Shown: positions 1 to 64,000 of the stretch, in pieces
Layout: each line of letters starts with the position of its first letter
Numbering within the stretch: the first letter of the stretch is position 1
DNA from: a virus
Length of the DNA: 64,000 bases
Reading direction: 5' to 3' (one strand)
Virus record (IMG/VR): IMGVR_UViG_3300042863_001519
Coordinates: 1-64,000 of that record
Translations under genes and position numbers: made by a program
The notes under the pieces: model-generated
Told to the model about the DNA's origin: nothing
The model's input: only the letters and a program-made list of their open reading frames with translations
The model's database searches: none

Positions 1-1
1 T

Positions 2-3000
2 ACTGATAGTAAGTCTATTAAAACAGAAAAAGATGCACTTGCATTTTTAGATGTTTTAGATAAAGAAGAAGCAGAAGTAAGAGCAAATGAAAAAAAGGGC
101 AACAAGATTTTAAAAGGTTCACCTGTATTTAGTGCAAAATCTATTGAAAATATAGATAGTTTTGTTGAATGGGTAAAAGATAGACTTCCCCAAGGTATAA
201 TATCTGTTGAAGATATGAAAACCCTTGTAAATAACTTACAAGAAAACAGAATTACTGTAGGTGAGTTTGTTGCATACCTTGGTAAACTTAATCAGATAAA
301 AGGTGTTATCAGAACATCTAAAGAAAGTCCATTCAAATACCATGAGGCATTCCATGCAGTGTTCCGTTTGCTGCTAGACCAAAAACAGATAAATTCTTTA
401 TTGTCTGAAGCAAGAAAAGAATTTGCTATAACAGAAGCAGGACTGGAAGAGTTACGTACTCTTACTGATGAAAATCAGAAATTGACAAGAAAGCAACTTG
501 AAGAGCTGTATCTAGAAGAAAAGATGGCTGACAAGTTTGATGAATATATGATGGGCAAAAGAGGTCCTGTATCTCCTGGTATAAAAGGTTTGTTTGAAAA
601 ACTTCTGAGATTTATAAAGAACTTCTTTTCAAGGTTTACACCATCTGACCTTAAAACTTTCTTTATAGAAATTGATGAGGGCAAATATAAAAACAGTACT
701 ATTCAGAGTAATAGTTATACAGATGATGTAAGAACAAATCCACTTGGATTTACAATACCTGCATGTAAGGTTATTAAACTTAGTTCAGATGAAGTAATTT
801 TACCTAATGGTAAAAAAGTTTCTGTTGATGTTTACATGCCTCAAAAACAAGCAGATAGGCTTGTATCTACTATTACTGCTCAGTTTGATCAGGAAATAAG
901 AAATAAAGGACTTAAACAATATAACAGTGAGTCTATACTGAATGGTATTCTTAATAAGTATAAGGATACATATAACCCACGTAGACCAAAGTACATTGAT
1001 GTAGCATTAAAAATAACTAATTCTGCAGAAGCAAAAAATTACTTAAGAAAGATACATGATATGCAGAAAGTTTTCTCTAAAACGGAAACTAGAAATGCTA
1101 TTAAAGAGGCTGTTGCTGAATCTTTGAGAATACTTGGGTATGAAGTAACGCTTGATACATTCGAAAATGATAAACTAACTGATACATATGGCCCAAGGTC
1201 TTCTGATAAATTTGATAAGAAAGACCCGGGAGCTGCTGCAGGACCTGAAGGTAAAGCACAGGAACTTCGTAGATTTATTGCAGGTACTACTACGTTTGCA
1301 ATAGATGAGTTTGGTAACACCCATTATGAAAATGGTGAACCAATGATTGAGGCAGTTAATGCAGGTGATGTGTATAATGGAATACTTAAACTTCTTGCTA
1401 ACACCTCTAGTCAGGAAAAGCAGATTAAGAAGTTAAAGGATTTTGTAAAAATGAATGTTCTTGTAGACAGTGTTACAGGTGAAGAAAGAATTGTTGATAA
1501 CAAACACTCAGTTGCTACAATAAAAAGATTGTTTGAAATTACAGGATATAACAATGATACAAAAAAGTTTACCGCAAATCAGGAAATGGTAAACATGTTT
1601 CTAAAAGGTTTTTCTTCTTATTCTGCAAATTATCTTTTTACACAAGTTGACCCAAACAATGGTAACACTGTTACTACATATGCTAATACAAAAGACTCGT
1701 CTGTTGTACAGGTAATGTCATGGAATAATGCTTTTTCAAGACTGTATGAAGACCAGATGAGAAGACAAAGCACTAATACTGAGTATGCTGATTTGTACAA
1801 AAGTAAGAATGCCGGTATAGTTGCATTTAAAGAAGCAATAAACGAAACATCAAAAAAGAAAGTCGAGAAAGATTCTGTTATCAGGGCCAAAGCCCATTCT
1901 ATTAGTGCTGCACTTAAAAAAGATATAGGAATTGCTATTCACCCTAACTATATAAAATATTCTATCCTCAAAGCAAAACAAGAAGATGCTTTAGATGAAA
2001 AAGGTGAGCAAGCAGATTTCCTTGAAACATTTGGTGAACTTGATCCAATTACTGAGACAATGTTTACTGTTGCTCTTACAAATACTTTATCAAAAGGGAT
2101 ATCTCCTTTTAGTAAGGATATGTATGAAGAAGAAGAAGTAGAACAAGAACAAGTTAAAAAAGAAGATGAAGATGAAGTATCTGATTCAAAAAACAATACT
2201 GCATATAACATCTTGTTAAAGATTGCTCAAAATAACAGCATATTTGATGAGACAATTGGAACAATATCTTTTACTACTTCTGATAATGAAACTAGGTACG
2301 CACATACTCACCCTAACTTTTATCATGTAAATATTAATCAGTTTAATGATCCAAAAGTAATTGAACAAATCAGAAAAGATGTTGAAAAAAATACAGTACA
2401 TCTTCTTTCTAATGATGACTTTATTAAGTTGCTTAACGATAAAGCAATCAAAGTAAACATGGCAGATGGTCTGAAGAGCAGTAATGTTAATTCTTCTGAA
2501 CAAGGCACTACTAATAAAAAAGGTACTGTATACGGTGACTTTATTAGAAGGGATAACTTGGCATATCTTTTTGCAATGTATGACATCAGTAAGAAGAAAG
2601 ATGCAAAGGTTTCAAGAAGCAGTAACCCTACTGATTATTTTTATAAAACTGGTCATCTTATAAGAACTGTTGAGTCTAAAAAAGCAGGCTATTTTATAGA
2701 CCTACCAGTAATAAATGCAATAGTTACTAAAGATGGAAAAACATCTTTATCTGATACTGCTTTAGATATTCTTTACAATACTGTTCTTTATGAAATTAAC
2801 AGGATTGCAAGAGTAAACAAAGAAATAGAAACTGGTAAAGATATAAATGGTAATCCTGTAAAAGAGATAATAGACTATAATGAAGGTGCACTAAGAGGCC
2901 TAAAACTTTATGAGACTGGTAACATGTTAGGTAACCTTGCTGCAGATATAGAAAAGAATGCAGTTGATCCTAATTACGTACCAGACAGAGAAGCAATTTT

Positions 3001-6000
3001 GGAACAGTTGAATACTTACTGGATGGGTCAGGTTAACAGACTTGTTGACATGATGATAAAAGAAGGGCTTGTTAGTACAGATAATAAAAGAATACTTGCA
3101 CCAAGTTATCTTTTTAAAGGCTTTGGTGGTAAGAATGCTAATTTGATGAATGAAAAGATGTATTTGATAAAGAATAACTTCATGCATAACATTTCACAAG
3201 TGTTCATGAATGACTTCTTAAATACATCTGCTGTTAACAAACTTCTTCATGGAGATGAATCAAAGAGCTTTAAACTTTTTGTTGAGCAGGTAAAACGTGC
3301 TGCCGGTGCTAATGCTGCTGGCCCATCTATTGAAAGTATTGTAACTAAAGATGAATGGGGCATAAGTCATAAATTAACAAATGTATACCATGTTACTTAT
3401 AAAGACACTGAGTTTTTGAAAAGGTCTGGTGAAAAAGGTGAGCAAGACGATGGTCAAATGTATTGTACAGTTAAAGGTTTGAGATACATGCTTTTTGGTA
3501 TGGGTACTTTGAAGCAAGTACAGGTAGATATCTTAAACAAGATAGAAAGGGGAGATGTTGTTACTAAAGAAGAGTTTTTTAAAGCAGGTGGTATTCAGGA
3601 TATGAAAGCTGCTTTTAATCCTTTAAAGATGGTTTACTTTGATGGTAAAACATACTTAAAGTGCTCTGTACAAATGCTCTCAAAAGAGTTTACTTCATAT
3701 TGGAGTAAGACTAAAGGTAAATGGGTTGCTTATCCAGGTAAAGAGAACTTGCATAACATTAGGTTAAAACTGGAGAACTTTGAGAAGAAGAATGAAACCA
3801 TAACTTTTGCTCATCCTGTTCAGGTATCCAAAGGCATGAAGAAAGCAGTTGCTTCAAGTATTGCAGCTATTACTGATAAAAACTTTAATAAGTTACCTGC
3901 AGACTACATGAGGCAGCAATTAGAGAATCCGTCAGGCAAGTTAAGCATGACAGATCCTACTCAAAAACTGCAACAAATATTTGCCGAGATACCTGCAAAT
4001 AGCACAGTGTATCTTAATGGTAAAAAAATGACAGGTAAAGAGGCAGTTGATAACTACCTTGACCTGATTGCAAAAAGAGCAGCTATAAATTATAAAATGA
4101 AAAGAAATGGCATTTTTGATATCAAAGATGCTTTTAATGAAATATCCATGTCTTATCAGACAGGACAAGTTACAGCCAAGCTAGCTAAGTTTTATGATTT
4201 GTGTTATGAAAATTTGATGGCTACTGGTGCAGATGCTCAAACACTTGAGTTCTTCCGTACAAAAGACGGAGAGGTGGTATACGACCTTAATTTCCCTGCT
4301 ACCTTACCAAAGTACACCCAGTTGTTTCTTGCATATTTTAGCAGTGGTGCATTCCAAGCTAAGGTACCAGGGCTTACTCTTACCCTTATATCAAATGCTC
4401 ATCATAAAACAGTTAAAAGACTTATTTCTGTAGATGAGCAAGGTCAACCAAAAGAGTGGGAAGTTATAACTCGTGAAATGTTTGATGCTGATCCAGAGAA
4501 GTATACTAAGTCTCTTATTCAATATACACAAGACGATGATGGTACTACTCTAAAAAGAATGTTTACTGGCCTTGAAGAGAAACTAGCCACAGGTAAACCT
4601 GTATACTATCTTGATGATCTTAGGGACAATGTTGGTATATACAACAGTGATGGAGAACGTATAGAAACTTACAGTGAATATATTACTGCAAGTCATTATG
4701 AAGAAGAAGATTCTGCAGTAGAGTCAAGTTTTTCTGTACGTATACCATCAGACGATAAACACTCTTACATGAATGCAAGAAGAGTGGATGTTTTACCTGT
4801 ATGGATGGGCTCTACTGCTATGTTTCCACAAGAGATTATGGAAAAAAGTGGTACTGACTTTGACTTGGATAAGGTTTATGTATCTATACCAGACACTTAT
4901 GCAAAAGATGATAAACGTGTTGCATATGGTTCTGCTACTACAGATGCGGAAAAGTTTGAAGAGTATGTAACTTGGCAGTACAATAACAATAAAGCTTTTA
5001 AGAACAATGTAAAAGCTTCAATGAAAGAAGATGCTTCATTAACAGAAGTAATAAAAGAAAAAGCTGAACTTAATGAAACTCAGTCTCAATTAATATCTAA
5101 GATCTTACAAGCAGATAGAGATATTCAAAAAGAAAAACAGACTAAACACCTTCTTTTAACTGCATCTGGTTACATTTCTGCTAAAGGTATATACCTTCAA
5201 GATTTTAAAGATGCTAAAAAGGCTATTGTAAACAACTATAATAACGGTAAAAAAACTGCAGACGAACTTGAGGAAACAATTAAAGCAACAAGAGATTGGC
5301 ATATCCTCAAAGTCCTTGCAGAAATGAAAATGCCAGCATCGGTTGCACAGTTTAACAAAGAAGGTGGTGAAGAAATTAACCCCGGTGTTATAAACAATAA
5401 AGTGCTTGAATCTAATCAATCGTTGTTAAGTTCTGAAGCAGTTGCAGGTGGAGAAAATCCTATTCTTAATCAACCTACAAGTACTGATGCATTTAAGATA
5501 TTTGCTGAAACAATAAAAAGAGAGTTAGCAGGTGCTGATAGTGAGTATGCCATTGACCTGTTAAACAGAATTACTGACAAGAAAGAAGATACTAGTTCAA
5601 TGTTGGGCAAAGAAATATCTCGTGATACTAATGCACAAGGTAGAGATAACATTGGTGCTGCTGCAAATGCTGTTATCAATTACTCTATTAATAGCACTTT
5701 TGGTCTTAATTTAAAAGGTAAAAAGATTACAATAGACGGTAAAGAGTATAACTCATATACAAATCTTAAAGCTTGGAATGGCAATGCATTTAGTGGTGAG
5801 AGAGTATTTGCATCTCTTTCTGCTATCGAGAATGCAATGACAGATAATGCCAAGTTTGCTTATTCTGGTAAGTATGGTTTAAGTATTGGTGCAGTTGGTT
5901 ATTTATCTAACATGGTCTCTCAAGGTATACCTTTTGAAACAGCAATGTTATTTATAATTCAACCTACTGTACAAGAATATTTTAGACGTATTTCAAATCT

Positions 6001-9000
6001 TTCTTCTAATCTTAAAACTAGTGAAGAGAGTTCTCTTAGCAAGTTTCAGATTATGCAAGAGCTTGAAGATTATATTGTTGCTAATCAAGAAGAAGAAGAA
6101 GAAGAAAAAGAACAAGAAGAAGAAAAAGGGGCAGAAGAAAAGAAAAAATATGACCCTACTTCAAGAGAGGCAATGATAGATAATATCCGTAATAATAAAA
6201 TGTCACTTGAGATTTTTGATATTCTTAAGACAATAGATAAGCAGTCTATGGATCTGATGGAGTTCTCAAAAATTCTTAAGATAACACAAGGTATCCCTGT
6301 TTCCTGGGAAGAGTTTGATGATATCAAAAAAGCAATGAACAAATTTGGTTTGATTGATGCATCAACTGAAGAAAAGGATCTTAGTATTGATGTTAAACAA
6401 ATCATGAAACATGACCATAAGTTTATGGCAAAGTATATTGAAATGTTTCGTGACCTTGATGCTTTATCTGCATTTGTGTTTGTTGAAAGGAACCCTCAGT
6501 TTATGCAGGTAATGGATATTGTAAAAGCAAACTTTGATGTACCATCATCAGACAAAAAAGAGTTTAACAATAGTTTGAAGCTAAACTTGCTTTCATATTT
6601 CTCAATTAGTGCATACAAAAAATATCTTGATAAAGAGGGACTTGGTTCATATGTTACTTCATTGAATCATGCAATGATATACCCTGAAGTTCTTGCAAAA
6701 GAAACTAATTATGAAGATGCTATTGATATTGTAGTAAAATTAAAAAAGAAGTTTGCTGAAGAGAATACTCCAAACTATTTTATCAACTACATTCTTAACA
6801 TTGTTGATGCAGGGGACAATGTATCTAAGATTAATAAGGTAGAAATAAATAGTTGGGCAAAGCTTTCTCCTTACCAACAAGAGAAGATAATAGATGGTTA
6901 TTTGCAACTTTACAGCAATAAGGATACACATATTGATGCAGTTGCTTTATTTCACTATTTGTTAGTAAAAGATGGAGGGCAGTTTAAATCAGGTAGTTTT
7001 ATTCGTTATATTCATAATGGAGTCTTTAAAAACTTATTGAATAGTACAGCTGATGTAAACAGACTTTTATCTGATAAAACTGCAGATGATGTTGCATATA
7101 ATGAAGTATTTGGTAAAACAATGTCGGAGCTGGTTGACGGTTTTCTTAAATCATATGCTACTTGGGCAGGTAATGAAACTTACATAAAGCAAACAACGAT
7201 TTTTGCTCCTGTACTAAAAAATAAAAACTCTCCTATTTATCTTGACAGAGAATCAAAAGTTCTTTACGTTGATTATAAAATGGGTATGGAATCAGTTGAG
7301 GTCAATGAAGGTGACAGTAAATTCATGTCTAGGTTACGAGATATGGAAGATAATGGTTTTGGTTACGAGTTTGAGGAAATTGTTTACAAAGACAAAAAGA
7401 CTGGTAAGGATAAGAAAAAGAAGACAGTAAAAATTAGTTTCCCTTACTCTATAATGATAAACAATCAGCTTTACATTTTACAGGCAGTTGACAAAGCTGA
7501 ACCTGAAGGTGCACAAGATTTTGTCAACATGCTTGGAGTAGACCAAAGTATTGCAAAAGGTTCAAGAGCTAGGTATATTCAAGGTAAACTAAGAGGCAGT
7601 AAAGAACAATGGGGAGGAGCAGCTGTTTTTGGTAAAATGCCTATAAGAGAGGAAATAGTTGTTCGCAATGAACAAGTAATTAATAATCCTCCTTATTCAT
7701 CAGATGTGCCTTCAGGTAAGAATATTGTAACCAAGACTCAAGAAGTAGTTAATACTGGTACCAAAAGAGATTATGATGAAACTGCAGAGTTGGGTAGTAT
7801 AAAGAATCCTTACAAGGCAGTAATGAACTTTACAGATGGTGATGGTGGTAGAAATATGAAACCTGAATTTGCTGGCAAGTCTACTATGGATCTTATTCTT
7901 TCTGGTGATCGTACTGGTACTACAAGAGACTTGACAAAAGACTACAACAGGCTTCCTGTTAAAACAGATGACTTTATTGAGTTTTCAGATAAATTAGGTA
8001 GAAAAGCACTTGTACGTGTAACAGAGACATGGACTTCTATTAAAAACGTAGATGCAGAGTCTTGGAGTGATATAGAAGGTTGGGATAAATCTGTGTACAA
8101 TAATCTCATTAGCAAAAAAGAAGCTCAGTATAAACAACTTCAATTTGTTCTTGTAGATACTGAACAGAAAAATTTGATTGTTGATAACATAGAAGATGTT
8201 AATGATTTAGATGCAATTAATGCTTTAAAAAATCAATTTGGATTGTTTGTTTACAGAAATGGTGATAAATTTGGCATAGGAAACATTGCTACCAGTGAAA
8301 CTCCTCAACAGATGTTAAAACGTCATGTTGATGCTACTGAAAAACAAGAAGTTTCTACTCAAGCTCCTATATCAGAAACTACTAATACAGGTATACAGTA
8401 TCCAAACAAGCCGGAGTTTAATAAACTTCCTGTAAAACTGGGTAAACCCACTATGACATATGCTGGTATAGGTAGTAGAAGGACACCTGCAGAAATGCTA
8501 CCCCTTATGACAGAATTGGCTAAAGAGTTAGCTGCTAAAGGGTACACATTAAACAGTGGTGCTGCAGAAGGTGCTGATAGTGCTTTTGAAGCCGGTGCTA
8601 GTACTAAAAAGGACATATTCCCAGGTAATATAAAGACAGGTAAAAGAGAGCTTATGATAGCTGAAGAGATACATCCTAATTGGGGTGCAATGATAGCTGC
8701 TGCAAAAAGGAATGCTATTCAAAAAGGAAAAAATCCTGAAGCTGCTGCTGCATATGTAGCTAATCTAATGGCAAGAAATACCAATCAGGTATTTGGTAAA
8801 AACCTTGATACTCCTGTAGATTTTGTACTTGCATATACTCCTGATAACTTAACTGACTATACAAAGAGAACTATAGACTCTGGAGGTACAGGGCAGGCTA
8901 TAGACATGGCATCAAGAAAAGGTATACCTGTTATCAATATGGCTGGCCCTAACTGGAGATCTCAACTTGATGCAGTGATTAATAGGCAATCTTCTATATC

Positions 9001-9205
9001 AGAAACTAATGTATCTTTACCAACAGGTGAGCAAATGACTGACGAACAGTGGGAAACAGAACTAGCTGCTATATATAAAGAGAAAGGAGACAAAAAAGGT
9101 AGGACTGAAACAGAATGGACCAAAGCTGCTAAAGGATTCAGAGATCAGAGTAGGTCAATTGGTGCTACAGATGAGCAAATACTTAACACTATAAAATGTT
9201 TATAA
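2..9205 (+). CDS. Giant virion RNA polymerase (crAss-like) with N-terminal zincin motif and C-terminal ASCH and SLOG domains; 5' truncated by window edge
   Basis: Frame is open from base 2 through the ATG at 215. HEAFH zincin motif at 341-355; SVRIPS followed by GTDFDLDK catalytic DxDxD loop at 4856-4870; DLILSGDRTGTTR (ASCH-like) near 7889; YAGIGSR...SGAAEGAD...GGTGQA (SLOG/DprA-like) at about 8450-8960. Confidence 0.9.
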   Translation, partial: TDSKSIKTEKDALAFLDVLDKEEAEVRANEKKGNKILKGSPVFSAKSIENIDSFVEWVKDRLPQGIISVEDMKTLVNNLQENRITVGEFVAYLGKLNQIKGVIRTSKESPFKYHEAFHAVFRLLLDQKQINSLLSEARKEFAITEAGLEELRTLTDENQKLTRKQLEELYLEEKMADKFDEYMMGKRGPVSPGIKGLFEKLLRFIKNFFSRFTPSDLKTFFIEIDEGKYKNSTIQSNSYTDDVRTNPLGFTIPACKVIKLSSDEVILPNGKKVSVDVYMPQKQADRLVSTITAQFDQEIRNKGLKQYNSESILNGILNKYKDTYNPRRPKYIDVALKITNSAEAKNYLRKIHDMQKVFSKTETRNAIKEAVAESLRILGYEVTLDTFENDKLTDTYGPRSSDKFDKKDPGAAAGPEGKAQELRRFIAGTTTFAIDEFGNTHYENGEPMIEAVNAGDVYNGILKLLANTSSQEKQIKKLKDFVKMNVLVDSVTGEERIVDNKHSVATIKRLFEITGYNNDTKKFTANQEMVNMFLKGFSSYSANYLFTQVDPNNGNTVTTYANTKDSSVVQVMSWNNAFSRLYEDQMRRQSTNTEYADLYKSKNAGIVAFKEAINETSKKKVEKDSVIRAKAHSISAALKKDIGIAIHPNYIKYSILKAKQEDALDEKGEQADFLETFGELDPITETMFTVALTNTLSKGISPFSKDMYEEEEVEQEQVKKEDEDEVSDSKNNTAYNILLKIAQNNSIFDETIGTISFTTSDNETRYAHTHPNFYHVNINQFNDPKVIEQIRKDVEKNTVHLLSNDDFIKLLNDKAIKVNMADGLKSSNVNSSEQGTTNKKGTVYGDFIRRDNLAYLFAMYDISKKKDAKVSRSSNPTDYFYKTGHLIRTVESKKAGYFIDLPVINAIVTKDGKTSLSDTALDILYNTVLYEINRIARVNKEIETGKDINGNPVKEIIDYNEGALRGLKLYETGNMLGNLAADIEKNAVDPNYVPDREAILEQLNTYWMGQVNRLVDMMIKEGLVSTDNKRILAPSYLFKGFGGKNANLMNEKMYLIKNNFMHNISQVFMNDFLNTSAVNKLLHGDESKSFKLFVEQVKRAAGANAAGPSIESIVTKDEWGISHKLTNVYHVTYKDTEFLKRSGEKGEQDDGQMYCTVKGLRYMLFGMGTLKQVQVDILNKIERGDVVTKEEFFKAGGIQDMKAAFNPLKMVYFDGKTYLKCSVQMLSKEFTSYWSKTKGKWVAYPGKENLHNIRLKLENFEKKNETITFAHPVQVSKGMKKAVASSIAAITDKNFNKLPADYMRQQLENPSGKLSMTDPTQKLQQIFAEIPANSTVYLNGKKMTGKEAVDNYLDLIAKRAAINYKMKRNGIFDIKDAFNEISMSYQTGQVTAKLAKFYDLCYENLMATGADAQTLEFFRTKDGEVVYDLNFPATLPKYTQLFLAYFSSGAFQAKVPGLTLTLISNAHHKTVKRLISVDEQGQPKEWEVITREMFDADPEKYTKSLIQYTQDDDGTTLKRMFTGLEEKLATGKPVYYLDDLRDNVGIYNSDGERIETYSEYITASHYEEEDSAVESSFSVRIPSDDKHSYMNARRVDVLPVWMGSTAMFPQEIMEKSGTDFDLDKVYVSIPDTYAKDDKRVAYGSATTDAEKFEEYVTWQYNNNKAFKNNVKASMKEDASLTEVIKEKAELNETQSQLISKILQADRDIQKEKQTKHLLLTASGYISAKGIYLQDFKDAKKAIVNNYNNGKKTADELEETIKATRDWHILKVLAEMKMPASVAQFNKEGGEEINPGVINNKVLESNQSLLSSEAVAGGENPILNQPTSTDAFKIFAETIKRELAGADSEYAIDLLNRITDKKEDTSSMLGKEISRDTNAQGRDNIGAAANAVINYSINSTFGLNLKGKKITIDGKEYNSYTNLKAWNGNAFSGERVFASLSAIENAMTDNAKFAYSGKYGLSIGAVGYLSNMVSQGIPFETAMLFIIQPTVQEYFRRISNLSSNLKTSEESSLSKFQIMQELEDYIVANQEEEEEEKEQEEEKGAEEKKKYDPTSREAMIDNIRNNKMSLEIFDILKTIDKQSMDLMEFSKILKITQGIPVSWEEFDDIKKAMNKFGLIDASTEEKDLSIDVKQIMKHDHKFMAKYIEMFRDLDALSAFVFVERNPQFMQVMDIVKANFDVPSSDKKEFNNSLKLNLLSYFSISAYKKYLDKEGLGSYVTSLNHAMIYPEVLAKETNYEDAIDIVVKLKKKFAEENTPNYFINYILNIVDAGDNVSKINKVEINSWAKLSPYQQEKIIDGYLQLYSNKDTHIDAVALFHYLLVKDGGQFKSGSFIRYIHNGVFKNLLNSTADVNRLLSDKTADDVAYNEVFGKTMSELVDGFLKSYATWAGNETYIKQTTIFAPVLKNKNSPIYLDRESKVLYVDYKMGMESVEVNEGDSKFMSRLRDMEDNGFGYEFEEIVYKDKKTGKDKKKKTVKISFPYSIMINNQLYILQAVDKAEPEGAQDFVNMLGVDQSIAKGSRARYIQGKLRGSKEQWGGAAVFGKMPIREEIVVRNEQVINNPPYSSDVPSGKNIVTKTQEVVNTGTKRDYDETAELGSIKNPYKAVMNFTDGDGGRNMKPEFAGKSTMDLILSGDRTGTTRDLTKDYNRLPVKTDDFIEFSDKLGRKALVRVTETWTSIKNVDAESWSDIEGWDKSVYNNLISKKEAQYKQLQFVLVDTEQKNLIVDNIEDVNDLDAINALKNQFGLFVYRNGDKFGIGNIATSETPQQMLKRHVDATEKQEVSTQAPISETTNTGIQYPNKPEFNKLPVKLGKPTMTYAGIGSRRTPAEMLPLMTELAKELAAKGYTLNSGAAEGADSAFEAGASTKKDIFPGNIKTGKRELMIAEEIHPNWGAMIAAAKRNAIQKGKNPEAAAAYVANLMARNTNQVFGKNLDTPVDFVLAYTPDNLTDYTKRTIDSGGTGQAIDMASRKGIPVINMAGPNWRSQLDAVINRQSSISETNVSLPTGEQMTDEQWETELAAIYKEKGDKKGRTETEWTKAAKGFRDQSRSIGATDEQILNTIKCL
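8360..9008 (+). repeat. 22-bp imperfect direct repeat (20/22 identity; 8360-8381 and 8987-9008) flanking the SLOG domain
   Basis: caagctcctatatcagaaacta versus caatcttctatatcagaaacta, encoding QAPISET and QSSISET. Confidence 0.8.
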
Positions 9206-9209
9206 AATA

Positions 9210-12200
9210 ATGGCAAGTTGTCCTAATATAAATTCTCCAGAGTTTAAAGCACTGGAATCTGTACACGGAAGAGAAAAATCGACTCTTCTGTTTCATATGA
9301 ACAACGAAGTAGTACCTACAGTAGAGCAAGCTGCTAAACTGTTAGGTATACAGGGTATAAAAAACTTACCTCCTCTTTCTAATAAAGAGCTATATTATCA
9401 ATTAGGTACTTCTGAAATAGAACAAGCCAATAAAGAACTTGATCAGTTTCTTTTAGACTACCTAAAACCATTTGGTATTAAAGTAAAAGATATAGAAGAA
9501 CTAAAGAAAAGGTTTAATGTAAAAGATGCATTAGGTGTAGCAGATGTTCTGAATAAGGTTATCTATCTATCTAAGGGTAACAGAAGGATAGATACTATGG
9601 CTGAAGAAGCTGCCCACATGATTACCATGTTAATGGGTAGAGATCATCCTTTATTTCAACAACTCTTTAATAATATTGAAAGGCACTCAAGCTTTAATGA
9701 GGTGTATAGAGAGTACATGCCTATATACAATAATCTAGAACAGGTAAAAAAAGAAGCTGTTGACAAGTTAATAGCAGAGGCTATTGTTAATGGATGGAAA
9801 GTAAAAGGAACCAAAGAAGAAAAGAATTTACTACAGAAGTTTATTGATGCTATCAAACAATGGTGGGATAGTTTTATTAATAAAAACGAAACTTTTAGTC
9901 AATATACAGCAAACAAAAAGATAAGTCCTACTGCAGCTATTATAGCTGAAAAAATACTTAGTGGAGACACTTCTCTTATTAACAAAGTTGAGGGAAAAGA
10001 AAAATTAGATTACATTAAAGCATTATCAGGTAATAAACATGCCAAAAATACTATAAATCTTTTTACTGATTATTTTGGCTTTAGGCTTACTGGTTCATTG
10101 GCAATAGCTGCTCAGGGTGAGACTATAAACCGTCCCTCAGAATCTCCTATACATGATCTTGATTTTGTAGTGTCAAAAGATTTTGATATAAAAAAGATGG
10201 ATGAATATATGAGAAACATGGGTGCTATACCTACTCACAGTGGCATCTTTACTAAAACCTCAAGAGGAGATGTCTCATCTACATATGCCTATCTAGTACC
10301 TGCAGAGGGATATACAGTAGAAGCAGCACATAGGACAACATCTAAATATTGGACAGAGTTTGCTGATGAAGTTATACTAAGAGATAGTAATAATAAAGAA
10401 ATATTTCGTGGCAAATGGGATAAAGCTCCAGCTGATAAACTACTTAATGTTGATTTCTTTGATAACTCTGAAAAGAATAAAGAAGCTGCTGGTAAATATA
10501 AAAGCTGGCAGGATATCTATTTTGGCAAGATGACACTTAGCAATCTTGGAGACAAAGCAAGAATGTTTCCTAGAGCAAAAGATCAAACAGATTATATTGA
10601 AAGTAATCCTGTACAAAGAGATAATATTAGACCAGAGTTTTTTTACTATCAATTATCATCAAAAGAAGAACGACCTGCTGAAAAGAAACTTGATCAACAA
10701 CTTACAGATTTTCTTACTAAACTAGGAATATCTGTAGAAAGAGTCAAGGAGATTATGACCAGTAAAGGTATAAGTGCTGCTGCAATGACCGATACTATCA
10801 ATAAGATTATTAAAATAGCAGATGGTAAAGCAGGTATAGATACATTACCAGAAGAGGTTGCTCACATTTTTCTTGATATGTTGCCGGCTAACTCTACTCT
10901 TCTTAGAGATATCTTAAAGGATGTAAGGACAAGAGACATCTATAGAAAAGTAATGGATAAGTATGGTGACTTGGATGAGTATAAAAATGAGGACGGTACT
11001 GTTAATGAAGATAAGATTGCTAGAGAAGCTGCAGGTCAATTAGTTGCAGATGCAATAGTTGGTGAGTTTGAAGATAGTAAAATAAAGAGTTTTTGGAAAA
11101 GGATATGGGATTATATTAAACAGTTGTTTAAAGGTAAAGAACTACTTACTCCCTACAAACAGATAGCAAAAGAGATTCTAAAAGGTGAAATAGCTAATCT
11201 GCAACCTACATTAGGAGGTAAAGGAATTTACTATCAGTTAAAAGAAGAAGAAGAACAATTAATAAGAAATGCAATTAAAAAAGCAAATCCTATACAAGTT
11301 AAAGTAATTGAAGAAGTTTATTTCAAGCCTCACAATAGATATTATCTTGATGAAAAAATTGAAATTGATAAAAAAACTGGCATTGTTAAAAAAATTCGCA
11401 TTTATAAAGACAGTGCCGGTGATTCTTATACATCTTTAACAACTGCAATGGGAGTTGATTTTCCTGAAGATCGCAAAGATGAGTTTGAAGCAAACAGAGA
11501 TTGGGGTAATGATGTTGACCAGATAATGCAAGATATCTGTTTAAGAAAGAAATTTAATGACATTAAAACAAAGGTTTTATCTGAAGAAGTAAAAGCTGAG
11601 GTTTATTCAATTCTTTCAGAATACTATGGTGAACTTAGTGCAGGTAATTGCATTGTGTTGCCCCAAGTAATAGTAGCAGATGAACAAACAAAAGTTGCTG
11701 GTACAATTGACTTATTAGTTATTGATCCTTATGGTAACATGAGAGTAATTGATATCAAGTCTTCATGGAACAGACATAAGAGTTCATCATCTACTACCCC
11801 ACATGCTCTAAAATCTAGCAGTAGAATTTTAGAAAACACTGCAAATACACCAAAGCCTATAACTAAAATTACAAAATTACAACAACACGGTGCCCAGGTA
11901 GGCTCCTATGCAAAAATGTTACAGCTACAAGGTTGGTATGTAAACCCTATAAATGGGCTTGCAACAAAACATATTTACCTTAAAAGAAAAACAATAAAGG
12001 ATGCAGAAGGTAACGAATCTACTATTATACAATCTGCTGAAGAAGATGGTGAAGATGTACGTAAACCATCTGATAACTATACTTTGATACAAGCATTAGT
12101 ACCTACTCCTCTTACTAATAAGGATAGGTTACAAGAAATTAATGATGAGTTTGGAATAGGTAATCCTATCAGACAATCACAAAAGCAAGACCCTGCAAAA

Positions 12201-15200
12201 GCTATTATACCAAAAGATATTGAAGAGAAACTTGATGAAAAGTTTAATGAAATAAATGAAGGTATTCGTAAGTTTTCAGAAGAACTTGAAGAGCTAAAAC
12301 ATAAATCAGGTGGACGATGGGTAAAAGATGCAACCGGTACATTAGTAAAAACTGCTAAGTTTAAAGCAAGAGAAGATACTGTTGAAAGAGTAGATAAACT
12401 ATATGAAGAACTTTCAACAGCACTTAGCCATGAAAGCAGAACTGTAGCATATGGCAAGTTTCTGGACTTTATGGAACAACAATTAAACAATATTGGTAAA
12501 TTTCTTACAGATAAAGATGCAAAAGGAGAGTTTCCAAAAAACATTGACAATATAGATTATCTAAACATTGCTCTATTAGCTCAAAAGTTTATCTCATCTT
12601 TTAATGGTATACTTAATCTTAATGTTTTTGGTACTGCAGAACAAGCAATAAAACTATCTCAGGTAGTGCAAATGCTTAATGATACTAATGGATATATTGC
12701 TGTTGCAATTAAGCAATACAATATGCGGTGGACAAGTGAGACTACAAGCCGAAAAAACCTGACAAAAGAAAATCTTGAAGCATACGTTACAAAAGATAGA
12801 GATGTAACCAATAACGAAGCAATGTTTGGTACATTAGGTAATAGTGGTGTGTTTATTATTGAGAATGCAGACAAAAAGATTAAAGCAAGGTTTCTTGCAG
12901 CTAAAGAAATAGCTGAAGAAATGATTAATAAGTTTGTGTTACCTGCATCAGAAAAATTAAGAGTTGCAAATGGAGGCAAGATAACTGCTAATATGTATGA
13001 CTTTATGATGAGAAAAGATCGTGAAGGTAAACGCATGGGCCAGATTGTGTCTCAAGTAGGAAGAGTGTATAGAGAAAAGCAAGACAAGATTTATAGTCAA
13101 CTTACTGATATTGAAGGTCATGTATATAACTACAAAGAGATAAATGACTTAGATGCAGCTACACAGGAAGATATTCAATACAATATTGATCTTTACTATA
13201 AAAAAGAAGCAAAGAGAAAGTTTGATAGTGCTGAAGAGTTCGATGAAGATGGTAATACATCTTCTGGAGAATACCATAAATACTCTGATGAGTTTCTAGC
13301 AGAAAGAGAAAAGTACATGTATAAAGAACCTGTAGGAGGTACTCTTAAAAAGATAAACGGTAAATGGAAAAAAGTAGATGTAACTTGGAGATGGGAGTTT
13401 TATGCAGGTAAAACTCCCGAAGCTGAAGCAGAAATCATTGCTTTTAAAAGAAAATACTTTAGAGAAATTCCTAACTATTTAAGTGCAGAATTTGTAAAAG
13501 GTAAACCTACAGGTATAGTAACTGAAAAGTTTAGTTTATGGGTACCCAAAGCTGATTACGTAGAGGTAAGAGATACAGTAAAATCAACTGGTGAAGTTAT
13601 TGCAGATAAAGGTTACTATGAACTGATGAACCCTACTACAGAATTAGGTAGAGCTCAAAAAGAGTATTATATGATGTATGTAGATACCATGTTAAAGGTT
13701 CAAGACATGTTACCTACAGATGCTGCAGAAATATTTAAAAGAGGTGGTATACCCTCACTTGGTGCAAATTGGGTACAGAAGATAGGTAACGGTGATGTTA
13801 ATGCAGGTGTTCTTATGGCTAATGCAATAAAAGCATCTTTTCAAACTCCGGTTGCAATGGGTAAAGATGTTGCTGCAAACTCTGGATCTGCAAGACAAAA
13901 AATACCACTTCTTTACGTTAGCCCACTTCAATCTCAATTGCAGATAGATAAAATAACTGCTGAAATAAATGAACTTGAAAGTAAAAAATCAAAACTTTCA
14001 GAAGTTGAATACGTAAAACAAAAGAAATATCTTGACAATTTAATGAAGAGGGAAAAAGGAAAAATGAAAGCTAATGATTTGCATCCTGACCTCTCTATTG
14101 GACTAGTTGAAATACTTAAAGCTGCTACTCAATTTCAAGCCAAATCAGATATTGAAAGTGATCTTCAGGCGGTAAATACTCAGTTGTTAAACATGGAGTT
14201 TGAGCAAGAAGTTACTACATTTGGAGTAATTACAGGTAAAAAAACAGTAAGTGGTATACAGTCAAATGCTTATAAGAGATTTAACGGATGGTTAAATATG
14301 TGTTTTTACAACGATCCTCTTATGGATAAGAGTACTGCAGATAAAATAGTTAAAAAGCTGATGAGTTATACATCTGCTCTTGGTGTATCATTTAACCCTA
14401 TGGGATGGGTAAACAACTCAATTACAGGTACTTTGGGTAACTTTGTTGACAGTCTTGGTGATGATTTCTACAATGCATCTGCAATGAGAAGAATGACTAC
14501 TGTTGAGTTTCCAAAAGCAATGGTTGGTTATATGCGATCAATGATGGAACACAAAGTAAAAGGTTCTACTTATGAAAAAAAGAAAGCCGGTTCAAAGTAT
14601 GAGTGGCTTTGTGACTTTTTTAATGCTATACAAAAAAATGATGATGATGTTCGTGGTGATATAAACTGGCTTGCCAAAGTAGGTGGTTACTCAGGTATGG
14701 AAGCAGGTGAATACATGATGCAATCTAAAGTTGCTAATTCAATTCTTGCATCTATTCCTATAAAAGGTTCTATAACAGATCCTGTTACAGGAAAAGTAAC
14801 TGAACTTGATGAAATAATGCTTTATGATGCTTATGAATTTGATGAAGCTACTGGTCAGGGTAAACTAAAAAAAGGCTATGAACTTTCAGATAAAGAACGA
14901 TACGATATTACTAACCGTATCCGGGAAACAATTGATCGCATACATGGTAACTACACCCCTATCAATAAAACAATGTTTGAAAGGGAATGGTGGGGCAAGT
15001 TAATGATGCAGTTTCACAAATGGGTATACCCTAACCTTAAATCAAGAATACAAAGAGGTAAATACGATGAGAACCTTGGTGGTGGCATGGACATTGAAGG
15101 TAGATACAGAACTGTATGGGGCTTTGTAACAAAATTAAACAGTCTTGCAGATTTTACTTCTGGAGATGCTTGGGGCCGTTTAACAAAGCATCAAAAAAGC

Positions 15201-15632
15201 AATGTAAAGAAAAGTCTTGCAGATGCAGCAATACTCTGTGTATTATTTGCTACTGCTCACGTTTTAGCAATGATTGCAGATGATGTACCAGACGATGACC
15301 CTGACATGAAAAGATGGGTACACTGGTTACAATTACAAAATGACAGATCAATTGCAGAGATAGGGTTATTTGTACCCCCTTTAGGTTTTGTAGAAGGGTA
15401 CAAATTATTTAAAAACCCTATACCTGCAGCAAGTCTTGTAAGGGAATTTGCAGAATTGTTACAAGCAAGTTATCAATATCCTTTCTTGGATGATGAGCAT
15501 AGATATTACCAGAGAGGACCTTATGAAGGAACGTCTCACCTTGCTAAAGAATCAAGAGACATGTTGCCTATTTTTAGACAATATGATAGAATCAGATCTT
15601 TAATAAACAATAATAAACTGTTTATAAAATAA
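9210..15632 (+). CDS. Giant multidomain virion (likely ejected) protein: two degenerate zincin-like repeats, Pol-beta nucleotidyltransferase, PD-(D/E)xK nuclease, hydrophobic C-terminal region
   Basis: TMAEEAAH and TLPEEVAH repeats; LTGSLA...IHDLDFVV...NVDFF NTase motifs; VAGTIDLL...IDIKSS nuclease motif; lies directly after the vRNAP, as in crAss-like phages. Confidence 0.75.
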   Translation: MASCPNINSPEFKALESVHGREKSTLLFHMNNEVVPTVEQAAKLLGIQGIKNLPPLSNKELYYQLGTSEIEQANKELDQFLLDYLKPFGIKVKDIEELKKRFNVKDALGVADVLNKVIYLSKGNRRIDTMAEEAAHMITMLMGRDHPLFQQLFNNIERHSSFNEVYREYMPIYNNLEQVKKEAVDKLIAEAIVNGWKVKGTKEEKNLLQKFIDAIKQWWDSFINKNETFSQYTANKKISPTAAIIAEKILSGDTSLINKVEGKEKLDYIKALSGNKHAKNTINLFTDYFGFRLTGSLAIAAQGETINRPSESPIHDLDFVVSKDFDIKKMDEYMRNMGAIPTHSGIFTKTSRGDVSSTYAYLVPAEGYTVEAAHRTTSKYWTEFADEVILRDSNNKEIFRGKWDKAPADKLLNVDFFDNSEKNKEAAGKYKSWQDIYFGKMTLSNLGDKARMFPRAKDQTDYIESNPVQRDNIRPEFFYYQLSSKEERPAEKKLDQQLTDFLTKLGISVERVKEIMTSKGISAAAMTDTINKIIKIADGKAGIDTLPEEVAHIFLDMLPANSTLLRDILKDVRTRDIYRKVMDKYGDLDEYKNEDGTVNEDKIAREAAGQLVADAIVGEFEDSKIKSFWKRIWDYIKQLFKGKELLTPYKQIAKEILKGEIANLQPTLGGKGIYYQLKEEEEQLIRNAIKKANPIQVKVIEEVYFKPHNRYYLDEKIEIDKKTGIVKKIRIYKDSAGDSYTSLTTAMGVDFPEDRKDEFEANRDWGNDVDQIMQDICLRKKFNDIKTKVLSEEVKAEVYSILSEYYGELSAGNCIVLPQVIVADEQTKVAGTIDLLVIDPYGNMRVIDIKSSWNRHKSSSSTTPHALKSSSRILENTANTPKPITKITKLQQHGAQVGSYAKMLQLQGWYVNPINGLATKHIYLKRKTIKDAEGNESTIIQSAEEDGEDVRKPSDNYTLIQALVPTPLTNKDRLQEINDEFGIGNPIRQSQKQDPAKAIIPKDIEEKLDEKFNEINEGIRKFSEELEELKHKSGGRWVKDATGTLVKTAKFKAREDTVERVDKLYEELSTALSHESRTVAYGKFLDFMEQQLNNIGKFLTDKDAKGEFPKNIDNIDYLNIALLAQKFISSFNGILNLNVFGTAEQAIKLSQVVQMLNDTNGYIAVAIKQYNMRWTSETTSRKNLTKENLEAYVTKDRDVTNNEAMFGTLGNSGVFIIENADKKIKARFLAAKEIAEEMINKFVLPASEKLRVANGGKITANMYDFMMRKDREGKRMGQIVSQVGRVYREKQDKIYSQLTDIEGHVYNYKEINDLDAATQEDIQYNIDLYYKKEAKRKFDSAEEFDEDGNTSSGEYHKYSDEFLAEREKYMYKEPVGGTLKKINGKWKKVDVTWRWEFYAGKTPEAEAEIIAFKRKYFREIPNYLSAEFVKGKPTGIVTEKFSLWVPKADYVEVRDTVKSTGEVIADKGYYELMNPTTELGRAQKEYYMMYVDTMLKVQDMLPTDAAEIFKRGGIPSLGANWVQKIGNGDVNAGVLMANAIKASFQTPVAMGKDVAANSGSARQKIPLLYVSPLQSQLQIDKITAEINELESKKSKLSEVEYVKQKKYLDNLMKREKGKMKANDLHPDLSIGLVEILKAATQFQAKSDIESDLQAVNTQLLNMEFEQEVTTFGVITGKKTVSGIQSNAYKRFNGWLNMCFYNDPLMDKSTADKIVKKLMSYTSALGVSFNPMGWVNNSITGTLGNFVDSLGDDFYNASAMRRMTTVEFPKAMVGYMRSMMEHKVKGSTYEKKKAGSKYEWLCDFFNAIQKNDDDVRGDINWLAKVGGYSGMEAGEYMMQSKVANSILASIPIKGSITDPVTGKVTELDEIMLYDAYEFDEATGQGKLKKGYELSDKERYDITNRIRETIDRIHGNYTPINKTMFEREWWGKLMMQFHKWVYPNLKSRIQRGKYDENLGGGMDIEGRYRTVWGFVTKLNSLADFTSGDAWGRLTKHQKSNVKKSLADAAILCVLFATAHVLAMIADDVPDDDPDMKRWVHWLQLQNDRSIAEIGLFVPPLGFVEGYKLFKNPIPAASLVREFAELLQASYQYPFLDDEHRYYQRGPYEGTSHLAKESRDMLPIFRQYDRIRSLINNNKLFIK

Positions 15633-16041
15633 TTAAGGTGTCAATTTCACCTTTTGGTTTAAATTTTTCATTTGGATAATAGTCTTGGTATCTATAAACA
15701 GCTCTGCCAAGACTATCTCTATAAACTTTTGTTTTATCCTCATTCCAAAACAGAAACTTTTCTGGTTCTGTTGGTATTACAGGAGTTATTTGTTCTGTAA
15801 TACGGATGTTGCCAGTTAATCTTTGACCGCTTTTATATTCCATAAAAAGCATTGTATCAAAATCACTTGTCATACTAAAACTTTTTATAGAGTTTGATAA
15901 AGGTTGCCCTTTATCTTTCCATACTTCCATTTGTTGAATTTCTATAGATAATTCTCCGTTTTCATTAACATAAAGAACTCCATCATAATTATGTGCAACA
16001 ACATGCACTACTCCTCTGTTTATATTTCTTTCTTTTACCAT
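15622..16041 (-). CDS. Hypothetical protein, apparent paralog of 60422..61021
   Basis: YKSGQRLTGNIRITEQITP resembles YEVGQILPGRIAIEETLEP; upstream TAAATTTG element. Confidence 0.65.
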   Translation of the reverse strand: MVKERNINRGVVHVVAHNYDGVLYVNENGELSIEIQQMEVWKDKGQPLSNSIKSFSMTSDFDTMLFMEYKSGQRLTGNIRITEQITPVIPTEPEKFLFWNEDKTKVYRDSLGRAVYRYQDYYPNEKFKPKGEIDTLIIL

Positions 16042-16180
16042 ATTCTAATTTTAAAAATTCAGGTTTACAAATTTACGAGTTACACATAAAATGTGCAACT
16101 CTTTTACCGTATTTATTTTATTTTCATTTGCTAAAGTCTTGGTTTTTTTGTATATTAATAATGAGGTAAAACAACTAATT

Positions 16181-16504
16181 ATGAGCACAAGAATAAATAA
16201 CACTTGTCTGTATTACTTTGTACACTTGGATGCAGATGAGAATCCTATTCCTGGTACAATGTATGGCAAGAACAACAACAAGATTGATACTGGTTACAAA
16301 TGTAGGCAAGCTCGTCTTACAGGGGAAGTAATGACTGTTCCTGAAGGATCTGTACAATGCATAGGACCTCTTCGTTACTGGTATCAATTAGATCAGCAAG
16401 GTGACATACGCCCTAACTCTATGATTGCCGTACAGGGGGTTCCTAAAGGTCAAGCTGGCCGTTCTTGTCAGTATATTGAATACAAAGTAATTAAACCGGT
16501 GTAA
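16181..16504 (+). CDS. Small hypothetical protein with internal two-fold repeat, first gene of the lysis unit
   Basis: Likely start MSTRINN at 16181; YYFVHLDADENPIPGTM versus YWYQLDQQGDIRPNSM. Confidence 0.65.
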   Translation: MSTRINNTCLYYFVHLDADENPIPGTMYGKNNNKIDTGYKCRQARLTGEVMTVPEGSVQCIGPLRYWYQLDQQGDIRPNSMIAVQGVPKGQAGRSCQYIEYKVIKPV

Positions 16505-16505
16505 C

Positions 16506-16688
16506 ATGATGAGCAATTATTATAAAAATACTCCTGCCAAATGGCGTAAGATAGGTGATGCTTTACTTGCAGTAAGTACCACTATTACAGGTTTTGCTAT
16601 TTATGAACAATCAAAATGGGTAGCTTTATCTGCATTAATTTTAGGAGTACTTGGTAAATTTTTAACTAATTTCTTTACTGAAGAGTAA
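16506..16688 (+). CDS. Putative holin
   Basis: 60 aa, two hydrophobic segments, Met-Met start, immediately upstream of the lysozyme. Confidence 0.7.
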   Translation: MMSNYYKNTPAKWRKIGDALLAVSTTITGFAIYEQSKWVALSALILGVLGKFLTNFFTEE

Positions 16689-16710
16689 GAGTAATAGTAA
16701 ATAGAAAATA

Positions 16711-17238
16711 ATGGAAGTAACAAGCAATGGTATTTTAATGACAGCTCTCTTTGAAGGTTTTTCAGCAAAGCCTTATAAGTGCCCTGCCGGTGTGTGGACC
16801 ATAGGATATGGTTCTACTTTTTATGAAAATGGTACCAAAGTAACACCAAAGGATCCTGCCATCTCTGTAGATAGGGCAACAAGCCTGCTTTCTTACCATA
16901 TGCGACACTTTGCACAAACAGTTGACTCATACACTACTGATGCTATCAAAGCCCATCAATTTGATGCTTTGGTAGATTTTGCATACAATGCAGGATTAGC
17001 TGCACTAAAGTCATCTACCTTACTCAGAAAGGTAAATGCAAAGCCTAACGACCCTACTATCAGTACAGAGTTTGCAAAATGGATATACGGAGGAGATGGT
17101 TCTCGTAACAAGAAAGATGACGATGGTGACGGTCTTATAGATGAAGCTGGAGAAAAACAACGTCTGAACGGTCTTGTAAAAAGAAGAACTGCAGAAGCAC
17201 TTCTTTACACTAAAGGTATTTACACTACCATTCTATAA
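16711..17238 (+). CDS. Endolysin, GH24 phage lysozyme family
   Basis: FEGF...YKCPAGVWTIGYG, QFDALVDFAYNAG and GLVKRRTAE motifs. Confidence 0.95.
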   Translation: MEVTSNGILMTALFEGFSAKPYKCPAGVWTIGYGSTFYENGTKVTPKDPAISVDRATSLLSYHMRHFAQTVDSYTTDAIKAHQFDALVDFAYNAGLAALKSSTLLRKVNAKPNDPTISTEFAKWIYGGDGSRNKKDDDGDGLIDEAGEKQRLNGLVKRRTAEALLYTKGIYTTIL

Positions 17239-17863
17239 TAGGTTTATTGTAAGAACTAAGTATTGAGTTAATCCAAGCTCCCCAATTGTTATCCTGTATA
17301 GGAAACTTTAGTTCTATTTTTTTGATATAGCTGGAATCAATATCTTCCTCATATTTCCACGTATCTGATCCAAGAAGCACCCAAGGAATATTTGGGTGTT
17401 TTTTGTTTATTGTCTCAAGCATTCTCATAATAAAAGGCTCCCAAAGTTTTTTATGTGCTTTACCTTCTATTCTACTGGTAAGAGATAAAGGTAACATTAG
17501 GATACCTTGTTCTGTCCAATGATCTATTATTCTTGTAGTACGACCAGAACTTTTTACAATGTTTAGTTGTATTGGGTCTATTATTTTATTTGGGGAGTTT
17601 AACACTATACCATCTGAATACTCCAATCTATTAGGAGTATAGTCAATTAGCAATACTGTTTTTACTTTACTGCAGGAAACTTCTTCCATAAATCGAAATG
17701 CTTTCCCTAAACTTGGGCAGAATCTCTGATTGTCTACTTCAACTTTCTTCTTTAACTCGGTAATAATATCAGAAAAATCAGAAGATTCTAAAAATATTCT
17801 AAGCTCATCATACCAACCACTACTCTTCAACTTCTCATTTATCTTTGTTACAATTTCCTGCAT
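17225..17863 (-). CDS. Degenerate uracil-DNA glycosylase-like protein
   Basis: UDG-fold landmarks (SGWY, KVKTVLL, WTEQGILML..SLT, HKKLWEPF) but no GQDPY or HPSP catalytic motifs. Confidence 0.7.
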   Translation of the reverse strand: MQEIVTKINEKLKSSGWYDELRIFLESSDFSDIITELKKKVEVDNQRFCPSLGKAFRFMEEVSCSKVKTVLLIDYTPNRLEYSDGIVLNSPNKIIDPIQLNIVKSSGRTTRIIDHWTEQGILMLPLSLTSRIEGKAHKKLWEPFIMRMLETINKKHPNIPWVLLGSDTWKYEEDIDSSYIKKIELKFPIQDNNWGAWINSILSSYNKPIIEW

Positions 17864-17906
17864 TGATTTTATTTTACTACTTTTGTATTACAAAGCTAAA
17901 TACTAT

Positions 17907-18212
17907 ATGTCGGATAACCAACAAGATATGCAAATTCCTCACCTCAAAGCTACTGCAATTATTGCTGTACAGATAGGAACAGGTTTTGTACAAAGATTGC
18001 AAGAGCTAATGATATTCCTTATGGAAGGAAGAGAAGAAGAGATTAAAGCTCTTGAAATAAAAAAACCAGGTGAAGATATGACTCCTTGGGAAAATTCTGT
18101 AGTTACTGTAACGATGATTCTACAAGATATCATGAAGAATGCAAAAGATACAGATCAACTTGAGTATAAATCATTAAGCTCTATGCTTCCCAGTAGTCCT
18201 GATCAACATTAA
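17907..18212 (+). CDS. Hypothetical protein
   Basis: Likely start MSDNQQ at 17907, preceded by TACTTTTG at 17878-17885. Confidence 0.65.
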   Translation: MSDNQQDMQIPHLKATAIIAVQIGTGFVQRLQELMIFLMEGREEEIKALEIKKPGEDMTPWENSVVTVTMILQDIMKNAKDTDQLEYKSLSSMLPSSPDQH

Positions 18213-18468
18213 GATCAGCCTCTATTATTACTTCATCTTCTTCATATTCTTCCTCCTCTAACTCTTCAACTTGTTCTGGAGTAAGGATAACACCATTGGT
18301 TTGTGCAAACGATTCGTAAAAAGGATTTGATATTTGTGCACCACTGCCTTCAACACATATTTCTTGTAAACGAGTATCCGTAACAGCAAGAAACATCCAT
18401 ATAGGAATGTCAATTACTCGTTGATCACAAGGACAGTTGTACAACATACATTTAAAAGGTGTAATCAA
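18181..18468 (-). CDS. Hypothetical protein with acidic tail (start uncertain)
   Basis: ORF with Glu-rich C-terminus. Confidence 0.5.
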   Translation of the reverse strand: MITPFKCMLYNCPCDQRVIDIPIWMFLAVTDTRLQEICVEGSGAQISNPFYESFAQTNGVILTPEQVEELEEEEYEEDEVIIEADLNVDQDYWEA

Positions 18469-18529
18469 AGTTAACCTATCACACTTTAAAGGTGTAATAG
18501 GTTTCTTTGAATTATTGCACTCTTAGCTA

Positions 18530-18928
18530 TTATGTTACATCAAACATCTTTTTTGCATTTTCAATTGCTTTTTGATGCAGCTCTTCTGGGTAACCGTTCC
18601 CCTTTTTTGTATGACAATCAAAACACACAAGAAAAAGATTGTCCATTTCAAACTTGAGATGTTCATACCTTTCTCTTCCATGTTCTAGTAAGTGATCATG
18701 ATAGATGCTTTTGTTTTCTCCGAATAATTTACAGTTACAACTTTGGCAGATGTGAGGTTTTATTCTCCAATGTTCTTCAAACAATTGCCATAATTTTTCA
18801 CCTTCTTCTTTTCGGTCTATAAGATGCTTTCTATCAGATATTTTACGTTTAATCATACCACCTTTTTTAAGTGGTGTAAATTTAAGAGTTCCTGGCTTTC
18901 TTTTTAATGGTACTTTTTTCATTGCCAT
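18530..18928 (-). CDS. HNH endonuclease (zinc-binding, NinG-like)
   Basis: CQSC...HDH...NLFLVCFDCH. Confidence 0.8.
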   Translation of the reverse strand: MAMKKVPLKRKPGTLKFTPLKKGGMIKRKISDRKHLIDRKEEGEKLWQLFEEHWRIKPHICQSCNCKLFGENKSIYHDHLLEHGRERYEHLKFEMDNLFLVCFDCHTKKGNGYPEELHQKAIENAKKMFDVT

Positions 18929-19349
18929 ATTGCATAAACCTTTGACTTTTCTTTGTTTTTGTTTCAGGTATAGTAATTGTAAGGAGTTTAAAATCTTCCA
19001 CTACTATACTATACTGATCTAAAGGATACTTTCCATTGCCCAAAGTTTTTATCATGTTTTCAAACTGAGGTGTCAGTACATGTTTTCTTATCTCTTGTTC
19101 TGTTGCCGGACCAACTCTTTCATGGTATCTTTCAATAAAGTGTGTAGTTAAATAGATCTCTCTAGCATTCAACCTTTCCAACTTGTCTTCTATTGCATTT
19201 AATTGTTGGTTGTGTTTTTTCAAATTAGAAACAACCTCTTTCTCTACACCTTTCCAGTAACTGATCTTTTCTTCATGTTTCTTCTTTTGGGCATATAGCC
19301 CTCTTATTATACTCTCCTTCTTCACCTTTTCAACACTCTCTAGCTCCAT
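18882..19349 (-). CDS. Hypothetical protein (coiled coil plus THFIERYHERV domain)
   Basis: Translationally coupled to recA. Confidence 0.7.
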   Translation of the reverse strand: MELESVEKVKKESIIRGLYAQKKKHEEKISYWKGVEKEVVSNLKKHNQQLNAIEDKLERLNAREIYLTTHFIERYHERVGPATEQEIRKHVLTPQFENMIKTLGNGKYPLDQYSIVVEDFKLLTITIPETKTKKSQRFMQYGNEKSTIKKKARNS

Positions 19350-20338
19350 TATCCAATCTCTTTAATTTTTCCCAATATAGTTTTTTCTAATTCTTCTGCA
19401 TACTCAGGGTTGTCTATAAGAAACTGTTTTACTTTATCCATTCCTTGTAGTTTTGTTTCCTCTATTGTATACCAACCAGCACCTCCCAGTTTTACAAGAT
19501 CAAACTCTACAGCAAGGTCAATTACTTCACCTGCTCTGTCAATACCAGTACCCCAGTTAATACGAAACTCTGCTTTGCCAAATGGTGGTGCACATTTATT
19601 TTTGATTACTTCAATCACAGTCTTGTTACAAGAGTTTATTTTGTCTACTACTCTACTAACTTTGTATCGTATATCAGAATAGAACTTCCATGCATTGCCA
19701 CCAGATGGTTTATCTGGATCACCATAGTCACCAATTTTAGTACGAAGCTGTGATACACCTATCATAGTGCAACGATTAGCTCCTAACAATGGATGAATTT
19801 TACCCAATGCAGTACTGTTGATTCTTGCCTCCAAGCCAACTACTGCATCACCAACATCACCTTCAATTACTTTTTTAGGCATTGCTGCAGTATGTGAATC
19901 AATAATAATCAATCTAACCATTCCTGTTTTGATAAGTATTTCGGCCTGATTGTAACCATCTTCTTTGTTATCGGGTTGCATGATAACAAGATTGTCAACA
20001 TCTACACCAAGAGCAGTAGCATATTTCTTATCAAAAGAATGCTCGTAGTCCATTAATACAACCTTGCCTGGTATTTTTTGAAAGTTTGCAATCATGTGTA
20101 AACATGTAGTTGATTTACCTGATGATTCAGGGCCAAATATTTCAATCAGTTTACCAATTGGGTTACCACCAAGATTTGTAGCAACATCAAGATTCAATGA
20201 ACCTGTTGGTACAATCTCATAATCAGATGCAACATCTTTACCAAATATTACAGTTCCTGCTCCGTAACGCTTTTCTAATACCGTCACTGCTTCCATAAAA
20301 GGGTCTTTTGCACCTTCTGTCTTTGTTGTCTTTGCCAT
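19349..20338 (-). CDS. recA: RecA recombinase
   Basis: PTGSLNLD, EIFGPESSGKST Walker A, IIIDS Walker B, QLRTKIG, GGNAWKFYS, KNKCAPPF. Confidence 0.97.
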   Translation of the reverse strand: MAKTTKTEGAKDPFMEAVTVLEKRYGAGTVIFGKDVASDYEIVPTGSLNLDVATNLGGNPIGKLIEIFGPESSGKSTTCLHMIANFQKIPGKVVLMDYEHSFDKKYATALGVDVDNLVIMQPDNKEDGYNQAEILIKTGMVRLIIIDSHTAAMPKKVIEGDVGDAVVGLEARINSTALGKIHPLLGANRCTMIGVSQLRTKIGDYGDPDKPSGGNAWKFYSDIRYKVSRVVDKINSCNKTVIEVIKNKCAPPFGKAEFRINWGTGIDRAGEVIDLAVEFDLVKLGGAGWYTIEETKLQGMDKVKQFLIDNPEYAEELEKTILGKIKEIG

Positions 20339-20420
20339 ATGTTTTGTTTGATTTTTTAAAAAAAGAAAGGGATTAAATTTACGAAAAATCTAACCCCTTT
20401 CCAAGACTTTGAGCACATAT

Positions 20421-20990
20421 TTATTGCTCATATTTCTTCTTCCACGTCTCAATAGCTACCTCATCTGGTACATCTAATGATACTTGAATATGCATAGTTT
20501 TTGATACTCTTACCATTTTCATTGTTGAACTATCAATTACTCTTGTCTGCATTTTTGGTACTTCTTTTTTTGGCTCTCTCGGCCTTGGCATATTATTCTG
20601 TTTTCTTAAAGTTGATACAGTACTTAATTCACTTGACAATTTCTTCCTTCCTCCAGGTGCTTTGTATTCACTTCTATCTTTGTATGCTTGTCCTTCTACT
20701 CTACCAATCTGTTTCCATTTGCCATTAATCTTTATTCTTTTGTACAAGATGCCTTTGTGTAATTTAGTTGCAACATTGTTGACCTGCATACGCATATCTG
20801 GTACATCTTCTCCTTTTGTTCTTAGATACCACATTGCTCCAGATAAAGTTCCTATAGTGCACCCAATCTCTTCTGCTATTTTATAACAAGAAACACCGTT
20901 GTCTAATCTGTATTTTATATATGGTACTAACAGTTTCCATATTATTCTATTGTTTGCCCTTCGGTAGTTACTTGGTAATATCATAATCAA
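20421..20990 (-). CDS. Basic hypothetical protein with possible helix-turn-helix
   Basis: SCYKIAEEIGCTIGTLSGA is HTH-like; start uncertain. Confidence 0.55.
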   Translation of the reverse strand: MIMILPSNYRRANNRIIWKLLVPYIKYRLDNGVSCYKIAEEIGCTIGTLSGAMWYLRTKGEDVPDMRMQVNNVATKLHKGILYKRIKINGKWKQIGRVEGQAYKDRSEYKAPGGRKKLSSELSTVSTLRKQNNMPRPREPKKEVPKMQTRVIDSSTMKMVRVSKTMHIQVSLDVPDEVAIETWKKKYEQ

Positions 20991-22062
20991 TGTTCAAGTT
21001 TACAACACCTTTGTTTAAAGACATCTCATAGCTTGTGCTCCATACACCAGTTTCAACGTGCCATGCAATATCTCGTATTAATTCATTCAAACCTCTGTAT
21101 TTGTAACCTCTTATACTAAATCCATTCCATGCTGCATCTAAGTCGGCTTTTGTAAGTTTTAGTACAGTAGGATCAGCAAAGCCTGTAGTGTCACAGAAGA
21201 TATAAATCATTGGTAATATTTTATAATCATCTAGACCATGTTCAAGTGCCCAATGACCTAGTGCACAGTCATACAGACCAGCTTGAATGTAGTAACCAAA
21301 CTTTAGGTATGCTTTTTGTGGTTCTTCTGAATCCCAAGAAGTTTTCCAATCAATAGGTTGTATTGTTTTCTGCTCATGATTTACAATTGTTTTGTCAATC
21401 ATAGACTTATACGGTACCTGTTGTATCTTAAATTGAATACTGAGCTCGTTAAATACATCTATACCTTTTTCAGAACGAGCATTTGCGTATTCATATGTGT
21501 AAGAATGTCCACGAAGTTTTGATACGATCTGCTCTGCTTTGGTAATCAGACTTACAGATACTGCAGACTTACCTATTGTAAGAAGAAGTTCTTTGTAATA
21601 GATTTCGGCATCTGATCCTTCAAACATTACAAGAATCTTTTCTACATCTTTGCCTTTGAACTTAACTTCTTTACCTGCCTCATCATACTTTACTTTTTGT
21701 ACAGCATCTCCAAACAGTGTAAGAAATGATTCTTTCTGTACACCATCTACTAATCCTATCAAAGTACGTGCAAACAAAGCATCTGCAAGTTCCTTCATTT
21801 GACCAGAAGGTTCTACTGCAGATAGCATGCAAAACTTATCTTCAAACTTCTGCTCTGCTAGAAAGCAGTGCACCAGGCTACCAAGCAATGTAGCAGTTGA
21901 TTCTGACTCTTTTCTAGCATTACCTAATACAAACTCCCTATAGAACTTCTCCCTGTCTGTATCAAAGCTTTTAATGGCACTGTACGATAGTATATCCTTC
22001 AACCCTCTGTAATCTTTCTCAGATAACTGATTCTTTTCTACTCTTGCTGCTAATTCCATCAT
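20968..22062 (-). CDS. PD-(D/E)xK exonuclease (RecE/ExoVIII-like)
   Basis: LSYSAIK, LGSLVH, KSMID...IDWKT, GYYIQAGLY. Confidence 0.85.
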   Translation of the reverse strand: MMELAARVEKNQLSEKDYRGLKDILSYSAIKSFDTDREKFYREFVLGNARKESESTATLLGSLVHCFLAEQKFEDKFCMLSAVEPSGQMKELADALFARTLIGLVDGVQKESFLTLFGDAVQKVKYDEAGKEVKFKGKDVEKILVMFEGSDAEIYYKELLLTIGKSAVSVSLITKAEQIVSKLRGHSYTYEYANARSEKGIDVFNELSIQFKIQQVPYKSMIDKTIVNHEQKTIQPIDWKTSWDSEEPQKAYLKFGYYIQAGLYDCALGHWALEHGLDDYKILPMIYIFCDTTGFADPTVLKLTKADLDAAWNGFSIRGYKYRGLNELIRDIAWHVETGVWSTSYEMSLNKGVVNLNIDYDITK

Positions 22063-22439
22063 TAAAATAGTGTTTTAAGTTCAACTTTCTCAAACCCTTC
22101 AGGCTTGACTACTTTCCCATATTGATTTTTATGTACCTTACCATCGGGCCACAATTTGTTCATGTTGTTTGCATGAATTAAATCCCACAGCTCTTCCATC
22201 TTGTCTATAAGACCATATTCACATGCTGTACCTAAAAGCACATACATTATATCTACCAAAGCATCGGCTACCTCTACTATATCATTATCCTGGTTAGCTT
22301 GTTTGAGCTCATCCAGCTCTTCTTGTAGAAGTCTTACTCTCAGCTCCTGTATTTCCTTTGCCGGCATTGTCGGGGCCGGAAGCACGTTGCATTCAAATGC
22401 TTTTTGAAATGCTTTGATGTCTGCTATTTCTTTTCTCAT
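22062..22439 (-). CDS. MazG-like / PRA-PH family nucleoside triphosphate pyrophosphohydrolase
   Basis: LLQEELDEL...EVADALVDIMYV...IHANNMNK...GKVVKPEGF; TAATG coupling gives start MRKE at 22439. Confidence 0.9.
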   Translation of the reverse strand: MRKEIADIKAFQKAFECNVLPAPTMPAKEIQELRVRLLQEELDELKQANQDNDIVEVADALVDIMYVLLGTACEYGLIDKMEELWDLIHANNMNKLWPDGKVHKNQYGKVVKPEGFEKVELKTLF

Positions 22440-23026
22440 TATTGATTGATTAAACTGTTTACGTATTCTTCTAACGACTTCACTTTCCAATGTATTACTC
22501 TTTGCTTACCAGTAGGAGTTGTCAGATATGCTTTCGGAGTAAAGGTTTCTTCAAAAAGTTTGTGAGGTTGTATCAGGTTTACATATAACTGATACTTTTC
22601 CCACATCCACTTTTGATTAATCTTGAATAACCTTGTCATATTGTTCTGATCAAAACCCGGCTTTACTTCTATCAAAGTTGTATAACTTCCTATAAAAGGT
22701 GCATCTATTTTAGTCATGTTGTTCATCCTATCTACAAATAATACAGTTCCTGCATGTGTCCAGTTTACAACAAACTCAGGAGTGTAAACGTGACTTTCAA
22801 GAAGTACCTGATTCTTTTCTACTTCTTTGGTCTTTGTTTTCATTTTTACTACCTGAGTATACTTTTTTTCTAATCTCTCAGAAAGATTATATGTAGGTGC
22901 TCTTTCAAGGCTTTCTACATACCCTGCTTCTATAAGTTCCTCAAAGTACAAAATTGTCATTATCTCCTCTTGGGAGTCAACCGCAATACCGTTGTAATAC
23001 TTCTGTTCTTTTTTTTCCTTTGCCAT
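22439..23026 (-). CDS. DUF1064-like PD-(D/E)xK nuclease
   Basis: YNGIAVDSQEE, YTPEF, LIEVKP motifs. Confidence 0.7.
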   Translation of the reverse strand: MAKEKKEQKYYNGIAVDSQEEIMTILYFEELIEAGYVESLERAPTYNLSERLEKKYTQVVKMKTKTKEVEKNQVLLESHVYTPEFVVNWTHAGTVLFVDRMNNMTKIDAPFIGSYTTLIEVKPGFDQNNMTRLFKINQKWMWEKYQLYVNLIQPHKLFEETFTPKAYLTTPTGKQRVIHWKVKSLEEYVNSLINQ

Positions 23027-23319
23027 TAATTAAATTTATTTAGTGGTGTTTCTTCAATTATCTTCTTTTCATACTGATCCCAGCCTCCTATTATCTTTCG
23101 TTCTTGAGTATCCAATATGTGATAACCAGTATCTCTTTTTGCAAACTCTTTAAGTTGCATTGATTGACCAAAACTTACATATCTATTGAATTTTACAGTT
23201 CTTGCATTTTCTGCTTCTTCTACTGTATCAAAGTCTCCTACAAAATCCAACATGCCTCCCATTGGGTAATATTGATCTTGTTCAAATAACCAATATCTTT
23301 TCAGTTTCTCTTTAGCCAT
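23026..23319 (-). CDS. Hypothetical phage protein
   Basis: Coupled ORF with YYPMGGMLDF motif. Confidence 0.7.
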   Translation of the reverse strand: MAKEKLKRYWLFEQDQYYPMGGMLDFVGDFDTVEEAENARTVKFNRYVSFGQSMQLKEFAKRDTGYHILDTQERKIIGGWDQYEKKIIEETPLNKFN

Positions 23320-23483
23320 CTTCTAATTGTTTGTTTGTTTTTAACAATTTGCTTTATTTTTTTATAACCTGCTACACCTGTATATATGCGTATAACTCTT
23401 CTTTCTTTATTTACTTTGGTAAAGAAGGTGTTAAACATTTCTTTAAACAAATTACTACTAAAGTTTCCTAGGTTACTTTCCAT
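23301..23483 (-). CDS. Hypothetical protein
   Basis: Member of an overlapping ORF chain. Confidence 0.5.
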   Translation of the reverse strand: MESNLGNFSSNLFKEMFNTFFTKVNKERRVIRIYTGVAGYKKIKQIVKNKQTIRRWLKRN

Positions 23484-23667
23484 CTTCTGTTATTTTTTGT
23501 GGTCTATCAAAAATATCCATCCATACAAAACCTAGACTAGCTCCTTTAAAAGGGTGGTTAAAAGTTTGTACAATATCTCCGTCTTTTACTTCTTCTAGAA
23601 ACTTGTTATACTCTTCTTCTGTTATAGGATAGTTTAGCTCATGTACTTTTTTATTCTGTTGTTCCAT
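23473..23667 (-). CDS. Hypothetical protein
   Basis: Member of an overlapping ORF chain. Confidence 0.6.
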   Translation of the reverse strand: MEQQNKKVHELNYPITEEEYNKFLEEVKDGDIVQTFNHPFKGASLGFVWMDIFDRPQKITEDGK

Positions 23668-24064
23668 TTTGTTTTGTTAGTTTTACTGCTTCTTGTTTTA
23701 CTATACTATGCATTAGTATCAGTGTTTTTACAGGTATTTCTATGTAGCTGCCTCCTACATTTACCTTAGCCATTAGATTGTTAGGCATATTATCTACATC
23801 CCCCCATTTTTCTACCATGCTTTCTACATCTTTATCAGTTATCTCAGATAAAGGAGTATATTCTTTATCCATTCTTTCTCTTCTTTCTTTGTCTGATTTT
23901 TGTGCATTCTCAAAAAACTCACTGATGTCTTGTGATGTTACCGGTTTTGCATTGTATTCTATTGGTTTGTAGTTTTCTTGCATTAGTGCCCAAAGACCTA
24001 CAGCTGGTTTACTATTGTCATTACCCCACATTAGATTTTCTACTTCTTCTAGTTCATTACTCAT
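23651..24064 (-). CDS. Hypothetical protein
   Basis: Member of an overlapping ORF chain. Confidence 0.65.
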   Translation of the reverse strand: MSNELEEVENLMWGNDNSKPAVGLWALMQENYKPIEYNAKPVTSQDISEFFENAQKSDKERRERMDKEYTPLSEITDKDVESMVEKWGDVDNMPNNLMAKVNVGGSYIEIPVKTLILMHSIVKQEAVKLTKQNGTTE

Positions 24065-24291
24065 TCTAGTTTATCGTTTAGTTGTTTCATTATTTCCTTC
24101 CACACATCTTTCTTCTCATACTCACACAGTACTTTACCACAGCTAGTTGTATACTCTATACAGTATAGATTGTTATCTACCCATGATTGAATATTACAAC
24201 CATCTGCAGTGTTTATATGGCAGTGGAGTGTATCGTTGATATACACTTTGATACGATGATATAATATTTTTACCTCTATCTTAGTTGGCAT
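24061..24291 (-). CDS. Hypothetical protein
   Basis: ATGA-coupled ORF. Confidence 0.65.
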   Translation of the reverse strand: MPTKIEVKILYHRIKVYINDTLHCHINTADGCNIQSWVDNNLYCIEYTTSCGKVLCEYEKKDVWKEIMKQLNDKLE

Positions 24292-24622
24292 CTTGTTCTT
24301 TTCTTATCCAATAGTGATACTCACATATTCTTATTTCTTGTTCTGTTATCGGTGTACCATCTTTGTGCCTTAGTACCTCATCTATTCCCATATACATTGG
24401 TGGATGGTATTTTGTTCTTTCTTGTTGATCTATTAATCCTTCTACCATAGGTCTACTAGTTACATGTTTTACTACTTCCATAGCATATGCTTCCATTGCT
24501 TCTATGTAACAACTGTGCATACTACATAGTGGACAGTCAGGTGCTACTAATCCTCTATCTTTGTATGCTGGATCACAGTTACAGGTCACATATTCTTCTA
24601 GTATTTCTTCAGCTGTTTTCAT
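24281..24622 (-). CDS. Hypothetical protein with Cys cluster
   Basis: CNCD...APDCPLC; MKTAEEILEE N-terminus. Confidence 0.65.
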   Translation of the reverse strand: MKTAEEILEEYVTCNCDPAYKDRGLVAPDCPLCSMHSCYIEAMEAYAMEVVKHVTSRPMVEGLIDQQERTKYHPPMYMGIDEVLRHKDGTPITEQEIRICEYHYWIRKEQDAN

Positions 24623-24636
24623 TGTTCTATTTACTG

Positions 24637-24858
24637 TTACATATGTACTATTATACCCATATGTTCTTTAAACTTTTCGTCTTTAGTTTTTAGATACCAT
24701 GTGAGTACCTTTTCTCCCATATTTTTATAGTTGTCTAACCACTCTTCTTCTTTATCATCCATATACACATAACAAGAACAAGAAGACCTGGTTTTTATGT
24801 CGTCTTTTGTAAGTACATCAATTATATAATCTTTTTCTACTTTTTGTTTATTGTTCAT
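24637..24858 (-). CDS. Hypothetical protein
   Basis: Member of the ORF chain. Confidence 0.55.
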   Translation of the reverse strand: MNNKQKVEKDYIIDVLTKDDIKTRSSCSCYVYMDDKEEEWLDNYKNMGEKVLTWYLKTKDEKFKEHMGIIVHM

Positions 24859-25252
24859 TATTGTCTCTTTTTACTGTTATCTGGAACCATTCTTCTGCAG
24901 ATGGGTTTTCTCTGCAGTATGTTGCTATTTGTTCTTCTAGTTCTTTTATTCTTAGAGACTGTAACATACATTCTTTTGTTTTTTCTATACAGGATTTTTC
25001 CCAGTCTACGCCTGATGAATCATGGAACAGATATTCTTTAGTTTTCTTATTTGCTTCTATATTCCATTGTATGTATCTGGTACTATTTTCTAGTGCTTCT
25101 TTCATTTCTTTTATCCTATTATGCAGTTCAGCATCTGGTGGGTTAATATACTGCTCATAAGATTGATTCATTGCTATTTGAGTTGCATTCAGGTACTCTT
25201 CAGCTTCTTTATCTGCTTCTGCATTCCATGGTATTTTATTATTCTCTTCCAT
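24848..25252 (-). CDS. Hypothetical protein with internal repeat
   Basis: IPWNAEADKEAEEYL versus IQWNIEANKKTKEYL. Confidence 0.6.
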   Translation of the reverse strand: MEENNKIPWNAEADKEAEEYLNATQIAMNQSYEQYINPPDAELHNRIKEMKEALENSTRYIQWNIEANKKTKEYLFHDSSGVDWEKSCIEKTKECMLQSLRIKELEEQIATYCRENPSAEEWFQITVKRDNNEQ

Positions 25253-25484
25253 CTGATTCTATTTTTACATTGTATTTCCACGCACTTTCCTGTTTGTTCT
25301 TTATTCCCCACAGTTTCTTCCAAATTCTTACTATCCACCATCTGGATACTGCCTCTATTACTATCTGCTCAGGCTCTCCTAATACTCTCATTTGTACTTT
25401 ACTTTGGAGTATATCAGAGCTTACGAACTCTTTTGTGTTTAGCAGTATTTTAAATTCCTTACCGTCTTTTCCTATCTGCTCCAT
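25239..25484 (-). CDS. Hypothetical protein
   Basis: Member of the ORF chain. Confidence 0.55.
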   Translation of the reverse strand: MEQIGKDGKEFKILLNTKEFVSSDILQSKVQMRVLGEPEQIVIEAVSRWWIVRIWKKLWGIKNKQESAWKYNVKIESDGRE

Positions 25485-25815
25485 CTTGTTCTAATTTTAG
25501 TAAAAAATCAATTGGATCAATTTCCTGCTTATCTAGCTCATAAGATTTCTTTTGTTTTTCATAATCAGGATGTGACTTTATTTTATCAATCAAATCCTCA
25601 AGATCTCTGTTTTTTACAGCCGGTTGTTTTGCAGGAAGCTCTGCAAGATACTGTCTTCTGAGTGAATATATAATAGCATCTACCAATTCTGCAATGTATT
25701 GCATATTTACTTCCTCACCTCTTGCATCACCTATGTAAGTGTGCAGTGCATCAAACAACACCTGACCAAAGCCAGGTGTGTCTAATACAGCTAATTTAGT
25801 TTTTACTTGCCTCAT
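25459..25815 (-). CDS. Hypothetical protein
   Basis: Member of the ORF chain. Confidence 0.6.
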   Translation of the reverse strand: MRQVKTKLAVLDTPGFGQVLFDALHTYIGDARGEEVNMQYIAELVDAIIYSLRRQYLAELPAKQPAVKNRDLEDLIDKIKSHPDYEKQKKSYELDKQEIDPIDFLLKLEQDGADRKRR

Positions 25816-25818
25816 TTT

Positions 25819-26307
25819 CTAGTTTTGTCTGTAAAGATAATAGGTTGTACCATTTACTTGTTGCTCTTCTTCATGTCCGTTGTGCCCAGACAAACAGTGA
25901 CCTCTACCGTCCATACGTGCATCACTTTTCCACGATTCTCTATCAAAGTAGTTACGCATACTTTGAGGTATTTCGAGACACTCGTCTATGTAGTTTTCAA
26001 GACTCTCATCCCATGCATCATCTGCTTCACTATCTGTATATACTAACCAGTCACTAGTTCTCTCATCGTAGTCTTCTACATCTACTTGCTTGTCGTCATA
26101 TTCATCCTCTACCCATTGTTCAAACGTATTTGGCTCTTTTTCTTCATTGTCACACTCATGACAATAGTCATCCCATTTAGCTTCAGCATCTTCTTTAGTA
26201 CCTTCCCAAATTCTTACATCATCTCCAGTACCAGTACTAAACCACTCCAGACCATCTACTTCTTGCATCAATGCAAGGCTCTTTTCAATTTCTACATTCA
26301 TTTGCAT
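25819..26307 (-). CDS. Highly acidic protein, possible ArdA-like DNA mimic
   Basis: Very D/E rich; RNYFDRESWKSD resembles the ArdA YFDYE..RD motif. Confidence 0.5.
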   Translation of the reverse strand: MQMNVEIEKSLALMQEVDGLEWFSTGTGDDVRIWEGTKEDAEAKWDDYCHECDNEEKEPNTFEQWVEDEYDDKQVDVEDYDERTSDWLVYTDSEADDAWDESLENYIDECLEIPQSMRNYFDRESWKSDARMDGRGHCLSGHNGHEEEQQVNGTTYYLYRQN

Positions 26308-26310
26308 GTC

Positions 26311-26568
26311 TTAATCCTTTTTTGAATTGTTCCAGATTTCTTTATCGTCTTCATAAACTTCAATGGTTGAATCACCATTATTGTCCTCTACTCTTATTGG
26401 TAGTTCTGTGTCAACAAGAGTTTCCCACTCATAAGCTAATTCCTCATTGAATAAATAATTAGAACCTTCTCCATTTTTAAAAGCTTCTATTATCTGATTC
26501 AAATCTACATCATCAAGATGAGCACGACACCATACGGTTACTTTAAAATCACAATACTTCCTTGCCAT
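26311..26568 (-). CDS. Acidic hypothetical protein
   Basis: Member of the ORF chain. Confidence 0.65.
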   Translation of the reverse strand: MARKYCDFKVTVWCRAHLDDVDLNQIIEAFKNGEGSNYLFNEELAYEWETLVDTELPIRVEDNNGDSTIEVYEDDKEIWNNSKKD

Positions 26569-27565
26569 TCCAGTTCATTTTTATTGCCATTAACTCAATC
26601 TCAGTTTGTGTTATCCGGTGGCAACCTACACGGATATGCTGAGGTGTAATTTCTTGTACTGTATAACCTGCTATTTCATACTTACAAGTTTCTGTTCCTA
26701 TACAACTACCTCTCTCTAGTACTACTTTGATGTATCTGTAGAAACGATATGCAAGTTCAATTGGTATCTGTACACTTTGAGATGTTTCGATACGTTCTTT
26801 CTCTGCATTGTATCTAAGAAGATCAGGTTGTGATGAGTTGCTACCATATCTTCTTCTTTTCTTTTGCACATAAGGTTTATATGCCTCAAAGTTTCTCCAT
26901 TTCTCTATTTGTTCAGCATTATCTCTCAGCTCTCTTTTCTCTCTTGCTATTCTTGCTTTCTCTTGCTTTTCTGAGAGTTTAGGATCTACTAATCTTTCAG
27001 CTTTCTTCTTCTTATACTCTTCTACCTCTTGTTCCCATTTATCAGATTTTGCTTTGGTTACAACAGCTTTGGTTTCTTTATCTAGTTTAATCTTGAAGAA
27101 CTTTATATAACTTTCTAACTGCTCTACATTTTTTCTTGCATCTTGTACATACCATGCTTTATTTTCTCTTGCTGAAGCTGCTTTGCTCAAACACTCTTCA
27201 ATATTTCTTCTCCATATAACAATGTTTACATCATGATTTGGAGTAGAGTAGCTAGGTACTTTGGGCATATACAGCTTCTCAAGATGTTGTGTTGCTCTCC
27301 ATACATCACTTATGTGCTTTGATGTTGTACTACTGTAACTATCTAATGTAAAAAATATAGTAGCTTTACCCTTATCATCTATATATCGTTTGGCTATAGG
27401 AAAATGCCTACCAAAGCTATAAATAACACCATTTTCTATAAAACCATTTCTACACCTTACATCTCTACCAATTTCATGTGCAAAGATATGTGCAACTTCA
27501 GACATGTTACTAAATACATGCTTTACTCTTTTTGTTTTTGTTACTGTATTTGTTTCTGTGCTCAT
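26549..27565 (-). CDS. Hypothetical phage protein (basic)
   Basis: IYSFGRHFPIA, YSSTTSKH, IETSQ, VGCHRI motifs; 338 aa. Confidence 0.75.
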   Translation of the reverse strand: MSTETNTVTKTKRVKHVFSNMSEVAHIFAHEIGRDVRCRNGFIENGVIYSFGRHFPIAKRYIDDKGKATIFFTLDSYSSTTSKHISDVWRATQHLEKLYMPKVPSYSTPNHDVNIVIWRRNIEECLSKAASARENKAWYVQDARKNVEQLESYIKFFKIKLDKETKAVVTKAKSDKWEQEVEEYKKKKAERLVDPKLSEKQEKARIAREKRELRDNAEQIEKWRNFEAYKPYVQKKRRRYGSNSSQPDLLRYNAEKERIETSQSVQIPIELAYRFYRYIKVVLERGSCIGTETCKYEIAGYTVQEITPQHIRVGCHRITQTEIELMAIKMNWNGKEVL

Positions 27566-28455
27566 AATGCTAATTCTATTTGAATACCTAACAATAAGTT
27601 TCTCTCTTCTTTCTTCTTTACCAGATGATCAATAGTGCTTTTGCACTCTTTGATCATATCCTCTTTACCATCATCTCCATAATAACCCCAACAACTATCT
27701 ACATTTTCACCATCTGCATCTTCTATTCTGAAACCATATACTTCACCGGTAAGGTAATTGTCATACACCTCTACTTCTCCCTCCAAGTACTTATCAGCTT
27801 GTTCTGGAGTCCAACCTTCTGCTTCTATTTTGTCTTTGGTAATGTATATCCAACCTACCTGACCTGAATCCCACCTGCAGCTAAATGAACTTGTACTGAT
27901 CGTAATACCCGAATGGTCATACAGATACAAGCTCTTGATAATTGTACCCTTCTCTTCTATTGCTCTGAACAGATCAGCTCTGCTCATATCATCATGTTCA
28001 CATCCTCTATCATAGACTGTTTCTTCTATAAACTTTTGTACAAGGTACAGGGAATAGTCATCTATCTCTGGTACACATCTGTTATACATACAACCGTCTA
28101 TAAACTCATACAGCTCGTCATACGGTATTGTTTCTATCTGTTTGTTCTTACTATCTAGCCACTCATTCAGATTACGTATTATTCCTTGTATGTAGTTCTC
28201 TTCTTGTGCTGCTTCTCTATCTATACCAGCTAGCTCATATAGTAGATCTATTGGCTCATTATAATTCTTGCTTATTGGATAACTTCTATGCTCTCTGCCC
28301 TTTAAACCATTGTTATCCATATCACCCAAGTCGTATCTTGAGTGCCAGCAACACATGACTCCTACATTATCCCATTCAGTACGAGGATTCTGAGCATCTT
28401 CATCATATTCTACTTTGATAGTATAACCTTTGTATTCTTCTGTACTATAGCTCAT
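27562..28455 (-). CDS. Hypothetical phage protein (acidic)
   Basis: NPRTEWDN, LYDHSGI...WDSGQVGWIY, DSCWGYYG motifs. Confidence 0.75.
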   Translation of the reverse strand: MSYSTEEYKGYTIKVEYDEDAQNPRTEWDNVGVMCCWHSRYDLGDMDNNGLKGREHRSYPISKNYNEPIDLLYELAGIDREAAQEENYIQGIIRNLNEWLDSKNKQIETIPYDELYEFIDGCMYNRCVPEIDDYSLYLVQKFIEETVYDRGCEHDDMSRADLFRAIEEKGTIIKSLYLYDHSGITISTSSFSCRWDSGQVGWIYITKDKIEAEGWTPEQADKYLEGEVEVYDNYLTGEVYGFRIEDADGENVDSCWGYYGDDGKEDMIKECKSTIDHLVKKKEERNLLLGIQIELAL

Positions 28456-28465
28456 TGTTTCTGTT

Positions 28466-28732
28466 TTAGTCTATTAATCTCCAATAAGATGCATCATGTT
28501 CATCACACAGCTGTCTGATTTCATCTAGTATGTTCTGTACTATTGAACCTCTTTCTATGTCGTATCCTGGTTCACATACATCTATACTATACAGGTCCTC
28601 TTCTTCTCTACTGGTATCTGTGTATGTATCTAGACCACGTATACTGTTCTTTAACATCCACAGTACATCTCTATCTATACTACTCTTTAGTACTGATACT
28701 ATCTTTACTATATTGTCATCTATTTGTATCAT
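28466..28732 (-). CDS. Acidic hypothetical protein
   Basis: Member of the ORF chain. Confidence 0.6.
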   Translation of the reverse strand: MIQIDDNIVKIVSVLKSSIDRDVLWMLKNSIRGLDTYTDTSREEEDLYSIDVCEPGYDIERGSIVQNILDEIRQLCDEHDASYWRLID

Positions 28733-28846
28733 TGTTCAATTGATTTATCCGTTCTACCATTTGTTTTTTGTTACCAAATAGTAACCAACACCTACTTTTA
28801 TTGCAGAATATTCCCCACTCTTTTTTATATTTATCTAGTACGTAAC

Positions 28847-29326
28847 TCATTCTGTTGTTTTATACTCTTTAAGAATATCTTCTCTCTGTTCTTCACTCAT
28901 CTCTTCCCACTCGTAAAAGTTCTCTTTTTTATACAGCTCTAGTTCTTCAGCAGTATCTCCAATATACTCTATACCGCATATATCCATTATAGCTTCTTTT
29001 GGTAGAGAGTCCCACTGTTCTCTTAGTTCTGTAGTATCGGAGATTGTATACTGTTCATATTCACTATCCCACTCTTGCTCTGTTATTAGATACCCTTGTC
29101 TGTTTACCCAACGATAACCAGCTATTATACCATACCACCCATTGTTATCATCTATTATTGTCCATATTCTTTTTGGTGTTTTTTCTAATATGCTTACAAG
29201 CTGCTGATGATACTCTTTTCCATATGTCTCAAAAAAACAGTTATCAAAAGAACCACCTGATGTATACAGATTCTGTACGCATGTGTATTTCTCAAAAAAC
29301 ACATCATCACTCATTTGTTTGCTCAT
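28847..29326 (-). CDS. Hypothetical protein
   Basis: Likely start MSKQ; FETYG..IWT..G..WVNRQGYLITE motif. Confidence 0.65.
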   Translation of the reverse strand: MSKQMSDDVFFEKYTCVQNLYTSGGSFDNCFFETYGKEYHQQLVSILEKTPKRIWTIIDDNNGWYGIIAGYRWVNRQGYLITEQEWDSEYEQYTISDTTELREQWDSLPKEAIMDICGIEYIGDTAEELELYKKENFYEWEEMSEEQREDILKEYKTTE

Positions 29327-29522
29327 TTTCTGTTGAATTTTCAATGTCATTAATCTCACGTAAAAAAGCCAGATATCCCCTAATGGTTATATCTGGCTCT
29401 TCTTTACATAATTTGTCTATCTCTTTCTCAGATAGATGTTTTAATCGTCCCACGGAAGACCTAAAGATCTTGAACTCTTCAGTGGTTCCTTTGTTCCCGG
29501 TATCGGTTTCTGTTTCTTGCAT
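29307..29522 (-). CDS. Hypothetical protein
   Basis: Overlaps the UDG 3' end. Confidence 0.45.
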   Translation of the reverse strand: MQETETDTGNKGTTEEFKIFRSSVGRLKHLSEKEIDKLCKEEPDITIRGYLAFLREINDIENSTENEQTNE

Positions 29523-30271
29523 TCTGTTTCTTCTATTTCTTTGTTCTTTATCCTATACCAGTTAATTACATGTTCTTCACCATTGTTGGCTGTGATAATG
29601 CCATTACACCATTTAAAGCAGTCATCGTATTTCCATGCCCTGTTCTGATAGCTTGCTGCTACAGGGTGCTCTATTTTCTTTACATAGTGCAGCAACGGTG
29701 ATACATACTTCTCCAGCTTATGGGCTTGGGCACCACATAGTACTATTGGTAAACCACTAAAGTATTTATTCAGTATTTCTTCAAAGAGAAACTTCATAAA
29801 AGGATGCCATGCTTCTGCATGTGAACCTGGTTTATCCCTTTCACACGTTAGTGAGCTATTAAGCAACAGTACACCTTCTTTAGTAAGCAGATAGCTATTA
29901 TCTGCTCTCTTATCAAAGTCGGGATTGAATCCAAAGAATGAATCCTCAATACCTTGATAAAAGATTTCCAAACTAGGTTGCAATGTACCTGTATTAGCAC
30001 ATGACATAGGAACACCATTAGCTATAACAATGTTATCCTTTGTGATACTTGGGTAAGGATCCATTAACACTACCACAGCCTTTACTTTATCTCTCTGACA
30101 CAACTCAAACGATTTAAACACATCATCTGAAGTAGGAACAATAACTCTTCTTATACTCTTCTGATGTTGCAAAAAAGAAAAGATCTTGTCAAACTCCGGT
30201 GTTGTGATAAATGGTTCAAACATTGGTAACCACGACCCAAATCTTTCTTTAATTTTATCCGTTATTTGCAT
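29441..30271 (-). CDS. Uracil-DNA glycosylase family protein (variant motifs)
   Basis: VKAVVVLMDPYP (canonical GQDPYH), EGVLLLNSSLT, PGSH, EHPVAAS. Confidence 0.88.
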   Translation of the reverse strand: MQITDKIKERFGSWLPMFEPFITTPEFDKIFSFLQHQKSIRRVIVPTSDDVFKSFELCQRDKVKAVVVLMDPYPSITKDNIVIANGVPMSCANTGTLQPSLEIFYQGIEDSFFGFNPDFDKRADNSYLLTKEGVLLLNSSLTCERDKPGSHAEAWHPFMKFLFEEILNKYFSGLPIVLCGAQAHKLEKYVSPLLHYVKKIEHPVAASYQNRAWKYDDCFKWCNGIITANNGEEHVINWYRIKNKEIEETECKKQKPIPGTKEPLKSSRSLGLPWDD

Positions 30272-30280
30272 CTTTTTTAT

Positions 30281-31027
30281 TTATACCAATTCTGCTATAC
30301 CATATTCTTCTGTAAAGAACTGGTGATTATTCATCTGCTGCTGTAACCATGTTGTAGGAGTAGCACTTTTAAGTGCATAGGTTGTGTGATTGTACAGCTC
30401 CCACAGGCTGTCCGGGTGACCATAGTCAAATGTAGGCTTTATTAGCTCACTCTTGATAATATTGAGCTGAGTGCTTGTGATGATACCTTCTTCAATATAC
30501 ATACGACCCAAGAGCTCGGCAGTAGTCTTTCTGGTCACTTCTATCTCTTGCATCCTCTTCTTCTCAATAACCATCTTCTCAAATGTCTCACCAGCATCTG
30601 ATATATACTCTGTAAGCAGCTTTGGTGTCATTGTTTGTATCTGGCCCATGTGCTTGCTTTTGAATGTACCCATATCACCACGTACCATACCGTTCTCACA
30701 GATGAATACATAGCCACCAATAGCAAACTTCAAACTCAGTTGCTTGTTATAGCTGTTCTGCCAGGCTATCATGATACTCATGTCCGGATCATTGCCATAG
30801 TCAAGATGATACTTACCATTTGCTTTGGCACCACCTGATGCAAATGTATACTCTTCACTTCTCAATTTAAAGTCACACCTTTCTAAACTCTCCAAAGTAA
30901 GGTCCATAAGTTGACCATGGCTTACTGGTTTGTAGTAAGATGTTTGTTGAGGAACTTCTAAACTTCTAAGAAACTCTCTTGTTGATTTTACTTCTGCTAT
31001 TGCATTTACTGCTATATTGTTTTCCAT
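30281..31027 (-). CDS. DUF932-like protein
   Basis: YKPVSH, NSYN..LSL.FAIG..VFICENG, SKH, SLWELYNHTT. Confidence 0.8.
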   Translation of the reverse strand: MENNIAVNAIAEVKSTREFLRSLEVPQQTSYYKPVSHGQLMDLTLESLERCDFKLRSEEYTFASGGAKANGKYHLDYGNDPDMSIMIAWQNSYNKQLSLKFAIGGYVFICENGMVRGDMGTFKSKHMGQIQTMTPKLLTEYISDAGETFEKMVIEKKRMQEIEVTRKTTAELLGRMYIEEGIITSTQLNIIKSELIKPTFDYGHPDSLWELYNHTTYALKSATPTTWLQQQMNNHQFFTEEYGIAELV

Positions 31028-31037
31028 TGTTTTTGTT

Positions 31038-31235
31038 TTAAAATGAGCTGATTACACAAATCATGCCGTTCCCATCGGCACCTAAATTTTCCATTGCCCA
31101 AGCAATTGCCTCTTCTCTTGTTTTGAATGTTGCTAGATTAGTCCACTCACCACTATCTATTCTACTCACATGTGGTATATCTACTGCAAAACACTCTTCA
31201 TCATTTTCTTCTATGTTATCTATTATCTCACCCAT
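31038..31235 (-). CDS. Acidic hypothetical protein
   Basis: Member of the ORF chain. Confidence 0.6.
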   Translation of the reverse strand: MGEIIDNIEENDEECFAVDIPHVSRIDSGEWTNLATFKTREEAIAWAMENLGADGNGMICVISSF

Positions 31236-31240
31236 TGTTT

Positions 31241-31501
31241 CTATTTTATGCTATTTATATAACCTTGTATTGCTTTCTCGTATATCATAGACTGTAATCT
31301 ATTCCAGTCTGTTTCTATTTCTGAGTTTTCTATATCTCCCTTGTAGTCTTCTACTAACAGCTGGTGAGCACTGTCTCCTTCTTCATACTCTCCTGTCATT
31401 AGTTTGAATACTTCAGCTTCTTTTTTTATCCACTCACATGAGCTGTAGTTAGGATAATAATATTCTACAAAATCCCAAACTTCGCTATTATTTGTTAACA
31501 T
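31241..31501 (-). CDS. Hypothetical protein, paralog of the C-terminal domain of 34354..34815
   Basis: Shared WDFVE.YYP.YSSC...IY..AI.GYI.S.K. Confidence 0.7.
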   Translation of the reverse strand: MLTNNSEVWDFVEYYYPNYSSCEWIKKEAEVFKLMTGEYEEGDSAHQLLVEDYKGDIENSEIETDWNRLQSMIYEKAIQGYINSIK

Positions 31502-31977
31502 TGGTAGCTGTTTATTGCGTTTATAATATCTGCTAGACTAATAGTTTCTGTGAAGAACTCTTCTCCAGTGTTCTTACCTAGTCCGGTCCAGTTTACATGA
31601 TTCTCTCCATAGAGCTTTATAGTATGTCCTTCTACTTCTTGTGTTGGTTTGTGAGTAATATGCTCATCATTATCTTCTATTTCTACGAATGCCCAACCTT
31701 GTTTTGGTAGCTGTTCTACTAATAACAGTTCTTCCCACTTATCTCCTACACCATCTGTATTAAGAAACTCCACTTTATGAGTAAGAACTTCTATAGACAA
31801 CATAGTAGAGTGTTCATTTTTTAACATACTAGCCCTGTTTCCTATTCTTCTCCAAGGATGCATATGATTATTACCTATATTGTCAATGTGAATCAAAGCA
31901 CAATCACAGCTGTCCCATTCGCTGTTTACATGGGCACGTACTAGTATATGCTCTGTTGGTTTTTGCGATATTTTCAT
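31495..31977 (-). CDS. Hypothetical protein
   Basis: SEWDSCDCALI motif; coupled ORF. Confidence 0.7.
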   Translation of the reverse strand: MKISQKPTEHILVRAHVNSEWDSCDCALIHIDNIGNNHMHPWRRIGNRASMLKNEHSTMLSIEVLTHKVEFLNTDGVGDKWEELLLVEQLPKQGWAFVEIEDNDEHITHKPTQEVEGHTIKLYGENHVNWTGLGKNTGEEFFTETISLADIINAINSYQC

Positions 31978-32207
31978 TACGCTTCTTTTAGTAGTTTAAC
32001 AATATCTTCATCACTCATATTCCACTCATCTTCTGTTAGGTAATAGTACATTAGGTCGTCTATAGCTTCTGCTCTTTCATCACATTGGGCTAAACCCATC
32101 ATAATCTCATCTTCTAGACCTTTTGTACTAACAAAAACCATACCTCTAGAATCATCTAAAAATATCTCTCTATACGGATACTTCTCCCTTTTATATGTTA
32201 GTTCCAT
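31977..32207 (-). CDS. Acidic hypothetical protein
   Basis: Coupled ORF. Confidence 0.65.
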   Translation of the reverse strand: MELTYKREKYPYREIFLDDSRGMVFVSTKGLEDEIMMGLAQCDERAEAIDDLMYYYLTEDEWNMSDEDIVKLLKEA

Positions 32208-32412
32208 TTTCTTCGTTTTTCCATCTTATATAATCTTCTTCTGCACATATGCCATTATGATCTTGACACTTACAGCACCACGTATCATCTTTGCTATCTT
32301 CTATATCATCAAGATTCCACTGTATAGAATCTTCATTCAACTTTACCCACTGTTTGAACTCTACATCTGGCGAACCACAGTGCTCACACACCCATATTAT
32401 CTTCGTGTACAT
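32191..32412 (-). CDS. Small zinc-ribbon protein
   Basis: CEHCGS...WCCKC. Confidence 0.65.
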   Translation of the reverse strand: MYTKIIWVCEHCGSPDVEFKQWVKLNEDSIQWNLDDIEDSKDDTWCCKCQDHNGICAEEDYIRWKNEENGTNI

Positions 32413-32629
32413 CTGTTATCTCTTTTACTATTCGGTGAATAAAAATACCACTATCCTGTAGCCAACCAAACTCTGTTAGAATAGCTTCCTCTATTGTAGC
32501 TGGTGGGTATGCATCAACCTCAGCATTAGTAGCTGCACATATCTGCATTATCTCTTCAGCTACTAGTATCTCTACTAAGAACTTCCTTGTTTTATGTGCT
32601 TCTTCTACTATTTCATCTACTGTTTTCAT
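32384..32629 (-). CDS. Hypothetical protein
   Basis: Member of the ORF chain. Confidence 0.6.
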   Translation of the reverse strand: MKTVDEIVEEAHKTRKFLVEILVAEEIMQICAATNAEVDAYPPATIEEAILTEFGWLQDSGIFIHRIVKEITDVHEDNMGV

Positions 32630-32793
32630 AGGTTATCTATTAGGCTGAGTATTCTACATTCTGTATTATCATCTATTGCTTGGTCAGCACATTCACTAAT
32701 TATACTATTAGCCCACTCTTTGAGTATAGTTTCTGTAGACTCCCAATCATTATATTCTACTAGCTCTTCTGTTATTTTTCTTATTGTTTTCAT
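32626..32793 (-). CDS. Small hypothetical protein (MKT family)
   Basis: Likely start MKTIRK; ILKEWANSI. Confidence 0.55.
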   Translation of the reverse strand: MKTIRKITEELVEYNDWESTETILKEWANSIISECADQAIDDNTECRILSLIDNL

Positions 32794-32803
32794 AATATAT
32801 ATT

Positions 32804-32950
32804 TTACCACTGATGTCCACTTATTTCTGCATTATCTTTAATTTCATCAGCCCACTCCTGTAACAGCTGTTCTATCTGTTTAGTACCCATATTTTTATCT
32901 ACAAATATGCCTTTTTCTATTTCTATAGCTATTTCTTTTGCTGTTTTCAT
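32804..32950 (-). CDS. Small hypothetical protein, 48 aa (not in ORF track)
   Basis: Translated by hand: MKTAKEIAIEIEKG...LLQEWADEI; similar to its neighbour. Confidence 0.55.
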   Translation of the reverse strand: MKTAKEIAIEIEKGIFVDKNMGTKQIEQLLQEWADEIKDNAEISGHQW

Positions 32951-32978
32951 ACTATTTGTTTTTGCTTAAAATGTTTGA

Positions 32979-33155
32979 CTATTCATGTTCTTGGTTTTCT
33001 TCTAAATAGAAATTAATAACCTGCTCTTTTGCATTTACATAAGAGCTAGCTTCAATTGCTTTATACCACATGCCTGATTGTTCTGCATTCTCAAGAGATA
33101 TAAGGTTTATAAACTTTCCCTTTTCTCTCTCATAGCCAACATAATATGTTTTCAT
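32979..33155 (-). CDS. Small hypothetical protein, 58 aa (not in ORF track)
   Basis: MKTYYVGYE...; ATGA overlap with the primase stop. Confidence 0.55.
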   Translation of the reverse strand: MKTYYVGYEREKGKFINLISLENAEQSGMWYKAIEASSYVNAKEQVINFYLEENQEHE

Positions 33156-34120
33156 ATTAAATCTTTTGATTTTAATGTTTCAAGTAATACTTCTTCACCA
33201 TGTAACCGATAAAGATCTGCAAAATCTTTAATAGGTAGATATGACCTTGGTACATTAATGTAATTGTACTTAAACTCTTCAGTTATTTTTATGCAATTCT
33301 TTACACCAGCATCATCACTATCATAATTAATCCACACTTCTTTGTCACGCAACTCTTCTACAAAACTTTCAGTAAAACATGCTCTAGTTTCATTCTGTAC
33401 ATTTATTACATTGTCAAGGTACTTACTGAGAACCAGTCTGTCCTTCTTTGACTTTGTAATAATTATCCTATCTGCACTTTGTATCACCTTTCTGTTTTCC
33501 ACAATTGTCAATGGAATATTACTCTTCCATCTTTCATCTTTAGGTCTATTTGGAAAATAGAGTTTATATCCTTCATCATACCGGTAAACATATGCAAGCT
33601 CATCTTTGAGAACAGGGCATCTATGTCTATTGATCCAAGCTTCTTTTAAAGGATATACATCATCTTCTTTTAACTGAGCAGAAGTAATACCAAACTGTTT
33701 CCAGTAGTTACCATCGGCCTGGTTAAACTTCCTTACAGTAACTTGGATAAAGGAATGTCTCTTTTGGTCTATAAAGGGTTTTACATACTGAGAGGTAATT
33801 CTTGCAGATTCATCTTTACCATCTTCTATACCAAAGTCTTTTGCAATCTTTATTAATGCAGCTTTGATATCAAGATTGTATAGCTGCTCTACAAGATTGA
33901 TACAATCACCTCTAAAAGTATCATCGGAATGATCTCGGTGTTGTATCTTACCATCTCGCATGTAAACAGAAAAAGAAGGATTGTTGTCTTTGTGAAAAGG
34001 ACTTTTTCTGGATTGACCTATAGTAAACTCACCAATGTAATATCTGTAAACATCATACTCGTTAATTTTACTAAACAGATAGTCTTTAGATATTGTTTCT
34101 TCCCTTTTTTCCAGTTTCAT
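33152..34120 (-). CDS. DNA primase (DnaG-like TOPRIM, crAss type)
   Basis: SPFHKDNNPSF, IITKSKKD, YDSDDAG, KDFAD; likely start MKLEK. Confidence 0.9.
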   Translation of the reverse strand: MKLEKREETISKDYLFSKINEYDVYRYYIGEFTIGQSRKSPFHKDNNPSFSVYMRDGKIQHRDHSDDTFRGDCINLVEQLYNLDIKAALIKIAKDFGIEDGKDESARITSQYVKPFIDQKRHSFIQVTVRKFNQADGNYWKQFGITSAQLKEDDVYPLKEAWINRHRCPVLKDELAYVYRYDEGYKLYFPNRPKDERWKSNIPLTIVENRKVIQSADRIIITKSKKDRLVLSKYLDNVINVQNETRACFTESFVEELRDKEVWINYDSDDAGVKNCIKITEEFKYNYINVPRSYLPIKDFADLYRLHGEEVLLETLKSKDLI

Positions 34121-34361
34121 CTTCGTTCTCTTTGTTGTCTTTTCTAAAATGAGCAATAAGATGAAGATATACTTCTTTCATTGCAAAAAACTCATGAGCC
34201 CAATGTCCTTTTATAATCTTTTCAATAGAACCATCTGGCTGTACTACTGAATCATACAGATCTTCATCTGTTTTATTTTTTGTTGTATCTTTCCAATCTA
34301 TTTCTGCAAGACAAGTTGCCAATCCATCAATGTCTATTATATCATATACCGTTTTATCCAT
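34086..34361 (-). CDS. Hypothetical protein
   Basis: Member of the ORF chain. Confidence 0.6.
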   Translation of the reverse strand: MDKTVYDIIDIDGLATCLAEIDWKDTTKNKTDEDLYDSVVQPDGSIEKIIKGHWAHEFFAMKEVYLHLIAHFRKDNKENEDETGKKGRNNI

Positions 34362-34815
34362 TCTTCTGTCTTTTGTCTTTTAGTGATTCAATGTATCCTT
34401 CTATTGCACTCTGGTAAATCTTTACCAGTAACTCATCTTGTACCATTGCTGCTTTCACATGACTCCCATTGAGTTTATATTTCCACATTAACTGTGCAGC
34501 TTCTCCCCAATTACAATCAGGCTCTGTCATAATTACATCAAGGTCATTTGCTTTTGCTATCTGATCACAGCTACTATAACCAGGATAATACTTCTCTACA
34601 AAATCCCATGGGATGGTCAATTTCTGATCTTCATCTTTCTTTGTTTTTATGTATTTAAGTAGTATCAACCAAAGACTATCTAGTTGAATAGCATCGTATG
34701 CTTCTTGTAACTCTTCACCTTCCCATAAAGACTCAGAGGCCCTGGAAATCTCCAGGACCATCTTATCAAAGTCTTTTTTAGGCATTTCTACCATTGCTTG
34801 CTTAATTGCTTTCAT
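34354..34815 (-). CDS. Hypothetical two-domain protein
   Basis: C-terminal half resembles 31241..31501. Confidence 0.7.
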   Translation of the reverse strand: MKAIKQAMVEMPKKDFDKMVLEISRASESLWEGEELQEAYDAIQLDSLWLILLKYIKTKKDEDQKLTIPWDFVEKYYPGYSSCDQIAKANDLDVIMTEPDCNWGEAAQLMWKYKLNGSHVKAAMVQDELLVKIYQSAIEGYIESLKDKRQKNG

Positions 34816-34816
34816 A

Positions 34817-35446
34817 TTATGCTTGTTGTATCTTCTGCATGTACTTTACCAAGAGCTGAGAGTGTTCCTTCTGAAACTCTATCATAACATCACGGTTGCT
34901 CTTTGTCATAGATGTTGGTATCTCTGGTAGTTCTATTCCATCAAGCATTTTTGCCATCTCAATCTTCTCCTGCATTACTTTGATAAAGTCAGCAGCACTC
35001 TGTGCTTTGATAGCAGGATTACCATCTGTAATTCTTCTTGTCCACTGTCTTTTTTGCTTATCTGCTACTGGTGTAGGCTCTACTACTGGTGCCGGTGTAC
35101 CTGGTTCTGTTGCAAATCCTGGCATTATTGCAGCTATTCCTGTTCCGGTTACTTCATGTACATTGTTCAGTTCCATTGTTGGTGTTGTTTCTACTGTTCT
35201 ATAAGCTAATTCTGCATATTGACCTAGTTGCTCAATAATAAAATCTCTTTGATCTTCTTCACAATCATCTTCATCAAGTAAGTACTCATTTACTTGTCTT
35301 ATATCTTGTACTTTGTTAAAAATATTCAAACAGTTGACAATTACATCTGGCTTAATGTCATTGATGTAAAATACTAATTCATTACTGTCTTGTGTATCAA
35401 CTACTGCAGGTATTGCACCATGTGTGCTTAATATGTAACGATTCAT
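34817..35446 (-). CDS. Hypothetical protein
   Basis: 209-aa ORF with a Pro/Thr-rich linker. Confidence 0.7.
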   Translation of the reverse strand: MNRYILSTHGAIPAVVDTQDSNELVFYINDIKPDVIVNCLNIFNKVQDIRQVNEYLLDEDDCEEDQRDFIIEQLGQYAELAYRTVETTPTMELNNVHEVTGTGIAAIMPGFATEPGTPAPVVEPTPVADKQKRQWTRRITDGNPAIKAQSAADFIKVMQEKIEMAKMLDGIELPEIPTSMTKSNRDVMIEFQKEHSQLLVKYMQKIQQA

Positions 35447-35456
35447 TGTTTTCTTT

Positions 35457-35491
35457 TTAAAAAGCAGGGGAATTATTATTAGTTCCCCTGC
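35457..35491 (-). terminator. Intrinsic terminator
   Basis: gcaggggaa/ttcccctgc stem followed by a U-run on the minus strand. Confidence 0.8.
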
Positions 35492-35505
35492 ATTGTTTCA
35501 AATAA

Positions 35506-36444
35506 TTACCAATCTATCTCAGTTGGTGCTACTTTAGGACTTTCTTCTCCATCTTCTTTAAAGGTATTGTCACCAGTAACTTGATGGATACTTGGGTCAA
35601 ACTTCTTCAAGAAGCAAAGCTCAAATGCACCTTTGCAACCATATTTACCAATAGCTTGTTCGTGCCATTTACTCACAGCTTTATCAGCATCCCAGTTTTT
35701 GGTAGACATTGCAAATGCAAACTTCTTAAACTTGTAACTAGAGATAAAATCACCGTACAGGTTCTGATACATTTTTGTATCACCATCTTTCTCTACTATA
35801 CCTACAAATGCAAGAGCTGCAAATGGAGAAGCAAGAGAATTACCATCACCTTTTAACTGACTACGGTATTCTTTTTCAATATAGTTATCCAGATTGCGAA
35901 ACAGTTTTCCTTTATCAAAAAGAATATTGGTCTTTTCTGAAAAGAAGTTTGCTTTTCCCAACCAAGCTTGGAGGAAGTTGTAGAAGTCAGCTTCACCTTG
36001 TATTGCCTCACGAACTTTCTTCTTACCAGTAAGAGGGTTACCATCTTTGTCTTCAGTAATAAGATTACCATTCTTGTCTTTAAACTCTGTAAACCACGAT
36101 GGGAGATTTTCCTCACTATCTACCCAAGTAGACATACCACTTTGGTTCACAAACTGTTTCTTACCAGATGCTTCAGAAACTACTTTCTTATCTACTATAC
36201 GGAAACGGTGATTAAACTTCTGCTTGTCGGCAGTCTGTGCTTCCATCCAGAAACTCAAAGTCAGAACTTCTTCTTGCTTATCGTTCTTGGTTTCATAAAC
36301 TTGCTCACTGGCATTATCTTTCAGCTTATAGTCTAAAATTTCAGCAAGCTCTTCTTTAGAAGGATTGATTGCTAATACTCGGTCCATCATTGCAAATCCT
36401 ACAAATAACGGACGTTCTTGGGCACTACTCTTTTCTAATTCCAT
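35506..36444 (-). CDS. Conserved crAss-like replication protein, putative single-stranded DNA-binding protein
   Basis: VLAINPSKEEL motif, acidic tail ending EIDW, downstream of the AAA_24 ATPase; function inferred. Confidence 0.55.
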   Translation of the reverse strand: MELEKSSAQERPLFVGFAMMDRVLAINPSKEELAEILDYKLKDNASEQVYETKNDKQEEVLTLSFWMEAQTADKQKFNHRFRIVDKKVVSEASGKKQFVNQSGMSTWVDSEENLPSWFTEFKDKNGNLITEDKDGNPLTGKKKVREAIQGEADFYNFLQAWLGKANFFSEKTNILFDKGKLFRNLDNYIEKEYRSQLKGDGNSLASPFAALAFVGIVEKDGDTKMYQNLYGDFISSYKFKKFAFAMSTKNWDADKAVSKWHEQAIGKYGCKGAFELCFLKKFDPSIHQVTGDNTFKEDGEESPKVAPTEIDW

Positions 36445-36480
36445 AATTTAATTTATTTTTATTTGTTTACTTAATTTTTA

Positions 36481-37194
36481 CTACAGTGAATAATACTCAG
36501 ACATACGATCAAAGATATACTTACCATCATTTGGTATTTCCAGATGATTGTTGCCGTTTTTATCCGGGAACATGCCTTCTGGTACCTTGGTAGATGTATC
36601 CATTTCAAAAGTCTTTAGGAAGTACTGTGGTTTACCATCCTTCATTCTTGTACCTGTGTACAATACAATAGTAAAGTGTTGCTCGATTTTGCCTTCGAAC
36701 TCTTTACCATGTACCGACATCATTCTCTTCTTACCCTCACCCTCTACTTTGAGCCATTCGTCATGAGAGAATACAATAACATCCTTCTCAATGTTTTTGA
36801 GAATCTCAATGTACTCATACACCTGACGATTGTAATTCTTGTAAATATCAAAGCCCTGAAAGTTCATTGCCATTTCCTTGTTCAGTGTATTGAAAGCCAT
36901 TGTCTGACTATCAATAATAATCTGTTTGATCTCAGGATTAGCTCCAAACTTCTCAAGGTTGTCTTTGAACGATGCCCATGTCTTTGGCATACCCATAAAT
37001 TTGAAAGGTCCACCATCTTTATAAGGAAGTGGTTTCCTCTCCATGTTAATGTAACCGGTTGTGTTCCGGTCTGCTGTTTTTGACAAGTAGGACTTACCTG
37101 CACCTGTCGGTCCTACAACAGCTAATTTGCCGTAGAACGAACGCTTTAATGAAGATGCTTGTTTCTGCTCTTCACCACTTTTTTGGTTTTCCAT
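36481..37194 (-). CDS. AAA_24 / Sak4-like ATPase
   Basis: GPTGAGKS, INMERKPLP, IIIDS, IEQHFTIVL. Confidence 0.88.
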   Translation of the reverse strand: MENQKSGEEQKQASSLKRSFYGKLAVVGPTGAGKSYLSKTADRNTTGYINMERKPLPYKDGGPFKFMGMPKTWASFKDNLEKFGANPEIKQIIIDSQTMAFNTLNKEMAMNFQGFDIYKNYNRQVYEYIEILKNIEKDVIVFSHDEWLKVEGEGKKRMMSVHGKEFEGKIEQHFTIVLYTGTRMKDGKPQYFLKTFEMDTSTKVPEGMFPDKNGNNHLEIPNDGKYIFDRMSEYYSL

Positions 37195-37202
37195 ATAATT
37201 GA

Positions 37203-37571
37203 TTAATTGATTACTGCTTTAAAGATTTCTTTTACTTTGGCATCTAGTAGTTCCTTGTTATCTGAAAGTACACCGTTAAGTATCTTGTTACCTTGACTTT
37301 GCCATCCAAATGAGTGTGAGAAGAAATCAGATAATTTTACTTGTTTGATTGTCTCTTGTATATGCTCATTTAATAGTTCTTTAAAGTTGGGTATCATATC
37401 CTGTACACCTTCTTTTACTAGATCTTTTGCCAGTTTTCCCATAAGCACTCTTCCTCTTTCACCAGACACTGATACATCTCCTACACAGTTCCTGACATGC
37501 TTTCTTATCTCATCTGTCACTATTTGCTTTATCTCTTCTTCTGAGAGATAGTCTTCTATTTTTATTTCCAT
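37203..37571 (-). CDS. Hypothetical protein
   Basis: 122-aa ORF in the operon. Confidence 0.65.
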   Translation of the reverse strand: MEIKIEDYLSEEEIKQIVTDEIRKHVRNCVGDVSVSGERGRVLMGKLAKDLVKEGVQDMIPNFKELLNEHIQETIKQVKLSDFFSHSFGWQSQGNKILNGVLSDNKELLDAKVKEIFKAVIN

Positions 37572-37584
37572 TTTTTATAGTTAA

Positions 37585-38694
37585 TTAATCAAGAAAATAT
37601 GCACCTGATGTTACTTGCTGGTATATCTCTTCCTTGATATCTTTCTTTCGAGGAAGGGTGCGAAAAATCCCATATTCCGGTTGTAGTGCCATAGGAAACT
37701 GTACACCATTTGTACCAAAGGAGTTTTTGAGAATGTGTAATGATCTGTAATAGGTTTTGAAAAATTCATCTCTAAAACCTTTCAGTACATAACCATTCTC
37801 TTTGTGTCCATCTAAGTCACCTACAATATGTCTGTATGGTTCGAACAATGCAAGAACAACATCAGCATCGTGTTGTGTTTGAGATGAATCAGCAAAGTCA
37901 CTGAGCTTTGGTGCTAAATCACCGAGTTTCAATCTTGATACATCGGCCAGGTTACGATTCAACTGTTGGATTACAACTGGTGAGAAACCATAGATGTCCC
38001 TTGCCTGTCTCATTACAGTACTGAACTTATCAATCTGTCCTTTAGACTTCTCAAGATCCTTCTCTGGTTTTAAAATACCAATGTGGTCAACAATAACCAG
38101 TACGATGTGATTAGGATGATTAGGAACATATGTACGATCAGCAAGGATATTTTCCATGCTTTTGTTACTCTTATCCTTGTCGATAATGGTACCGTGTTTC
38201 CTTGCAAATGCCTCTAGGTAAGCACTGATACCGGAAGGGTTCTTACTGCCCTCAAATGCTATCAGCAAGTCATCTGTTTCCCATTCATCTAGTATAGAAT
38301 AATTCATCTGTACCAAAGCATACTCCTGGTCATCCATCTTAAAGTTCTTCTGCCGACTCAATAGTTTTTTAGGTGGTATAGGAATACCCTGTTCTGTGAA
38401 TATCTTTCTAGCCAACCATCGTGCACTGTACTGGTACATCTTACGTTCCATACCAAACAGAATGATACTCAACTTGATATCAGGACTTTTGTTGTTCAGA
38501 TACCACTCTATAGGTCGTATCATGAACATATCTTGTGCCAAAGTGCTCTTGCCTGAGTTATGTACCAGTATTGGATCTTTTTGTGTTGCCAGATAGAAGT
38601 TGTTATTATCTTCTACCGATATGTCATATGTTGTTTCGTAAGGAATCTCCTCAAATGAAACAATATCCTGAAGATTTATAACAGATGCTTCCAT
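37585..38694 (-). CDS. dnaB: Replicative DnaB-like helicase, C-terminal half: split-intein C fragment (46 aa, 38694-38557) fused to the C-extein
   Basis: TYDISVEDNNNF...ILVHN|SGKST gives intein blocks F and G; then FGME, VIVDHIG Walker B, QQLNR, DADVVLAL, LKN. Confidence 0.92.
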   Translation of the reverse strand: MEASVINLQDIVSFEEIPYETTYDISVEDNNNFYLATQKDPILVHNSGKSTLAQDMFMIRPIEWYLNNKSPDIKLSIILFGMERKMYQYSARWLARKIFTEQGIPIPPKKLLSRQKNFKMDDQEYALVQMNYSILDEWETDDLLIAFEGSKNPSGISAYLEAFARKHGTIIDKDKSNKSMENILADRTYVPNHPNHIVLVIVDHIGILKPEKDLEKSKGQIDKFSTVMRQARDIYGFSPVVIQQLNRNLADVSRLKLGDLAPKLSDFADSSQTQHDADVVLALFEPYRHIVGDLDGHKENGYVLKGFRDEFFKTYYRSLHILKNSFGTNGVQFPMALQPEYGIFRTLPRKKDIKEEIYQQVTSGAYFLD

Positions 38695-39221
38695 GTTCTT
38701 TTTTGTATTATATTTTTAACAACATCAACTGTAGTTCCAAACTTGTCAGCAAGTTCCTTTCTTGTCATACACAATTGACCATTCTCATCATACTTGTTCT
38801 TTCTCCCATGCTTCCACAACTTTCTCATCTCTATCACATCTTCATCTTTTAAATTAGTGTGAGGGTTTCTTTCACCTGTAATGTTTCTTCTTTTACAAGT
38901 AAATGACCATTTCTGATTCTCACTTGCTGTACACCACTCCAAGTTAATAAGCCGATTGTCTGTACGGATATGGTTAATATGATTTACCTGTGGCTTGTTT
39001 TCAGGATTAGGAAGAAATGTTTTTGCTACTATCCTGTGGACTTTTACAGTTTCGATTTTCCCCTGATCATTTTTTAACATTGTTCGGAGATAACCTGAAC
39101 CATCTAAAGCAGGTTTCATTATTCTTTCCTGTCCTGTATTTTTCCAGTTGTAGGTCTTTATTTCACCATCTGTACTAACTTCATAACTACTGTATCCCGG
39201 TATCTTTTTCCATTGCTTCAT
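38676..39221 (-). CDS. NUMOD4-HNH homing endonuclease, free-standing between the intein halves
   Basis: WKKIPGY..YEVSTDG (NUMOD4); VHRIVA..F...QVNHINHIRTDNRLINLEWCT..EN. Confidence 0.93.
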   Translation of the reverse strand: MKQWKKIPGYSSYEVSTDGEIKTYNWKNTGQERIMKPALDGSGYLRTMLKNDQGKIETVKVHRIVAKTFLPNPENKPQVNHINHIRTDNRLINLEWCTASENQKWSFTCKRRNITGERNPHTNLKDEDVIEMRKLWKHGRKNKYDENGQLCMTRKELADKFGTTVDVVKNIIQKRTWKHLL

Positions 39222-39636
39222 GTTGCAAAGATAGTAATAAATCTTTGATTTTCACAAACTTTTCCCCGGTAAAAAATTCATGATTTTCGGTTACGTTTAT
39301 AACTGTTCCGTTTTTCATTTTTATTCTGAGTAGTTTGTCAACATGAGTCTTATGAGTTATGGTATTGGTAACAGTTTTATACTCATTAACCTTGGTCTTC
39401 AGATTATAAGACAATACCTTATCTCCTACTTTTATTTGAGAAATAGGCATTACCCCTTGTTCTGTATGAACCAACTGTTCTCCAGTAAAACAACCTGTTT
39501 CTCCCCCAATAACATAACCTGTATTTTTAGCAATATCAATATAATCACCTACCCTGTCATAAGGTACAGGTATAATACCGGCTTTACCGTTTCTACCGTT
39601 CTCAATCTCTTTATGTAATTGCTCTGATAAACTCAT
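39187..39636 (-). CDS. dnaB: Replicative helicase, N-terminal half: 48-aa N-extein fused to split-intein N fragment (101 aa, from Cys at 39492)
   Basis: VIGGETG|CFTGEQLV gives intein block A; INVTENHEF gives block B (TxxH); stop follows. Confidence 0.92.
   Translation of the reverse strand: MSLSEQLHKEIENGRNGKAGIIPVPYDRVGDYIDIAKNTGYVIGGETGCFTGEQLVHTEQGVMPISQIKVGDKVLSYNLKTKVNEYKTVTNTITHKTHVDKLLRIKMKNGTVINVTENHEFFTGEKFVKIKDLLLSLQHEAMEKDTGIQ
39226..39258 (-). promoter_or_regulatory. Bacteroidota sigma70-type promoter for the HNH gene, embedded in intein-N coding sequence
   Basis: TTTG (39258-39255), 21-nt spacer, TATCTTTG (39233-39226), 4 nt before the ATG. Confidence 0.7.
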
Positions 39637-40115
39637 TATGCACTGTTTGATTCCGTATCATCGGAAAGTTCCTTTAACTCTTCATCTTTCCAGTATACAA
39701 ACTTACCACTGTTTAGATATGCAACAGTAGCTTTCATGTATTGGAAATCATTGTACGTTGGGTCTTTGTGAGTATAACTTGTTACCTTTCTTGACTCTAT
39801 TTCCACTTTGAGGCAGTAAAGCATATCACTATCATCAAAACCTGCTGCTTTCTTTGCTTTATTGTATGTCTCAAATGTTTTTGCTTTGTCATCTCTCAAA
39901 GCCCTTGTACCCTTAAACGTCTTTCCTTTAAACACAAAATTCATGCTTGCCGGGAATGTACACCACCACTGTTCAAACTCTTCAGGATATTCTATATTCT
40001 TTTTGTTCTTCTCTCTCACTGGCCTGTATTGCTCATGCCACTCCTCGTAACCACCATCAGGATTAGCCTCTAAAAAGACTTTGATGTTCTTAAATTGCTG
40101 TAGTGTAACTGACAT
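39636..40115 (-). CDS. Replication initiator / helicase-loader-like protein
   Basis: FEQWWCTFP...YMK..VAYLN..KF pattern; coupled to dnaB. Confidence 0.55.
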   Translation of the reverse strand: MSVTLQQFKNIKVFLEANPDGGYEEWHEQYRPVREKNKKNIEYPEEFEQWWCTFPASMNFVFKGKTFKGTRALRDDKAKTFETYNKAKKAAGFDDSDMLYCLKVEIESRKVTSYTHKDPTYNDFQYMKATVAYLNSGKFVYWKDEELKELSDDTESNSA

Positions 40116-40148
40116 AAAATGAGCTTATAAATTTACGATAAATAGTAC

Positions 40149-42224
40149 TTAAAACAAACTTATCTGACCACTTTCTTTCTCTTTTCTATCACGTTGATAT
40201 ATAGGAGAAATCTTGTCAATTATCTTATTGGTTGCACGTATGTAATACGTATAATCAATACCGTAGTCGTCCCAGTTTTCAGCACTAAAAGGTTTGTTGT
40301 ACAGTACCTGGAGCTCACTATCTGATTCACAATTGCTCTTCTCTGGACCTGTTTTATCACTGTTTGGGTTCTTCATCTTATACAACTTCTCACCAATACC
40401 TTTTGAGCAGTAATAACGTACTAGCTTGTTGAGATCAGTTACTGTACCAGTTTTTCTATCAACACTTCGATAGAAGTAATCCCTTGATGCTTTCTTGGCA
40501 ATACAGAAATCGAAGATGTTTCTATGACTTATCACAGTATCTTCAACCGGAATACCCTGAGTAAAGTACTTCTCTAATGCTATAGGAACAATACATTTAC
40601 TCTTGTTCTTGTGCAACTCATAACTTGTAAGGAAATCACCTTTCTTTTTTACTCTTTTGTCAAGAGGTTTGTCAATAACTATTGCTTTAAACTCACCATC
40701 TTTAAATACCCAGTCAGCTTTCTTTACTGCCAGATAATCATTAACGGATGTTTGTACAAACAATTCGTACTCTACATACTCCAAGTTACCAAGAATGTCA
40801 TTACCAACTTCTTCTTCCCATGTTTTACATGCATCATAATACTTCTGTACATAATCTTGATGAATCAGTACAGTAATACCATCGGTATTCATACTAGTTA
40901 TCTTGAGTGTTGGTATTTGTAGCAGATCCTCAGCTAACATAAATAGATCAACTTGACCACCAATAGTTACTTGCATACTTGCAAATGGGTCATATTGCCA
41001 ATCAAACCTATCACCAAGTCGGCCAAAATTCCCATTCATTACTAATTTATAACATTCTTGGAAATTATCATACTTCTTATCACCGGTTTCCTTATACAAC
41101 TTTTTAGCCTCTAGTCTCTTTGGAATGTTTATCACATATGCTTCATTCCACTTTGGTCCAAGGTGTGCAGGATAAATGTTTCTTTTACGTATGTTGTTAG
41201 GATACTGTGAGCCTACGTCAGCATCAATTAGTAGATAACCTTTAGGTATATCAATAATTCTAGGGTTATCTGCAGAGTGTACACCACCCTTTGCAAACAT
41301 TATTGTAATGTCAGTAAGAATAAATGGGAACTCCTGTTTTTCATTGAGATTAACCTTTGTCTTACCCAAGTTTGTAAAAAAGTTATTAAACTCAGCTGTA
41401 TCAAAATGAGTGTAGTCAGGAAAGCAATCCTTAAATCGGAAACCTGTTTTAGTTTTCCTCTCTTTTACTTTACTATACAACTGAGCTTCATTGATCTTTG
41501 CCAGATCCATGTACACTTTCTTGTTTAGCTCGGCACCGATCTTAACATCATTCCAGTTAATTGCAAGAGATGGAAACTTATACTCCTCAATAAGATCAAG
41601 TCGTAACTGTACTTTGTTCTTCCCTGCATAATCAGGATGATTAGTATTACCTACTGCAATGTTGTAGAGATTTGCTGTAGCAGCTACATCGTTCCAACAA
41701 TACTCAATAACTTCATCAATCTCTTCAGAAGTTAACTCTTCTTTACGAAAGTCAATAGGCAATTCTTCGATGTTACCATCTAAAGAAAACTCTCCAGCCC
41801 ACTTCAAAGAACATCTCTTGGCATCATTGTTGTAGTGAAACAACAGAAACAGATCAATCTGTTTGAAGTCAAGATAATGTTCTTTGTAGTGAGGTTGTAA
41901 TTCGTAGTTCCTATCATCAATCGTCTTTTGTGCAAACTCAAATATAGCTCTGATGATACGTTCAACCGGCCAGTGTATCCACAATGAACAGTTATCTACT
42001 ATAAACTGAAGTACTTGGGTATCAAAGTAAACTCCATTAAAAGTACAAAATCCCCATCTGTTATACTCAATTAAATGTTTTACAAGAGCATCTAATTGAT
42101 TTTTCCTAGATGAAATTTCATACTGAAATCTTTCATTAGTTTTTATATCAAGACCGCAAAACAAAAACATTGAGTAATAGGTTTCAATATCTATCACTTC
42201 TATTTTTAAATCTTCACTTTTCAT
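40149..42224 (-). CDS. polB: DNA polymerase, family B
   Basis: ExoI DIETY, ExoII FNG..FD, ExoIII YCWND; DVGSQYPN, KLVMNGNFG, NTDG. Confidence 0.95.
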   Translation of the reverse strand: MKSEDLKIEVIDIETYYSMFLFCGLDIKTNERFQYEISSRKNQLDALVKHLIEYNRWGFCTFNGVYFDTQVLQFIVDNCSLWIHWPVERIIRAIFEFAQKTIDDRNYELQPHYKEHYLDFKQIDLFLLFHYNNDAKRCSLKWAGEFSLDGNIEELPIDFRKEELTSEEIDEVIEYCWNDVAATANLYNIAVGNTNHPDYAGKNKVQLRLDLIEEYKFPSLAINWNDVKIGAELNKKVYMDLAKINEAQLYSKVKERKTKTGFRFKDCFPDYTHFDTAEFNNFFTNLGKTKVNLNEKQEFPFILTDITIMFAKGGVHSADNPRIIDIPKGYLLIDADVGSQYPNNIRKRNIYPAHLGPKWNEAYVINIPKRLEAKKLYKETGDKKYDNFQECYKLVMNGNFGRLGDRFDWQYDPFASMQVTIGGQVDLFMLAEDLLQIPTLKITSMNTDGITVLIHQDYVQKYYDACKTWEEEVGNDILGNLEYVEYELFVQTSVNDYLAVKKADWVFKDGEFKAIVIDKPLDKRVKKKGDFLTSYELHKNKSKCIVPIALEKYFTQGIPVEDTVISHRNIFDFCIAKKASRDYFYRSVDRKTGTVTDLNKLVRYYCSKGIGEKLYKMKNPNSDKTGPEKSNCESDSELQVLYNKPFSAENWDDYGIDYTYYIRATNKIIDKISPIYQRDRKEKESGQISLF

Positions 42225-42996
42225 TCTTTTTGGTTTTTATTCTATTATTTACAATAGGGTATCTATCATACATCAAAAGAAATTCCTTAATTTTTCTACA
42301 ATTTGCTGCATATATTCTTACAGTAGATGTTGCACAGTTTAAATAATTTGCACATTTTTCATCATTATTAAAAGTTTCAACAACTGTGTAATCTAAATTA
42401 CAAAGCAATAGTGTTCTTCTATTTTTAAAAGTTTTTCCTTTTGTTTTGCTAATTCTTTTTTCTATAGAAGATTTACTTTTTTTCTTACCTTTCCAATAAT
42501 CACTTATTTTCTTTTTATGATCAATTGTTAAAAGTTTTCCTGTATTTGCTGCAATAATTGCGGATAAAGTATTAGGGTGCTGAGGTCTTCCTTTCATTTG
42601 TTTTGATTTTTTTGCCTTAAAATCATCACTATGTCGAAAACCTGCATTTGTGCCGGCTATTTGAACAATATTGTACTTTAATTCTATTGGATATTTATCT
42701 AAATAAAATTGTTCACGAGAGAGTATAAATTTTATCATTTCTTGCTTTGAAACAAACTGACTTTTATCATACTGTTCAATAATCTCAAAATAAAAATTAT
42801 CTGCACCATACTTGTTATAAGCATTTTGCATCTTTTTACAACCGTGTACATTTTTATTTAGTTCTTTTAAATGTAGATGATACCTGTTACTAAAACTACA
42901 AAAAGAACTGCCTATATAAACTTTGTTTGAAATAGGAGTATATATTTGATATACTCCTATTTTTATACCTTCTCCTCTTATTAGTAATGATTTCAT
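42214..42996 (-). CDS. GIY-YIG homing endonuclease with NUMOD3-like repeats, free-standing
   Basis: GVYQI...VYIGSS, REQFYLD, YNI, HSDDFKAK; likely start MKSL, 4 nt after TATTTTTG. Confidence 0.9.
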   Translation of the reverse strand: MKSLLIRGEGIKIGVYQIYTPISNKVYIGSSFCSFSNRYHLHLKELNKNVHGCKKMQNAYNKYGADNFYFEIIEQYDKSQFVSKQEMIKFILSREQFYLDKYPIELKYNIVQIAGTNAGFRHSDDFKAKKSKQMKGRPQHPNTLSAIIAANTGKLLTIDHKKKISDYWKGKKKSKSSIEKRISKTKGKTFKNRRTLLLCNLDYTVVETFNNDEKCANYLNCATSTVRIYAANCRKIKEFLLMYDRYPIVNNRIKTKKNEK

Positions 42997-43070
42997 TTTA
43001 CAAAAATAGTAAAATTTTATCAAAGTTTACGACTTTAAAAATAAAATCTCTAATCTGAGTTCTTCTGTCT

Positions 43071-43265
43071 TCATTTTACTTCTTCCTTTTGTTTTTTGCT
43101 GATTATTACAGTATCTACCAATGCTTTGTCAAAGATTTGTATTTTGTCATAAAAGTGATTCTCTACATCACCTTTGAAAAGTTCCTGTAGCATCATCTTC
43201 TCCAAATCATTCTCTGGGGTAAGTGCTAGTTCTATCTTACCATTGATAGCAAAGTTACATTTCAT
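43071..43265 (-). CDS. Hypothetical protein
   Basis: Member of the ORF chain. Confidence 0.6.
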   Translation of the reverse strand: MKCNFAINGKIELALTPENDLEKMMLQELFKGDVENHFYDKIQIFDKALVDTVIISKKQKEEVK

Positions 43266-43570
43266 GCTTTTTTATTTAAGATACTATCAATGAGGTTATG
43301 TGAGTGAATGGCTATGGTGCCATAGTTGTAACCTACGGTTGCTCTTGGGTTTCTTACTTTCTTTCTAAGCTGCTCCCTTGCTTCTATCACAGCACTCTGC
43401 AGTTCTTGCTTCCTACGTTCAGATGCTTGCCACTTCTGCTCTCTTGTGGCACGTACATAAGTACGGCTTATAAACTCCTTAGAAGGGGCTGGTTTTGGCT
43501 CAGGGCAATATGCTGTTCCCATAATAGCTGATCCTGCAAATAAGAGGATACGTTTCGTGTTATTTTGCAT
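43262..43570 (-). CDS. Hypothetical protein
   Basis: Member of the ORF chain. Confidence 0.55.
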   Translation of the reverse strand: MQNNTKRILLFAGSAIMGTAYCPEPKPAPSKEFISRTYVRATREQKWQASERRKQELQSAVIEAREQLRKKVRNPRATVGYNYGTIAIHSHNLIDSILNKKA

Positions 43571-43597
43571 GTTATTGGTTTTTGATTGTGAAAAATG

Positions 43598-44143
43598 TTA
43601 TAATCCTTTTTTAATCTTCTCTATACAACCAGCATAACCAGCAAGGTCAACTAGAGAGTCTTGTTTCTCACAGTTGTCTTTATTGGCTCTACAGATCTTC
43701 AACCAGGCCATCATCAAACCTACTTGCTCAGGGGTAATAGTTGCTTTTGTAATTACTTCCCATCCTTTAGCAATATCTTTGAAGTTGTCAGATGTCTTAC
43801 CATAGTCTTTTTCTCGGTCTCCGTATATAAGACCTTTAGCTGTATCTAGAATAGTATGACCAGGTGCTGATTGAATGTCGGGTTGTTGCTCGGTATGGTT
43901 TTGTGTAGGCTTACTCTCCAAACTTGCAATGAAATCGGAGTAGGTAATTTCGGGTAGTTTAGCATTGTCGTTGTAATTGTAATATATCCCTTCATGGCTA
44001 GATGGGTCTATTCTAAAAAATAGAAATTCATCATCAAAATGTATTGCAGATTTCAACCCATACCCCCTTGCCAATTCCGCTAAGTGGTTCAATTCTTGCT
44101 CCGTTGCGAACTTAATCGCTTTGCCTTCAAATGGGTTTGTCAT
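43598..44143 (-). CDS. DUF6378-like domain protein with an extra N-terminal domain
   Basis: ILDTAKGLIYGDREKDYG...F..IA..W...LK..R...DS.VDLAGYA. Confidence 0.8.
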   Translation of the reverse strand: MTNPFEGKAIKFATEQELNHLAELARGYGLKSAIHFDDEFLFFRIDPSSHEGIYYNYNDNAKLPEITYSDFIASLESKPTQNHTEQQPDIQSAPGHTILDTAKGLIYGDREKDYGKTSDNFKDIAKGWEVITKATITPEQVGLMMAWLKICRANKDNCEKQDSLVDLAGYAGCIEKIKKGL

Positions 44144-44157
44144 GTGTTATGTTGTTT

Positions 44158-44541
44158 TTAGTTTTTACAATATTTGTTAATAAGAATTTCTTTGTACTCT
44201 TTCCCTTCTTTTGTTAAACCGTTTTCATCCCAGTAATCAGGTAGGTCATGAAAAGATTGAAGATGTTGCCATACATTTATGGCTATATTACTATATTCTT
44301 CTTTCATCTCTTTAAAAACATCTTCTTCCTCTATTTCTATATTATTTTTATGAAGACCAACTACACCACAATCATAATTTTGCTTAGGGTCTAGCATACA
44401 TCTTCCAACAGCACACATATTACCTGTTTCCTTATTATAGTACTCACAAAGACCAGTTTTATTAACAGCTCTTCTCTCAGGATTATTCTCATAGTATTCA
44501 ATAGTCTCTAGTACTAGTTCTTTTACAGTTTTCTTTTTCAT
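44158..44541 (-). CDS. Hypothetical protein
   Basis: CEY...CAVG...LQSFHD motif. Confidence 0.7.
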   Translation of the reverse strand: MKKKTVKELVLETIEYYENNPERRAVNKTGLCEYYNKETGNMCAVGRCMLDPKQNYDCGVVGLHKNNIEIEEEDVFKEMKEEYSNIAINVWQHLQSFHDLPDYWDENGLTKEGKEYKEILINKYCKN

Positions 44542-44542
44542 G

Positions 44543-44995
44543 TTATTTTGTTGCTTTTACGGCTAATCCAGCCTCGATTAAAGATGGTATGTGTAGGTAG
44601 CCACAATCGTAATGCTTTGAGCGTAGGAAGTCGATAATTTGACACCAAGACAATGCAGAAACATTAGTTTGCCTGTTGATGTAAATAGTTACCAGTTCCC
44701 TACCAGCAATAATAATAGATTCTATTGCTTGATACCTACATTGAGCAATCTTCGCCACCTCAATCGCATCATCATCCGTTATCTCGGATAGTGGGGTTAG
44801 GATTGGTTTAATCTCTCCGTAAAATGCAAAGTTTTGTATGGGGCTTTTGACTACATTATTATTCATGTATTCGTACCAAACCCTTGTTTTATTAATAGAA
44901 TTAACATTGCCAATTCTATTTTGTCTAGTGTCCTTTACCTCGCAGCCCATATAAGCCGCAAACATTCCCATTAAAAATTCGTTCGTGTATTCCAT
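44543..44995 (-). CDS. Hypothetical phage protein
   Basis: KPILTPLSEIT...DFLRSKHYD...LIEAGLAV. Confidence 0.7.
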   Translation of the reverse strand: MEYTNEFLMGMFAAYMGCEVKDTRQNRIGNVNSINKTRVWYEYMNNNVVKSPIQNFAFYGEIKPILTPLSEITDDDAIEVAKIAQCRYQAIESIIIAGRELVTIYINRQTNVSALSWCQIIDFLRSKHYDCGYLHIPSLIEAGLAVKATK

Positions 44996-45200
44996 GTTAT
45001 TTTATTGATGTTACTTTGGTAGGTGAAGATGTGTTTTTGGTAAGATACTGCAACTACTTTACTCACATTGCTCTACCAAAGCTTTTACTGAGAAGTAAGT
45101 AACAGATATTCCTCCCCTATAGTCCCCTCCAATTAAGGAAAAAGCTAAAGTAAGGGCTTTGAGTCAGCTCTGTTCCAGAAACGTGGACTATTTTAAATGA

Positions 45201-45360
45201 GAAAACCCTCATCTGATGAGGACCGGCAAAGGTATCAGAGAGGGTATTCAGAGGAACCAGTCCTCATCATTTTTATCTTAAAGTATGTATTATCCTATTG
45301 AAGATTTTGCCGGTCCTCTATAGTATTGCAAATATACTACACCCTTTTTCAAATTTCCAA
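45201..45360 (-). promoter_or_regulatory. Promoter plus structured leader (attenuator or antisense-like RNA)
   Basis: TTG-21nt-TATATTTG (45336-45329); terminator-like hairpin at 45205-45245 whose loop and arm are complementary to two upstream segments. Confidence 0.6.
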
Positions 45361-45375
45361 TAGTTTCTCAGATAT

Positions 45376-46185
45376 TTATTTTCCTACTATCTGCATCAAC
45401 TGAGGTGTGCCGAAGTAGAGTGGTTGACGAGTCTTTTCCCATGCCCGGATGAACTCAAGCTGCAGGATCTCTTTGGTAATACCTTTGCTACGGATAAGCA
45501 TCTGCTCCGTTTTCAAGGCCTCCAGTTCGTTCAGCTTACGTTGCTCAATGATCTGCTGATCCAGTACAGATACGTTGGTATTTACCTCATTACGGCTATC
45601 TATCTTGGCTTTTACCTTATCACTAAAGTCAAGCTGGCAAGAGAATGTAATAAGCTCCAGACCCTTTGCTTCGAATGCATCTGTAACCTTCTTCTGAACA
45701 TCCTGCTCAAAACGTAATGAACCACCGTTTGCCATCAGTGTATCAGTAAGATACTTCCGGCTCTCTTCCTTCATGATATCATAGATCTTAGTCTCCAGGA
45801 TATTATCTTCCAAAGCTTTCATAAAGTCATCACCGGCATCCAGATGTTTGTTCTCAAATACTACATCGACTGCACGTTTCTCCATTATCTTGAAAGAGTA
45901 GATAGGTTTTGAGGTAAACTCAGTGTTATCTGCTGCCTTAAGATGAAGAGTCTTATGTGTCTCATCATTGTCATCAAACGATGCACGTTGCTCCCACAGT
46001 GGTACCTGGAACAGCTCTGTACCGGCACTCATTGTCCACACACGACCTTTCTGCAGACTGAAATCTGCTTTGCCGGCCTTACCGTAATTTTCCATAAGCA
46101 CACCGATATAGTTAGGTGCTACACGATCACAAGATGTCATTGTTCCGATCATTGCTACAAGCAGGAAATACATTACTTTTTTCAT
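45376..46185 (-). CDS. SPFH/Band 7 domain protein with lipoprotein-like signal
   Basis: Hydrophobic N-terminus ending TSC, V.P...GV, and a coiled-coil tail typical of phage SPFH proteins. Confidence 0.8.
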   Translation of the reverse strand: MKKVMYFLLVAMIGTMTSCDRVAPNYIGVLMENYGKAGKADFSLQKGRVWTMSAGTELFQVPLWEQRASFDDNDETHKTLHLKAADNTEFTSKPIYSFKIMEKRAVDVVFENKHLDAGDDFMKALEDNILETKIYDIMKEESRKYLTDTLMANGGSLRFEQDVQKKVTDAFEAKGLELITFSCQLDFSDKVKAKIDSRNEVNTNVSVLDQQIIEQRKLNELEALKTEQMLIRSKGITKEILQLEFIRAWEKTRQPLYFGTPQLMQIVGK

Positions 46186-46186
46186 A

Positions 46187-46363
46187 CTACTTCTGGTTTT
46201 TGTTTTTGTTTACGTAATTAATAATAGAATGGATAATCACTACTACTGCAGAAAAACCTGCAATAATCAGAACATAGGGATGTATGTGATTAAATACAAT
46301 CCCCGGCACTATACACATAGAGAGTATAGTAAACAACGCAAGGTAAAGTTTGAACTGTTTCAT
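46187..46363 (-). CDS. Small two-TM membrane protein, 58 aa (not in ORF track)
   Basis: MKQFKLYLALFTILSMCIVPGIVFNHIHPYVLIIAGFSAVVVII... Confidence 0.6.
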   Translation of the reverse strand: MKQFKLYLALFTILSMCIVPGIVFNHIHPYVLIIAGFSAVVVIIHSIINYVNKNKNQK

Positions 46364-46372
46364 TTGTTTGTT

Positions 46373-46624
46373 TTAGTTTATCCTTATGAGATGATCAACA
46401 TCTGATGCTTTAAAAAACCATCCACCAATCTTAAAACTAACCTGATAGATGACATTTGGTTGTTTGCTGGTATCTACTGCATAGTACCTGTGTTCTGACA
46501 TTACAAAAGTGCAATGAGGACACGCTTTACGTATCCCCATTGCTCTCTCATTATAATCAGCTTGCATACTTCTACAACTACTAATGCTCAATGCTAGTAG
46601 AGCTACTATGATTAACTTTTTCAT
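46373..46624 (-). CDS. Putative lipoprotein
   Basis: MKKLIIVALLALSISSC lipobox. Confidence 0.7.
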   Translation of the reverse strand: MKKLIIVALLALSISSCRSMQADYNERAMGIRKACPHCTFVMSEHRYYAVDTSKQPNVIYQVSFKIGGWFFKASDVDHLIRIN

Positions 46625-47370
46625 TACTTTCTGTATAATAAAGATGTTACGTCAATAATTGAACCTTTCCTAGCCTTGTAGTTGTATATCTCACCCAATA
46701 GTTCTATGTAGTGAGTGGCATTGGTACAATCTACCATCTTCTTTTGCTGATATCGTAACTTTTCTATAAAGGTGCTAAAGTTGAAACCAGGTATTGTTGA
46801 GATCTTTACAAAAGCAACAGCAAAGCTTCTCTTTTTATAACCGGCATACAACTCTTTTATAGTTAAAAGCATCTCAGCTACCTCTTCAGCTTTCTTCAGA
46901 TTCTTTACCTTAAAGCCACCTATCTTAAAATCATTAAGCATCTGGTTGTAAAAGGTTTCTGTATCACTAAGCAGCATAATATTGATTGCATGACCAAGTT
47001 TGTACTTCTTTTCAAACTCTTCATACATTTCATAGTCTTTGTTGCCAGTGGTACTGAAGCTATTTACAAACTCAGCAGTACTCCAACGAGAATCATGGTC
47101 ATTAATAGCCCTGACTGTCTCAATGCTGGCACCTTTTACTACATAGTAGTAGAATGGTCTATCTAACCTTTTAGAAGCCTCCAAGCGATGTTGTCCATCA
47201 ATGATCTCAAACTTCTCATTGCATTGTGCAGGTGCAACTGTTTCTGGAAAGTTTTTCATCTTATCCATTACTGAGAGTACACGTCTTTCATCAATAATTC
47301 TGTTACCACCAATGTATTTAAACATTGCATAGTTTTTAGTTGATGATATTTGATATTGTTTCTGTAGCAT
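46624..47370 (-). CDS. ParB/Srx N-terminal-like domain protein
   Basis: GNR..., EIIDGQHRLEA; likely start MLQKQY. Confidence 0.8.
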   Translation of the reverse strand: MLQKQYQISSTKNYAMFKYIGGNRIIDERRVLSVMDKMKNFPETVAPAQCNEKFEIIDGQHRLEASKRLDRPFYYYVVKGASIETVRAINDHDSRWSTAEFVNSFSTTGNKDYEMYEEFEKKYKLGHAINIMLLSDTETFYNQMLNDFKIGGFKVKNLKKAEEVAEMLLTIKELYAGYKKRSFAVAFVKISTIPGFNFSTFIEKLRYQQKKMVDCTNATHYIELLGEIYNYKARKGSIIDVTSLLYRK

Positions 47371-47398
47371 GTTATTGCTTTTTAGATGTGAATAAAAA

Positions 47399-48579
47399 TT
47401 AAAGAAATACTCCGTGTTGTTCTTCAAGAGAAGCTAACCATTTGTTAAACAGATGGTCTTGAAATGCTCTTGAGCAATCTTCATGTTTTGTAAGCAGGTG
47501 CTCATTTTCTTCTATCAAAGTAACAGCAATCTCTCTAATACCTTTTTCAAACTGCTTTGAGGAGATATAGATAGTATTGTTTTTTGCAAGACCTAGTACA
47601 GATACCTGGCTGAATGTTACTACTTCGATAGGATAACTTATCTCATACTTCATATCAGTGAGTGCTTCAACAGCTTTCTTCAGTTGATAATCCATTTTTG
47701 GAGTAGTCTTTACAGGAATGGTAAAAATATCATTATCTTTATCAACACCACATACTTCCACTTCTGGGAAATCTTCTTTGATCTTTCTTGCCAATGATTT
47801 TGAAACAATCAGATGCGGTTCTGTTAACCTGTCTACATAAAAACCACTAAGATCCTGATTGATAACTATCCTGTTACCAATTGCATCTCTCCATGCAGAG
47901 TTCAATTTACGATATGAATCATGAAACTCAAGAGTTGTCTCGATAAACATTGCATCTTTAAAGGCACACTGCATAATAGTTGATGCAACATCTTTAGTTG
48001 CATGTTCCATCAGAAAGTCTCTAATTATTCTTCTTGCACCATACATATTATCTATTACTCTACTCTCGTTAATAGTAAAGTCAGGAAGATCGTAATGATA
48101 CAATGCTTCGCCTGCATCATAACATCTGATACCTCTACGATACAATATTCTCTGGTGCTTCTTACAGATATTCGGAAATACTTTCCCTACAGGTAGATCA
48201 ATTATTGCATCTGTTCTATCAAATGAGAAGTAGGTATCCCAGTTGTTGATTACTTCTTTTATCTGAGCTACATGCTCGATATAGAAACGTGTGTAACCTT
48301 CTTTACCGGTTACTATTTCTGTACTGGGTATTACGTTATTCTCACCCTCGTCAATAGCATTAGATACAAACTCACGCACTGCCATCCAAGTATCCCACTG
48401 TGGTCCCATATCAGTAGTAAGAGATGTTTCCCTACCATCTATCAATATCTTCTCAAAGCTCTTATCTCTAAAAGCTACAGGTTCTGTTGATAGTACTAAC
48501 TCCTTCTCACCAGAGAAGATACGTAATCCTATCTTAGCTTTGAGTAAAAGAGCTATTGCATACTTGTTACCTGAGCCAT
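47399..48579 (-). CDS. GHKL/HATPase-like protein, exon 2
   Basis: (Y)GSGNKYAIA...AVREFVSNAIDEG...TRFYI; frame open back to the 3' splice site. Confidence 0.85.
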
Positions 48580-49455
48580 CAGGTATGTTAACTTATAGTT
48601 TCCTATAAGATCGGACTATATCATCACCCTTCTCATTAAGAGTTAGGGGCCGGGCACTTATACTGGTAATTAAGAACACTATAGTTCTCCAGTAGTCTCT
48701 GAACCTTTATAGAGTGTACTCTATACTTGGATGCTGATTGGCATATCATTTCTGACTTAGCTTTCCAGCAGTTCACCTCGGTTTTTATTTTCATCCATCT
48801 CTGGAAGGGGTTTCATGGCTCTTTTGTAATTTCTAAGTTCTAAAATAGACATAGGTTTGAGATACTCTTTTTCAAAGTTGCAACTAGCAAAATCTTTAAA
48901 ATAATATCTGTTTGCAGAATCATAAAATATAGCAGCATAAAAAGAATCTTTAAATCTTCCAATTTTTGTTGGACCAGCTCCTTTTTTTATAGTAATTGAA
49001 GAGGAATAATAATGATAAATTTTTCTACCGTTATTATCAGATGTAAGTTGTACACCTCTATATCCGGTTTTATTATCTACCCTTAATAACTTCTTTTTAC
49101 TATTGTTTTCATTAGTACATACTCTAAGATTAACAATTCTATTGTCATCTTTTATGTTGTTAATATGATCAATTTGCATATTATCAGGAATTAATGTACC
49201 TGTATGCAAAAACCAACATAATCTGTGGTATGTGCTTCTATATTCTATATTATCTACTGTAATGTAGATACATTCTCTATAACCTTTTATTGTCTTTCTT
49301 GTGTAAAGTCTATTTTTACGAATGTTGTTTATCTCACCAGTATTGAGATCATAACTAAACATACGCTTGAACACATCTTTTACTCTTTCAGAACTTGCTT
49401 CATTAAATGTTTTTCGGACTCTTTTCATGAAGCAAATATACAAAATTTTATTCTT
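48580..49455 (-). ncRNA. Group I intron (876 nt) with homing endonuclease in the P1 loop
   Basis: Exon U before the 5' splice site; terminal G; IGS GAGCCAUGAAACCC (48821-48808) pairs with both exons; core segments AACUGCUGGAAA, AAUCAGCA, UUCAGAGACUA, GAUAUAGUCC. Confidence 0.93.
48757..49428 (-). CDS. Intron-encoded HNH-AP2 homing endonuclease
   Basis: YHRLCW...IDHINNIKDDNRIVNLR; NKTGYRGV...IGRF...AAIFYD is AP2-like; likely start MKRV. Confidence 0.9.
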   Translation of the reverse strand: MKRVRKTFNEASSERVKDVFKRMFSYDLNTGEINNIRKNRLYTRKTIKGYRECIYITVDNIEYRSTYHRLCWFLHTGTLIPDNMQIDHINNIKDDNRIVNLRVCTNENNSKKKLLRVDNKTGYRGVQLTSDNNGRKIYHYYSSSITIKKGAGPTKIGRFKDSFYAAIFYDSANRYYFKDFASCNFEKEYLKPMSILELRNYKRAMKPLPEMDENKNRGELLES

Positions 49456-49573
49456 AAAACCCAATCATTGTAGTACTATCTCTCTTGGTAGAACCACCCA
49501 TCAGTGTGAGTGCATTTACATCAATTTGTCCTTTGTTCTCGATAAGGAGAAACTGCTTGTTTGTGTTTTCCAT
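49456..49573 (-). CDS. GHKL/HATPase-like protein, exon 1
   Basis: MENTNKQFLLIENKGQIDVNALTLMGGSTKRDSTTMIGF plus one T; splicing yields IGFYGSG. Confidence 0.88.
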
Positions 49574-49708
49574 TTTTTTTGTGTGTTTAAAAGTTAAAAA
49601 TGATTAATTTACCCAACTCCATGTTGGTACATCCATTTGAATTGCAAGTAACTCTACGTATTCTTTCATGTTTTTGTATTTACCTGTTAAAAAATTAATT
49701 ATTTGTGC

Positions 49709-50029
49709 TTATTTAGCACATTTTTCAAAGTGGAAAATTACCTCATTACTTACATCTGCTACCATACCGTAATCCTTACATAAACTGTATTTACTGTTAA
49801 GATATTGTAGCTGTTTATGTACCACTGCTATGTGTAGCCTAAACTGCTCAATACTCTTACTCCCCTTACGCCTCTTACACCTCATGCAGCTAGGGTATAA
49901 CTGGTTATTAGTGCTGTCTAGTTTTAATGTGCTAATGGTTAACGCATTACCGCAGTACGCACATTTACAGCCATACTTATTTAGCACTTGTAGCCGTTCC
50001 GATTGTGGTATTCTGATTTGTGTTGTCAT
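49709..50029 (-). CDS. HNH-like zinc-binding protein, catalytic His apparently lost
   Basis: KYGCKCAYCG...LYPSCMRCKRRKG, lacking the usual DH and N residues. Confidence 0.7.
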   Translation of the reverse strand: MTTQIRIPQSERLQVLNKYGCKCAYCGNALTISTLKLDSTNNQLYPSCMRCKRRKGSKSIEQFRLHIAVVHKQLQYLNSKYSLCKDYGMVADVSNEVIFHFEKCAK

Positions 50030-50289
50030 ATGCCGTTTATATTGTCCAAAATACTACCTATATAATGAGACCACAGCCCTTCTTTTTCTAGATACTTCTG
50101 CATATTATCTATTACACTTTTCATTTCAGGAGCTGCTGCACAGAGTTTGGCGTTTTCTTCTGCTTCATCCTCTCCTACATCTGTTGGAGATAATATATTG
50201 TCACCACTTCGGTCTAATATTTTCCAATTTTTCTCGTTTAAGTGCTCTAATACTGTTCTTACAGCATACCATTTCTTACTCTGTTCCAT
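50026..50289 (-). CDS. Hypothetical phage protein
   Basis: ENAKLCAAAPEM motif. Confidence 0.7.
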   Translation of the reverse strand: MEQSKKWYAVRTVLEHLNEKNWKILDRSGDNILSPTDVGEDEAEENAKLCAAAPEMKSVIDNMQKYLEKEGLWSHYIGSILDNINGI

Positions 50290-50464
50290 TTTCTATTATA
50301 CGGTTTTCGTTAACCTCTGTTATGCTCTGATTGTCTTCAGAGAATGTAAACATGCTTCTTATTACATCCCACCCTTTACCTGTCCATAGAGCTACTTCTC
50401 TTTTTTTAGGATGTCCCACTGCATCTACTGTTACCCAGTAATAGCCTTTCTTTCTTCTTTTCAT
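50276..50464 (-). CDS. Hypothetical protein
   Basis: GYYWV...VALW.G..W. Confidence 0.6.
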   Translation of the reverse strand: MKRRKKGYYWVTVDAVGHPKKREVALWTGKGWDVIRSMFTFSEDNQSITEVNENRIIENGTE

Positions 50465-50467
50465 TTT

Positions 50468-50659
50468 CTACAGTTTTTCTAGATGATTAATACTCACACA
50501 GCCTGATATACCTTCTACATTACACACTGGGTGTCCTGCTCCTACATGCCATACAGCTGATGTTATAGTTGTGTCTGTTGGGTTGTATCGTTCTCCTGTT
50601 GATGTTATTACAGACCAGTATCTTACTGGTGTACCTGGTATTATTTCTTGTTCTTTCAT
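50468..50659 (-). CDS. Hypothetical protein
   Basis: PGTPVRY...VEGISGCVSINHL. Confidence 0.6.
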   Translation of the reverse strand: MKEQEIIPGTPVRYWSVITSTGERYNPTDTTITSAVWHVGAGHPVCNVEGISGCVSINHLEKL

Positions 50660-50668
50660 TTGGTTTTA

Positions 50669-50890
50669 TTAATTGTGAAAATCATCTTCTACTTCCCAGT
50701 ATCCTTGTTTAGTTACAGAAGAAGTTTCTTCTTGTTTTTCCTCATCTTGTATGAGTTTGTTAAAAGCTTTTTTCAATATGTCATGATCAACTTTTAGTTT
50801 AAAAAGTCTTTCTTCACATTCTACTTTGGCTGAATATCTACCAATAAGGTATGCACCTAGTGTAAAGATGCATATAAGAAACAGTTGCAT
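50669..50890 (-). CDS. Small membrane-anchored protein
   Basis: N-terminal TM segment; upstream TAAGTTTG. Confidence 0.6.
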   Translation of the reverse strand: MQLFLICIFTLGAYLIGRYSAKVECEERLFKLKVDHDILKKAFNKLIQDEEKQEETSSVTKQGYWEVEDDFHN

Positions 50891-50982
50891 TTTGTATAAA
50901 TTTTGAGGTTAACGTATGTACAAACTTAAAATAAAAAAGCCAGGAGTAGAAACTCCTAGCCATTTTTCACACACACAAATTA

Positions 50983-51228
50983 TCATCTTGGGTTCTCATC
51001 TAAATCTATTGCAGCATCTTCTTCTTTACCAAAGTAAGCTTCACTTTCTTCTCTAGTAATACCATTGATCAAAAACTCTCGATCATCTGCACAAAGATGA
51101 GGTACAATCTTTTGTATAGGTGTACCTGTTTCTCTTCTGTTTTGTACCTGAGCAAACTGCTCTTCTGTAATATCTATCTCCTGGGTATATCTCTTGCCGG
51201 AGAGGATTGATCTTTTAGTTATCTGCAT
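50983..51228 (-). CDS. Hypothetical phage protein
   Basis: IQ..VPHL.ADDREFLINGIT.EE motif. Confidence 0.7.
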   Translation of the reverse strand: MQITKRSILSGKRYTQEIDITEEQFAQVQNRRETGTPIQKIVPHLCADDREFLINGITREESEAYFGKEEDAAIDLDENPR

Positions 51229-52066
51229 TGCTTTTGCTTTTTTGCCAGAGTTCGTATAGTTGTTGTGATGTTTTATTTTTATATTCCTTACCCGGAGCTA
51301 CTTCAGTTCTGTTATACCATGATTTATCTTTTTCTGAAAAACTCCAAAAATTTTGTATAACCCATGTTGCAAACTCAATAGCATTATTAGCTTCTTGTTG
51401 TTCTTGCCATGTTGCTCCGGCTTTGAAATGGAATCTACCATATAGACTACCAGGAGCAGATAAGTTAGCAGCATCTTCAAGTTCTTTATCTTCAGAAGCG
51501 TTTCTTGTTTTCTCAATATACTCTTCAGGATTGTTGAGGAACTTTTCATAGCCTTTATCTGATTCAGATTGCTCTACTATAACAACTTTATTAGCTACTG
51601 TGAGTTTGAGATATTTTGTCATTATACCCAAAGCTCTATGTTCTACAAGTATATCTTCACCAACTATTTCTAACCTCACCATATCTATCTTCCCATCAAC
51701 ATCTACATACTGCTTTAAGAATGATTCTGGTATAGCAGGTAAACCTAATGAAGGGTCTGTTGATGCTACTATTTTTTCTGCTTTAGGGTGTTGATTTATT
51801 AAAGTCAGTATATGTGCCCATTTTGTTGTATCTATTTTATCATCGGTAGTGTTATAATACCAATCACCTCCTTTTATCTCTTCATCAGAAGTAAAGTAGA
51901 TATCAAATGGTTGTAATATTATACCATGACTTTTGTTAGTAATAAATGCATTTCTGTTTGGTGCTATGTTCCATTCTTTAATATTGTCTATACCAGTAAG
52001 ATGGCACATATTAGATTTTTCTGTTGGTAGCATTACTACCTGACAATTAATTGTTTCTTTATTCAT
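51215..52066 (-). CDS. Hypothetical protein, paralog of 52059..52880
   Basis: TSDEEIKGGDW...KIVASTD. Confidence 0.7.
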   Translation of the reverse strand: MNKETINCQVVMLPTEKSNMCHLTGIDNIKEWNIAPNRNAFITNKSHGIILQPFDIYFTSDEEIKGGDWYYNTTDDKIDTTKWAHILTLINQHPKAEKIVASTDPSLGLPAIPESFLKQYVDVDGKIDMVRLEIVGEDILVEHRALGIMTKYLKLTVANKVVIVEQSESDKGYEKFLNNPEEYIEKTRNASEDKELEDAANLSAPGSLYGRFHFKAGATWQEQQEANNAIEFATWVIQNFWSFSEKDKSWYNRTEVAPGKEYKNKTSQQLYELWQKSKSNADN

Positions 52067-52880
52067 GTCCTAGATCTTTTAGTGCTTGTTTGTAACCTGC
52101 TTCATAATCTCTTAAACAATTTTCCCACAATTGATGCTCACTTAAAATATTATCCTTACACTTATCGTCAGAGTTATAAAGATTATTTGAATGCTCTAAG
52201 GATTTTTTAAGAATCTCTTCATCAGTAGGAACAGATGGTTTAGATTGTTTTTCACGAATATCATGAGAAAGTTCTTGTAAAAAAGAGTCTTTGAGTTCAG
52301 GCGTTTCTGCATATCGCAATTTTTTGAGAATCTCTTTTTCACTACAAACTTTCTTACCAAACTCTAATAGTAGATTACCTTGAGGGTCGAGTTTTGTTGG
52401 GTCACCATACTTTACTTTACCTTTTACAACAGAACAATAAATAGTATCACCTATTTCAACACTCCCCTCTCCAGGTGTACCAGCATCTATCCAAGCCTGT
52501 ACTGTTTCTTTAGATATTGGTAGAGTACCTGGAAGTTGTGGGTATGAAGCGATTATTTTTTTGCACCAACCTAAACCTGTTTTATAATCTTCAAATTCTA
52601 TCCAACCATTTGTTTTATCTACCGATAAACATTTTCCTATGAGGTGTTTATATGGAGGTTGTCCAGCATCACAATAATCATGACATATATCACCTTCCTG
52701 TATCTCATCATCACTAAGAACCAGTAGTTGTTGTGCTCTTCCATTTTCCCCATCGGGATTATCGTTAGCTGCTATTAAATATTTCTTATCAATAGATGTG
52801 AGAGTATGAGAGCAAATATCACCTTTACCCCAACCTTCTTTATTCAAAGGTATAGTTACTATCTGTACTGTCTTTTTCAT
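52059..52880 (-). CDS. Hypothetical protein, paralog of 51215..52066
   Basis: LSDDEIQEGD...KKIIAS. Confidence 0.7.
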   Translation of the reverse strand: MKKTVQIVTIPLNKEGWGKGDICSHTLTSIDKKYLIAANDNPDGENGRAQQLLVLSDDEIQEGDICHDYCDAGQPPYKHLIGKCLSVDKTNGWIEFEDYKTGLGWCKKIIASYPQLPGTLPISKETVQAWIDAGTPGEGSVEIGDTIYCSVVKGKVKYGDPTKLDPQGNLLLEFGKKVCSEKEILKKLRYAETPELKDSFLQELSHDIREKQSKPSVPTDEEILKKSLEHSNNLYNSDDKCKDNILSEHQLWENCLRDYEAGYKQALKDLGHE

Positions 52881-52891
52881 GTTTATTGTTT

Positions 52892-53275
52892 TTATATAAG
52901 TGTTATTGCTTTTTCAATTACTGCTTGTCTTGCTTCATGATAAGATTCTGCCGCACCTCCAACATTTATGTAACAATCAACAAAATACCAACGATATAAT
53001 AACATAGTTGTAACACCCCTGCTAGTAGCAAAATCAACTAAATCTTTATCGTTCCTAGCTATGACAATGTGAATATTACGTTTCTCTCTAAACCAATCAA
53101 TGACTTGTTGCCAGAGTGGAGCTGCAATACATTCGCCTATACTCCTGAAGTTTTTAAAATCTGTATCGATTGGTTGTATTTCTTTTTCCCCGTCAAAATA
53201 AGCAAAACACTGTTTATCGAATCCTTTTTCCCTTAAATTAAGTGCTATCTCGTATGGTACAAATTCTTCTTCCAT
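52892..53275 (-). CDS. Hypothetical Bacteroidota-phage protein
   Basis: EFVPYEIAL.L.EKGFD...APLWQQVIDWFREK. Confidence 0.7.
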   Translation of the reverse strand: MEEEFVPYEIALNLREKGFDKQCFAYFDGEKEIQPIDTDFKNFRSIGECIAAPLWQQVIDWFREKRNIHIVIARNDKDLVDFATSRGVTTMLLYRWYFVDCYINVGGAAESYHEARQAVIEKAITLI

Positions 53276-53311
53276 GTTTGTATGTGTTTTTAAAAAGTTT
53301 CAGAAATAATA

Positions 53312-53353
53312 AAAATAAAAAAGAGAGTAGTGATCGAACAACACTACTCTCTT
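53312..53353 (-). terminator. Intrinsic terminator
   Basis: agagagtagtg/cactactctct stem plus U-run on the minus strand. Confidence 0.75.
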
Positions 53354-53420
53354 AGTTTGTTGGCATACGTTTGTCTGGTGACAACACTCATGTATACCTG
53401 TATAGCCATGGCAGCTATTG

Positions 53421-53441
53421 TGGACCTGCTCGGAGTCGAAC
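53421..53441 (-). other. Orphan tmRNA/tRNA 3' end (T-loop, T-stem 3' arm, acceptor 3' strand)
   Basis: GTTCGACTCCGAGCAGGTCCA directly after the HNH stop codon. Confidence 0.7.
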
Positions 53442-53981
53442 TTACACTGATTGATATGTTCTACCAGCACTAATATCCCTTATTACAGTCTCTTTTATTT
53501 TAAACTGTATAGCGATGTCTTTTACTTTCTTTTCTTTAGTTGCTAATAGTCTTTTTATTTCTATAGCATTTTCTCTAGACAGCTTTCTATTGCATATAGA
53601 TTGAAACTCTATTACTTTAGGCACATGATCAAACTTAGAGTAATGACCATGTACATATCTGCCATTTTGTTTTCCTTTAGCTTGTCTGAACTTGTTTACT
53701 TTATCTTGACAGTTGTCATTGTGTGTACCTACAGACAGATGAAAAGGATTTACACATGCTGGTACATCACAAGAATGCATGATTACTTTTCCTTCTGGTA
53801 TAGTTCTGTTATAGTAATACATATAAGCAACCCTATGTGCTCTATGATGTAGTTTACATCCATCTACAACTTCTTGAATAATACCATAGCCATCTCTACC
53901 TAGTCTTTTGTATAGTATACATTCGTTCTTATCTATATTCTGCAGATAAGGCTTTATTCTATTCATTACGCTTGTTGTCAT
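53442..53981 (-). CDS. HNH homing endonuclease (His-Cys type), free-standing
   Basis: DGYG...AHRVAY...VIMHSCDVPACVNPFHL..GTH.DN..D. Confidence 0.92.
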   Translation of the reverse strand: MTTSVMNRIKPYLQNIDKNECILYKRLGRDGYGIIQEVVDGCKLHHRAHRVAYMYYYNRTIPEGKVIMHSCDVPACVNPFHLSVGTHNDNCQDKVNKFRQAKGKQNGRYVHGHYSKFDHVPKVIEFQSICNRKLSRENAIEIKRLLATKEKKVKDIAIQFKIKETVIRDISAGRTYQSV

Positions 53982-54006
53982 ATCTCTATATTTTCAACAA
54001 AGATAA

Positions 54007-54049
54007 TAAAAAAGTGGAACTAATCTACATTAATAGTTCCACTTTTTTT
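54007..54049 (-). terminator. Terminator hairpin after tmRNA, abutting the HNH promoter (TATCTTTG at 54005-53998)
   Basis: aaaaaagtggaacta/tagttccactttttt inverted repeat. Confidence 0.75.
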
Positions 54050-54053
54050 GTAG

Positions 54054-54420
54054 TGGACCCGGAGGCATCCGAGAGCCTCGTCCAAACAGTGTTCCTCTCA
54101 AAAAAGTTACGACTATGACTTGTTTTTACTCTGCTGTCTTCAGAGATGCTTGAAAGTTCTGCATAATCTACATCTACTTACAACGTCAATAGTTTTTATT
54201 TTAAACAGTCAGATTTCTCTTCTTATCTGTGGTGAATTAGGCTGCTTCTGCTACTAGAGCATTTGCAAAGCACATATTAATAATACGTGCACCTTCTTCC
54301 TGACGAGCAACTTTTTCGTTGTTTGCATCTATTGTTTGAATCTATTTATTTAAAGGACTACATCCTTGTCCTTAGTCGCCTTTTCTACTATACTAGCTGC
54401 TGTCAAAACCAATCGGGCCC
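54054..54420 (-). ncRNA. ssrA: Phage-encoded tmRNA
   Basis: 5' GGGCCCGATTGGTTTTGAC; acceptor GGGCCCG/CGGGTCC-A with G3.U; tag frame 54326-54237 reads ANNEKVARQEEGARIINMCFANALVAEAA*; 367 nt; upstream TATTTTTG. Confidence 0.92.
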
Positions 54421-54485
54421 ATATTGTAATAATACACTCTGATCAGTTTCCTAACCAGAGTGCAAAAATAAACTAATAAACTTAA

Positions 54486-54638
54486 TTAGTTTGCTAATTT
54501 CTCAACAGTTTCTACAACAACATCATCATGTCCTACATCACGGTATTCATTGGCTAAATAGTCAGCTTCTTCTTTTGTAAGAAGGTAATTATTAACCTCA
54601 ATGCCCCCTACCCAAACGGTGTAAATCTTTTGTTTCAT
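54486..54638 (-). CDS. Small hypothetical protein, 50 aa (not in ORF track)
   Basis: MKQKIYTVWVGGIEVN...VEKLAN. Confidence 0.6.
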   Translation of the reverse strand: MKQKIYTVWVGGIEVNNYLLTKEEADYLANEYRDVGHDDVVVETVEKLAN

Positions 54639-54642
54639 AATA

Positions 54643-54906
54643 TTAGTTTGCTAATTTTTCAGCATGTTCATACTGTAACCATGTTTTATTTCGACCATCT
54701 GGGTGTTTCCAAACATTGTATTCTGTTTGATCATAGCAATAACCAGCTGCACCAAAGTGACCATTATCAACTACACATACCATGTTTGGTACAAACTCTT
54801 CATTTGATATTCTTGTAGCACCATCTGCTATAAGTGACCTTACTTTCTGATCAAAGCTTGAACCCAGTGGTAAGCTTCTGCTATCTTGGTTGATATACTT
54901 TCCCAT
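54643..54906 (-). CDS. Hypothetical phage protein
   Basis: VCVVDNG.F.AAGYC...DGR.K.WL. Confidence 0.7.
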   Translation of the reverse strand: MGKYINQDSRSLPLGSSFDQKVRSLIADGATRISNEEFVPNMVCVVDNGHFGAAGYCYDQTEYNVWKHPDGRNKTWLQYEHAEKLAN

Positions 54907-54990
54907 TGTGTGTAAAATTTAGATTGTTAAAAGAAAATAGCCGGAAATTGTTACATCCCCGGCTATTTGTTTACTTTGGTAAAAGAAGTA

Positions 54991-55368
54991 TTAGTCTTGG
55001 CTAACCATAGCTTTCCATGTTGGAAAATACGTATTACGAAGACCTTTTAATCTGCTGATGCCGGCTTCATAGCCTTCTATCTCTTTGTCTTTCTTGGCCA
55101 CATCATTCCACTGAACATTCTTAGTGTTTAACATACTAGCTCTAAACTTCTTCGCAGTATCCAGATCCCTTTGGGTAGCCGCTATGTTGGACTGCAAAGA
55201 GTTCAGATTGTCCAGAACATCGTAGGCTAGTTCCTGTGCTTCTACTTCCTGTGCTGATTGTTTCCTGATCTGTTCGTAGGTTAAGGGTTGTACCTGAATA
55301 CCCACTGTTTTGGTTGTTGATGTTGCTACTGTAGCTGTCTTGTTGCTGTTTCTGTTTGTTGTTGCCAT
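54991..55368 (-). CDS. Coiled-coil hypothetical protein
   Basis: Likely start MATTN; followed by a terminator hairpin at about 54936-54968. Confidence 0.65.
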   Translation of the reverse strand: MATTNRNSNKTATVATSTTKTVGIQVQPLTYEQIRKQSAQEVEAQELAYDVLDNLNSLQSNIAATQRDLDTAKKFRASMLNTKNVQWNDVAKKDKEIEGYEAGISRLKGLRNTYFPTWKAMVSQD

Positions 55369-56611
55369 TGTTTGTTGTTTGGTTTTTTGTTTTGTTATTA
55401 GTTGTATTATCTTCTTTTTCTTTACTCTCACTATAAGGTATCCAGTCACCTCTTTTTATGTAGTTGTCTATTTGTTTTGCAGTATATGAATAACGACTCA
55501 TTTTGTCTTCTCCATCTACTGTTTCCACTTTATAGTTATCTCTACTGACTTGTTTTATATACCAACCTTCTGTATTAGGTATATCTACATCATCAGCCAT
55601 ATCAGCAGGATTACAATATCTATCACCCACTTTCCATTTCCTACCAGCTGGTTGTTTCTGCTTACTAATATATTCTTCAGCAGCTTCAAAGGTACTGAAC
55701 AGTAGTTTATTATGGTCTTTATGGTTTTCTTTATCTGTAAACAGTACTTTATCACCTTTTTCGTTGCCATACCAGCTACCACTTGGGTTCAACCACCATA
55801 CTATATCTCCCTCATACACTTTAACACCATCAGTAGTAACAATAGACCACTTTTCTACAGCTGGTTGTTTTACTTGGTTGTCTGGTGTTGTTAGAATCTG
55901 TTTCCAGAGTTCGTATGGTACTATTGGTAGATCGTCTTCTTGCTTTTTTTCTGTTGGTATTACATCTTCTGGAGTTATTTTATACCAGATTCCATCACCA
56001 GTCCAGTGTATACCACCAGTTAACATTTTTAGATATTGAGCTATTTCACAAGACTCGCTATCAGGATTCTCTACCCAATACTCATCTGGTAGTACATCAC
56101 CATCCCATATATATAGTTCTGGTTTTTTAACAGCTACAGGTTCTACTTTGGTAACAGATGCTATTTCTTCAGGAGTAGCTGGTCTTATCTTATTTGCACT
56201 AGCTCCCCATTTTGTTAGTGCAGTATCTGTTCTGGTAATATTTCTTACACATACACTATCATTATTCACATTAATTACTTGGGTTACTGTACCTTCAGGA
56301 TCTCCACTTTGATCTTCTAGTATAACTACCCAATCACCTACTTCATACTCTATTGTTTCTTGATACTGTTGTAAGAACTGAGCAGCTGTTAGTTTTGTAG
56401 TAATAGGCCTACCTGTAATATATGCTATTTTCTTGTCTTTAGTAGTTTCTATGGTCTTAAAAGAACATGTTTGTTTTTCATGTGGTTTTTGTCCTGAGAA
56501 CCAGACCCACCCAGCATCTTCAAACACCTGCATTACATCTTTCCATTCTTGTTCTCCATTGAGCTCTATCCGTATATCTTCAGGGATAGGCGGTGCATTT
56601 GTTCTTTTCAT
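55142..56611 (-). CDS. Multidomain hypothetical protein with repeated beta-barrel-like modules
   Basis: YEVGDWV, VYEGDIV, WKVGDRY repeats; low-complexity tail overlaps the next gene. Confidence 0.65.
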   Translation of the reverse strand: MKRTNAPPIPEDIRIELNGEQEWKDVMQVFEDAGWVWFSGQKPHEKQTCSFKTIETTKDKKIAYITGRPITTKLTAAQFLQQYQETIEYEVGDWVVILEDQSGDPEGTVTQVINVNNDSVCVRNITRTDTALTKWGASANKIRPATPEEIASVTKVEPVAVKKPELYIWDGDVLPDEYWVENPDSESCEIAQYLKMLTGGIHWTGDGIWYKITPEDVIPTEKKQEDDLPIVPYELWKQILTTPDNQVKQPAVEKWSIVTTDGVKVYEGDIVWWLNPSGSWYGNEKGDKVLFTDKENHKDHNKLLFSTFEAAEEYISKQKQPAGRKWKVGDRYCNPADMADDVDIPNTEGWYIKQVSRDNYKVETVDGEDKMSRYSYTAKQIDNYIKRGDWIPYSESKEKEDNTTNNKTKNQTTNNGNNKQKQQQDSYSSNINNQNSGYSGTTLNLRTDQETISTGSRSTGTSLRCSGQSELFAVQHSGYPKGSGYCEEV

Positions 56612-57015
56612 AATAGTTGATTTTGTTTTTTCTGTTCAATAAAAGCAATAACCTCTTCTATATCTTCGTCAGAGAGATACGTAATATTCTCTAGTATAAC
56701 ATGTATGCTGTTGATATAATCTTCAGCCAGATCTTTTGCTATACTATTCCAGGTGCCGGGCTCAATAACCTTCATCATTTTAGGAATCATACTATCCAGT
56801 TGCCTTATAGCATCTGCAGCTACAACAGTGAGATCTACAAAGTCTCTAGCTTTATTCTGTTTAGCTTGTTCTCTATAGAATATAAGAGTCTCACTAGTAC
56901 GTATATCATTCAGAGTTTTTCGAAACAGCTGCCTCTCTATGAATAATCTCTTATAAGAGTCAGCTAGTATCTGTCGTCTAGTCTCTGTTATCTGTGATGG
57001 GTGAGTTATTTTCAT
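56608..57015 (-). CDS. Hypothetical protein
   Basis: Member of the ORF chain. Confidence 0.65.
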   Translation of the reverse strand: MKITHPSQITETRRQILADSYKRLFIERQLFRKTLNDIRTSETLIFYREQAKQNKARDFVDLTVVAADAIRQLDSMIPKMMKVIEPGTWNSIAKDLAEDYINSIHVILENITYLSDEDIEEVIAFIEQKKQNQLL

Positions 57016-57108
57016 TACTTATTTTGTTTGCTATTTACAATAAAATACCTAACTACCAAAGCTATAACTAAAAAAACACCAGCACCTATTGATTGTATTA
57101 TTACATCT

Positions 57109-57552
57109 TTATTGACATACGATATTGGTATGTATAATAGTTGTGTCATAGTGTTTTAATTGAATGGTTAATGATGCTTTTTTAAGTGGGCAAGTGGTGA
57201 ATATGTCTGCACTGCTTACTATGTACGATGGGTGTTCACAAAAATTGCCGCCACCTAAACCAACATGGAACGGACAATCCACACACCCTGTTATTTCTAC
57301 TACCTCAGTTGGTAATGAAGGGTTGATAAAATCGGAGTATTTAATAATTACTTTCTCTTGTGGCTTTTGTAAGTTTAGGTAGTACATTTTTGATGTTGTT
57401 TCAAAATAAATGCCACCATTATCATCAAACCATCTTTTAGAAAAACCCCCACTTCCCATTTCTTGTTCCTCAGCCAACTTAGCAAGGTGCAGCATTTGTT
57501 CCCAAGTATCGCATTTTATGCTTTTGCCTGTAAAATCGTGTTTGTTAGTCAT
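57109..57552 (-). CDS. Hypothetical protein: N-domain shared with 43598..44143, Cys-rich C-domain
   Basis: F.GK.IK..T.....HLA.LA; CVDCPF..C..CPL. Confidence 0.65.
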   Translation of the reverse strand: MTNKHDFTGKSIKCDTWEQMLHLAKLAEEQEMGSGGFSKRWFDDNGGIYFETTSKMYYLNLQKPQEKVIIKYSDFINPSLPTEVVEITGCVDCPFHVGLGGGNFCEHPSYIVSSADIFTTCPLKKASLTIQLKHYDTTIIHTNIVCQ

Positions 57553-57758
57553 TGTGTATATAGTTGCTGTTTTTGTATTTTATTTGATATATTTTCCCAT
57601 GCTTGTTCAGGTGTGTTAAATCTTATAGTTATATCGTCCCCGCCTTTTTTATTTTTTATATAATACCTAAAAGCGTGTGTTCCCGATACGTTATAATCCC
57701 ATTCGCAATACGCCATAGGATATACTGATAATACCTTTTCTTTGGCTGTCTGTGCCAT
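57549..57758 (-). CDS. Hypothetical protein
   Basis: Member of the ORF chain. Confidence 0.6.
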   Translation of the reverse strand: MAQTAKEKVLSVYPMAYCEWDYNVSGTHAFRYYIKNKKGGDDITIRFNTPEQAWENISNKIQKQQLYTQ

Positions 57759-57819
57759 GTGTTATTTATTTTTAGATAAAAAAAAAGATAGGGTTTATAG
57801 GTACTCATTACAGATGTTG

Positions 57820-58074
57820 TTATTCTACTGTTTCTGGTATTACGTAGATAGAGGAGAGTTTGTTGCCTTTGTATACACCAGGATTAGTAGCTTTGTTATT
57901 AACAAAATACACAAAGTTATGTAATATTACCTGAGACTGTATTACAACAGCTTCTTCTGTTGTAGGAGTGTATACTTTGGCATCTCTGATATCGTCAGAC
58001 ATATCACAAAATGTACTGCAGTGGTATCCGATAAAGTCATTATCTCTATTGACGTACTTAAATACTTTCTTCAT
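57820..58074 (-). CDS. Hypothetical protein
   Basis: Member of the ORF chain. Confidence 0.6.
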   Translation of the reverse strand: MKKVFKYVNRDNDFIGYHCSTFCDMSDDIRDAKVYTPTTEEAVVIQSQVILHNFVYFVNNKATNPGVYKGNKLSSIYVIPETVE

Positions 58075-58085
58075 TTTTGTAGTTT

Positions 58086-58580
58086 TTAGTAGTTGTGAAT
58101 TATTCTTTTTGTTCGAAACTTCTTGAAGATATCAAAATGATCAATGTCAATAAAGATTACGTTAAATACAACTAGTGCAGTTGCTATTCCAACTATTGAC
58201 TTTTCTTGTTCACTTACAGTATCTACATTTACTATTACTAGCTTTGATAGGTAAACACAAAAGATTGCCAGTAGATTGCAAAACAGTACTAGAAAGTTAC
58301 TGTCTCTTGTTACTGTATCTACGTGTTTTTCTGGCAGTATCAACTCTTCTTTTTCCAACTCAAAGTAGTGGTACTTTACAACATCATAATTTGTATAGCT
58401 ACTAATATCTATTGTGAGTGGTGCTGATTCAATAAAGAAACAAATAGCTACATCGGTGTCATACATTTTTACACCCAAAGTAATATTGTTTTTCTCAACA
58501 AACTCTTTGAGTTCTTCATTATTACCAAACCATACAGAACATGTTGTATTTTGGATGTCTTTCAGTTTTATCTTTTTCAT
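58086..58580 (-). CDS. Membrane protein (two C-terminal TM segments)
   Basis: Two hydrophobic stretches. Confidence 0.6.
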   Translation of the reverse strand: MKKIKLKDIQNTTCSVWFGNNEELKEFVEKNNITLGVKMYDTDVAICFFIESAPLTIDISSYTNYDVVKYHYFELEKEELILPEKHVDTVTRDSNFLVLFCNLLAIFCVYLSKLVIVNVDTVSEQEKSIVGIATALVVFNVIFIDIDHFDIFKKFRTKRIIHNY

Positions 58581-58714
58581 TAGATAATTGGTTGTGCAGG
58601 TGAAACAATAATAACATTGGGGAACTTGTTCTCAAACTCATTCCAGGTACCAACAAAAGTGTATACAATACAACTTTTTGCAACTCTTTTCTTAAACGTG
58701 AATACAAAGCTCAT
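58580..58714 (-). CDS. Small hypothetical protein, 44 aa (not in ORF track)
   Basis: MSFVFTFKKRV...; TAATG coupling to the next gene. Confidence 0.5.
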   Translation of the reverse strand: MSFVFTFKKRVAKSCIVYTFVGTWNEFENKFPNVIIVSPAQPII

Positions 58715-58797
58715 GATCTGTGTGTTTTTAGAGCGTGAATAATAAAATCGAAAAAAAAGGGGAGTTGAACCCCTTCCCCGGCCTTTAACCGATTTTT

Positions 58798-59130
58798 TTA
58801 GTTTGCTGATGGATCTACAAGATTATCTTCTGTTTCATCATCGTCATTGTCATTTCCAAATAGTTTTGTTCTCATCTCTTCCAGTTGCTGCAACTCAGCA
58901 AACTGTTCAGTTTTGTATTGGATCATGTATCCCATATAAAGCAATTCTGTTCTACTGATGTCCAATGGCAGCTCTTTCTCACATGCAACAAAGGAGTTAA
59001 CACGATTTACTTTTTCGGTTTTACCAAGTTTTTCAATAGCAGCAATAACAATGCTTACTAATTGATCATTACGTTCTTCAGACATACCAAGACTTGAAGA
59101 TAATGTACTTTCTGTGTTCTGATTTTCCAT
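58798..59130 (-). CDS. Acidic hypothetical protein
   Basis: ORF followed by a GC hairpin with U-run. Confidence 0.65.
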   Translation of the reverse strand: MENQNTESTLSSSLGMSEERNDQLVSIVIAAIEKLGKTEKVNRVNSFVACEKELPLDISRTELLYMGYMIQYKTEQFAELQQLEEMRTKLFGNDNDDDETEDNLVDPSAN

Positions 59131-59160
59131 TTTGTTTGTTTTTGATTGTTAGTATTGTTA

Positions 59161-59463
59161 TTACCAGCTATGATCCTCATGAAAGTAATCATCTTCTGAC
59201 ATCTGATCATTAAAAAAAGCAGCTATATCCCCATTAAGACTAAACTGATGCCGTTGATGCATATTAGATGTATTTTCCCAATACTGAGCATTTTCAGCTT
59301 CTAGACAATCATCATGCATAAACATACCATTTGGTCTTTTGTACATTGTACCTGTAGATTCACCACAAGATGCACATTTTACTGTATCACAACCTTGTGT
59401 ATGTGTGTATTTCTCAGGTAGTTCTATTTTACCTATTATACGAGGTCCTATTTGATTACTCAT
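59161..59463 (-). CDS. Hypothetical zinc-finger-like protein
   Basis: CASCG...HDDC. Confidence 0.6.
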   Translation of the reverse strand: MSNQIGPRIIGKIELPEKYTHTQGCDTVKCASCGESTGTMYKRPNGMFMHDDCLEAENAQYWENTSNMHQRHQFSLNGDIAAFFNDQMSEDDYFHEDHSW

Positions 59464-59989
59464 TGTGTGTTTTGTTTTAGATTGTTACTACAATTATGTT
59501 TAGGAGTGTTAATAAATCAAAGTTTGCTCTCTAGTATAGAGCAACAGGCTGCAAGGCACAAGAATACACCAGCATATAGGAATGTAGTACCATTACTGGT
59601 ATACATACTACTTACCAAAGCAGCAGCAGCTACTACGGTAAGAAAGACACATAAGAACAAGAGAACAAGATTACGAGTACGTAGCATGATACATAAGCCA
59701 CTACAGTAGGCCCACACTATTTGATTAATACGATTATTGCCAAGAGTACTTCTTTCTACCAAAGTAACTATAGATAGAAACAGAAAGAAAGAAAGAAAGA
59801 AAGAAAGATAAAGAACAAGAAAGAACCAGTAACAAAAACACTGTGGCAGATGTGCAATAGAGTTCGATACTGATTGTATGGGTAAAAAGAGAGGTTTTAG
59901 GGTTATTAAGGATAGTGGTTGATATCAATAAGAGGAAAAGGTGAGCAAAATACTGGGTTTTTACCCCTGTTTCACACACATTTACTAAT

Positions 59990-60005
59990 TGTTCCACGTG
60001 GAACA
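59990..60005. promoter_or_regulatory. parS-like perfect 16-bp palindrome
   Basis: TGTTCCACGTGGAACA matches the chromosomal parS consensus TGTTnCACGTGnAACA. Confidence 0.7.
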
Positions 60006-60169
60006 TTATAAAACTGCATAAACAATCAGTTATACATAACAGATTCTTCTATACGGCTTATTTCATTGATATAACCCTGGGATTTTCGACACTTTATATA
60101 ACGTATAAACTATATGAAGATGTATAACTGCATTGAAAGCTACATGTTATTACTGTGGAACATCATGTA

Positions 60170-60182
60170 TAACTCGTTGATT
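60170..60182. promoter_or_regulatory. IHF-consensus site
   Basis: TAACTCGTTGATT matches YAAnnnnTTGATW. Confidence 0.4.
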
Positions 60183-60421
60183 ATCAATACTAATTATAAA
60201 ACACAATTACGTAGCTGAAGTTAAACCGGAAAGGTCAGCTAGATATTAAGTGAGATACACAATACTGACATATCCTTGCAGCACATAGACATATAGTACG
60301 TAACACCGACATGGGTCAAAACACCGACATATGGTACGTAGCACAAATACAACATGAGGGAAAACAACACATGGGTATTATCCCATGTGCTGTGTTCATT
60401 TCCCTTTGTTCATGTCATGAG

Positions 60422-61021
60422 CTACTTCTGCTTACGGTTAGCAGCTCCACGAAGTGCATTACTGTTTGGCTTGTTAGCAGCAGCATTGGCAGCAAGATTA
60501 ACTTCTTCGATTTCCTCAAAGTTATCATGAGCAAGTAATACGTCTACTGATGTACCAGATGGGTCATAGTACTTTATCTGATAAATTATTTCATCATTAA
60601 TAGTACAAGCTATTCCAGCTAGTTTACAATCATTAGAAGCATACTTCACGTCTTGCTTAATATCTTCAGCATTTGGTGGCTCAAGAGTTTCTTCAATAGC
60701 TATACGACCAGGTAATATTTGACCTACTTCGTACTTAGCCTCAAAGCGGTCAATACGACCAACAGAGATAGCCCAATGTTCAATCTCAAGGTCAAGACGT
60801 TTGTTCTTGGTTGTCATTGGGGCAACCTGATAGAAACTCACATAACCCATTTTTGGGTTTTTCTTTGAAGGTACAACACATGTATCTTCAATAAGTTCTC
60901 CGTCAATGACTGCTGGTAGAACAATAACAGGGTTAGTGATACCCTTTTTGACAGCCTCTGCCATGATTTCTTGTGCGAATGCACGTTTTAGTTCTGCTGA
61001 ACTTTGTGTAATCTTTGCCAT
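60422..61021 (-). CDS. Conserved crAss-like early-region protein, function unknown
   Basis: GQILPGRIAIEETLEP...IYQ...DVLLAHDN; followed by a terminator-like hairpin at about 60365-60396. Confidence 0.7.
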   Translation of the reverse strand: MAKITQSSAELKRAFAQEIMAEAVKKGITNPVIVLPAVIDGELIEDTCVVPSKKNPKMGYVSFYQVAPMTTKNKRLDLEIEHWAISVGRIDRFEAKYEVGQILPGRIAIEETLEPPNAEDIKQDVKYASNDCKLAGIACTINDEIIYQIKYYDPSGTSVDVLLAHDNFEEIEEVNLAANAAANKPNSNALRGAANRKQK

Positions 61022-61094
61022 GTTTTTGATTTTTAGGCGGTTAACAATAAATAATAAAATACATAAAAATGCTGAAGACAGCTCAAGTAAAGAA

Positions 61095-61767
61095 CTCGTG
61101 AAAATATAATAGTTTCTTGTTACACTTGCTGGACTGTGACAGCAGCAGTATGAGCTCGTGAAAATATAATAGTTTTTAAGTTATAACAAGGGTTATTACA
61201 CCCTTATTATCTTTTAGCATTCAGCACTTTGGTTCTCCAAGCTATTGAGTTCACACTCATTACGAGCATCTTCCATTTCTTTAAACATCTTCTTTAGCCT
61301 TATCTTCTCTTCAAGAATAAAAGCATTTCTAATCTCTTCCTCAAAGCCAGCTTGTTCTCTTTCCTGTTGTATAGCCTCACGTATCAGAACACACGTACTA
61401 GCTATAGCCATAAAGCTTAGTAATCCTACCCATATCCAGATGTCAACAATAGCATGTTCATACTGCTTCTTACATGTAACATCAATAGCAGCTAAGTTCA
61501 TTGCTAGTACAAGCAGTACCAATACAACTGTGTAGGCATTCAAAAACGTACTTCTTTTCATTTGTTTTATATATTAAAGGTTAAACAATACTATACTAAA
61601 AAGAAACAGGTGCTTATAGTGCACCTGTCTCCATTAACCATATCATCTCTGCAATAGCTACTGCATCAATCTCAGCTTGCTCAAGAGCTATATCTCTATT
61701 AGATACCATAGTAAAGCCACTTTTTATTGGGCTATAGCATGGCTATAGTAAAATATAATAGTTTCTT
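61095..61767 (-). repeat. Three copies of AAACTATTATATTTT (minus strand), candidate early promoters
   Basis: Exact 21-bp repeat at 61095-61115 and 61155-61175; core again at 61750-61764. Confidence 0.7.
61214..61561 (-). CDS. Two-TM membrane protein
   Basis: Two hydrophobic segments plus a coiled-coil tail. Confidence 0.65.
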   Translation of the reverse strand: MKRSTFLNAYTVVLVLLVLAMNLAAIDVTCKKQYEHAIVDIWIWVGLLSFMAIASTCVLIREAIQQEREQAGFEEEIRNAFILEEKIRLKKMFKEMEDARNECELNSLENQSAEC

Positions 61768-62056
61768 TGTTAAAAAGAATAGAGAACATTACTGTTCTCT
61801 ATCCCTAACTCTTGGTAGGAAGCCACTCCTTGTTTACGGTTCTTACATCTCCAAGGCAAGTAAGGAGAACGCCTCTGATTTAAAAAACATGACGTTTCAG
61901 TTTTTATGAGTTATACACAAACTCTCATCTGAAACTTGGCTAGGGGGATACCCCTGCTACAGTAGTGAAGCCGTGCAATATTATAGTTAGGCATATACCT
62001 TCTCTAATATACAACTAGCTATTTGATACAGGTACCGAAAAGGAGGGTCAAAATTT

Positions 62057-62707
62057 TTAGAAAAAGTTTTTTTGAATACCATACTCTGCCATTAGTAAAG
62101 CTATTTCTCTCTCAAGGTGGTAGTAGTGTTGTTTGTTGTATCTTGTTAAGGGTATTCCGTTGTTGCTGCAGAACTTATCTTTTAGGGTGTCTTTTTCTTT
62201 TTGCTGTGGTGTGCAGTGGGAGCTTTGGCCATCATATTCTATCATGTGTATCCCTTTAGAAGTTAGTATCAGAAAGTCGTACCTGGCATATCCATACTCA
62301 GTAAACTTTAATCCTTCAAATGCTACCTCCCGGTACCAATCTACTTTGTACTTGTTCAACTCCTGTACTATTAACTTCTCTGCTTCACTAATCTGATTCT
62401 GTGCACGATCAACTACAAACCAATCTAATGGTCTCTTTACAGAACCTGCAACATTCCTGATTGTAGTACCAGCACCCTTTCTTTTAGCACCAAAGTATTT
62501 TCTTGCTTTTGCCATCTTTTTTTCTTTCTCTTTCTCTTTCTCCTTTTCCTTCTCGTGCCGGTTAGAAATTGTAACTAACTCCTCATGCTTTTTCTGAGTA
62601 ATACTTTTAGATGAATCAAATCTACTACTAGCAATACTGCCATTAGAATTACTCAACAGATAAAGAACAATAATACATATTACAAGCACAGTTATCACAA
62701 AAGCCAT
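62057..62707 (-). CDS. Vsr/DUF559-like endonuclease with N-terminal TM segment
   Basis: SEAEK.I...RYDF...IEYDG..H...KD..KD.FC...GIPL.R; upstream TACCTTTG at 62730-62723. Confidence 0.75.
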   Translation of the reverse strand: MAFVITVLVICIIVLYLLSNSNGSIASSRFDSSKSITQKKHEELVTISNRHEKEKEKEKEKEKKMAKARKYFGAKRKGAGTTIRNVAGSVKRPLDWFVVDRAQNQISEAEKLIVQELNKYKVDWYREVAFEGLKFTEYGYARYDFLILTSKGIHMIEYDGQSSHCTPQQKEKDTLKDKFCSNNGIPLTRYNKQHYYHLEREIALLMAEYGIQKNFF

Positions 62708-62808
62708 AAAAAATATTTTTTACAAAGGTATTGTTATTTCCGAAATAGTTATATCTTTACACAAGAAATGTTTATTGCACATTTAAAATGTATACACAAA
62801 AATAGTTT

Positions 62809-63231
62809 ATGGAAGAGAAAAAACTTAAAAGGCCGACAGTAAGAGAACAGTTTGCAACAGGGCCTGAGCAAACAGAACAGAAAGCTCCAATGAGCAAAGA
62901 AGACACGATAAAGTTCTATGAGGAGAACTTACCTTTTATGAGAATGCAGGATGAGTATGAGAAACTTGCATTTGGATTTGCAGAAAGGAAAGTTGAACAT
63001 CTTGAACTACAGGTTCGTGAACTAGAAGCTATTGGTTATTTGAGTCAGTGGAAAGCTGGTCAAGACGAAGCTAAAAGAAGACAAGAGCACGAAGAAAAAA
63101 TGAAAGCTGAGTGGGATGCTATGACACCTGAGCAACAAGATGAATATCGTAAACAAGCCGAAGCTAATCTTGCAGAGATGCAGAACCAAGCAACAGAAGC
63201 AGCAAAGTTATCTAATCAAACAATAAGCTAG
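62809..63231 (+). CDS. Coiled-coil hypothetical protein, first gene of a divergent module
   Basis: 140-aa ORF on + strand after a divergent intergenic region. Confidence 0.7.
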   Translation: MEEKKLKRPTVREQFATGPEQTEQKAPMSKEDTIKFYEENLPFMRMQDEYEKLAFGFAERKVEHLELQVRELEAIGYLSQWKAGQDEAKRRQEHEEKMKAEWDAMTPEQQDEYRKQAEANLAEMQNQATEAAKLSNQTIS

Positions 63232-63233
63232 TT

Positions 63234-63509
63234 ATGATTAATGAGCTGAGAGAGTTTGAATATGATATTATTGAAAGCATGGGTTACGTTATCTATGATG
63301 AGATAGGTCGGAAGCAGAATGGTGATACTACCTGGTCCAAAGTTATTAAAGAGGATCAAATGTTTATAGTAACTGGTACCAGATACTCACAAGGAGGTGA
63401 AAAGAAAGAGTACCGGGAACTATATGACAGTGCAGAAGATTTTAAACTTGGTAAGTTAAGTAACGGTGAAAAGCAGAATGAGAATGAGAAAGAGAAAGAG
63501 AATGAATAG
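63234..63509 (+). CDS. Hypothetical protein
   Basis: Member of the ORF chain. Confidence 0.6.
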   Translation: MINELREFEYDIIESMGYVIYDEIGRKQNGDTTWSKVIKEDQMFIVTGTRYSQGGEKKEYRELYDSAEDFKLGKLSNGEKQNENEKEKENE

Positions 63510-63529
63510 TATTAAAATAGGAACCAACA

Positions 63530-63907
63530 ATGGCTGAAGTACAAGTAGTAAAATGGAACAAGACAATTCCCAATATGGAGAAACCGGATATTATTCGGTT
63601 TCAGTTTATGGTGCATTGTTATATCCAGAAGACTGCTAACATTAGTCCTGCACTTCTTGATTGTCTAACTTTATTGGGCACATTAGGAAGTGCAGAACTT
63701 CTGCCATTTTGTGAGATGCTTACAAAACAAGGTATATTTCAAAGTATACAAAGTAGCAGAAATGCCATTACTCGTTTACAGGATAAGAACCTTATCATAA
63801 AAGAGGGCAGGAATAAAAAGTTACTCAAAGTTCACCCTGATGTAAAAATATACAACAAGGGTAATGTATTGGTTGATATAAAATGTTTTAGTCCAGATAG
63901 AGCATGA
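63530..63907 (+). CDS. Winged-helix-like hypothetical protein
   Basis: QSSRNAITRLQDKNLIIKEG is wHTH-like. Confidence 0.6.
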   Translation: MAEVQVVKWNKTIPNMEKPDIIRFQFMVHCYIQKTANISPALLDCLTLLGTLGSAELLPFCEMLTKQGIFQSIQSSRNAITRLQDKNLIIKEGRNKKLLKVHPDVKIYNKGNVLVDIKCFSPDRA

Positions 63908-64000
63908 CACCAACTAAAGTAAAAGACTTGATTCCTGAGGTTGCAAAAAAACTAGGAATACCAGAAGAGCATCTTGCTGCAATGTATTCGTTCTACATTA
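63904..64000 (+). CDS. HU/IHF-like protein, N-terminus (truncated by window edge)
   Basis: MTPTKVKDLIPEVAKKLGIPEE resembles HU/IHF helices 1-2; ATGA overlap. Confidence 0.5.
   Translation, partial: MTPTKVKDLIPEVAKKLGIPEEHLAAMYSFYI

Follow-up and report, generated by a model that had tools for sequence, protein, structure and literature searches.

The helicase of a lake-water crAss-like phage of Bacteroidota-type hosts is encoded in two pieces, each joined to one half of a split class 1 intein, and the gene for an HNH protein lies between them in another frame. The best reading of the sequence is that protein trans-splicing restores the Walker A loop at which the helicase is broken. We consider the whole account, in which a cassette has invaded the gene, trans-splicing rebuilds the P-loop, and the HNH protein drives the spread of the cassette, to be highly probable. 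The window analyzed is a stretch of 64,000 nucleotides from the phage, and all of the features described here are on its minus strand. A preliminary description of this DNA had proposed that the Walker A loop of a DnaB-type helicase holds a naturally split intein and that an out-of-frame HNH gene lies between its halves, and our results support that proposal.

Gene 1 (39187..39636) begins at an ATG that shares bases with the stop codon of the ORF upstream (TAATG) and encodes 149 residues. The first 48 (39493..39636) are the helicase N-extein, which aligns to residues 1–48 of intact helicases of 371–372 residues and ends ...YVIGGETG, the first half of Walker A. The other 101 (39190..39492) are intein-N, with Cys1 (CFTGE), TENH in block B, and the tail ...KIKDLLLSLQHEAMEKDTGIQ, closed by a TAG stop codon at 39187–39189. 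The Pfam matches of intein-N are to PT-HINT and Hint, above the cut-offs, and to Intein_splicing over profile positions 10–84. Gene 2 (37585..38694) encodes 369 residues. It opens at its own ATG with a 46-residue intein-C (38557..38694) that carries block F (TYDISVEDNNNFY) and block G (ILVHN), and the Intein_splicing match continues here over positions 120–155, below the cut-off. The C-extein of 323 residues (37585..38556) follows, starting at the Ser+1 nucleophile in SGKS, the second half of Walker A. Blocks A and B of the intein thus close the upstream ORF, blocks F and G open the downstream one, and the residues of a class 1 intein are all present: C1, TENH, the block F Asp in YDIS, VHN, and S+1. 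These ORF coordinates and readings bear out the preliminary description of both genes, including the stop at 39187, the ATG at 38694, and the VHN|S junction.

The free-standing NUMOD4-HNH gene between the halves (38676..39221) encodes 181 residues and is shifted to the +1 frame with respect to the helicase. Its overlap is 35 nt with gene 1, in intein-N, and 19 nt with gene 2, in intein-C. The ATG of gene 2 sits inside the HNH gene as A+TGG, where TGG is a conserved Trp codon near the C terminus of the HNH protein. Genes 1 and 2 share one frame, with the HNH gene overlapping both from another, as had been claimed. Since that frame contains 19 stops of all three kinds between the halves, the intein is truly split. 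The whole mobile cassette (38557..39492) is 936 bp, or 312 codons.

The HNH protein is I-HmuI-like by sequence, with NUMOD4 (41.4 bits) and HNH_3 (40.1 bits) matches in Pfam, each above the cut-off, and with the H-N-N catalytic residues. It matches PHROG 59 with E = 5e-44, and residues 3–109 match I-HmuI (PDB 1U3E) in phmmer with E = 1.3e-6, with the NH...N...N motif kept. I-HmuI, from the intron of the SPO1 DNA polymerase gene, likewise has N-terminal NUMOD4-type strands and an HNH motif; it is encoded in an intron, whereas the predicted nuclease here is free-standing between intein halves. In one allele (L001), the HNH gene has a nonsense codon, so decay can occur in the cassette. Four nucleotides before the HNH ATG is a box, TATCTTTG (39226..39233), of the form TAnnTTTG, which resembles the Bacteroidota −7 promoter box, with GTTTG 21 nt further upstream. 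The box is identical in 8/8 alleles, and the exact box is present at −4 in 8 of 31 distinct family loci. However, the same bases code for L-S-L of intein-N, and because the two cannot be separated, we do not claim a promoter.

The host gene is assigned from its C-extein, which has a DnaB_C match in gene 2 of 36.8 bits (Pfam cut-off 27), matches to G40P and DnaB structures with E from 3e-5 to 4e-3 (G40P 3BH0, E = 3e-5), and 239 homologues. The DnaB N-terminal domain is absent, as it is in crAss-like 'replicative DNA helicase' genes. The 48 and 323 residues of the two exteins add to 371, and intact homologues of 371–372 residues with 83–88% identity are colinear across the junction, where they read GGETG-SGKS within YVIGGETG-SGKSTLAQDMF. 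The Walker A motif is therefore broken as GETG|SGKS, just as had been noticed. No second helicase copy was found in the 94.8-kb record, which is about 74% complete.

The three ORFs, their frames, and both overlaps are kept, free of indels, in seven independent IMG/VR contigs with 79–98% nucleotide identity. Across different samples, eight alleles diverged by 2–21% have the same frames and align gap-free over 2 kb; furthermore, contigs of four further sequencing runs, which cover only parts of the window, have no letters inserted or deleted. Purifying selection acts on each of the five coding pieces (ω = 0.02–0.10). Among the occupied alleles, ω is 0.06–0.08 for intein-N, 0.04–0.10 for HNH, 0.02 for intein-C, and 0.05–0.07 for the exteins. 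The catalytic positions (Cys1, T..H, the block F Asp, HN, and Ser+1) are invariant in a 22-row alignment of the family. A DNA search of 50,697 phage records gave only short HNH-motif matches, and no close cultured relative.

The cassette is missing from two sister phages (L008 and L009), which have the exact empty site, GGETG|SGKS. When the 936 bp are removed, the window is 96.9% identical to them over 2.5 kb, straight across the junction, and the flanks differ only at two wobble bases adjoining the site. Another empty allele (L023) has GCG (Ala) at the position where occupied alleles (L005 and L007) have TCA (Ser). The cassette is 97–100% identical where the exteins are 82–90% identical, with a cassette dS lower than the extein dS, and one RNA-library contig has the same cassette within a recoded extein. 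The exact presence/absence polymorphism, a cassette younger than the exteins around it, and the co-conversion of the wobble bases and the Ser+1 codon are indirect indications of cleavage at the empty site and of homing.

We suggest the following mechanism. The phage's only DnaB-type helicase gene would have been invaded within the Walker A codons (G-E-T-G | S-G-K-S) by the 936-bp cassette, made up of the split class 1 intein with the I-HmuI-like NUMOD4-HNH homing endonuclease gene between its halves. Two polypeptides would then be made, N-extein with intein-N and intein-C with C-extein. Intein-N, which is basic, and intein-C, which is very acidic, may associate into one HINT domain that would splice in trans. 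Its nucleophiles would be Cys1 and Ser+1, TENH would serve as block B, Asn46 of intein-C would cyclize last, and the product would be a 371-residue helicase with an intact P-loop. At related loci, the two halves are in different frames, so only trans-splicing could join them. The HNH protein would be translated separately and presumably cuts or nicks empty-site alleles in co-infection, and repair would then copy the whole cassette, including its own TCA Ser+1 codon, into them. The cassette is thus probably moved by the I-HmuI-like HNH endonuclease.

The two halves together model as one complete HINT fold. An AF2 model was made from an artificial read-through linker between intein-N and intein-C and an alignment that included contiguous relatives; its pLDDT values, 81–92 given for both halves, with intein-C also listed at 74–91, are to be read as fold compatibility and not as association of two separate chains. 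With the same reading, VIA comparison with complete HINT folds gave Z = 15.9 for NrdJ-1 (rmsd 2.7, 132 aligned), 15.6 for NpuDnaB, and 14.9 for gp41-1.

Could the intein halves have lost splicing and now serve as a non-covalent clasp for two helicase fragments, as in genes in pieces of the Aeh1 NrdA type or relic half-inteins? Fractured genes that do not splice exist (PMC2677866), but we consider this unlikely here, since the splicing residues are all present and invariant across the family, intein-C has an ω of 0.02, and 147 foreign residues in Walker A between GETG and SGKS are hard to square with ATP binding. It is very improbable that the helicase gene is dead and that replication occurs by means of another phage or host helicase. 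The incompleteness of the record would allow a second helicase elsewhere in the genome, and the nonsense codon in the L001 HNH gene could be taken as a sign of decay. However, the exteins of the occupied alleles are under purifying selection, none of the eight alleles has a frameshift or stop, and the 94.8-kb record contains no second copy.

The remaining two alternatives would do away with the split itself, and both have a negligible probability. Because genes 1 and 2 are in one frame, and inteins whose HNH is in frame are known (10.1101/2025.01.02.630785), two compensating indels from assembly or sequencing might mask a contiguous intein. This is effectively refuted by the eight gap-free alleles and the contigs of the four further runs, where the check for indels found none, and also by the HNH ORF having its own ATG and stop and by the different frames of the halves at related loci. 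The insert might instead be removed as RNA, by a group I or group II intron carrying the HNH ORF. Yet it is flanked exactly by intein blocks A, B, F, and G, no Rfam intron match was found in 37400–39900, where there was only a chance-level snoRNA match, and the coding overlaps leave no space for intron structure, in agreement with the preliminary description. Contigs from RNA libraries follow the DNA colinearly, with no joints, which is weak evidence, as such contigs may derive from contaminating DNA and cannot show transcription. Protein trans-splicing therefore remains the preferred reading.

The element is a further example of the fractured-gene design known since 2009, when Dassa, London, Stoddard & Pietrokovski described gp41-1 to gp41-9, NrdJ-1, IMPDH-1, NrdA-2, and others (PMC2677866). 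Those genes likewise have two ORFs on the same strand with split-intein halves and a free-standing homing endonuclease gene between them, and their hosts are phage replication genes, as here. The 3′ end of the endonuclease gene overlaps the start of the downstream ORF by 6–69 bp in that work and by 19 bp here, and there is an allele without the nuclease on each side, gp41-7 there and L071 in the present family. However, the nucleases in that work are GIY-YIG or Vsr-like, and gene fracture by HNH was only a prediction of its authors (PMC2677866), whereas the nuclease here is NUMOD4-HNH. The present element is also distinct in being carried by a crAss-like phage of Bacteroidota-type hosts and in its insertion site in the Walker A loop, near residue 48 of the 371-residue helicase; gp41-1 to gp41-7 are at position 356 of P-SSM2 gp41. 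The gp41-1 allele group has one integration point and 89–100% similarity within the group (PMC2677866). The present intein is not a member of it, as it is at another site and its similarity to gp41-1 is marginal (phmmer E = 0.23 to 6QAZ; 31% identity over 123 structurally aligned residues).

The preliminary description had inferred from charge that the pair may be orthogonal to the split inteins in use. The charge counts stand: intein-C has 9 D/E and 1 K (net −8), and intein-N has 14 K/R and 12 D/E (net +2). The inference does not, because the same polarity, a positive intein-N with a negative intein-C, has already been reported for gp41-1 and gp41-8 (PMC2677866; 10.1101/546465), and a charge swap in Npu DnaE left cross-reaction in place (10.1101/546465). 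Charge polarity therefore gives no prediction on orthogonality to gp41-1 and little on DnaE; with the charge pattern of gp41-1, orthogonality must be measured, not assumed.

Inteins of the classic P-loop kind, in TerL, DnaB, and other P-loop ATPases of phages or bacteria, likewise interrupt Walker A; their site, GK|T, separates the invariant Lys from the Thr/Ser (Kelley et al. 2016, PMC5050341). The present insertion is not at that site but at G|SGKS, two residues further upstream. Its nucleophile is the Ser that precedes GK, and the present intein is split. Gosselin, Arsenault & Gogarten 2025 described inteins that are contiguous and have a homing endonuclease gene in another frame (10.1101/2025.01.02.630785). 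Family members L094, L095, L111, L115, L117, and L129 are of this type: their intein halves, homologous to those in the window, occupy the same P-loop site, and their HNH gene, also homologous, is out of frame. The nucleases of the published cases are Endo VII-like, not HNH. At these loci, the intein frame has 0 stops in about 300 codons, as compared with the 19 in the window, so the intein runs contiguously through the nuclease gene. The same design as in the window is found in cultured Salmonella phages of the S16 group (e.g., SEA1, OQ927978.1), which have a fractured uvsW. There, uvsW_1 ends in an intein-N 37% identical to that of this helicase, uvsW_2 starts with an intein-C, and an ORF lies between. 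The host gene differs, encoding the SF2 helicase UvsW; the ORF in the middle resembles NUMOD3/TnsA and not NUMOD4-HNH, and the genes are annotated only as helicase pieces.

The intein had been called new. It is new by sequence, and no description of the element was found in the open-access literature, but it belongs to a large metagenomic family that occupies the same P-loop position in terminases and primase-helicases, and its design was already known. A search for alleles found intact, contiguous, and split relatives. Contiguous relatives of the intein occur in DnaB (P0147) and TerL (P0176, P0180, and P0234), and IMG/VR scans with two further protein hits, P0122 and P0132, gave only alleles of those genes that lack the intein. 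The intein tree does not support frequent hopping from one host gene to another, as the host labels need only about three changes on it. There is perhaps an even chance that a single cassette lineage, split intein plus I-HmuI-like HNH, targets one and the same Walker A codon position, x-G | S-G-K-S/T, in three or more ATPase gene families that are unrelated (large terminases, primase-helicases, and this crAss-type helicase), brings its own Ser+1 codon, and persists in every state: empty site, contiguous mini-intein, contiguous with HNH overprinted out of frame, split with HNH, split with decayed HNH, and split without HNH.

If all of these states are functional, they would form a natural series for testing directly Dassa's gene-breaking model of split-intein origin, and a source of many related Cys1/Ser+1 split inteins, possibly mutually orthogonal and with minimal extein needs. 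For protein engineering, the present intein is a further candidate fast split intein (Cys1, Ser+1, and Gly−1). Intein research gains a fractured-gene design with an HNH-type nuclease, together with a large family that has contiguous, overprinted, and split forms. For phage biology, an essential crAss-like replication gene would work only after two proteins are stitched together, and the near-isogenic sister phages without the insert provide a clean natural pair in which to study what such elements cost and how they spread.

The minus strand of the window carries, between 37585 and 39636, three overlapping ORFs that divide a DnaB-type helicase. Gene 1 (39636–39187, 149 aa) encodes the 48-aa helicase N-terminus ending in YVIGGETG, followed by a 101-aa intein-N that starts with CFTGE, contains TENH, and terminates at TAG. 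Gene 2 (38694–37585, 369 aa) has its own ATG and encodes a 46-aa intein-C ending in ILVHN, then 323 aa of helicase from SGKSTLAQ. The middle ORF, of 181 aa (39221–38676, also minus strand), is in the +1 frame and shares 35 nt with gene 1 and 19 nt with gene 2. Genes 1 and 2 are in a common frame, and the stretch between them contains 19 stop codons in that frame, with all three kinds represented, so the two cannot be joined by read-through or by recoding of a stop. On re-reading, the coordinates, frames, and overlaps of the preliminary description proved exact, and the Pfam domains agree with it. Gene 1 matches Hint and PT-HINT above the cut-offs, as well as positions 10–84 of the Intein_splicing profile; gene 2 matches positions 120–155 of that profile and DnaB_C; and the middle ORF matches NUMOD4 and HNH_3, each above its cut-off.

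The Met of intein-C is read from A plus the TGG codon of a conserved Trp near the HNH C-terminus, and shifting the frame of the NUMOD4 start (WKxIPGY) one base earlier yields the conserved intein-N tail (...MEKNTG-stop). In the window (39226–39233) and in many family members, in various host genes, the HNH ATG is preceded at a distance of 4 nt by TATCTTTG or a close variant of it. Because the same bases also encode the conserved L-S-L of intein-N, promoter and protein constraint on this motif are inseparable.

The full split layout is found in seven IMG/VR contigs (L001–L007) from different samples, which are 79–98% identical to the window in DNA with zero gaps over 2 kb, and which preserve the three ORFs together with their relative frames and overlaps. 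Four other public runs yielded contigs that are free of indels and of joints, and two of these, of 995 nt and 894 nt, span the cassette. Together, the gap-free and indel-free contigs effectively rule out a sequencing or assembly artefact and exclude the indels across the locus that the preliminary description had wanted checked. Three of the four runs are riverine metatranscriptome libraries; being contigs, their sequences are no proof of transcription. No sign of RNA-level removal of the HNH region was seen in the contigs of the four runs, and an Rfam search of the region returned no intron.

Used as a protein query, gene 2 retrieved 239 homologues, mostly of 366–402 aa and covering the extein part only. 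The closest intact ones (P0002, P0004, and P0006; 83–88% identity) read YVIGGETG-SGKSTLAQDMF with no insert, and 27 IMG/VR contigs (L008–L034) have an empty site. With the 936-bp cassette (38557–39492, minus strand) removed, the window is 96.9% identical to the empty-site contigs L008 and L009 over 2.5 kb, unbroken across the junction; in the 21 bases on each side of the insertion point, they differ only at two wobble positions touching it. By these alignments, the cassette is a precise insertion into a real gene. The flanks of the empty L023 and the occupied L005 and L007 are identical except for the +1 codon, GCG (Ala) versus TCA (Ser), and TCA is the Ser+1 codon in all eight occupied alleles. 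The nucleophile codon thus seems to arrive with the cassette, which leaves a scar, Ala to Ser, at a P-loop position that varies. L008 and L009 also have about 245 bp absent from the window (L008:4484–4729; window about 37217), between the ORF at 37203–37571 and an AAA_24 ATPase gene, a second indel between these near-identical phages.

How could an uninterrupted helicase be made? The class-1 residues Cys1, T-x-x-H, the block F Asp, the terminal His-Asn, and Ser+1 are present in the window and invariant in a 22-row family alignment. From this alignment, the region was modeled as one read-through chain in which Gly stands in for each stop. The two halves (residues 1–100 and 271–318) have pLDDT of 81–92, and the 170-residue linker is disordered. 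In an all-against-PDB structural search, the model falls among inteins: an NrdJ-1 split-intein fusion (Z 15.9, rmsd 2.7 over 132 residues), NpuDnaB (Z 15.6), and gp41-1 (Z 14.9, 31% identity). The break between the halves is at the canonical endonuclease-insertion site. No second helicase was found in the 94.8-kb record, and 147 foreign residues between GETG and SGKS would be incompatible with a P-loop. For these reasons, protein trans-splicing, as the preliminary description had proposed, is the best-supported reading and very probably correct: intein-N and intein-C would splice in trans to give a helicase without the 147 residues. The identification of a split intein with an HNH gene between its halves in a helicase holds. 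The HNH protein resembles I-HmuI (1U3E, E 1.3e-6) and PHROG 59; from the presence/absence pattern, we infer that it is the homing nuclease of the cassette.

Nei–Gojobori estimates of omega are 0.02–0.10 for the N-extein, intein-N, HNH, intein-C, and C-extein; therefore, all five are maintained as proteins. Compared with L001–L004, the cassette is 91–100% identical and the exteins 80–90%, with a cassette dS two- to fifteen-fold lower, the signature of an element spread among already diverged helicase alleles. A contig from an RNA library follows the window up to the intein/C-extein border and diverges precisely there, still encoding GKSTLAQDM in other codons; it is the same cassette in another helicase allele. 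In L001 (3416–3943; an allele 97% identical to the window, on a contig shared with L057), an in-frame nonsense codon cuts the HNH ORF to 145 aa, while both intein halves are intact. This nuclease is decaying after spread, as expected late in a homing cycle.

The layout is confirmed, and the element is a further fractured gene of already known design; its novelty had been overstated. Like the fractured genes of Dassa et al. 2009, it has split-intein halves flanking a free-standing endonuclease gene, whose 3′ end overlaps the downstream start, in a phage replication gene (PMC2677866). However, the published nucleases are GIY-YIG or Vsr-like, with HNH only predicted there (PMC2677866). The published gp41 inteins are outside the P-loop, whereas this one, with marginal sequence similarity to gp41-1, is inside it, two residues upstream of the classic site between GK and T (PMC5050341). 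The hand-counted charges were correct (net −8 for intein-C, +2 for intein-N), but a positive N-half and negative C-half had already been reported for gp41-1 and gp41-8 (PMC2677866) and again in the gp41-1 structure paper (10.1101/546465). The suggested orthogonality went too far, since swapping the charges of the Npu DnaE N-half did not stop it from splicing with the wild-type C-half (10.1101/546465). A fractured uvsW is seen in Salmonella phage SEA1 (OQ927978.1; L137:2311–5040), where uvsW_1 ends in intein-N, uvsW_2 starts with intein-C, and a 291-aa NUMOD3/TnsA-like ORF lies between; in the record, uvsW_1 and uvsW_2 are named only as parts of a helicase and the middle ORF as hypothetical. 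The gene is fractured in a similar way in other cultured phages of the S16 group.

With gene 1 as the query, a full HMMER search returned 2539 matches. Among the best 150 cluster representatives, about 85 carry the block-B motif within 40 aa of the C-terminus and so appear to end with a homologous intein-N, preceded in most by a G-x-x-[GSR] Walker A stub. An IMG/VR scan with the intein-N profile gave 80 loci. About 40 of these, beyond the window and L001–L007, carry three ORFs, for intein-N, a NUMOD4-HNH homologue (E 1e-18 to 1e-67), and intein-C, in varying frame combinations. The host genes at distinct loci are large terminases (22), primase-helicases (9), and the present helicase type (5). 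On the intein tree, the window's clade is nested within primase-helicase inteins (support 95/85), and about three changes account for the host labels, indicating few host switches. The loci L091, L102–L109, L112–L114, L118, L126, L130, and L132–L134 have ORFs ending in a related intein-N with no homologue of the window HNH gene downstream; these are probably genes fractured by endonucleases of other types.

Of the alleles that the preliminary description had suggested seeking, intact and split ones were found, namely the 27 empty-site contigs and L001–L007. In the wider family, L090 is a contiguous mini-intein. In L071 (2522–2958), as in gp41-7 (PMC2677866), the nuclease is missing; the primase-helicase split halves are adjacent, with the intein-N ORF ending at 2812 and the intein-C ORF starting at 2809–2821. 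Six contiguous terminase inteins occupy the same P-loop site (L094:598–1506, L095:2495–3418, L111:2504–3445, L115:1390–2310, L117:2369–3319, and L129:2513–3454). In each, a window-HNH homologue lies in another frame; the intein frame runs through it for about 300 codons with no stop, and its translation there is a charged, low-complexity linker. Such an arrangement was described in a 2025 preprint with Endo VII-like nucleases (10.1101/2025.01.02.630785), rather than the HNH seen here. The main value of this element lies in its near-isogenic empty-site sister phages and in the family-wide series of states.

Follow-up and report, generated by a model that had tools for sequence, protein, structure and literature searches.

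How did a free-standing endonuclease gene come to lie behind the tmRNA gene of a phage, with a second tmRNA-like 3' end immediately downstream of it? The locus, all of whose features are on the minus strand, occupies positions 53421 to 54420 of the 64,000-nt stretch analyzed here (the window), which belongs to the genome of an uncultured lake-water crAss-like phage of the lytic type. Contigs from four lake-water sequencing runs cover parts of the locus, and one contig of run X12 has 242 other letters instead of the 653 nt between 54077 and 53423; in RNA sequencing runs, just 5% of words were present. An earlier note, made from the letters alone, had described here a tmRNA gene, a terminator, an HNH gene and an orphan tmRNA end, all of which are present as it described them. 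It had interpreted them as the trace of an endonuclease cassette that entered at the T loop and brought a remodelled, cleavage-resistant T arm with it.

The tmRNA gene itself (54420..54051) matches model positions 1-374 of the Rfam family RF00023 with 62.1 bits (E 7.5e-22), above the family gathering threshold of 47 bits; ARAGORN found no tmRNA in the window. Of the 12 distinct tmRNA alleles, ARAGORN detects 3, and Rfam misses L003 and L127. The tag reading frame (54237..54326, 29 codons plus TAA, core RQEEGARIINMCFANA), read from the Rfam match and the sequence, ends in AEAA before the stop, i.e., with the Ala-Ala of a tmRNA tag, and we infer the position of the resume codon from the Rfam alignment. 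The core peptide recurs in related phages with synonymous codon changes, and a homologous tag is read by ARAGORN in L032 and L119. A structure-only scan gave a single tRNA-like solution, in which the 5' acceptor strand GGGCCCG (54420..54414) pairs with the resident 3' end, GGAC-GAGGC-TCTCGGAT-GCCTC-CGGGTCC-A (54083..54054), at 7/7 positions including a G3.U (GGGCCCG/CGGGTCC), and the T stem at 5/5 (GAGGC/GCCUC). The earlier description of perfect stems around a non-canonical loop was thus correct: the loop, UCUCGGAU, has 8 nt and does not follow the canonical 7-nt TpsiC pattern UUCRANU. CCA is not encoded, and the mature RNA probably ends at the discriminator A at 54054.

Behind this end, a hairpin terminator for the tmRNA (54008..54048; 15 bp, 11-nt loop and U run) folds at -34.6 kcal/mol with a z of -4.8. 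It is followed by an intact HNH_3 endonuclease gene of 179 aa (53442..53981), assigned by Pfam PF13392 (E 6e-9) and by PHROG HNH families (down to E 4e-21). The HNH domain is N-terminal, and a conserved C-terminal segment looks like a helix-turn-helix. The HNH motif residues are invariant across 10 homologues with identities from 94 to 47%; neither a PDB sequence search with the HNH profile nor a blastn comparison of the locus with 50,697 phage records gave a match. The earlier note had also placed a promoter ahead of this gene. On the minus strand, a scan for sigma-70 promoters and simple terminators gave no relevant match; both real hairpins have loops too long for the limit of that scan. 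There is, on the other hand, a Bacteroidota-type -7 promoter-like motif, TATCTTTG (53998..54005), that precedes the HNH start codon by 16 nt and is put forward as a candidate promoter. TAnnTTTG occurs within 60 nt upstream of 10 of the 77 minus-strand ORFs, against 2.9 expected at random positions. With an intact nuclease ORF and its own putative expression signals, and located outside any intron or intein, the gene has the layout of a free-standing homing endonuclease.

One base past the TAA stop of the HNH gene begins the orphan end, TTCGACT-CCGAG-CAGGTCC-A (53440..53421). Together with the preceding G (53421..53441), it comprises a canonical T loop, a 3' T-stem arm, an acceptor strand and a discriminator, and it is found once in the window when up to 3 mismatches are allowed, against 0 expected in shuffles. 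As had been noted, its acceptor strand pairs with the tmRNA 5' strand at 6/7 positions, the exception being one C.A mismatch. Among 18 loci scanned, it is the only case of a full canonical T loop without a 5' stem partner. Behind it lies the ancestral tmRNA trailer (53302..53420), which contains two small hairpins together with the intrinsic terminator that the gene had originally (53353..53321, a hairpin with a U run) and which is now located downstream of the HNH gene.

The origin of this arrangement can be read from L119, a close relative without the HNH gene. When it is aligned to the window by blastn, the first block stops at 54080 (..TTTGGAC) and the second resumes at 53441 (G-TTCGACT), so that L119 carries 4 nt in place of the 638 nt of the window (53442..54079). 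The flanks are 37/40 and 129/140 identical, the latter including the homologue of the 53302..53420 region (trailer identity, 92%), which in L119 adjoins the tmRNA directly; the orphan is in the homologous position to the true L119 tmRNA 3' end. This empty site confirms that an endonuclease cassette entered and displaced the ancestral 3' end, and indicates that it did so at the junction of T stem and T loop, supplying a replacement T arm and acceptor strand. Comparison of the two alleles shows what was exchanged: a cassette with a terminator and the HNH gene behind a T arm and acceptor strand of foreign origin took the place of the 5' T-stem arm in a tmRNA gene that had been canonical. Everything from the recipient's T loop through its 3' T-stem arm and acceptor strand to its trailer and terminator now lies ca. 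640 nt further downstream, as a non-functional stub. The tmRNA gene stays whole since the insert provides a foreign copy of its last 26 bases (54054..54079: T arm 54079..54062, acceptor strand CGGGTCC 54061..54055 and discriminator A 54054). The displaced terminus is native, its loop and trailer resembling those of L119 and L028, and the functional one is foreign. The same site is polymorphic among related genomes: it is filled in the window, L003, L040 and L041 and empty in L119, L028, L030, L032, L034-38 and L025. HNH-free alleles had been predicted to end in the orphan's canonical form, which holds in kind and not in the exact letters. L119 ends in ACGGG-TTCGACT-CCCGT-CGGTTCC-A, with the trailer as in the window, and the HNH-free L028 in CTGAG-TTCGACT-CTCAG-CAGGTCC-A, its T loop and acceptor strand being identical to those of the orphan. 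In stem arm and acceptor strand, 5 of 12 positions distinguish the window stub from L119, which means that no allele found here is that of the exact recipient.

Displaced gene ends are familiar from another context. tmRNA genes are classic integration sites, and the integrase-driven islands found there supply a replacement 3' end, the displaced 3' fragment marking their far boundary. The window shares both traits, and its stub could in principle be the attR of an island or prophage remnant. We consider this extremely improbable: the HNH gene is the sole long ORF of the insert and there is thus no integrase, and the two end copies share only ca. 7 nt (TCCAC..) and no att core. Moreover, the element measures 0.64 kb, compared to many kb for islands, and resides in the genome of a phage which is itself of the lytic, crAss-like type.

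A degenerate group I intron in the T loop, with the stub as the real 3' exon joined after splicing, is equally improbable. Such introns do occupy the TpsiC loop of tmRNA genes, at four subsites and some with a homing endonuclease gene (PMC11915505), i.e., they invade the same few tmRNA nucleotides, and group I introns are found elsewhere in this phage group (window 48852..48592 and the tRNA-Arg of L030). But no group I intron signal was detected at E<=10 in 53000-54700, although real introns were detected, and no P3-P8 ribozyme core with exon ends rebuilding the T arm was found. Furthermore, the resident gene, upstream of the HNH ORF, already has all its parts and perfect pairing; splicing to the stub would insert 6 nt too many between GGAC and the T stem; and in L003 the stub lacks a 5' partner for its stem arm and is unable to pair with the 5' acceptor strand (GGGGGTG). 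While group I introns preserve gene function by splicing, the window does so by a spare 3' end and without a ribozyme core. That neither an integrase nor an intron core is present agrees with the earlier note.

Where the note erred is in regarding the T arm as remodelled. The window T arm GAGGC-TCTCGGAT-GCCTC is unlike that of L119 (2/5, 1/7 and 2/5) and 18/18 identical to that of a distant phage, L127/L124, whose HNH-free tmRNA ends in the same 18-mer and has no orphan; the whole tmRNA genes are only ca. 54% identical. (The 18-mer had 8 matches in IMG/VR, of which 6 are GC-rich coding sequence, i.e., chance.) The resident T arm must therefore be a pre-existing allele module that came from a donor. 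The presence of CTCGG within the odd loop, which had been taken as the complement of the old stem arm, is a coincidence, because L127 has the identical T arm and no matching orphan. Similar exchanges are found in L003, in which the T arm is 17/17 identical to that of L034 and both tRNA-like halves are L034-like, while the middle is 30/30 identical to L032. L032 and L038, in turn, share every base of the loop, of the acceptor strand and of the preceding 40 nt, yet two of their stem pairs differ, both fully compensated. Judging from these alignments, the T stem is a hot spot, and the tmRNA genes across the group are highly mosaic also where no HNH gene is present. Both odd T arms (those of L127/L124 and L034-36) are present in alleles free of HNH gene and stub, which counts against homing; these alleles may be donor ancestors or products of HNH loss. 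The combination that the earlier note had named as contrary to its reading, an HNH-free relative with both the odd loop and an orphan end, was not found, as all HNH-free odd-loop alleles are orphan-free.

Could the odd loop protect its bearer from the nuclease? The enzyme would then read the canonical TTCGA(A/C)T, and HNH-free odd-loop alleles would be escape variants or cassettes that have lost the nuclease. Within one small clade, this normally invariant loop has departed from the canon three separate times (the 8-nt UCUCGGAU, GGCAGUG and the 6-nt UUCGAU), both close HNH-bearing alleles (window and L003) are odd-looped, and the canonical form is found in all three stubs and at most of the empty sites. 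However, the loop is the canonical TTCGACT in L040 and L041, both of which have the HNH gene, and immunity of the resident copy is thus not evident. The L003/L034 type has also lost the GG of the D loop, a change that looks more like co-evolution of the elbow than like a rapid escape mutation. Odd loops are found in 2 of 4 HNH-bearing and 3 of 9 distinct HNH-free alleles; this is no association, and the notion that the odd loop accompanies the HNH gene was rejected. Immunity through the loop thus seems possible but doubtful.

The recurrence of the arrangement is more informative about what the cassette does. The four closest HNH-bearing loci with readable DNA are that of the window and those of L003 (65% identity), L040 (47%) and L041 (38%), and in 4/4 the gene is directly behind a phage tmRNA gene, compared to 0/82 for more distant HNH_3 loci. 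A nuclease gene between the functional terminus and a displaced duplicate, as in the window, is repeated in L003 and L040, and in these three of the four loci the stub starts within the T loop and follows immediately on the HNH stop codon. The L003 stub, CCACC-CGGGTCC-AC, is 14/14 identical to the 3' end of L030; overall, the stubs look like local canonical alleles rather than decayed copies. No homology exists between the T arm that was brought into the window and that of L003, and their cassettes become clearly homologous only in the terminator (the 3' half and the adjoining TTATTATCTTT), so the 3' end is not a fixed travelling part of one conserved cassette.

These patterns bear on another reading, a passive scar. 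An ordinary nuclease gene, whose product targets another site or none, would have landed once by illegitimate recombination, the stub would be a by-product without a role, and general phage recombination would have spread the whole. The mosaicism of the tmRNA genes even when HNH-free and the occurrence of the same odd arms in HNH-free alleles fit such a view, as does L041, with its HNH gene behind the tmRNA and no clear stub, which counts against homing. So does the comparison of L003 with L034, in which the L003 insert seems simply to have been added after ..TCCACAA, with a 7-nt repeat at its flanks. A passive scar is harder to reconcile with HNH genes only 38-65% identical sharing their position in four different phage backgrounds, with 3/3 stubs beginning inside the T loop at the stop codon, and with each stub matching the local canonical allele and not one ancestral stub. 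We therefore regard a passive scar as unlikely.

The locus is probably a terminus-replacing homing element in an RNA gene. Its mobile unit would consist of the last 26 nt of the donor tmRNA (T arm, acceptor strand and discriminator), the terminator, the putative promoter and the free-standing HNH_3 gene. During co-infection, the HNH enzyme would introduce a nick or cut into the tmRNA gene of a phage without HNH, within the T loop or next to it, a target site that we infer from the breakpoints alone. The left end of the break would then invade the donor tmRNA body and copy the donor 3' end and the HNH gene, while the right end, starting in the T loop, would anneal to the stub behind the donor HNH gene and be retained. 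Since the right end is kept, the stub of each new host would be its own former 3' end, and the stub would serve as a portable right-hand homology arm. In the window, it was the donor T arm that brought in the odd 8-nt T loop, an allele type that exists without the nuclease too. A more ambitious version, which we offer only tentatively and think rather less likely than its negation, makes the tmRNA T arm in this freshwater clade of crAss-like phages a battleground with the nuclease. Recurrent HNH attack would promote the swapping and diversification of T-arm modules, the non-canonical loops (UCUCGGAU, and GGCAGUG with a GG-less D loop) would be functional elbows that escape the nuclease, and the stub would be a required portable homology arm, allowing homing into any tmRNA gene whatever lies downstream.

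We found no published case in a phage or an RNA gene; the closest published analogues are the WHO elements of yeasts and the mORFs of fungal mitochondria. WHO elements replace the 3' end of FBA1 in Torulaspora and Lachancea (Coughlan et al. 2020; PMC7282813). As in the window, the endonuclease gene is located between a full-length gene with a donor 3' end and the former 3' end of the recipient, the leftover fragment is proposed as a homology arm, splicing is absent, and the target gene 3' end evolves as a chimera with discordant relationships. They differ in the target, a protein gene in a diploid yeast rather than a structural RNA gene in a phage, in the nuclease (intein/LAGLIDADG-like versus HNH_3) and in the length of the replaced piece, only 26 nt in the window. 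In addition, allele-specific cleavage has been demonstrated for WHO, whereas the window cassette is known from its sequence. mORFs carry a foreign gene C-terminus in Allomyces atp6 (Paquin et al. 1994) and in Glomus atp6, atp9, cox2 and nad3 (PMC3630166). Here too, a foreign terminus and an endonuclease ORF push the native terminus downstream, and the native terminus, unlike the inserted one, resembles that of close relatives. mORFs, however, affect protein-coding organelle genes and are often fused in frame, whereas in the phage RNA gene the new acceptor strand must base-pair, across 350 nt, with a 5' strand that was left untouched, which adds a constraint, to be satisfied by compensatory change or co-conversion of the 5' end.

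In phages, the nearest parallel is SegB of T4, a free-standing GIY-YIG nuclease of the tRNA cluster, whose 27-bp site contains the conserved TpsiC stem-loop motif of tRNA genes and which spreads with flanking markers in co-infection by "intronless homing" (PMC2330249). Like the window HNH enzyme, it is a free-standing phage nuclease encoded beside tRNA-like genes; unlike it, SegB lies between genes, has no duplicated gene end, belongs to another nuclease family and has had its homing shown experimentally. Integrase-driven islands and prophages in bacterial tmRNA genes are mentioned in the literature as well (PMC11915505).

Terminus-replacement homing has so far been published for eukaryotic nuclear and mitochondrial protein genes; with this locus its range would come to include a phage, and a gene for a structural RNA. 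Such homing would explain the mosaic tmRNA genes of these phages and the T-stem differences between otherwise identical genes, and may be one reason why these tmRNA genes escape standard finders; short tmRNA 3' stubs, for their part, run the risk of being misread as integration scars. With two non-canonical T loops in apparently intact tmRNAs, it also becomes possible to ask directly by experiment what alanylation and SmpB binding require of the elbow. If the T arm were indeed a battleground with the nuclease, these phages would harbor a self-contained, splicing-free invasion of a structural RNA gene and a natural test of the need of tmRNA for a canonical TpsiC loop.

Every feature of the finding lies on the minus strand. 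The full-length tmRNA (54420..54051; Rfam, 62.1 bits; not detected by ARAGORN) ends GGAC-GAGGC-TCTCGGAT-GCCTC-CGGGTCC-A, and a structure-only scan gave a single tRNA-like domain, with a T stem of 5/5 pairs, an acceptor stem of 7/7 including G3.U and a loop of 8 nt. Its 3' end is followed by a terminator (15-bp hairpin and U run, 54048..54008), a promoter-like motif TATCTTTG (54005..53998) of a class enriched upstream of the phage's ORFs, and an HNH_3 gene of 179 aa (53981..53442) that encodes an intact nuclease with invariant motif residues. One base past the HNH stop codon begins an orphan tmRNA 3' end, TTCGACT-CCGAG-CAGGTCC-A (53440..53421), found only once in the window even allowing three mismatches, and then a trailer with a strong intrinsic terminator (53353..53321). 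The arrangement of tmRNA, HNH gene and orphan described in an earlier note is real, every described part being present. The tag peptide (54237-54326, minus strand) is long (29 aa), and the peptide of its core, RQEEGARIINMCFANA, is conserved across the phage group despite synonymous codon changes.

The same note had proposed that a cassette entered the gene, displaced the old 3' end and supplied a new one, and this could be mapped to the nucleotide by alignment with L119, a 133.6-kb phage contig retrieved from IMG/VR by a pattern derived from the tmRNA body. Its canonical tmRNA ends TTTGGAC-ACGGG-TTCGACT-CCCGT-CGGTTCC-A, with no HNH gene downstream. One blastn block extends from the promoter region to ..TTTGGAC (window 54080) and the other starts at G-TTCGACT (window 53441) and takes in the trailer and terminator (129/140 identity); between them there are 4 nt in L119 versus 638 nt in the window, and therefore the insertion replaced the 5' T-stem arm. 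The insert supplies an entire T arm and acceptor strand as well as a terminator and the HNH gene, and the orphan is the former T loop and 3' end, still joined to the former trailer and terminator. A third allele type came from the lake-water run X12, in which a 988-nt metagenome contig (6 differences in the tmRNA body, 5 in the trailer) links window 54077 to 53423 via 242 other letters instead of 653, in place of the segment with the T arm, the HNH gene and the orphan. It may represent a small intron in the T loop or a cassette in decay.

A degenerate tag-peptide pattern applied to IMG/VR and JGI metagenomes recovered ten further loci of the phage group, and a search with aligned HNH homologues yielded 80 loci. 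Among the HNH loci whose DNA was read, a tmRNA-like domain stood directly ahead of the HNH gene only in the three closest to the window enzyme (L003, 65%; L040, 47%; L041, 38%), and in none of 82 more distant HNH loci. L003 has a second odd loop in its resident 3' end (CTCGG-GGCAGTG-CCGAG-CACCTCC-A) and the stub ..GT-CCACC-CGGGTCC-A after the HNH gene; in L040 the resident end is canonical (AGGGG-TTCGACT-CCCCT-CAGCTCC-A) and the stub is TC-CTCCT-CAGCTCC-A; L041 has a canonical resident end and no clear stub. Wherever there is a stub (3/3 cases), it begins within the T loop and adjoins the HNH stop codon; that these are passive recombination scars, with the nuclease aimed at something else, seems to us improbable. 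As judged from the sequence, an intron is excluded, the resident gene being complete and the L003 stub unable to function; the search for a group I intron gave no match at E<=10 in 53000-54700, while the phage's real introns were detected (one, at 48592-48852 on the minus strand, with 70.9 bits in Rfam). The content of the insert excludes an integrase island.

As for the origin of the two ends, the stubs match local canonical alleles and the functional ends are foreign modules. At all 14 positions (14/14) the L003 stub agrees with the 3' end of L030, an HNH-free allele, and it is unable to pair with the 5' strand of L003 itself; in its T loop and acceptor strand the window stub is the same as L028, also HNH-free. 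The 18-nt T arm of the window differs from that of L119 and is identical to those of L127 and L124, whose tmRNAs are otherwise only ca. 54% identical to the window's; likewise, L003 has the T arm of the HNH-free L034-36. L127 carries neither HNH gene nor stub, so the odd loop, contrary to what had been suggested, was not made in place by the cassette, and the CTCGG within it is coincidental. The window and L003 have replacement arms without homology to each other, and clear cassette homology begins only in the terminator; therefore, the 3' end is that of the last donor rather than a constant component of the element. Compared with L034, the L003 insert resembles an ordinary insertion bounded by a 7-nt repeat. 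Alleles that have an odd arm but no HNH gene may be either ancestral to the donors or the outcome of loss. That the odd loop confers resistance is unproven: two of the four HNH-bearing alleles have a canonical loop and both odd arms, together with the L037 variant, also occur in HNH-free alleles.

Sliding comparisons revealed that the tmRNA genes are mosaic. The L003 tmRNA has L034-like tRNA-like halves and a middle identical to L032 (30/30), and that of the window is L119-like save for the pseudoknot region and the T arm. Throughout the 40 nt upstream, the loop and the acceptor strand, L032 agrees with L038, and the two differ in two fully compensated T-stem pairs, which makes the T arm a hot spot of recombination or selection. 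The L038 tmRNA (Ga0181344_1053508) is 443 nt long, with ca. 70 extra nt upstream of the tag relative to the otherwise very similar L032. The HNH-free L037 (Ga0214175_1002261) has a third loop variant, of 6 nt (TTCGAT; UUCGAU in the RNA), flanked by perfect stems. In L028 (tmRNA at 1491-1852) there are two mismatches at the base of the acceptor stem (GGGCCCA versus CAGGTCC), and its acceptor strand and the first 60 nt after it are the same as in L037, where the 3' strand pairs perfectly; L028 has the look of a recombinant in which the 3' end has ceased to match the 5' end. The alleles with the GGCAGTG loop (L003, L034, L035 and L036) also have a D-loop analogue without GG (ACACAGATTTTGA), which hints at a non-standard elbow that has co-evolved.

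The window spans the first 64 kb of an IMG/VR virus record that totals 94.8 kb and is about 74% complete; the closest matches of its DNA polymerase are a Maribacter phage and crAss-like phages, and many lake-water metagenomes contain near-identical DNA. A GIY-YIG-like ORF (42214-43023, minus strand) terminates 11 nt into the start of the DNA polymerase gene (40149-42224, minus strand). A 127-aa ORF (52892-53275, minus strand; PHROG 25117, function unknown) separates the tmRNA trailer from the MKKTVQIV gene and is missing from the corresponding place in L119. A T-arm look-alike, GGGG-TTCAACT-CCCC plus a T run (58758-58774, minus strand), an apparent terminator after an ORF, gives a weak match to the tmRNA model; there is a similar weak match in the L003 contig (L026). 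In L030 (Ga0114981_10007757, about 285-1000), the tRNA-Arg(TCT) after the tmRNA is interrupted in the anticodon loop by ca. 650 nt with a distinct HNH ORF along with a group I core (Intron_gpI scores 34.3 bits with E 1e-6, short of the gathering score), followed by the tRNA 3' half. A conserved non-coding block of ca. 170 nt with hairpins separates tRNA-Arg from the next gene in L003 (4665-4830), L030, L032, L034-36 and L127. Rfam gave nothing for it at gathering score; it could be a new small RNA.

For tmRNA, the published work describes integrase-driven islands and, at four subsites of the T loop, group I introns (PMC11915505); full-text literature searches returned no report in which a free-standing nuclease cassette takes over the end of a tmRNA. 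One phage nuclease, SegB of T4, is known to recognise TpsiC stem-loop DNA in tRNA genes (PMC2330249). The comparisons of loci establish the architecture, its breakpoints, the presence/absence polymorphism, the foreign origin of the functional end and the native origin of the stub. We propose that the HNH enzyme would cut the tmRNA DNA of HNH-free phages in or beside the T loop, that the left-hand break end would be extended on the donor's tmRNA gene and so acquire its 3' end and the HNH gene, and that the recipient's right-hand break end would pair with the donor's stub and be kept as the new stub. The proposed arrangement is matched by fungal mitochondrial hybrids of a foreign C-terminus and an endonuclease (PMC3630166), and the model put forward for the yeast WHO elements at FBA1 is the one that we infer here (PMC7282813).
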